Shown here one piece after another: positions 1 to 1,565 of a DNA stretch of 1,565 nt. Numbering within the stretch: the stretch's first letter is position 1; each line of letters begins with the position of its first letter. This DNA is from Escherichia coli. Its GTDB lineage: Bacteria > Pseudomonadota > Gammaproteobacteria > Enterobacterales > Enterobacteriaceae. The position numbers were made by a program, and so were the translations under genes. Where the stretch lies: NCBI RefSeq assembly GCF_024223415.1, contig NZ_CP100510.1. The stretch is one strand, 5' to 3'. The notes beneath the pieces were generated by a model. The model was not told the origin of the DNA. It saw nothing but the letters and a program-made list of their open reading frames with translations, and ran no database searches.

Positions 1-585
1 ATGTGCAAATGTAATACCGTCACCCGCGACGATATTCCGTTTGCCATCTGGTCAGGGCTTCGCCCCGACACCCCGCATCAGTGCGTACGTGCTCAATGTG
101 GTTTCCGGTTCTCTTCCGCTTCCTCGCCCACTCGCTCACTAACGTTCGGTCGCTGGGGCTGCGGCGAGCGGTGCCACCTCTCGCATGTTGTCGGTGATTC
201 CGCTGTTGTTCTTTCGGGGATAAGTCGTCAGATAGCCCTTCAAACGCGCTCAGAAGCTCTCAGACGCACGAAACGGGGTTTAAATGCCCGTCAGGGCATG
301 GAAGGCGCGAAAAACGCTTACAGAGCGTTTCAGGAGGTCAGGCGCGCCGATACCCCTAGCCAGGGGCTTTCAGGTCGCCAGGAACCGCGCCAGCCCCCTG
401 CAAAGCCCATTTGCACGGTACAGGCAGCCACTCGGTTGGTAGGTGGTCGTAGACCGTCGGTGTTACAGCGATGGGGGTCTGGGGTTCTCCCCAGACGGTT
501 TCCGGTTGCGCTCAAGGCGCTGCCGGAACCGTGGCGGCTCGATCGTTCTGGAGATCGGGGAGCAAAAACACGCAAGGGATTTTGA
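1..585 (+). CDS. Longest ORF (194 codons), of doubtful coding status; hypothetical protein only if real
   Basis: An ATG at position 1 opens a frame that runs to TGA at 583-585. Against coding: the product is Arg/Gly/Ser/Pro-rich and low in complexity. It uses many rare codons (aga, agg, ata, cta, cgg). It also runs straight across blocks that are non-coding in ColE1-family plasmids (111-172) and across the stem-loop cluster at 477-559. It is listed only because gene callers may report it. Confidence 0.15.
   Translation: MCKCNTVTRDDIPFAIWSGLRPDTPHQCVRAQCGFRFSSASSPTRSLTFGRWGCGERCHLSHVVGDSAVVLSGISRQIALQTRSEALRRTKRGLNARQGMEGAKNAYRAFQEVRRADTPSQGLSGRQEPRQPPAKPICTVQAATRLVGGRRPSVLQRWGSGVLPRRFPVALKALPEPWRLDRSGDRGAKTRKGF
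50..74. repeat. Perfect 25-bp inverted copy of the oriT-proximal hairpin element (partner at 1386-1410)
   Basis: ggtcagggcttcgccccgacacccc (50-74) is the exact reverse complement of ggggtgtcggggcgaagccctgacc (1386-1410). Identity stops on both sides. Confidence 0.9.
111..172. other. ColE1-type conserved block downstream of oriT (region of the primosome-assembly / single-strand initiation hairpins in ColE1-family plasmids)
   Basis: ctcttccgcttcctcgc (111-127) and ggctgcggcgagcggt (157-172) are identical to the pBR322/pUC strings ctcttccgcttcctcgc...ggctgcggcgagcggt. The interior is similar but diverged. A long-range stem pairs 116-119 plus 124-128 with 163-171, leaving a 4-nt bulge. Assignment as a pas/ssi site relies on homology of position in ColE1 and is not demonstrated here. 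Confidence 0.4.
477..559. other. Three adjacent stem-loops (RNAI/RNAII-like fold) in the part of the ColE1-like backbone where antisense copy-control RNAs would map
   Basis: SL-A pairs 477-484 with 489-496 (8 bp, loop ttct). SL-B pairs 497-511 with 517-530 (one bulge, one mismatch, one T-G, loop tcaag). SL-C pairs 538-544 with 553-559 (7 bp including one T-G, 8-nt loop). The two T-G pairs would be G-U only in plus-sense RNA. I could not identify a clear promoter or T-run terminator on either strand. Confidence 0.25.
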
Positions 586-622
586 GGCGGCAAAAGAGCA
601 ATGCAGGATAGACAACCCGATG

Positions 623-640
623 TCAAATGTTAACATTTGA
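623..640. repeat. 18-bp perfect palindrome tcaaatgttaacatttga
   Basis: Every position from 623 to 640 pairs with its mirror position, and the centre is GTTAAC. It lies in the intergenic gap between the ColE1-like region and the 3' end of rep. On the minus strand, TTGACA (complement of 621-626) overlaps its edge. Confidence 0.9.
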
Positions 641-651
641 ATCAGATTGTC

Positions 652-668
652 CAAAAACGGGGTTTTTG
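652..668 (-). terminator. Weak hairpin downstream of the rep stop codon (possible rep terminator)
   Basis: caaaaac-ggg-gtttttg (652-658 paired with 662-668) lies ~20 nt past the rep stop in the minus direction. The stem is almost all A-T and no separate T-run follows, so it is a poor canonical terminator. Confidence 0.25.
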
Positions 669-686
669 CCTGTGCCTGCCGCTGGC

Positions 687-1166
687 TCAATTTGAAAACA
701 TGGCCATGATTCGGCGCTGAATATCACCGTCTTTGTTGACCAGTGTTTTAGTGACAAACGCCGCGTAGTTTTTAGATGTGTTGTATCCCTTCCAGACTTC
801 ATGTGGATCGAGTGCATACGCACAAACCTTACCAGCAACAGGAATTCTGACTAACGCGTTTTTTGATTCTAAGTAGTTGAGCCAGCGCTTAATTGTGCTT
901 CGGCTAACACCCAATTTATCTGCTAAAAACTGCTGATCGGCAACAACAGCACCGCATGAGGGATCTATGTGCTCAGCTAAAAACGAGTAAAGCGGTATTG
1001 CTACAACTCCCTGCTTGTCCTTCGACAGTTCTCGGATCCTTTCCCAGCCCTTCTGATAAACCTGGGTGAATGGGCCGTTATTTTTCGGATCTGATTCCGA
1101 TTCTTTGTTTAATTTTTCCAGTTCTTTTAGACGCTTTTTTCGCTGCTCTTCAGTCCCGATATACAT
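687..1166 (-). CDS. repA: Small plasmid replication-initiator-like DNA-binding protein (159 aa, helix-turn-helix, RepA-type)
   Basis: Complete ORF with ATG at 1166-1164 and TGA at 689-687. GGAG (complement of 1174-1177) lies 7 nt upstream of the ATG. Residues ~80-101 (FLADKLGVSRSTIKRWLNYLES, nt ~864-929) fit a classic HTH pattern (G-V-S-x-x-T-I-x-R-W). The N-terminus is Lys/Glu-rich (EEQRKKRLKELEKLNKESE). It is the only ORF with ordinary amino-acid composition, and it sits directly downstream of iteron-like repeats in a tiny plasmid-like sequence. The Rep function and the repA symbol are inferred from context and from recollection of pKL1-type plasmids, not from a search. Confidence 0.8.
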   Translation of the reverse strand: MYIGTEEQRKKRLKELEKLNKESESDPKNNGPFTQVYQKGWERIRELSKDKQGVVAIPLYSFLAEHIDPSCGAVVADQQFLADKLGVSRSTIKRWLNYLESKNALVRIPVAGKVCAYALDPHEVWKGYNTSKNYAAFVTKTLVNKDGDIQRRIMAMFSN

Positions 1167-1173
1167 GGTAAAT

Positions 1174-1177
1174 CTCC
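1174..1177 (-). promoter_or_regulatory. Shine-Dalgarno (GGAG) of the rep CDS
   Basis: The minus strand reads ccgtGGAGatttaccATG, with 7-nt spacing to the start codon. Confidence 0.7.
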
Positions 1178-1185
1178 ACGGTCTA

Positions 1186-1237
1186 ATGATGGCTCAAATA
1201 TAAGCCATCATAGCTCAAACGTAAACCATGATAGGTC
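1186..1237. repeat. Three phased ATSATRGSTC boxes (1186, 1207, 1228; 21-bp period), with boxes 1 and 2 also forming a 9-bp inverted repeat; candidate Rep operator
   Basis: The boxes are atgatggctc (1186-1195), atcatagctc (1207-1216) and atgataggtc (1228-1237), starting exactly 21 bp apart. atgatggct (1186-1194) is the perfect reverse complement of agccatcat (1203-1211). The boxes bracket the predicted -35 and -10 of rep. Confidence 0.6.
1197..1225 (-). promoter_or_regulatory. Candidate sigma70 promoter for rep (-35 TTTACG, 17-nt spacer, -10 TATATT)
   Basis: The minus strand reads TTTACG (complement of 1220-1225), then 17 nt, then TATATT (complement of 1197-1202). The -10 lies about 30 nt upstream of the rep ATG. 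It sits in the 8-nt spacer of the 9-bp inverted repeat at 1186-1194/1203-1211. Confidence 0.5.
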
Positions 1238-1241
1238 GACC

Positions 1242-1292
1242 TAGCTCACACATGCGTGAGCTAACCTTAGACCACACATGCGTGAGCTAACC
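1242..1292. repeat. Iteron-like repeats: two perfect 20-bp direct repeats, the first extended into a 22-bp near-palindrome
   Basis: cacacatgcgtgagctaacc occurs at 1247-1266 and again at 1273-1292 (20/20 identical, 26-bp period). tagctcac (1242-1249) pairs perfectly with gtgagcta (1256-1263) around acatgc. The half-site TGAGCTA/TAGCTCA recurs at 1211-1217, 1242-1248, 1257-1263 and 1283-1289, with a related tagctaa at 1304-1310. Confidence 0.75.
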
Positions 1293-1293
1293 C

Positions 1294-1350
1294 ATAATGC
1301 AAGTAGCTAAAAAATCAATAACTTACAAAATCGCCCTTAAATATCTTTTC
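1294..1350. other. A+T-rich tract flanking the iterons, with an IHF-consensus core; candidate unwinding region of the vegetative origin
   Basis: G+C is about one quarter by hand count, versus roughly 60% in 61-180. AATCAATAACTTA at 1313-1325 matches WATCAANNNNTTR at every specified position and is preceded by an A6 run. No convincing DnaA box was found. Confidence 0.35.
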
Positions 1351-1355
1351 TGCTG

Positions 1356-1385
1356 AAAGTGTTGCGCAAAGCGGAACACTTTTTT
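1356..1385 (+). terminator. Rho-independent terminator-like hairpin, plus-strand orientation
   Basis: Stem 1359-1367 pairs with 1371-1379 (gtgttgcgc / gcggaacac, one G-G mismatch at 1364/1374), with an AAA loop. Six T residues follow immediately (1380-1385). On the minus strand only three T would follow, so the orientation is plus. Confidence 0.6.
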
Positions 1386-1450
1386 GGGGTGTCGGGGCGA
1401 AGCCCTGACCCAGTCACGTAGCGATAGCGGAGTGTATACTGGCTTACTCC
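1386..1450. other. ColE1/pMB1-type origin of transfer (bom/oriT) with conserved nic motif
   Basis: gggtgtcggggcgaagccctgacccagtcacgtagcgatagcggagtgtatactggcttac is nearly identical to the pBR322/p15A bom segment as I remember it (gggtgtcggggcgcagccatgacccagtcacgtagcgatagcggagtgtatactggctta). cagtcacgtagcgatagcggagtgtatactggctta is unchanged. By homology to the CTGG|CTTA nic I recall, the nick would fall between 1442 and 1443. An imperfect hairpin is present at gtcggggc-gaa-gccctgac (1391-1409). Confidence 0.7.
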
Positions 1451-1565
1451 TCTGCAAGCCTTACCAGCTGTGATTTTTGCCAGATTTCACGCTCTCAACG
1501 TTCAACAGCTCCATCATGGTTTTGCCGTCCGTTCACCGCTAAAACGCCTCAGAAATCGGGACAGG

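Follow-up and report, generated by a model that had tools for sequence, protein, structure and literature searches.

The small plasmid pKL1 (NC_002145, 1549 bp) from E. coli KL4 was reportedly described by Burian et al. in 1997, 1999, and 2003. Plasmids of this kind are cryptic, with repA as the sole encoded gene (PMC3486847; PMC3526173), and the oriV of pKL1 is reported to lie upstream of rep and to contain Rep sites, inverted repeats, and an IHF box (PMC3832669). In ColE1, the ssiA site has been described downstream of the RNA/DNA switch (PMC3167613). Small plasmids devoid of a relaxase and equipped with several oriTs have also been documented; among them are pBuzz, pSe-Kan, and pKPN2 (PMC9282650).

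The stretch of DNA analyzed here, which we call the window, comprises 1565 bp and is a complete circular plasmid, to which many E. coli records show 100% identity; the identical 1565-bp circular plasmids of E. coli carry the Col(MG828) typing. The window plasmid is a known and very common cryptic type of the pKL1 family ("Col(MG828)"), its kind being well sampled within that family, and the Col(MG828) group includes pMG828-1, pG-EA11/pG-TY2482 (O104:H4), pJJ1886_1, and pSF301-1. With pKL1 the window shares the size class and the layout—a lone repA, with repeats and an IHF box 5' of the gene—as well as a common backbone, 87.7% identical over window positions 1307-506. The family types of 1552 and 1558 bp have only 45-60% identity to the window over 1001-1400; the 5' half of repA and the operator/oriV are strongly diverged between family variants, which divergence on a common backbone suggests different specificity alleles.

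We consider it probable that the window is a pKL1-family RepA replicon combined with portable cis-acting modules, and that two of these, the pas block and an adjoining module designated X, most likely constitute an accessory of replication or priming. The ~870 bp outside the replicon would then be made up of such modules: bom, an IncI1-type oriT, pas plus X, and the hairpin/terminator block at 593-698. The features are the following, with coordinates in the window:

687-1166, minus strand: repA, the sole conserved gene, an ORF of 159 aa for a predicted winged-HTH initiator of the pKL1/RepL-like kind
1186-1292, no strand assigned: repeat cluster upstream of repA, with repeat families D1, D2, and D5 and inverted repeats I2 and I20
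1313-1325, plus strand: IHF consensus AATCAATAACTTA, within the A+T-rich part of the oriV region
1356-1386, plus strand: hairpin AAAGTGTTGCGC / GCGGAACACTTT (inverted repeat I10) that resembles a terminator, with a T-run after it, between oriV and bom
1381-1452, plus strand: ColE1-type bom/oriT, an orphan oriT in a plasmid without mob genes
1538-1565, minus strand: nick-region half of an IncI1-type oriT, reading ...TGCACATCCTGTCCCG across the record start
1-75, minus strand: inverted-repeat half of the IncI1-type oriT, including GGTCAGGGCTTCGCCCCGACACCCC, in which the bom repeat recurs inverted
73-224, minus strand: block of the ColE1-type pas (ssiA / n'-site) region, homologous to ColE1 1405-1256
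225-600, no strand assigned: X, a G+C-rich conserved noncoding module joined to the pas block in all cases
593-698, plus strand: hairpin/terminator block 3' of repA, with 92-95% identity to IncX4 plasmids

The repA product, labeled as an HTH protein or as RepA in the identical and related records, is 78% identical in amino acids to the RepA of pKL1 over its full length (E 3e-94). The protein scored 28.2 bits against Pfam HTH_36 (cut-off 25) and 16.8 bits against Pfam RepL (PF05732; gathering cut-off 20.3), which latter cut-off the Reps of other X-bearing plasmids exceed, and RepA homologs at 51% identity bear the RepL annotation. The RepL-family small plasmids of the Enterobacterales (L005, L008, L017, L139, and L142) resemble the window in having a small winged-helix Rep with an operator region upstream, followed by pas and X in the window's orientation, although their Reps are 21-51% identical to the window RepA or else unalignable with it.

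Upstream of repA, the window exhibits the pKL1-type oriV layout of repeats, inverted repeats, and an IHF box. Direct repeats of ~21 bp occupy 1186-1241, and a pair of 25-bp repeats, each with a palindrome, takes up 1242-1292; these we presume to be the RepA binding sites, the operator, and oriV; a promoter-like site on the minus strand (1225-1197) lies within the same cluster, and the IHF consensus is matched once in the window, versus 0.06 matches expected by chance. By analogy with the homologous pKL1, replication of the window plasmid would be RepA-dependent, the initiator acting through the repeats, the IHF site, and the A+T-rich stretch just upstream of its gene (687-1380), whereas the hairpin at 1356-1386 may serve as a terminator. 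A preliminary description of the window had set a self-contained Rep/iteron module of low G+C apart from a G+C-rich remainder, which division is supported (59.7% G+C in 1-600 vs. 43.6% in 601-1380), and the counts there made by hand were right, the values being 65.8% for 61-180, 40% for 841-900, and 30% for 1081-1140.

Of the two orphan oriTs, the ColE1-type bom is 95.5% identical over 67 nt (1381-1446) to ColE1 (NC_001371) 1528-1462 (E 2e-19) and 100% identical over 64 nt to one ColE1-like plasmid; in the plasmid L004 the likeness runs out to 1452 (88% over 67 nt), and matches to 1381-1449 number in the hundreds among mobilizable ColE1-like plasmids. The other oriT, composed of 1538-1565 together with 1-75, is 90% identical over 104 nt to the sequence directly upstream of nikA in an IncI plasmid, which segment ends 14 nt before that gene, and the part at 1-75 has 89-95% identity to IncI and related conjugative plasmids. 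The likeness to the R64-type IncI1 oriT takes in both the nick-region sequence ...CATCCTGTCCCG and the GC-rich inverted repeat; the putative nick position within 1538-1565 was placed by the R64 and IncP-type YATCCTG|Y sites. This second oriT is oriented oppositely to bom; the inverted repeat I1 (50-83 / 1377-1410) is 88% complementary; and the interval between bom and pas, 56 nt in ColE1, measures 191 nt in the window with the IncI1-type oriT. Unlike IncI1, the window plasmid possesses neither nikA nor nikB and would rely on a co-resident I-complex plasmid.

Judging from these sequences, bom and the IncI1-type oriT would allow the mobilization of a plasmid without genes for it by relaxases furnished in trans. 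That "relaxase in trans" strategy is the one of pBuzz, pSe-Kan, and pKPN2, which plasmids likewise lack a mobilization gene and bear a pair of oriTs that differ in type or are inverted; but pBuzz replicates as a rolling circle and the other two are ColE1-type, whereas the window has a RepL-like/pKL1 initiator with iterons. Because of their two orphan oriTs, these 1.5-kb "gene-less" plasmids should be treated as potentially mobilizable, even though some of their records are typed as non-mobilizable.

The block at 73-224 matches the ColE1 segment located 70-210 nt downstream of the ColE1 ori. Over 73-185/213 the identity to ColE1 and ColE1-like plasmids is 71-82% (E 1e-11 to 1e-24), with 71% to ColE1 1405-1295 and 79-82% to the plasmid L004. 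The pas core TTCCGCTTCCTCGC...CTGCGGCGAGCGG at 113-171 has its ColE1 counterpart ~113-171 nt beyond the RNA/DNA switch, and hardly varies among the six plasmid types compared—ColE1, pKL1, IncX4, I-complex-like, IncF, and Arsenophonus RepL. The GGGGATAAG at 216-224 is half of the ColE1 dnaA-box hairpin, and its spacing to CTGCGGCGAGCGGT is 57 nt, as in ColE1; DnaA boxes, for their part, were not above chance. From its position in ColE1 and from the coordinates of the factor-Y site of pBR322, we regard 73-224 as a putative primosome-assembly region (pas) whose active strand would, by analogy, be the minus. If exposed as a single strand, the core would recruit PriA, DnaB, and primase, either for lagging-strand synthesis or for the synthesis of the complementary strand after transfer. 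Scanning contigs with a 15-base degenerate pattern of this core was too unspecific, with true homologs at 2 of the 120 loci.

The preliminary description had gone further, proposing a shortened and colinear ColE1-type backbone on the basis of six strings known from pBR322. All six are present, and the coordinates given for 111-127 and 157-172, 423-432, 459-468, and 574-584 are right, whereas cgcatcag occupies 74-81, shifted by one base from the proposed 75-82. The likeness to ColE1/pMB1 (pBR322), with relative order and orientation kept, is real for bom/oriT (95%) and for the post-ori ssiA / n'-pas segment (71-82%) at 73-224, which includes cgcatcag and the 111-172 core, but fails for the rest of the landmarks: the last three patches are at chance level (Smith-Waterman z ~0; two-way profile searches empty). 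Only the 9-mer GCAGCCACT from the patch strings is in common with ColE1; GGTGTTACAG has a ColE1 match only with one mismatch, and AAGGGATTTTG is absent from ColE1 altogether. The 9-mers in common with ColE1 amounted to 2, against 1.1 expected.

Similarly, 225-600 had been viewed as a strongly diverged ColE1 ori/RNAII, for which we found no pairwise or profile homology and no RNAI. When Smith-Waterman significance was obtained from dinucleotide shuffles, 214-686 compared with the ColE1 ori/RNAII gave z values of -0.6 and 0.7, while the control 73-213 gave 13-20. Sensitive blastn produced no ColE1 match in 225-686, and nhmmer returned nothing either for the X profile against ColE1-type plasmids or for an RNAII profile against the window. 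The search for RNAI (Rfam RF00106) was negative in the window even at E<=10, and in pKL1, with positive controls of 73.8 bits in ColE1 and 80.8 bits in the plasmid L009. DNA matches to the ColE1 rop and mob regions were absent from the window, the ColE1/pMB1 features not found there being RNAI, RNAII, the ori (RNA/DNA switch), rop, the mob genes, and cer, the last three of which ColE1-type replicons often but not necessarily have.

One might still suppose a fossil ColE1 replicon, in which a Rep module was captured, RNAII and the ori decayed in place, and 225-600 was left as a shortened remnant, but such a history seems to us very improbable. It would explain why bom and the pas block keep the ColE1 order and orientation and why X stands where ColE1 has the ori and RNAII; a real ColE1/pKL1 chimera (L009) exists, so that recombination of this sort occurs; and with very permissive gap costs 214-686 reached a z of 3.0 against the ColE1 ori region in the forward direction and 1.5 as the reverse complement, common 8-mers being slightly enriched (11 vs. 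4.3 expected, p about 0.02). Those 8-mers, however, are scattered and not colinear, the standard local alignment and the two-way profile searches yielded the negative outcomes given above, AAGGGATTTTG is missing from ColE1, and no RNAI-like RNA is present. Nor is X decaying: the module is 94-99% conserved in the family, with near-invariant blocks in distant plasmids, and pas plus X adjoins unrelated Rep genes in plasmids without bom. Among the loci examined, moreover, no ColE1-family intermediate linked RNAII to X.

Homology was limited to bom and the block containing 111-172, which result the preliminary description had itself named as contrary to its own reading. The lack of any trace of a ColE1 replication origin argues against the window being a ColE1 replicon, whether dual or fossil; the coexistence of two initiation mechanisms, likewise envisaged there, is without sequence support; and the capture of a Rep module by a ColE1-like plasmid is unneeded because the parts assort independently. 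Replicon replacement does not hold, and the ColE1 content consists of an oriT and a primosome-site block only.

Module X, for its part, is a 380-bp conserved noncoding sequence, present in 822 plasmid records and in ~10% of the complete E. coli genomes (570 of 5426) and fused throughout to the ColE1-like pas core. It contains conserved sub-blocks at ~293-322, 338-412, and 443-472 and three consecutive hairpins at 473-560. Its divergence is patchy (P<0.0005), which pattern could stem from gene conversion instead of selection; and its right edge differs between hosts, at 331, 353, 473, 550, or 600+, which variability would likewise be compatible with small plasmids that had integrated and survive as decaying relics. 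A protein-coding X was rejected, in that the 194-aa ORF (1-585) and a 98-aa ORF matched nothing in Pfam or NCBIfam and the long ORF is interrupted in relatives of 96-100% identity. A single conserved RNA fold was discarded as well, on an RNAalifold covariation term of +1.9; given this absence of net covariation and the modest folding z-scores of X (-1.7 to -2.4), a structured ssi role for X is no more than hypothetical. Rfam families gave chance matches only in the window by E-value, and none in L004. No real phage match occurred at E<=1, the phage collection—which presumably includes G4 and phiX174—returning pKL1-like and vector-like records only.

Elsewhere, in plasmids without bom, pas plus X has a RepL-like, Pir, or I-complex-like Rep gene as its neighbor. 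The order rep <- operator - pas - X is common to the window, L005, L008, L017, and the IncX4 plasmids, and in the plasmid L011 a second copy of pas, inverted, flanks the replicon. Four RepA-homologous plasmids (L140, L141, L143, and L144) are without pas and X, bom being present in L140 and L141; the existence of such plasmids indicates that pas plus X is accessory and not essential. The Col(MG828) replicon-typing label follows pas plus X and not rep, so that this typing reports a common noncoding block instead of an initiator gene and consequently groups together plasmids whose Reps differ and overlooks others that share a Rep.

These distributions bear on whether pas plus X might itself be an origin. 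If the pair formed a dual replicon—that is, a functional Rep-independent or Rep-assisted origin belonging to a non-ColE1 sequence family—leading-strand synthesis would begin within X and proceed X -> pas -> rep, primed by a minus-strand transcript entering X, for example from the sigma70-like site at 633-605, which points into X, or by read-through from repA. The constant orientation of X, pas, operator, and rep in the window, L005, L008, L017, and IncX4, where most genes point the way the predicted fork would move, agrees with that scheme, as does the typing label; and in L011 the block follows an I-complex-like repA at ~390 nt downstream, the place of the oriV and the priming sites in such replicons, as in R1/R100. 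We nevertheless hold this arrangement to be unlikely: every small X-bearing plasmid has a Rep gene of its own, with no X-only plasmid found; complete RepA-homologous plasmids do without pas and X; a consensus scan detected no promoter within X, and the 633-605 site is missing from L005, L009, and L011; and no antisense regulator or covarying RNA fold was found. Rather unlikely, too, is the notion that pas plus X (~77-600) is a portable and previously undescribed replication module used, in a fixed orientation, by initiators as different as RepL-like, Pir, and I-complex-like RepA proteins and detected by the Col(MG828) label. The module would then join a primosome site resembling that of ColE1 to an unrelated "start" region under sequence constraint and might serve as a leading-strand or primer-RNA origin bearing no sequence relation to RNAII.

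Alternatively, X could be a third orphan site for transfer or maintenance, either an oriT mimic (for instance, of IncX4) or a stability locus like the par of pSC101. In favor of this, two orphan oriTs are present in the window already, there are precedents for small plasmids that combine several oriTs with the lack of a relaxase (pBuzz and others, PMC9282650), and conjugative plasmids of the IncX4, IncF, and MOBC/MPF_T kinds contain parts of X. We think this quite unlikely, however, in that the block adjoins the rep gene in IncX4 and L011, and not relaxase or accessory genes, and in that X is fused to the pas core in all cases. Furthermore, no recognizable nick-region motif was identified, and there is no Xer core site, the best Xer/cer-like candidate having 8/22 mismatches and lying inside repA, while the ColE1 cer control was found exactly. 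Our best guess remains that pas plus X is an accessory of replication and priming, in which X would add further strand-specific signals to those of the primosome site.

Finally, the hairpin block at 593-698 has its IncX4 counterpart after the pir operon. Within this block, the arms 611-617 / 645-651 enclose an 18-bp palindrome, TCAAATGTTAACATTTGA (623-640), and an A5/T5 hairpin at 652-668 and a GC hairpin at 674-686 follow; in the relatives, the inner palindrome is swapped for an unrelated one, whereas the arms are invariant.

The whole window is a circular plasmid of 1565 bases, to which a dozen circular plasmids of 1565 bp from E. coli and one Klebsiella were 100% identical by megablast in PLSDB, about 200 records of that database covering at least 80% of its length. 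The matching records are typed Col(MG828) and bear one annotated gene, on the minus strand at 687–1166, entered as an HTH protein or "RepA". The kind of plasmid is already known: pKL1 (NC_002145, 1549 bp), the prototype of the group, is 88% identical to window 1307–506 and 76% to 509–1211, its RepA being 78% identical to that of the window; and PMC3526173 and PMC3486847 portray pKL1 and the 1.5-kb plasmid of O104:H4 as cryptic or "selfish", with repA as the sole encoded gene. pKL1-like or X-bearing plasmids were also found deposited as "phage" genomes (OR844798.1, OR844749.1, OX638291.1, in the phage collection) and in assemblies of unrelated bacteria (the Rhizobium wenxiniae contig L035; NZ_CP031857.1, Actinobacillus, 2310 bp), which entries probably stem from carry-over or contamination, not from a genuine range of hosts.

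The oriV of pKL1, as characterised in PMC3832669, sits upstream of rep, where sites bound by Rep and inverted repeats accompany an IHF box. The window exhibits the same set of features, along with a promoter-like site oriented toward repA:

1186–1292: repeats of 21 bp and 25 bp that contain palindromes, from the repeat search
1313–1325: single match to the IHF consensus (0.06 expected by chance)

By homology with pKL1, RepA bound to the upstream repeats, together with IHF, would open an A+T-rich stretch and so start replication. Against Pfam, the window RepA scored above the cut-off for HTH_36 and under it for RepL, the latter being the annotation carried by RepA homologues at 51% identity. 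Within the close family the backbone (1401–1565 plus 1–600) is 90–100% identical, versus 45–60% over 1001–1400, which takes in the 5' half of repA together with the operator region; this divergence looks, at the sequence level, like specificity-allele exchange on a common backbone—as would be anticipated were determinants of incompatibility or specificity to be exchanged or to diversify. Among the 1552-, 1558-, and 1565-bp variants (loci L002 and L035 versus the window), the repA 3' half is likewise 90–100% identical.

The preliminary description had proposed a dual or fossil ColE1 replicon on the strength of six ColE1/pMB1 strings. All six do occur in the window—cgcatcag at 74–81, instead of 75–82—and the accompanying G+C estimates were accurate, but only three of the six represent true homology, the three downstream patches being at chance level. 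In a comparison with ColE1 itself (NC_001371) and with a pair of ColE1-like plasmids, sensitive blastn detected ColE1 homology at two places only:

1381–1446/1452: bom, 95.5% identical to ColE1 and 100% to one ColE1-like plasmid
73–185/213: second ColE1-homologous segment, 71–82% identical

Since GGGGATAAG (216–224) lies at a distance of 57 nt from CTGCGGCGAGCGGT, exactly as in ColE1, the second block extends over 73–224. Its ColE1 counterpart is located some 70–210 nt past the RNA/DNA switch, where PMC3167613 and PMC8246471 describe the ssiA, or n'-primosome, assembly site. The pas core is almost invariant in ColE1, pKL1, IncX4, I-complex-like, IncF, and Arsenophonus plasmids. The factor-Y site of pBR322 lies, we assume, on the CTCTTCCGC...GCGAGCGG core. 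On the basis of this homology and of the ssiA position in ColE1, the single-stranded pas core would load a PriA primosome, whose priming would serve either the lagging strand or, after transfer, synthesis of the complementary strand.

Among the patches, the only 9-mer common to ColE1 and the window was GCAGCCACT; ColE1 carries GGTGCTACAG in place of GGTGTTACAG, and AAGGGATTTTG is absent from the whole of ColE1, the pBR322 occurrence presumably being the Tn3-derived end outside the pMB1 replicon. Overall, the window and ColE1 have two 9-mers in common versus 1.1 expected, and the common 8-mers are scattered without colinearity. Smith–Waterman alignment of 214–686 with the ColE1 ori/RNAII gave z-scores of −0.6 and 0.7, as against 13–20 for the control segment 73–213; with very cheap gaps only, a forward z of 3.0 was reached (reverse complement, 1.5), which value we treated as carrying no information. 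An nhmmer profile of X (225–600) matched nothing in four ColE1-type plasmids, nor, at E ≤ 100, did a profile of three RNAII regions match either pKL1 or the window, and an Rfam scan of the window with E ≤ 10 turned up no RNAI, the controls scoring 74 bits (ColE1) and 81 bits (a ColE1-type hybrid). The alignment to ColE1-type plasmids, which check the preliminary description had itself named, thus came out as the result it had listed as contrary to its proposal: the window holds a Rep/iteron replicon plus ColE1-derived modules, as had been recognised, but no ColE1 origin, either living or fossil. That the plasmid should retain a decayed ColE1 origin is in view of these scores highly improbable. 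As a case of replicon replacement the plasmid is of low interest, and what interest remains attaches to the pas+X module, very widespread and uncharacterised, and to the true meaning of the Col(MG828) label.

ColE1-type and pKL1-type plasmids do recombine, as evidenced by L009 (NZ_CP063704.1, 4888 bp, Salmonella), a true hybrid over positions 96–2018 that nevertheless differs from the window plasmid, its RNAI, Rop, and own pas belonging to a ColE1-type replicon:

96–445: X
712–1143: shortened pKL1-type rep, abutting rop, without upstream oriV
1143–1334: Rop
1332–1425: the hybrid's own pas
1917–2018: RNAI

A further plasmid with Rop, Mob, bom, and pas, L004 (NZ_CP090531.1, 3373 bp), contains an ori region (118–870) without detectable similarity to ColE1 RNAII or X and without an Rfam RNAI at E ≤ 1; the region is possibly a third kind of origin module carried on the shared backbone.

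Module X, non-coding and of 60% G+C, was found in 822 PLSDB records, not limited to pKL1 plasmids, and in 570 of 5426 complete E. coli genomes, where 721 of the 725 places lay on plasmids. The module is invariably joined to the pas block, with a shared left edge at about window 77–83, and has as neighbours initiators unrelated to one another:

RepL-family genes (plasmid loci L005, L008, L017, L139, L142)
Pir, in IncX4 (window 77–331 matched)
an I-complex-like RepA (match to window 83–473, some 390 nt downstream of repA)

The I-complex-like locus has a second pas copy, inverted, upstream of the leader; in IncX4 and in every small plasmid compared, the order is rep (reading outward), operator/iterons, pas, X. 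Identity to the most distant copies was 80–100% in 113–172, 293–322, 338–412, and 443–472 versus 26–40% in 203–292, with a block variance 3–4 times that of shuffles (P<0.0005), which patchiness argues for sequence constraint. A hairpin at 284–300 is retained with a different stem in loci L011 and L014, and the folding z-scores of X are modest; the module gave no net signal of single-fold covariation, no Rfam family, no promoter, no Xer core, no excess of DnaA boxes, and no similarity to real phages in the phage collection. Because its linkage and orientation are fixed and its conservation is patchy, X might tentatively be regarded as an accessory signal linked to pas priming.

Four complete circular plasmids whose repA is homologous to that of the window (66–71% nucleotide identity) are devoid of both pas and X:

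L140: Salmonella, 1240 bp
L141: Enterobacter, 1334 bp
L143: Aeromonas
L144: Serratia

Judging from these sequences, pas+X is probably not part of the essential origin; and since L140 and L141 combine repA and a ColE1-type bom without pas+X, the bom, pas+X, and Rep modules assort independently. The main alternative to an accessory role, namely that replication truly starts in X, as a novel sort of start region, and that the replicon is in that sense "dual", appears unlikely beside these four plasmids. The Col(MG828) label tracks the non-coding pas+X block and not the rep gene (83–550; L005, L140, L141, and L142 compared): L005, with only 83–550 in common with the window and a different RepL, is nonetheless so typed, whereas L140 and L141, with a homologous RepA and no pas+X, are untyped.

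The stretch 1538–1565 plus 1–75, between bom and the pas block, is recognisable by sequence as an IncI1-type oriT, being 90% identical over 104 nt to an IncI plasmid sequence ending 14 nt before nikA; on the minus strand, the record start is crossed by ...TGCACATCCTGTCCCG, which we take to be the R64/IncP-type nick region. There an open reading frame begins:

1–585, plus strand: 194-aa Arg-rich ORF, a "hypothetical protein" in some records

This ORF had no protein-family match and, because it is broken in relatives 96–100% identical over the same stretch, is most likely spurious. Its ATG falls within the nick region at exactly base 1, and our guess is that the records begin there because an assembler's start-fixing step chose this ORF. 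The GC-rich repeat of the IncI1-type oriT copies the bom repeat in inverted orientation, from which results:

50–83 / 1377–1410: long-range inverted repeat of 34 nt, 88% complementary, with the GC-rich repeats of the two different oriTs as its arms

The plasmid, with no mobilisation genes, therefore carries two orphan oriTs in opposite orientation, the same strategy that PMC9282650 records for pBuzz and further small plasmids; these sites would permit mobilisation in trans by ColE1-type Mob proteins and I-complex relaxosomes. The IncI1-type oriT also explains the many conjugative plasmids among the 4013 window-matching records, whose matches, among those listed, fall at window 1–75. The inverted repeat could drive inversion, deletion, or assembly errors, and short records of 1197 bp (window 182–1378) and 1123 bp (linear, without 189–673) may be products of that repeat or artefacts.

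Finally, a hairpin block lies 3' of repA:

593–698: hairpin block, with arms at 611–617 / 645–651, a palindrome at 623–640, and hairpins at 652–668 and 674–686

Its invariant arms, GACAAyC and GATTGTC, enclose an insert of about 27 nt that is a perfect 18-bp palindrome in the window, one RepL plasmid, and IncX4, and that in the 1552-bp relatives is swapped for an unrelated but still palindromic sequence. In IncX4 plasmids the block (92–95% identity) comes after the pir operon, its GC hairpin there being followed by a T-run; 593–698 may be an exchangeable hairpin/terminator or a site bound by a protein.

Follow-up and report, generated by a model that had tools for sequence, protein, structure and literature searches.

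A perfect 25-bp inverted repeat in a 1565-bp Escherichia coli plasmid as the probable outer module of two facing transfer origins

The stretch of DNA analysed here (1565 nt, hereafter the window) raises the question of why its segment 50-74 (GGTCAGGGCTTCGCCCCGACACCCC) is the exact reverse complement of 1386-1410 (GGGGTGTCGGGGCGAAGCCCTGACC). The inverted repeat extends to 34 nt at 88% identity once mismatches are allowed. In 500 dinucleotide-preserving shuffles the longest exact inverted repeat measured 9-18 nt, mostly 10-12, and the number of exact 25-nt inverted pairs expected is approximately 1e-9; the 25-bp repeat, which a previous sequence-only reading of this DNA had pointed out, is far above the chance level. 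The same reading had allowed for a circular molecule, and the window is indeed a complete circular Col(MG828) plasmid of E. coli, 100% identical to NZ_CP059129 and to at least 11 further records. The plasmid probably belongs to the pKL1 family. Its sole substantial CDS, which has repeats upstream, encodes an HTH protein (PF13730; HTH_36), Rep, and a relaxase gene is absent. An Rfam scan of the window returned no RNAI family and no relevant match. Across the window junction the arms of the repeat bracket 204 nt, the length previously given for the segment thought to contain nic; where that reading had placed a single nic, two nick regions are found, each on its own strand.

Sequence comparison makes it very probable that this relaxase-less plasmid carries two head-to-head origins of transfer (oriTs), and that the 25-bp repeat constitutes their common outer hairpin module. 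The first would be a ColE1-type oriT on the plus strand (1386-1447) and the second an IncI1/R64-type oriT on the minus strand, running from 74 down to 1 and on to approximately 1553. Read on the nicked strand, both would follow the same three-part layout, in which a 25-nt outer module (an 8-bp hairpin with a GAA loop) precedes a specificity core and then the nick region.

Two probable oriT regions on opposite strands

On the plus strand, arm B (1386-1410) is an exact copy of the 25-mer, positions 6-24 of which form the hairpin GTCGGGGC-GAA-GCCCTGAC, and would be the outer hairpin module of the ColE1-type oriT. It is followed by a match to the oriT core and nick region of ColE1-like plasmids (CAGTCACGTAGCGATAGCGGAGTGTATACTGG|CTTA, 1411-1447). 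Taken together, arm, core and nick region (1387-1446) share 96-98% identity with ColE1-like plasmids, among them several that encode MobC/MbeB/MbeD/MOBP relaxase. Within this region, 1411-1446 is identical to the ColE1-type cores of three mob-encoding plasmids (L013-L015), comprising the nick region GTATACTGG|CTTA and the conserved 32-nt core, and the 25-mer directly 5' of that core is exact in L015 and differs by 1-2 mismatches in L013 and L014. Arm B therefore occupies the place usual for ColE1-type plasmids, in agreement with the sequence-only reading, which was also right that ColE1-like homology resumes at 75. The corresponding flank (75-180, plus strand; GCATCAGTGCG ... CTCTTCCGCTTCCTCGC ... 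GGCTGCGGCGAGCGG) lies outside the repeat as context, is 88-96% identical to ColE1-like plasmids over 75-173, and presumably corresponds to the primosome-assembly region of ColE1/pBR322. On the plus strand the ColE1-type nic would lie at 1442|1443, in accordance with the established position in the ColE1/pBR322 bom. The window contains no mob genes, and MbeA-D/MobC would therefore have to act in trans.

The copy at 50-74 had been regarded as the extra one. Sequence comparison instead identifies 50-74, together with 1-49 and 1553-1565, as an apparently complete minus-strand oriT of the IncI1/R64 type, of which arm A (50-74, reading GGGGTGTCGGGGCGAAGCCCTGACC on that strand) is the native outer hairpin module. 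The suggestion of a second relaxosome site thus came close, in that a second oriT is present, and erred in treating the copy as surplus. Arm A and the sequence inside it are 90-92% identical to the region that directly precedes nikA-nikB in plasmids of the IncI1/B/O and IncI-gamma/K groups, where the same 25-mer is found at the same place and ends 14 nt before the nikA start codon; identity to IncI1 amounts to 92% across 88 nt of the R64-type oriT region, and is likewise 92% to the IncI1 oriT region for the core (1-49, minus strand). Proceeding along the minus strand, this core comprises a homologue of repeat B (AAACGGAATATCGTCGC, 42-26), a homologue of repeat A (GTGACGGTATTACATTT, 23-7) and the GCACAT of the nick region (6-1), the 3' part of which, ...CATCCTG|TCCCGATT, spans the window junction (1553-1565, minus strand), with nic putatively between 1562 and 1561. 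Read across the junction, minus-strand positions 6-1 and 1565-1557 give GCACATCCTGTCCCG, the same sequence as upstream of nikA in the IncI1 and IncI-gamma plasmids L007 and L008, and the nick region ACATCCTGTCCCG is identical in these two plasmids, upstream of nikA-nikB.

The 17-bp inverted repeat (A/B) adjoins the nick region with the same spacing as in IncI1. Repeat A is identical to its IncI1 counterpart at 16/17 positions, the lone change being compensated in repeat B, which has diverged from IncI1. In the predicted fold the two repeats pair as a large inner hairpin, distal to which lies the outer short inverted repeat, its 25-mer shared without change with IncI1 and IncI-gamma plasmids. 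In the predicted fold of the single-stranded R64-type region (-19.5 kcal/mol, z = -4.3) both hairpins form, outer and inner, and the nick region stays unpaired; four R64-type variants whose inner sequences are unrelated fold in the same layout. A sequence search turned up this exact core variant in no conjugative plasmid.

Published work bears on the function of such a region. The NikA binding arm and the 17-bp inverted repeat architecture of the R64 oriT appear in the title of Furuya and Komano 1995 (cited in PMC5789077), and oriTDB gives the nic of pKL1 as CATCCTG|T (PMC7755788). A 93-bp R64-type oriT allows R64drd11 to mobilise pEC156, a plasmid without a relaxase, whereas pKPN2, which has an R64-like oriT, was reportedly not mobilised by R64drd11 (PMC4743918), so that sequence similarity is no guarantee of oriT function.

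Under the two-oriT reading the plasmid would contribute cis sites only. By homology, the minus strand would be nicked in trans by NikA and NikB from conjugative plasmids of the IncI complex, with NikA binding one arm of the 17-bp inverted repeats that form the R64-type core. The plus strand would be nicked with the help of MbeA-D/MobC, likewise acting in trans, from a ColE1-type plasmid in the same cell, the pore being provided by a conjugative plasmid. Two helper systems would open two independent mobilisation routes, and the plasmid, judged from its sequence, probably hitches with two kinds of helper plasmid. The action of each arm would be local: on the transferred strand it would be the distal hairpin of the oriT to which it belongs, and it may serve in termination; the 8-bp inverted repeat of R64 is reportedly required for efficient transfer termination. 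Since the outer module has the same sequence in the two oriT families and the oriTs lie on opposite strands, a perfect 25-bp inverted repeat around both nick sites would follow, and the repeat itself would be ordinary, a by-product of two oriTs with a common outer module. Of the ways to accommodate two such sites, the inverted facing layout with a spacer of approximately 200 nt is probably the only one that is stable, because direct repeats would invite deletion and back-to-back arms would constitute a 50-bp palindrome.

The sequence between both nick regions (1448-1552) is specific to the Col(MG828) family, no match outside the family being found in the junction search, and occurs as two alleles in the alignment of relatives. 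No coding evidence emerged for a minus-strand mini-ORF of this spacer (MMELLNVESVKSGKNHSW) or for a mechanical ORF at 1-585.

Arm variation and alternative explanations

A functional link between the arms would give the repeat a different meaning. They might cooperate, either as a 25-bp stem in transferred single-stranded DNA that brings the 5' and 3' ends into one loop and aids recircularisation or termination, or as a cruciform in supercoiled DNA that aids relaxosome assembly. The capacity of single-stranded DNA to form such a stem, proposed in the sequence-only reading, is borne out by the predicted fold of the 254-nt segment, which contains the full 25-bp stem (-58.5 kcal/mol, z = -7.6). 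Furthermore, the paired oriTs of other small plasmids are always inverted and facing, with two different core types and with the arms outermost, which is the geometry that cooperation needs. The relatives nevertheless argue against it. Among 76 dual units, recovered with the nick regions as sole anchors, the arms are identical in 30 and differ by 1-9 nt in 46, up to 5-9 nt without a compensating change in the partner arm; the co-variation of both copies, which the earlier reading had suggested looking for, was not found. What the substitutions preserve instead is the 8-bp hairpin of each arm itself (96.6% of cells pair), with compensatory changes from G6-C24 to T-A and from C13-G17 to T-A; the observed pairing values were reached in 12-13 of 500 shuffles. 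Of the two strands, the nicked one gives the more stable hairpin (-6.6 against -4.5 kcal/mol). Moreover, most plasmids carrying the module, including IncI1 and ColE1-type plasmids, have a single copy, so the module works without a partner, and on kinetic grounds extrusion of a cruciform whose loop measures 204 nt is very unlikely. The absence of co-variation shows that there is no selection for perfect long-range pairing; some long-range effect is compatible with the data, as pairing survives differences of 1-3 nt. We consider cooperation between the arms unlikely.

The identity of the arms, 25/25 in the window and in its commonest relatives alongside a strongly diverged rep module, had also been taken as a sign of recent duplication or gene conversion. 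Arm A would then be a recent duplicate of arm B, or conversion within the plasmid would keep the two identical. Against this, both oriT families natively contain the exact 25-mer in plasmids without a second copy, namely in IncI-type oriTs (L007 and L008) and in mob-encoding ColE1-type oriTs (L015), and arm A is continuous with approximately 63 nt more of IncI1-type oriT. Many relatives have unequal arms, with more than 25 units in which C13T is confined to arm A, and the data run opposite to a clustering of same-plasmid arms apart from their own oriT type. Duplication or conversion is accordingly a very improbable origin of the repeat.

The arms resemble, finally, the terminal inverted repeats of a small mobile or invertible element (a MITE or an invertase switch), inasmuch as perfect 25-bp repeats enclose a 204-bp segment that replaces approximately 10 nt of a typical ColE1 plasmid. 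We give this explanation almost no credence. The flanks (ACACTTTTTT and GCATCAGTG) lack a target-site duplication, and the window has no transposase, invertase or recombinase ORF. The arms usually occur singly, as parts of IncI1, ColE1-type or MOBQ-type oriTs. Of 5426 complete E. coli genomes, 316 contain the normal junction, and a synthetic query for the inverted junction matched none of these 5426 genomes, versus 336 records with the normal junction, so that the inversion isomers envisaged for the enclosed segment did not materialize; nor did a scar of relaxase-mediated recombination, also suggested for the arms, find support. A single PLSDB match to the inverted junction proved to be a cointegrate and not an inversion, its partner being a 1395-bp plasmid that natively carries a ColE1-type oriT beside the same flank.

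Distribution of the 25-mer and significance

The same 25-mer was observed 5' of MOBQ and other MOBP oriTs in distant bacteria, an observation that may be new. In the form GGGGTGTCGGGGCG(A/C)AGCCCTGACC it occurs in ColE1/HEN, IncI-complex and other MOBP oriTs and in RSF1010-like MOBQ oriTs with the nick TAAGTGCGCCC, ranging from Enterobacteriaceae to Burkholderiales, Xanthomonadales and one Lachnospiraceae MAG. It always lies 5' of the inner repeat and the nick on the nicked strand, and its G.T wobble is conserved. Contrary to expectation, the 25-mer is absent from RSF1010. An Rfam scan of chromosomal copies of the 25-mer gave no relevant match, and a literature search for its 19-nt core as a text string gave none.

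We tentatively propose, as a possibility that we ourselves hold to be doubtful, that the 25-mer constitutes a previously unremarked conserved module common to oriTs of unrelated relaxase classes and read on the transferred strand by a common partner, and that its copies in plasmids with facing oriTs might also clamp strand ends. A common partner reading the hairpin is suggested by the degree to which the 25-mer is conserved. If the proposal is true, candidates for this partner would be a host or coupling-protein factor, or the module could be a priming or termination signal; if it holds, the 25-mer might serve as a computational marker of oriTs across MOBQ and MOBP systems, and the question arises of what reads it. 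The two-oriT reading has a bearing of its own, as this exact plasmid is labelled 'non-mobilizable' in PLSDB/MOB-suite despite two apparently complete oriTs for different helpers, which concerns estimates of how many 'non-mobilizable' plasmids can move.

Comparison with known systems

The minus-strand region resembles the oriT of R64 (IncI1, NikA/NikB, MOBP) in its nick region, ACATCCTG|TCCCG in R64, and in having repeats A/B and the outer 25-mer in the same order and with the same spacing. It departs from R64 in lacking nikA/nikB in cis, in repeat B and one base of repeat A (92% identity overall), and in its location on a 1.5-kb plasmid beside a second putative oriT. The plus-strand region, in turn, is essentially identical to the bom of ColE1/pMB1 (MbeA-D, MOBP5/HEN) in arm B, the 32-nt core and TACTGG|CTTA, and ColE1-like sequence is found from 75. 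Unlike ColE1/pMB1, the window has no mob genes and no ColE1 RNA II replication, possessing the HTH Rep instead, and 4 nt past nic the ColE1 sequence gives way to the spacer, followed by the R64-type oriT in opposite orientation.

The dual-oriT layout of the window recurs in a 1549-bp relative (L011), which, judged from its size, is probably pKL1, a 1.5-kb cryptic plasmid of E. coli. The oriTDB entry for pKL1, as quoted, differs in having one oriT and not two (PMC7755788). Relaxase-less plasmids with two oriTs are already known from pEC156 and, in inverted orientation, from pBuzz. In pEC156, which is relaxase-less, both oriTs are functional, one F-type and the other R64-type (PMC4743918). The window shares with pEC156 the R64-type oriT and the dual-oriT strategy, whereas in pEC156 the partner oriT is F-type and the replicon ColE1-type. 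Moran and Hall 2019 (Plasmid 101:10, cited in PMC11389934) describe pBuzz as a cryptic small plasmid of E. coli that a B/O plasmid mobilises and that has 'two inversely oriented oriTs'. Like pBuzz, the window is small and relaxase-less, with two predicted oriTs on opposite strands (ColE1-type on the plus strand, R64-type on the minus strand). Both oriTs of pBuzz are reportedly of the I-complex type and its replicon is said to be rolling-circle, in contrast to the ColE1-type oriT and the HTH Rep protein of the window. In a ColpVC plasmid (L009), probably of the pBuzz type, two oriTs likewise face each other, and either outer end carries a 25-mer variant with 1-3 mismatches. The plasmid analysed here is therefore of the same kind as pBuzz and not of the same family, because one of its oriTs is ColE1-type and its Rep belongs to HTH_36.

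Origin of the inverted repeat

The sequence GGTCAGGGCTTCGCCCCGACACCCC at 50-74 (arm A) is the exact reverse complement of GGGGTGTCGGGGCGAAGCCCTGACC at 1386-1410 (arm B), as the sequence-only reading had it. In 500 dinucleotide-preserving shuffles of the window the longest exact inverted repeat measured 9-18 nt, and about 1e-9 exact 25-nt pairs are expected by chance; the 25-bp inverted repeat is genuine and far exceeds chance expectation. At least 12 of the listed 1565-bp circular E. coli Col(MG828) plasmid records, e.g. NZ_CP059129, are 100% identical to the window over its full length, and some 200 PLSDB records reach a coverage of at least 80%. Because the window is a full-length match to circular plasmid records, the circularity previously posed as a condition holds, and the arms therefore enclose 204 nt across the junction of positions 1565 and 1.

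When a segment spanning the junction (window 1326-1565 followed by 1-194) was used as a homology query, conjugative plasmids of 80-115 kb matched positions 1553-1565 plus 1-75 at 90-92% identity. In two of them, L007 (IncI1/B/O) and L008 (IncI-gamma/K), the matching stretch is immediately upstream of nikA-nikB, which encode the IncI1-type relaxosome. On the minus strand of the window the 25-mer common to both arms is followed by AGATGGCAAACGGAATATCGTCGCGGGTGACGGTATTACATTTGCACATCCTGTCCCG, and in these two plasmids an identical 25-mer is followed by AGATGGCAATTGTAATAGCGTCGCGTGTGACGGTATTACAATTGCACATCCTGTCCCG; in IncI1 plasmids it ends 14 nt before nikA. Since the minus strand shows the same R64-type layout as the IncI match, with a short inverted repeat outermost, then a 17-bp inverted repeat and finally the nick region CATCCTG|T, arm A forms the native outer end of a second, complete oriT on that strand and is not the extra copy of arm B formerly proposed. 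One arm of the 17-bp inverted repeat is bound by NikA (Furuya and Komano 1995, as cited in PMC5789077).

On the plus strand, arm B is followed by CAGTCACGTAGCGATAGCGGAGTGTATACTGGCTTA. ColE1-like plasmids encoding MobC, MbeB, MbeD and a MOBP relaxase have the same core after the same 25-mer, which is exact in one of them (L015) and carries 1-2 mismatches in two others (L013, L014). By analogy with ColE1 and pBR322, nic, TACTGG|CTTA, is placed at 1442|1443 on this strand. Because GCATCAGTGCG occurs about 10 nt after nic in those ColE1-like plasmids, whereas the same 11-mer stands after arm A in the window (76-86), roughly 190 nt, comprising a spacer and the inverted R64-type oriT, here take the place of some 10 nt of the plain ColE1-type arrangement; the resumption of ColE1 homology formerly placed at 75 is thereby borne out.

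As both oriT families natively carry the exact 25-mer, a pair with one member from each family on opposite strands gives a perfect inverted repeat without duplication or conversion. Recent duplication or gene conversion, of which perfect identity had been taken as a sign, was rejected on this ground and on the distribution of arm variants, and the repeat is the outer hairpin that two opposed oriTs have in common rather than a special duplication.

Variation and folding of the arms

To assess co-variation, metagenome contigs were scanned with the two nick regions alone as anchors, which avoids bias, and the other loci of this analysis were added. The arms are identical in 30 of 76 dual (two-oriT) units, which are partly non-independent owing to several near-identical plasmids; the others differ by 1 nt (n=27), 2 (n=8), 3 (n=7), 4 (n=2), 5 (n=1) or 9 nt (n=1). 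C13T in arm A, the variant seen most often, faces an unchanged arm B, pMG828-1 (L012) has C13T in arm A and A15C in arm B, and another relative (L018) shows five differences between its arms. With 46 of the 76 units unequal and C13T uncompensated, the co-variation for which relatives were to be checked did not emerge, and perfect pairing of the arms is not under selection.

Folded as isolated single-stranded DNA, the 254-nt segment is predicted to contain the full 25-bp stem anticipated from the sequence (-58.5 kcal/mol, z = -7.6), as expected for any perfect repeat; arms differing at a few bases would still pair, and some long-range effect is conceivable. The normal junction was found in 336 records from 316 of 5426 complete E. 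coli genomes, and the junction created by inverting the enclosed segment was matched end to end in none of the 5426, which argues against the suggested inversion isomers. The sole full-length PLSDB match to the inverted junction, a 2967-bp Klebsiella pneumoniae plasmid (L016, NZ_CP138471), is a cointegrate and not an inversion: it comprises the window plasmid and a complete L017-like plasmid of 1395 bp, and each of the two junctions holds a copy of the ~65-bp ColE1-type oriT, both in the same direction, as recombination between oriTs, either relaxase-mediated or homologous, would be expected to produce.

Substitutions in the arms are compatible with each arm's own hairpin, in which 25-mer positions 6-13 pair with 17-24 around a GAA loop. 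In an L018 arm G6-C24 becomes T-A, among arm variants C13-G17 becomes T.G or T-A, and the loop (positions 14-16) is free to vary. In the 22 distinct arm sequences pairing is kept in 96.6% of cells and two pairs are changed on both sides, values matched by 12-13 of 500 shuffles; the substitutions give modest support to the local hairpin. Its predicted stability is -6.6 kcal/mol on the nicked strand versus -4.5 on the complement, where it is weaker because a conserved G.T becomes A.C, and this predicted bias would fit a role on the transferred strand. Furuya and Komano (2000) reportedly found a role of the outer hairpin in terminating transfer.

The 25-mer beyond this plasmid family

A scan for GTGTCGGGGYGMAGCCCTGACC in one genome per species returned at least 120 loci. 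Among the matches listed, the 25-mer precedes ColE1 and many R64-like cores, as well as cores that have TAAGTGCGCCC, the nick sequence of the RSF1010 type, at their end and adjoin MobA_MobL relaxase ORFs on Burkholderiales-type contigs. The same 22-25-mer thus stands before oriT-like cores of unrelated relaxase classes in distant taxa. MOBQ-like loci with it comprise L025, L078, L060, L037, L082, L098 and L139; in L025 and L078 the 25-mer ends ~14-17 nt before the mobA start, comparable to the 14-nt spacing at nikA. Also among the matches listed, it adjoins PF03432 relaxases in gammaproteobacterial MAGs, Thiomonas and a Lachnospiraceae MAG (loci L041, L088, L067, with a 22-25-mer) and a NikA-like gene in Dickeya (L030). 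The 25-mer is not in RSF1010 (L140, an IncQ1/RSF1010-type plasmid), which at 1170-1200 has a different GC-rich hairpin in the same position upstream of the inner repeat, CACCGCCC-GAA-GGGTGG, sharing the GAA loop and having a G.T wobble.

Exact chromosomal intergenic copies with no relaxase nearby were likewise among the matches listed, in Planctomycetota MAGs (L050, L068, L034, L040, L045, L052, L077, L085, L091 and others), Methylobacterium (L064, L071, L112) and Clostridia MAGs (L099, L136); no Rfam family matched these copies. The Planctomycetota copies listed occur at many loci, always followed by GC(C/T)CGCCGCGNAGGCG, with one back-to-back pair 31 nt apart, and look REP-like; those in Clostridia MAGs lie directly 5' of a ribosome-binding site. 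Col(MG828) dual-oriT contigs also turned up in Rhizobium, Halobacillus, Flagellimonas, Acinetobacter, Clostridium and Pseudomonas assemblies (GTDB contigs of ~0.5-1.7 kb, some of very low coverage: L021, L046, L062, L075, L090, L048, L117, L131, L137 and others), which most likely reflects carry-over in the laboratory or during sequencing rather than the true host range.

According to a published analysis, oriT nucleotide sequence is conserved solely around nic (PMC5789077). Given this view, and since the 19-nt core was not found as text in the literature searched, the cross-class conservation of the 25-mer may be unreported; the cross-family 25-mer is the part of the analysis that deserves follow-up.

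Mosaic dual-oriT plasmids and their proposed mobilisation

In all two-arm plasmid loci found, the arms are inverted and face each other across 197-368 nt (~507 nt in the ColpVC plasmid L009), with the 25-mers outermost and the two cores always different. ColE1 is paired with R64-like; a 'TATCTTG' type occurs together with ColE1 in L017 and with R64-like in L009; L044 combines two different R64-like cores, and L036 two different 'TTTCCTG' cores. Comparison of the window, L011, L012, L018, L044, L048 and metagenome loci L141-L190 revealed at least four complete replacements of the inner-repeat part of the R64-type oriT in the Col(MG828) family, with arm and nick region unchanged. The swapped stretch covers the 40-45 nt between 25-mer and nick region, the site of the NikA-binding repeats, with ACATCCTGTCCCG constant, and at least four or five unrelated core versions, each with its own inverted repeat, occur in one plasmid backbone. 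These swaps look like cassette exchange of helper specificity, and selection may favour two helper specificities. The inverted facing layout has probably been kept because direct repeats of 25 bp separated by 200 bp tend to be deleted, and arms placed end to end would form a long palindrome.

Comparing window 1-600 versus 900-1400 against L002 (CP099019, 1552 bp), the 1565-bp and 1552-bp subfamilies share 99-100% identity in the GC-rich non-coding half, including the R64-type oriT, but only 49-75% in the rep gene and its upstream repeats; the plasmid thus has a mosaic structure, in which a shared oriT/non-coding module is joined to alternative rep modules. The region upstream of rep (1186-1292) contains direct repeats of 21 nt (ATGATGGCTCAAATATAAGCC and variants) together with two copies of the palindrome TAGCTCACACATGCGTGAGCTA; these elements presumably act as iterons or an operator and are wholly different in the 1552-bp subfamily. 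Other relatives carry a 28-nt tandem duplication (GCATGTTGTCGGTGATTCCGCTGTTGTT) near window position 183 (L005) or a duplication of ~270 bp of the GC-rich non-coding region after ~640 (L004). Many ColE1-type oriT copies (22 matching places) were seen in the 54.7-kb NZ_CP019265 (L019), discarded as a suspected sequencing artefact in preprint 10.1101/2024.01.30.577996 and left out here as support.

The only real gene in the window encodes a 159-aa HTH protein (PF13730). There is no relaxase in the window plasmid, so helpers should be required: nicking of the minus strand would fall to NikA and NikB of IncI-complex plasmids, and that of the plus strand to ColE1-type Mob proteins, the pore coming from a conjugative plasmid. 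The MOB-suite label given through PLSDB is 'non-mobilizable' for NZ_CP059129, identical to the window, and 'mobilizable' for the relatives L002-L006, with the same two oriTs in all. As a caveat to this model, pKPN2 has an R64-like oriT, yet was reportedly not mobilised by R64drd11 (PMC4743918). There are precedents: the relaxase-less pEC156, with a 93-bp R64-type oriT and an F-type oriT, is mobilised by both F and R64drd11 (PMC4743918), pKL1 has an oriTDB entry with nic CATCCTG|T (PMC7755788), and pBuzz, as described in papers citing Moran and Hall 2019 (PMC11389934, PMC6807383), carries two oriTs in inverse orientation, and a B/O plasmid mobilises it. The window plasmid belongs with the already known relaxase-less two-oriT hitchhiker plasmids.

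Follow-up and report, generated by a model that had tools for sequence, protein, structure and literature searches.

The 18-bp palindrome of a 1565-bp Escherichia coli Col(MG828) plasmid is very probably the centre of an IncX4-type oriT inverted repeat

Introduction

Two functional oriTs of the plasmid R6K are said to have been described by Avila et al. in 1996. The presence of two oriTs in long inverted repeats, one near taxC and the other near the replication gene beside ddp3, is regarded as a hallmark of IncX plasmids (PMC3402527), and the nic sequence TATCCTG/C (the slash marking the nick, here and below) was tabulated for the IncX plasmid pMAS2027 (subgroup P3) at each of its two oriTs (PMC7755788). 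The nick consensus of the MOBP family is (C/T)ATCCTG(C/T), and the sequence TATCCTGC is identical to the nick sequence of RP4 (PMC3772185). Among small E. coli plasmids, pBuzz and pCERC7 were found to contain acquired I-complex oriTs (Moran & Hall; PMC11389934), the relaxase-less 'pOriT' plasmids carry copies of the oriTs of conjugative plasmids (Ares-Arroyo et al. 2023; PMC10123127), and relaxase-less small plasmids sometimes carry two captured oriTs in inverse orientation (PMC11389934; PMC10123127). The staphylococcal pWBG749 family contains oriT subtypes whose specificity is set by the ribbon-helix-helix protein SmpO, and each subtype is copied by small non-conjugative plasmids (PMC8136818).

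The present study deals with a perfect palindrome in a 1565-bp stretch of E. coli DNA, the whole of which is called the window. The palindrome can be assigned with high confidence to an IncX4-type oriT; more specifically, it very probably lies at the centre of the inverted repeat in an oriT of the IncX4 type (R6K family, MOBP), on a plasmid that is without transfer genes of its own. This reading is based on the identity of the surrounding block with IncX4 plasmids, its position upstream of taxA-taxC in those plasmids, the architecture shared with R6K and the covariation of the inverted repeat with TaxA.

Results

The plasmid and its palindrome

The window was found to be a complete circular 1565-bp E. 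coli plasmid of replicon type Col(MG828) with one gene, an HTH Rep gene at 687-1166 on the minus strand (159 aa). It was identical over its full length (100%) to many E. coli records, for example NZ_CP059129.1 (pEc45_4), which is typed as Col(MG828), contains 1 annotated gene and is labelled 'non-mobilizable' by MOB-suite. The sequence TCAAATGTTAACATTTGA at 623-640 is its own reverse complement, a perfect 9+9 palindrome. It is the longest perfect palindrome in the circular window, as the original prediction had stated, followed by runners-up of 12 and 10 bp, and it lies where that prediction had placed it, between the G+C-rich left part and the rep stop codon. When the window was shuffled with its dinucleotides preserved, a perfect palindrome of at least 18 bp appeared in 24 of 5000 trials (0.5%); shuffling of the local 161-bp stretch gave one in 7 of 5000. 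A chance origin is unlikely, the number alone not being overwhelming.

Upstream of rep, two 25-nt direct repeats were found at 1242-1292, which are 92% identical and each near-palindromic (TAGCTCACACATGCGTGAGCTA), and three iteron-like repeats of ~21 nt at 1186-1251 adjoin them. The repeats at 1186-1292 presumably represent the Rep operator and origin, unrelated to the palindrome.

Anatomy of the block

The palindrome was found to lie in a block at 598-686, running from CAATGCAGGATAG to GCCTGCCGCTGGCTC, which on its IncX4 homology is read as an IncX4-type oriT module with the minus strand as the predicted nicked and transferred strand. The block contained the nick-region core TATCCTG/C (TATCCTGC) at 603-610 on the minus strand, directly next to an imperfect inverted repeat (hairpin) of 40 nt at 611-650, with arms at 611-630 and 631-650. 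This extended dyad (GACAAC...GATTGTC) was found to contain GACAACCCGATG-TCAAATGTT in the first arm followed by AACATTTGA-ATCAGATTGTC in the second, with one bulged base (G622), and the base of its stem, GACAA(C/T)C / GATTGTC, was conserved. The palindrome occupies the centre of the inverted repeat and is, from covariation, the predicted site of the N-terminal ribbon-helix-helix-like module of TaxA. The left flank half-site CCGATG (617-622) pairs with the right flank half-site ATCAG (641-645), and both are predicted, from covariation at TaxA residues ~56-60, to be the site of the second ribbon-helix-helix (NikA-like) module.

A small hairpin, CAAAAAC-GGG-GTTTTTG, was found at 651-667, which is kept in the IncX4/X7 oriTs and deleted in the class F relatives described below, followed by the conserved distal end of the module, GCCTGCCGCTGGCTC, at 671-685, beyond which the small-plasmid sequences diverge. 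In IncX4 plasmids the 671-685 element lies 12-20 nt upstream of the start codon of taxA or ddp3. The original prediction had proposed a site for a dimeric protein or a hairpin/cruciform site at a module boundary, and this stands to the extent that the dyad falls in a self-contained ~90-bp module ending at GCCTGCCGCTGGCTC; the oriT identity, the extension of the dyad to 611-650, the adjacent TATCCTGC and the IncX4 copies of the block had been missed.

Read on the minus strand, the block contained 5'-GACAATCTGATTCAAATGTTAACATTTGACATCGGGTTGTC-TATCCTG/C-ATTGC-3', and the motif YATCCTGY was found once in the linear window (603-610, minus strand; 0.12 expected). The predicted minus-strand nick falls between G604 and C603. 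Folded as single-stranded DNA, 611-650 of the minus strand forms an 18-pair hairpin (-10.8 kcal/mol, z = -5.3), and the wider fold of 596-690 gave z = -4.5. The hairpin, read from 650 to 611, ends 7 nt before the predicted nick on the nicked strand; in RP4 and R64 the distance from nick to stem is 8 nt.

Match to IncX4 and R6K origins of transfer

In a BLAST search of PLSDB, window bases 593 to ~688-698 were found to match conjugative IncX4 plasmids of ~33 kb, many of which carry mcr-1, at 92-96% with an identical palindrome. With the ~100-bp block as the query, 450 conjugative plasmids were matched, mostly at two places each. NZ_KY075655.1 (L104) was found to contain inverted copies at 1310-1405 and 27830-27919, 95% identical over 90-96 nt, both with the identical 18-bp palindrome. 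The copy at 27830-27919 stops 14 nt short of taxA (27312-27815), behind which comes the relaxase gene taxC, and the copy at 1310-1405 lies between the pir operon and a DUF2726 gene. The window was found to differ from the IncX4 block by four substitutions, at 616, 659-660 and 683, of which 616 falls in the nick-proximal arm. With C616 (T in IncX4), the minus strand still pairs through a G.T wobble but the plus strand would have a C-A mismatch, which fits selection on the transferred strand.

In R6K, CGATGCAGGATAG was found to be directly followed by an inverted repeat of ~50 nt (GGGCAAACGCCG...CGTTTGCCC) upstream of ddp1 and again upstream of ddp3. The 11-nt sequence ATGCAGGATAG is present in both R6K oriT copies and in the window, and in IncX3 a long inverted repeat, unrelated in sequence, comes directly after it, in front of ddp1 as well as ddp3. 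The arrangement with an inverted repeat directly 5' of the nick core was the same in R6K, IncX3 and IncX7. The window thus resembles the IncX oriTs (R6K alpha and beta; TaxA/DDP1, TaxC/DDP2 and DDP3; MOBP3) in that ATGCAGGATAG is followed by an imperfect inverted repeat of 40-50 nt. In contrast, the inverted-repeat sequences of R6K and the window are unrelated and only the nick region of ~11-13 nt is common to both, so that homology searches seeded with R6K could miss oriTs of the IncX4 type. On these matches, ATGCAGGATAG and the architecture are common to the window and the experimentally defined R6K oriTs, and the full sequence is common to the window and the IncX4 subgroup.

The IncX oriTs are located upstream of taxA/ddp1 with a second inverted copy beside pir/ddp3, and two inverted copies were found in NZ_KY075655.1 and R6K, whereas the window contains a lone copy and no tax genes. 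The single copy is no argument against function, as the two-copy layout defines the conjugative parents and not a captured oriT.

Other oriT-like modules of the plasmid

A stretch across the circular junction (1553-1565 and 1-75, minus strand; 88 nt) was found to be 99% identical to NZ_CP107045.1 (IncI-gamma/K1), in which the matched DNA ends 14 nt upstream of nikA-nikB, and is a putative R64/IncI-type oriT. On its minus strand it contained ...TTTGCACATCCTG/TCCC, a second YATCCTG/Y motif that is split by the start point of the window, and bases 1-75 were matched by ~1770 conjugative plasmids. The plasmid pKL1 is a 1549-bp cryptic E. coli plasmid of the Col(MG828)-type family. A table citing oriTDB gives an oriT of pKL1 with nic CATCCTG/T.

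On the plus strand, 1381-1449 was found to match at 92-100% the ColE1-type oriT (bom) by mobC/mbeA in ColRNAI plasmids (...GGAGTGTATACTGGCTTA). Within it, GGGGTGTCGGGGCGAAGCCCTGACC forms inverted repeat I1 with 50-83 (34 nt, 88%), so that the R64-type and ColE1-type oriTs would face each other, as in pBuzz. Three oriT-like modules, of the IncX4, R64 and ColE1 types, thus appear to be present on the 1565-bp plasmid. A further stretch at 114-265 (CTTCCGCTTCCTCGCCCACTCGCTCACTAACGTTCGGTCGCTGGGGCTGCGGCGAGCGG) may serve in primosome assembly or single-strand initiation. Over 86 nt it showed 90% identity (82% for the match as a whole) with intergenic DNA that lies upstream of pir in NZ_CP038303.1, a segment found in some IncX4 plasmids with two inverted copies in the locus; with the DNA immediately past bom in ColE1-type plasmids the identity was 83%.

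Hairpin classes among relatives

Plasmids of 1552-1823 bp were aligned as relatives, and 19 genome contigs and 78 metagenome contigs were collected. The flanks GCAATGCAGGATAGACAA and GATTGTCC were found to be conserved, the nick core and the base of the stem being unchanged, and the inner 27-28 nt fell into distinct classes; as the left flank was part of the search pattern, its conservation in the contig sets is not independent evidence, which comes instead from the conjugative plasmids found by BLAST and from R6K. Class A is that of the window. The inner part was found to contain ...TCAAAATGTTAACATTTTAT... in class B, ...AAATTGCATGCAAT... in class C, ...TATGCTAGCAT... in class D, ...AAATGGGTACCATTT... 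in class E and ...GAACGTTAACACGTAGCCCC... in class F.

In classes A-E the pairwise identity of the inner parts was 43-79%, and 10-13 of 13-14 positions were dyad-complementary, which was matched by at most 29 of 2000 composition-preserving shuffles (arm against arm). The structure is kept and the sequence is not, which points to a hairpin or a symmetric protein site with diversified specificity. Class F, the commonest class in the close 1552-bp relatives, was complementary at 8 of 14 positions, no better than shuffles, its symmetry being lost, and the 21-bp segment with the small hairpin was missing. The element can thus decay in the Col(MG828) family, and selection on it may be inconstant. 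RNAalifold, run on 15 hairpin variants, recovered only the outer stem, the inner parts having been aligned out of register by MAFFT. A DnaA-box or primosome (ssi) hairpin was rejected, as CAATCCACA was found only in classes C and D and not in class A.

Lack of conservation among close relatives had been named in the original prediction as the result that would speak against the palindrome. The exact palindrome was indeed found to be replaced in the close 1552-bp relatives and is exact in IncX4; in most other classes the replacement is another palindrome, and such a test would have misled. The variant of the window was found in independent isolates and metagenomes.

Small plasmids of 2.0-2.9 kb with a class E IncX-type oriT were also found (L046, L055, L079 and PLSDB NZ_CP069665.1, 2255 bp). 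They carry their own taxA (ddp1) without a relaxase, in parallel to the pCERC7-type plasmids that encode their own NikA. Right after GCCTGCCGC(T/A)GGCTC, the plasmids contained the 3' end of the present rep, at least five other unrelated continuations or, in IncX, taxA/ddp3; the end at 671-685 thus marks the boundary where the oriT cassette was joined to different backbones. The near-identical ~1.5-kb copies of the family (L005-L023) were short contigs, several with contig names that indicate very low coverage, and the assemblies bear labels such as Rhizobium, Streptomyces, Corynebacterium, Nocardia, Clostridium and Flagellimonas; one copy is listed in PLSDB under Corynebacterium renale (NC_004833.1). 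These odd host labels most likely reflect contamination with E. coli and not true hosts.

TaxA as candidate reader of the inverted repeat

Between two class A IncX4 plasmids, one of them NZ_KY075655.1, and a class B one, TaxC was found to be 100% identical and TaxA 90% identical, and the 17 differences in TaxA all fell in residues 15-59 except one at residue 94. In the class C plasmids TaxA was 62-73% identical (IncX4/X7 comparison). The hairpin classes thus track the accessory protein TaxA and neither the relaxase TaxC nor the Rep of the small plasmid, which suggests that TaxA is the protein reading the inverted repeat.

Residues 54-81 of TaxA were found to match Pfam NikA-like (29.3 bits against a cut-off of 27) and, more weakly, Arc, and the N-terminal 47 residues gave weak matches to NikA-like and RHH_7 (E 0.016-0.18). 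In the AlphaFold model of TaxA (pLDDT 74.6), an extended segment with two helices occurs twice, the helices being 10-22 and 28-37 in the first unit and 62-74 and 79-91 in the second, and a long helical hairpin comes after the second unit; this predicted secondary structure would fit two ribbon-helix-helix units. A Foldseek search of the PDB with the model gave no significant match (the relaxosome accessory factor PcfF at E = 0.62), the PDB sequence search gave nothing significant, and an internal repeat was not found in TaxA by BLASTP.

Covariation was examined in 12 distinct TaxA/oriT pairs, that is, TaxA variants with their upstream DNA. The N-terminal strand KMIAFRL was found with the centre GTTAAC in 3 loci, K(Q/E)(I/V)KFRL with GG(T/G)ACC in 5 loci and in the pseudogene locus L122, KNVCFRL with GCATGC in 2 loci, and KQILFRL with GATATC or GCTAGC in 2 loci, this last strand type (KQILF) being the exception that pairs with two centres. 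The second strand (V/I)KTCL was found with the flanks ATGG/CCAT in 5 loci, V(F/Y)TYL with CTAG-type flanks in 5 loci, and VSVRL with the flanks CCGATG/ATCAG, those of the window's class, in 1 locus. The centre type (GTTAAC, GGTACC, GCATGC and others) was thus found to covary with TaxA residues 3 and 5, and the flank type with residues ~56-60. The Rand index was 0.985 for the N-terminal strand against the centre and 1.0 for the second strand against the flank, each reached in 0 of 20000 permutations of the 12 pairs, values that overstate independence because the pairs are phylogenetically related. When the N-terminal strand was set against the flank instead, or the second strand against the centre, the agreement stayed at chance level (p ~0.4-0.5), which argues that the two parts of the inverted repeat and of TaxA have been reassorted.

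The protein that binds the palindrome is most likely, from this covariation, the TaxA of a co-resident IncX4 plasmid, neither a host factor nor Rep, and binding of the 18-bp centre by the N-terminal module of TaxA is favoured with moderate confidence. A wider proposal is put forward only tentatively: the IncX4/X7 inverted repeat could be a two-part address read by a tandem DNA-binding TaxA, its central 4-6 bp by the N-terminal strand (residues 3 and 5) and its flanks by the second ribbon-helix-helix strand (residues ~57 and 59), and the parts could have been reshuffled into many transfer-specificity subtypes. The Col(MG828)-type plasmids with matching copies, some with their own taxA, together with R64- and ColE1-type oriTs, would then be able to hitchhike in three ways, with the window's class A copy matched to the IncX4 lineage of mcr-1.

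Alternative readings of the palindrome

A promoter or operator that overlaps the palindrome, formed by TAGACA-16-TGtTAACAT on the plus strand or by TTGACA on the minus strand, is an unlikely identity for it. The consensus scan lists both, at 609-636 on the plus strand (with TG before the -10) and at 633-605 on the minus strand, and taxA directly follows the block in IncX4, where the plus-strand candidate would drive taxA and be repressed by TaxA. Autoregulated promoters embedded in oriT occur in IncP and IncI systems. Both sites, however, contained only 9/12 matches, with 3 promoter-like sites found against 1.2 expected from shuffles, and the -10 and -35 hexamers were lost in the class C and class D hairpins. 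Transcripts from either candidate in the window would run antisense to rep or into the G+C-rich region, and, antisense rep aside, no downstream gene is present in the window on either strand. The minus-strand TTGACA (626 to 621) and the poor -10 'cattgc', to which the original prediction had drawn attention, are both present, but the hexamer was absent in classes C and D and was TTGACC in classes B, E and F, whereas the parts related to function were conserved; it is read here as a by-product of the class A sequence. A promoter could be a secondary role in the IncX4 parent, where a taxA promoter would be overlapped by the predicted TaxA site, and not an alternative identity to the oriT inverted repeat.

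The second alternative accepts the oriT origin and takes the window's copy as vestigial, copied from IncX4 and no longer functional, with a palindrome that persists only through recent acquisition. The class F relatives, with a decayed distal arm and no small hairpin, the four substitutions against IncX4 and the MOB-suite label of the identical record would all agree with it. It is nevertheless quite improbable, since the nick core is intact, as are the palindrome over its full length and the two flank half-sites, the sole change in the stem keeps a G.T wobble on the nicked strand, and the same variant recurs in independent isolates and metagenomes. A functional oriT copy in the window is the likely case.

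A terminator for rep, or a bidirectional terminator between the modules, would draw on the strong regional fold (z -4.5) and on the fact that, on the minus strand, the hairpins follow the rep stop codon at a distance of 20-75 nt, but is very improbable. At 600-690 the terminator scan was negative, the large hairpin has an A+T-rich stem, as does the small one, and is without a T-run after it, the IncX4 block, placed before taxA and ddp3, has the reverse relation to its neighbouring genes, and hairpin classes that track TaxA are unexpected for a terminator.

A binding site of the plasmid's own Rep, or an Xer-type or other site-specific recombination site, as a perfect dyad at a module junction with different right-hand modules joined just beyond 685 across plasmids might suggest, is hardly tenable, because there is no similarity to the iterons at 1186-1290, the block is also present in IncX4 plasmids with an unrelated initiator, and the same Rep type was found with classes A, C and F (classes C and F with a Rep of ~86% identity, class A with Reps 87% and 100% identical to that of the window). 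A Rep operator was rejected on the same ground, the hairpin class being independent of the Rep type, which also agrees with the earlier statement that the palindrome is unrelated to the Rep boxes. An Rfam scan of the whole window (E <= 1) gave two chance-level matches and no RNAI/RNAII family, which led to the rejection of a ColE1-type antisense RNA loop.

Discussion

The element is best read as a standard MOBP oriT inverted repeat, an element of a known kind, and not as a promoter, a Rep site or a new system; the palindrome itself would be explained by textbook conjugation as part of the inverted repeat beside a relaxase nick site. In the proposed mechanism, a co-resident IncX4 plasmid would supply the accessory protein TaxA, the relaxase TaxC, the coupling protein and the type IV secretion system. 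TaxA would bind the inverted repeat with its N-terminal ribbon-helix-helix-like module on the 18-bp centre and its NikA-like module on the flanks, and bound TaxA would position TaxC so that the minus strand is nicked 7 nt beyond the stem, at TATCCTG/C (G604 and C603). The minus strand would then be transferred 5' to 3' with the inverted repeat entering last, and the inverted repeat, folded as a hairpin, would help the relaxase to re-ligate the strand.

The 1565-bp plasmid is on these grounds probably mobilisable by IncX4 plasmids, which would mean that a very common 'non-mobilizable' cryptic plasmid of E. coli can be moved by the main vehicles of mcr-1. As it seems to contain little beyond a replicon and three different oriTs, it would be a minimal hitchhiker in a clean form provided by nature. 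A recognition code for TaxA that can be tested directly is obtained from the covariation, which, by analogy with the staphylococcal pWBG749 plasmids, also suggests a diversification of oriT subtypes in the Enterobacteriaceae. In the literature searched, the coverage of which was incomplete, no report was found of an IncX-type oriT on Col(MG828)/pKL1-type plasmids, of covariation between TaxA and oriT, or of three oriTs on Col(MG828).

NikA contains one ribbon-helix-helix. The block resembles the oriTs of RP4 (IncP) and R64 (IncI1), with their accessory proteins TraJ and NikA, in that YATCCTG/Y lies 7-8 nt from an inverted repeat bound, or here predicted to be bound, by a small accessory protein and in that TaxA matches Pfam NikA-like, but no sequence similarity was found between their inverted repeats and that of the window. 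Unlike NikA, TaxA appears from its model to contain two DNA-reading modules and a helical C-terminal domain.

The pWBG749/SmpO system is alike in that oriT subtypes are found in a conjugative family, with specificity by an accessory factor and mimics on small plasmids. The phylum, the relaxase family and the sequences are different, and specificity was determined there by binding and transfer assays, whereas here it is read from covariation. With pBuzz, pCERC7 and the pOriT plasmids the window shares the layout of a relaxase-less small plasmid with captured oriTs, among them a putative oriT of the R64 type; it differs from them in that its palindrome-bearing oriT is of the IncX4 type and in that three oriT types appear to be contained in 1565 bp.

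Follow-up and report, generated by a model that had tools for sequence, protein, structure and literature searches.

A ColE1-type oriT on a 1.5-kb single-gene Col(MG828) plasmid of Escherichia coli, probably mobilized by enzymes borrowed from other plasmids

Positions 1387–1446 of the small plasmid described here probably constitute a functional ColE1-family oriT, acting in cis on a replicon that encodes no transfer proteins and that would rely on MbeA and MbeC supplied in trans together with a conjugative plasmid. The DNA analysed (hereafter the window) is a stretch of 1565 bases from Escherichia coli and is a complete circular plasmid, with 100% full-length identity to at least 12 circular plasmid records of 1565 bp; plasmid pABU of E. 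coli ABU 83972 is 99.8% identical to it, and PLSDB typing assigns the window to replicon type Col(MG828). Its sole real gene is rep (687–1166, minus strand), whose product of 159 aa carries a Pfam HTH_36 domain and has a weak RepL-like match. The same HTH/Rep reading frame is the sole annotated CDS in the identical 1565-bp records, where PLSDB names the product an HTH domain protein or, in one record, "RepA plasmid replication protein". Substitutions in rep among relatives number 24, 22, and 64 at codon positions 1, 2, and 3, respectively, and in all relatives checked the gene is antiparallel to oriT. The longest open reading frame (ORF; 1–585, 194 aa) was considered as a hidden gene and rejected, as its substitutions among relatives (27, 42, and 35 at the three codon positions) display no third-position excess, single-base indels in relatives shift its frame, and it has no family match. 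Nor does any other ORF apart from rep match a Pfam or NCBIfam family or persist as a reading frame in relatives, and comparison of the ORFs of the whole 1565-bp circle with these databases found no relaxase, coupling protein, mating-pair, or mob genes. The original prediction, made from the window alone, that relaxase and accessory mob genes are lacking and that Rep is the only credible protein, thus holds for an entire replicon.

ColE1-type replicons are recognized by an RNAI/RNAII-primed origin, often accompanied by rop, which the window does not have; an Rfam search returned neither RNAI nor any other RNA family in the window at E ≤ 0.01. Instead, the window possesses the HTH Rep gene, upstream repeats, and size of about 1.5 kb that identify Col(MG828) Rep-type miniplasmids, and it has more than 100 Rep relatives. 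The two 25-nt repeats upstream of rep (1242–1292, no strand assigned; repeat families D1 and I2) are part of the replicon rather than of oriT and are presumed to be Rep-binding (iteron or operator) sites. A blastn comparison of the window with ColE1 produces matches only at oriT, at an inverted copy of the oriT hairpin, and at a patch resembling a single-strand initiation (ssi) site, both of which are considered below. The plasmid is therefore a Rep-plus-repeats replicon unrelated to ColE1 and not a decayed ColE1, and the earlier supposition that nearly everything else ColE1-like in it had diverged has to be abandoned. As a separate observation, Rep proteins 69–100% identical to that of the window occur on contigs, often short and of odd coverage, in draft genomes of unrelated taxa (loci L006–L031), including Bradyrhizobium, Flagellimonas, Corynebacterium, Micromonospora, Clostridium, and Kitasatospora; these look like contamination of sequencing projects by E. 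coli miniplasmids.

The oriT core is of the ColE1 type (MOB-HEN/MOBP5), lies on the plus strand, and extends from the first base of a hairpin (1387) to 4 nt past the predicted nick (1446). It is identical by blastn at 59 of 60 positions (E = 5e-25) to positions 1521–1462 of ColE1 (NC_001371), an experimentally defined oriT, and the sole mismatch, A1400, falls in the hairpin loop, so that the anticipated near-unchanged segment of about 60 bp at nic, with CTGG|CTTA at 1439–1446, was indeed found. The 60-mer is matched at all 60 positions in ColE1-type plasmids that carry rop-mbeC-mbeA-mbeB-mbeD; in plasmid p720632_7 the neighbours of the identical oriT are rop, a MobC-family gene, MbeB, MbeD, and an ORF of 517 aa with a match to the Pfam Relaxase domain, which bears the RefSeq name MbeA. 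Across PLSDB the 60-mer is present in 4780 plasmid records, 4394 of which are typed as mobilizable and 343 as non-mobilizable. The nick itself is predicted between G1442 and C1443 of the plus strand, that is, between CTGG (1439–1442) and CTTA (1443–1446), at what we take to be the nick dinucleotide of ColE1. These tetranucleotides are preceded by GTATA, giving GTATACTGGCTTA at 1434–1446, which is identical to ColE1, and its first 11 nt, GTATACTGGCT (1434–1444; nick box GTATACTGG|CT), are invariant in all 25 distinct aligned oriT versions, drawn from both Rep-type and ColE1-type plasmids. The sequence CTGGCTTA has been reported to contain the cleavage site (nic) of the ColE1 relaxase (PMC5703827).

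On the 5′ side of the nick box is an imperfect inverted repeat (1388–1411, plus strand), folded as single-stranded DNA into a hairpin with a main stem of 1391–1398/1402–1409, a GAA loop (1399–1401), outer pairs at 1388–1389/1410–1411, and a bulged T1390. It is situated 31 nt before the nick and is collinear with ColE1 without gaps. The hairpin has been kept, with 94.4% of cells paired across the 25 distinct oriT versions. There is one compensatory pair, 1391/1409, which alternates between G-C and T-A (12 versus 11 sequences), and a third oriT allele keeps a hairpin in a shifted register; on these two grounds covariation, considered as strong evidence for the hairpin, was downgraded to supportive only. 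The foot of the hairpin, GGGTGTCGGGG (1387–1397, and also 63–73 on the minus strand), resembles the nick sequence reported for CloDF13, GGGTG/GTCGGG (PMC5935869), and because of this resemblance a second relaxase family might act on the segment containing it.

Near-identity to ColE1 on an unrelated backbone could be the result of a recent import, and selection on oriT consequently needs to be tested within the plasmid's own family. Searches based on Rep yielded 106 loci, which were divided into four tiers by Rep identity. Where Rep is identical, the whole plasmid is identical. At a Rep identity of about 78% the non-rep backbone is shared at 85–100%, and the divergent part is rep (77% at the nucleotide level) with its upstream control region (65%). 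In the third tier (Rep 69–75%), to which the complete Enterobacter plasmid pECC3473_09 (1443 bp) belongs, nothing outside rep can still be aligned except oriT (50–57 of 60 positions). The oriT of a Serratia relative (Rep 71%) has diverged: its hairpin is the same, but its spacer is longer and its box reads GTGTACTGGCTTA. An oriT is present in every complete member examined of the first three tiers, from identical Rep to 69–75%, and in the Serratia member; among relatives with Rep at or below 67%, which are mostly environmental, none was detected.

Diversity was determined over the 39 distinct sequences of the two closest tiers (Rep identical and Rep about 78%). Within these, π is 0.009 for oriT as against 0.046–0.16 for every other non-coding block, and of the 60-bp windows taken outside the rep module, only 0.8% reach so low a value. 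Positions varying in more than one sequence amount to 2 of 60 in oriT versus 266 of 1025 in the other non-rep DNA (Fisher p = 9e-6), and the two in oriT are its first base (1387) and a loop base (1400). Constraint on oriT had been proposed, with the proviso that the segment should evolve more slowly than its flanks; it does so, and is the least variable non-coding block of the plasmid. The limits of the conserved segment are equally sharp. In every lineage the similarity ends 2–4 nt beyond the nick, giving way to at least seven unrelated 3′ contexts, while the 5′ edge of similarity is the foot of the hairpin, directly after a terminator-like hairpin and T-run. The conserved interval is the hairpin-to-nick unit, which is exactly what a relaxase would need for recognition, cleavage, and termination, and the end of similarity 2–4 nt past the nick matches the extent predicted for a relaxase recognition and termination site. 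Low diversity is also seen at the 3′ end of rep (685–745): lineages that share only about 77% identity over the rest of rep have a π of about 0.001 here, which suggests either that recombination had a breakpoint within the gene or that the end of the gene overlaps a cis-acting site.

Several non-coding elements adjoin oriT. The terminator-like hairpin (AAAGTGTTGCGC/GCGGAACACTTT) with its T-run (1356–1386, plus strand; inverted repeat I3) abuts the 5′ edge of oriT; a fold of 1340–1420, which also covers the oriT hairpin, has z = -4.6, and a simple terminator scan missed the 1356–1386 hairpin. An inverted copy of the oriT hairpin region that has no nick box occupies 50–83 on the minus strand (repeat I1), roughly 170 nt beyond the nick in the 3′ direction around the circle. 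This copy of 34 nt is 88% complementary to 1377–1410, its ColE1-matching part being 50–73, and in 22 of the 39 relatives its 25-nt core is identical to the oriT hairpin, with the loop allele (GAA or GCA) shared between the two. It was found only in this lineage and in a partner plasmid of about 1.4 kb, and as a general feature of oriT-only plasmids it was rejected, being absent from the tier with Rep at 69–75% and from other oriT-only and mob-positive plasmids. One speculative and rather improbable proposal is that oriT forms a nick-bounded cassette which relaxases might move between unrelated replicons, with the copy at 50–83 pairing the ends of the incoming strand for recircularization, as an aid to a plasmid without its own relaxase, or allowing oriT to invert.

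A second ColE1-like patch lies at 111–172 (plus strand), with 51 of 62 positions (82%) identical to ColE1 1367–1308, a stretch situated between oriV and oriT in ColE1. It probably serves as an ssi or primosome assembly site, and ColE1-family plasmids are described as having an ssi near oriV (PMC5935869). The fold of 111–172 is not significant. Among relatives the patch exists as two alleles, identical at either 62 or 49 of the 62 positions, and the 1.4-kb partner plasmid has it in reverse orientation immediately 5′ of oriT. An element of about 96 bp (593–688), with the palindrome CAAATGTTAACATTTG inside it, lies just beyond the rep stop codon. IncX4 conjugative plasmids have a counterpart of about 95% identity in an intergenic position downstream of their replication genes, and the rolling-circle-type miniplasmid pBS512_2 shares parts of the element. 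The possibility that this element is a second oriT was rejected, since its location downstream of IncX4 replication genes and its presence in a rolling-circle-type miniplasmid indicate that it is not transfer-related.

The position of oriT between the rep control region and the ssi-like block, together with its stable hairpin, would also be compatible with a role in replication or maintenance, the segment acting, for example, as a priming hairpin or as a binding site for a protein and only resembling an oriT. This must be regarded as extremely improbable: distant members of the same Rep family do without the segment, the nick box, for which no replication function is known, belongs to the conserved part, and the same 60-mer is the oriT of thousands of ColE1-type plasmids. 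A 1197-bp record listed as complete (NZ_CP027139.1) corresponds to window positions 182–1378 and does not contain oriT, the inverted hairpin copy, or the ssi-like block. The record represents either a deletion derivative that arose naturally, in which case replication does not require this block, or a misassembly at a repeat that other plasmids share, and it counts against a replication role with that reservation. From the distant Rep relatives, and from this possibly artefactual record, the oriT module is dispensable for replication.

Exchange with other plasmids is the likely way in which the segment arrived on this replicon. The oriT alleles agree less well with the Rep tree than with the alleles of ColE1-type plasmids from the same genus of host. 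An Enterobacter-type allele is common to Rep-type plasmids (L016, L078) and Enterobacter ColE1-type miniplasmids (L115, L116), and the E. coli allele is common to the window and p720632_7 (L112). Physical joining of the two plasmid types has been recorded as well. The complete 2967-bp plasmid p22MO52E (L004) consists of the present plasmid and a 1341-bp element (its positions 1447–2787) inserted exactly at oriT, the insert being flanked by two directly repeated oriTs with swapped flanks, and the inserted partner also exists free as a 1395-bp Salmonella plasmid (CP066327.1). The partner plasmid, of about 1.4 kb and known from Salmonella and E. coli, has a ColE1-type oriT, no annotated gene, and no Rfam RNAI match. 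Several metagenome contigs of 3–11 kb have hybrid flanks at oriT like those of p22MO52E; in these hybrid contigs the shared tracts extend as far as 1065 nt to the 5′ side of the nick and end at nic+4, where the common 60-mer ends too. They were not accepted as proof of relaxase-mediated recombination, because the crossover is not locatable within the shared 60-mer and because homologous crossover or assembly chimeras explain them equally well. A further plasmid of 5160 bp (L120) was rejected as a second clean oriT cointegrate, because its junction is more complex and there is a single oriT core. Plasmid p22MO52E and the hybrid contigs fit fusion at oriT; small ColE1-like plasmids have been proposed to recombine there (Tran et al., 2012, as cited in PMC8683028). 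ColE1-type plasmids are the probable source of the oriT module and its probable partners in repeated exchange; the module was not inherited from a ColE1 ancestor.

Such traffic invites the interpretation that the 60-mer is a passive passenger, a recombination scar or recent import from ColE1-type plasmids kept uniform by exchange or gene conversion without any benefit from transfer. The non-ColE1 origin of the plasmid, the match of oriT alleles to same-genus ColE1-type plasmids in preference to the Rep tree, the many contigs and one complete record joining both plasmid types at oriT, and a co-occurrence with mbeA that is not oriT-specific (see below) can all be read in this way, and low oriT diversity could be maintained by repeated recombination with co-resident ColE1 plasmids instead of by selection on the plasmid's own transfer. 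A neutral scar, however, should decay or vanish, yet oriT is retained in every complete member of the three closest tiers and in Serratia, in a fixed orientation to rep; its boundaries are those of the functional hairpin-to-nick unit, with variation confined to the loop and the first base; and homogenization against functional oriTs would itself keep oriT functional. This interpretation is accordingly considered unlikely. It is considered less likely still, by a clear step, that oriT is mainly a fusion site, relaxase-dependent or used by homologous crossover, with the plasmid spreading by conduction within a cointegrate. For this, p22MO52E offers a clean oriT × oriT cointegrate of two independently occurring miniplasmids, and the 3–11 kb contigs with hybrid flanks and the proposal made for small ColE1-like plasmids (Tran et al., 2012, as cited in PMC8683028) point in the same direction. 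Cointegrates are nevertheless rare in relation to the many 1.5-kb monomers, the metagenome hybrids may be chimeras across the 60-bp repeat with a crossover not locatable inside the 60-mer, and the same relaxase would be needed, so that fusion adds to mobilization in trans as an explanation and does not replace it.

The favoured explanation, mobilization from oriT by proteins supplied in trans, raises the matter of where those proteins come from. Co-occurrence was assessed by inclusion-exclusion in 5426 complete E. coli genomes, in which the Rep family is present in 395, mbeA-like genes in 942, and either in 1172, leaving 165 with both. Genes resembling mbeA are thus found in 42% of Rep hosts (165/395) versus 15% of non-hosts, an apparent 2.7-fold enrichment, and 58% of host genomes have no mbeA-like gene. 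For an oriT-less control, the unrelated 2.1-kb plasmid type identified by the Col(BS512) rep, mbeA-like genes are present in 133 of 358 hosts (37%), which is not significantly different (p = 0.2). Co-occurrence as specific evidence of dependence on mbeA was rejected, and the enrichment is better ascribed to small plasmids travelling, or being assembled, together. In strain EC45, a host that was checked in full, the co-residents of the plasmid are IncF and IncX4 conjugative plasmids and the 6.2-kb pEc45_3, which has the same oriT without a relaxase, and no MbeA-type relaxase was found on any of the four plasmids of the strain. Several ColE1-replicon plasmids of 1.9–3.0 kb likewise have the same oriT and no relaxase, and a relaxase gene is reported in no more than about 40% of the ColE1 plasmids of enterobacteria (PMC8683028). 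Of the proposal that the plasmid depends entirely on a co-resident ColE1-family relaxase and a conjugative plasmid, the need for a relaxase and mating apparatus in trans stands, whereas dependence on an MbeA plasmid in particular finds no specific support in the co-occurrence figures or in EC45.

From the sequence and its kinship with ColE1 we infer the following route of transfer. In a donor containing a ColE1-type Mob module (MbeA, MbeC, and MbeB/D) and a conjugative plasmid that furnishes the coupling protein and type IV secretion system, a relaxosome would assemble on the hairpin-to-nick segment, and MbeA, with MbeC, would nick the plus strand at G1442|C1443 and remain on the 5′ end. The plus strand would then enter the recipient 5′-first, from 1443 to 1565 and onward from 1 to 1442, with the hairpin and nick box arriving last as the signal for termination and religation, after which the complementary strand would be made and Rep would re-establish the plasmid.

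The closest point of reference is the oriT (bom) of ColE1 with MbeA-MbeC, to which the window corresponds at 59 of 60 positions over hairpin, spacer, and CTGG|CTTA, in an equal distance from hairpin to nick, and in an ssi-like segment on the 3′ side of the nick. Unlike ColE1, the window plasmid has no mbe genes, rop, or RNAI/RNAII, belongs to an unrelated Rep-type replicon, and has about 135 extra bases, including the inverted hairpin copy, between the nick and the ssi-like patch. The functional arrangement, with oriT in cis and all proteins in trans, would be that of bom-positive, mob-negative pBR322-type vectors, which depend for mobilization on ColK mob in trans (PMC6817606), with a ColK or ColE1 helper and a conjugative plasmid in the donor; those vectors are laboratory deletion derivatives of ColE1-type plasmids, whereas the present plasmid is natural, has another replicon, and is about one-third of the size. 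Among natural plasmids of E. coli, an oriT-only class that includes ColE1-like oriTs has been described (pOriT; Ares-Arroyo, Coluzzi, and Rocha, 2023, PMC10123127). As a natural E. coli plasmid with a recognizable oriT and no relaxase or mating genes, the window fits the definition given in that study, and its description as a minimal oriT-only element, with rep as the sole gene, is apt. The ColE1-like pOriT examples are described there as ColE1-type mobilizable plasmids after relaxase loss; the oriT in the window is by comparison on a non-ColE1 replicon, which makes module capture or exchange more likely than gene loss. Another tiny natural cryptic plasmid with oriT sequence only and a second, inverted oriT-related copy is pBuzz, an E. 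coli rolling-circle plasmid with two inversely oriented oriTs that was mobilized by a B/O plasmid (Moran and Hall, 2019, as cited in PMC6807383). The plasmid pBuzz differs in oriT family and replicon and in having as its helper the relaxase of the conjugative plasmid itself, and the second copy in the window has no nick box. The small ColE1-like plasmids proposed to recombine at oriT (Tran et al., 2012, as cited in PMC8683028) are similar in their module boundaries and in cointegrate junctions at oriT, but are ColE1 replicons.

Nothing in the present analysis changes a concept, since mechanism, oriT family, and oriT-only lifestyle were established before. What is specific here is a predicted ColE1 oriT on a non-ColE1, single-gene replicon of 1.5 kb, with good comparative evidence of constraint; none of the papers searched describes the oriT of Col(MG828) plasmids. 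Mobility labels for these plasmids in PLSDB, assigned by MOB-suite, are inconsistent for what is practically one plasmid: among the records NZ_CP059129.1, NC_017629.1, and AP026462.1, pABU is labelled mobilizable and the others non-mobilizable. Identical copies of pABU also bear the non-mobilizable label, and most copies of the plasmid are labelled non-mobilizable. About 7% of complete E. coli genomes (395/5426) contain such plasmids, which are mostly labelled in this way despite a constrained ColE1-type oriT, so that their recognition corrects database mobility labels and affects estimates of how many plasmids can move. In published work, Ares-Arroyo et al. encountered mobilized oriT-only plasmids solely as artificial constructs (PMC10123127), and for that reason a natural 1.5-kb single-gene plasmid would be useful as a very simple system for trans-mobilization, for oriT exchange between replicons, and for oriT-mediated cointegration. 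In E. coli, this plasmid can probably spread by conjugation only through enzymes borrowed from other plasmids.
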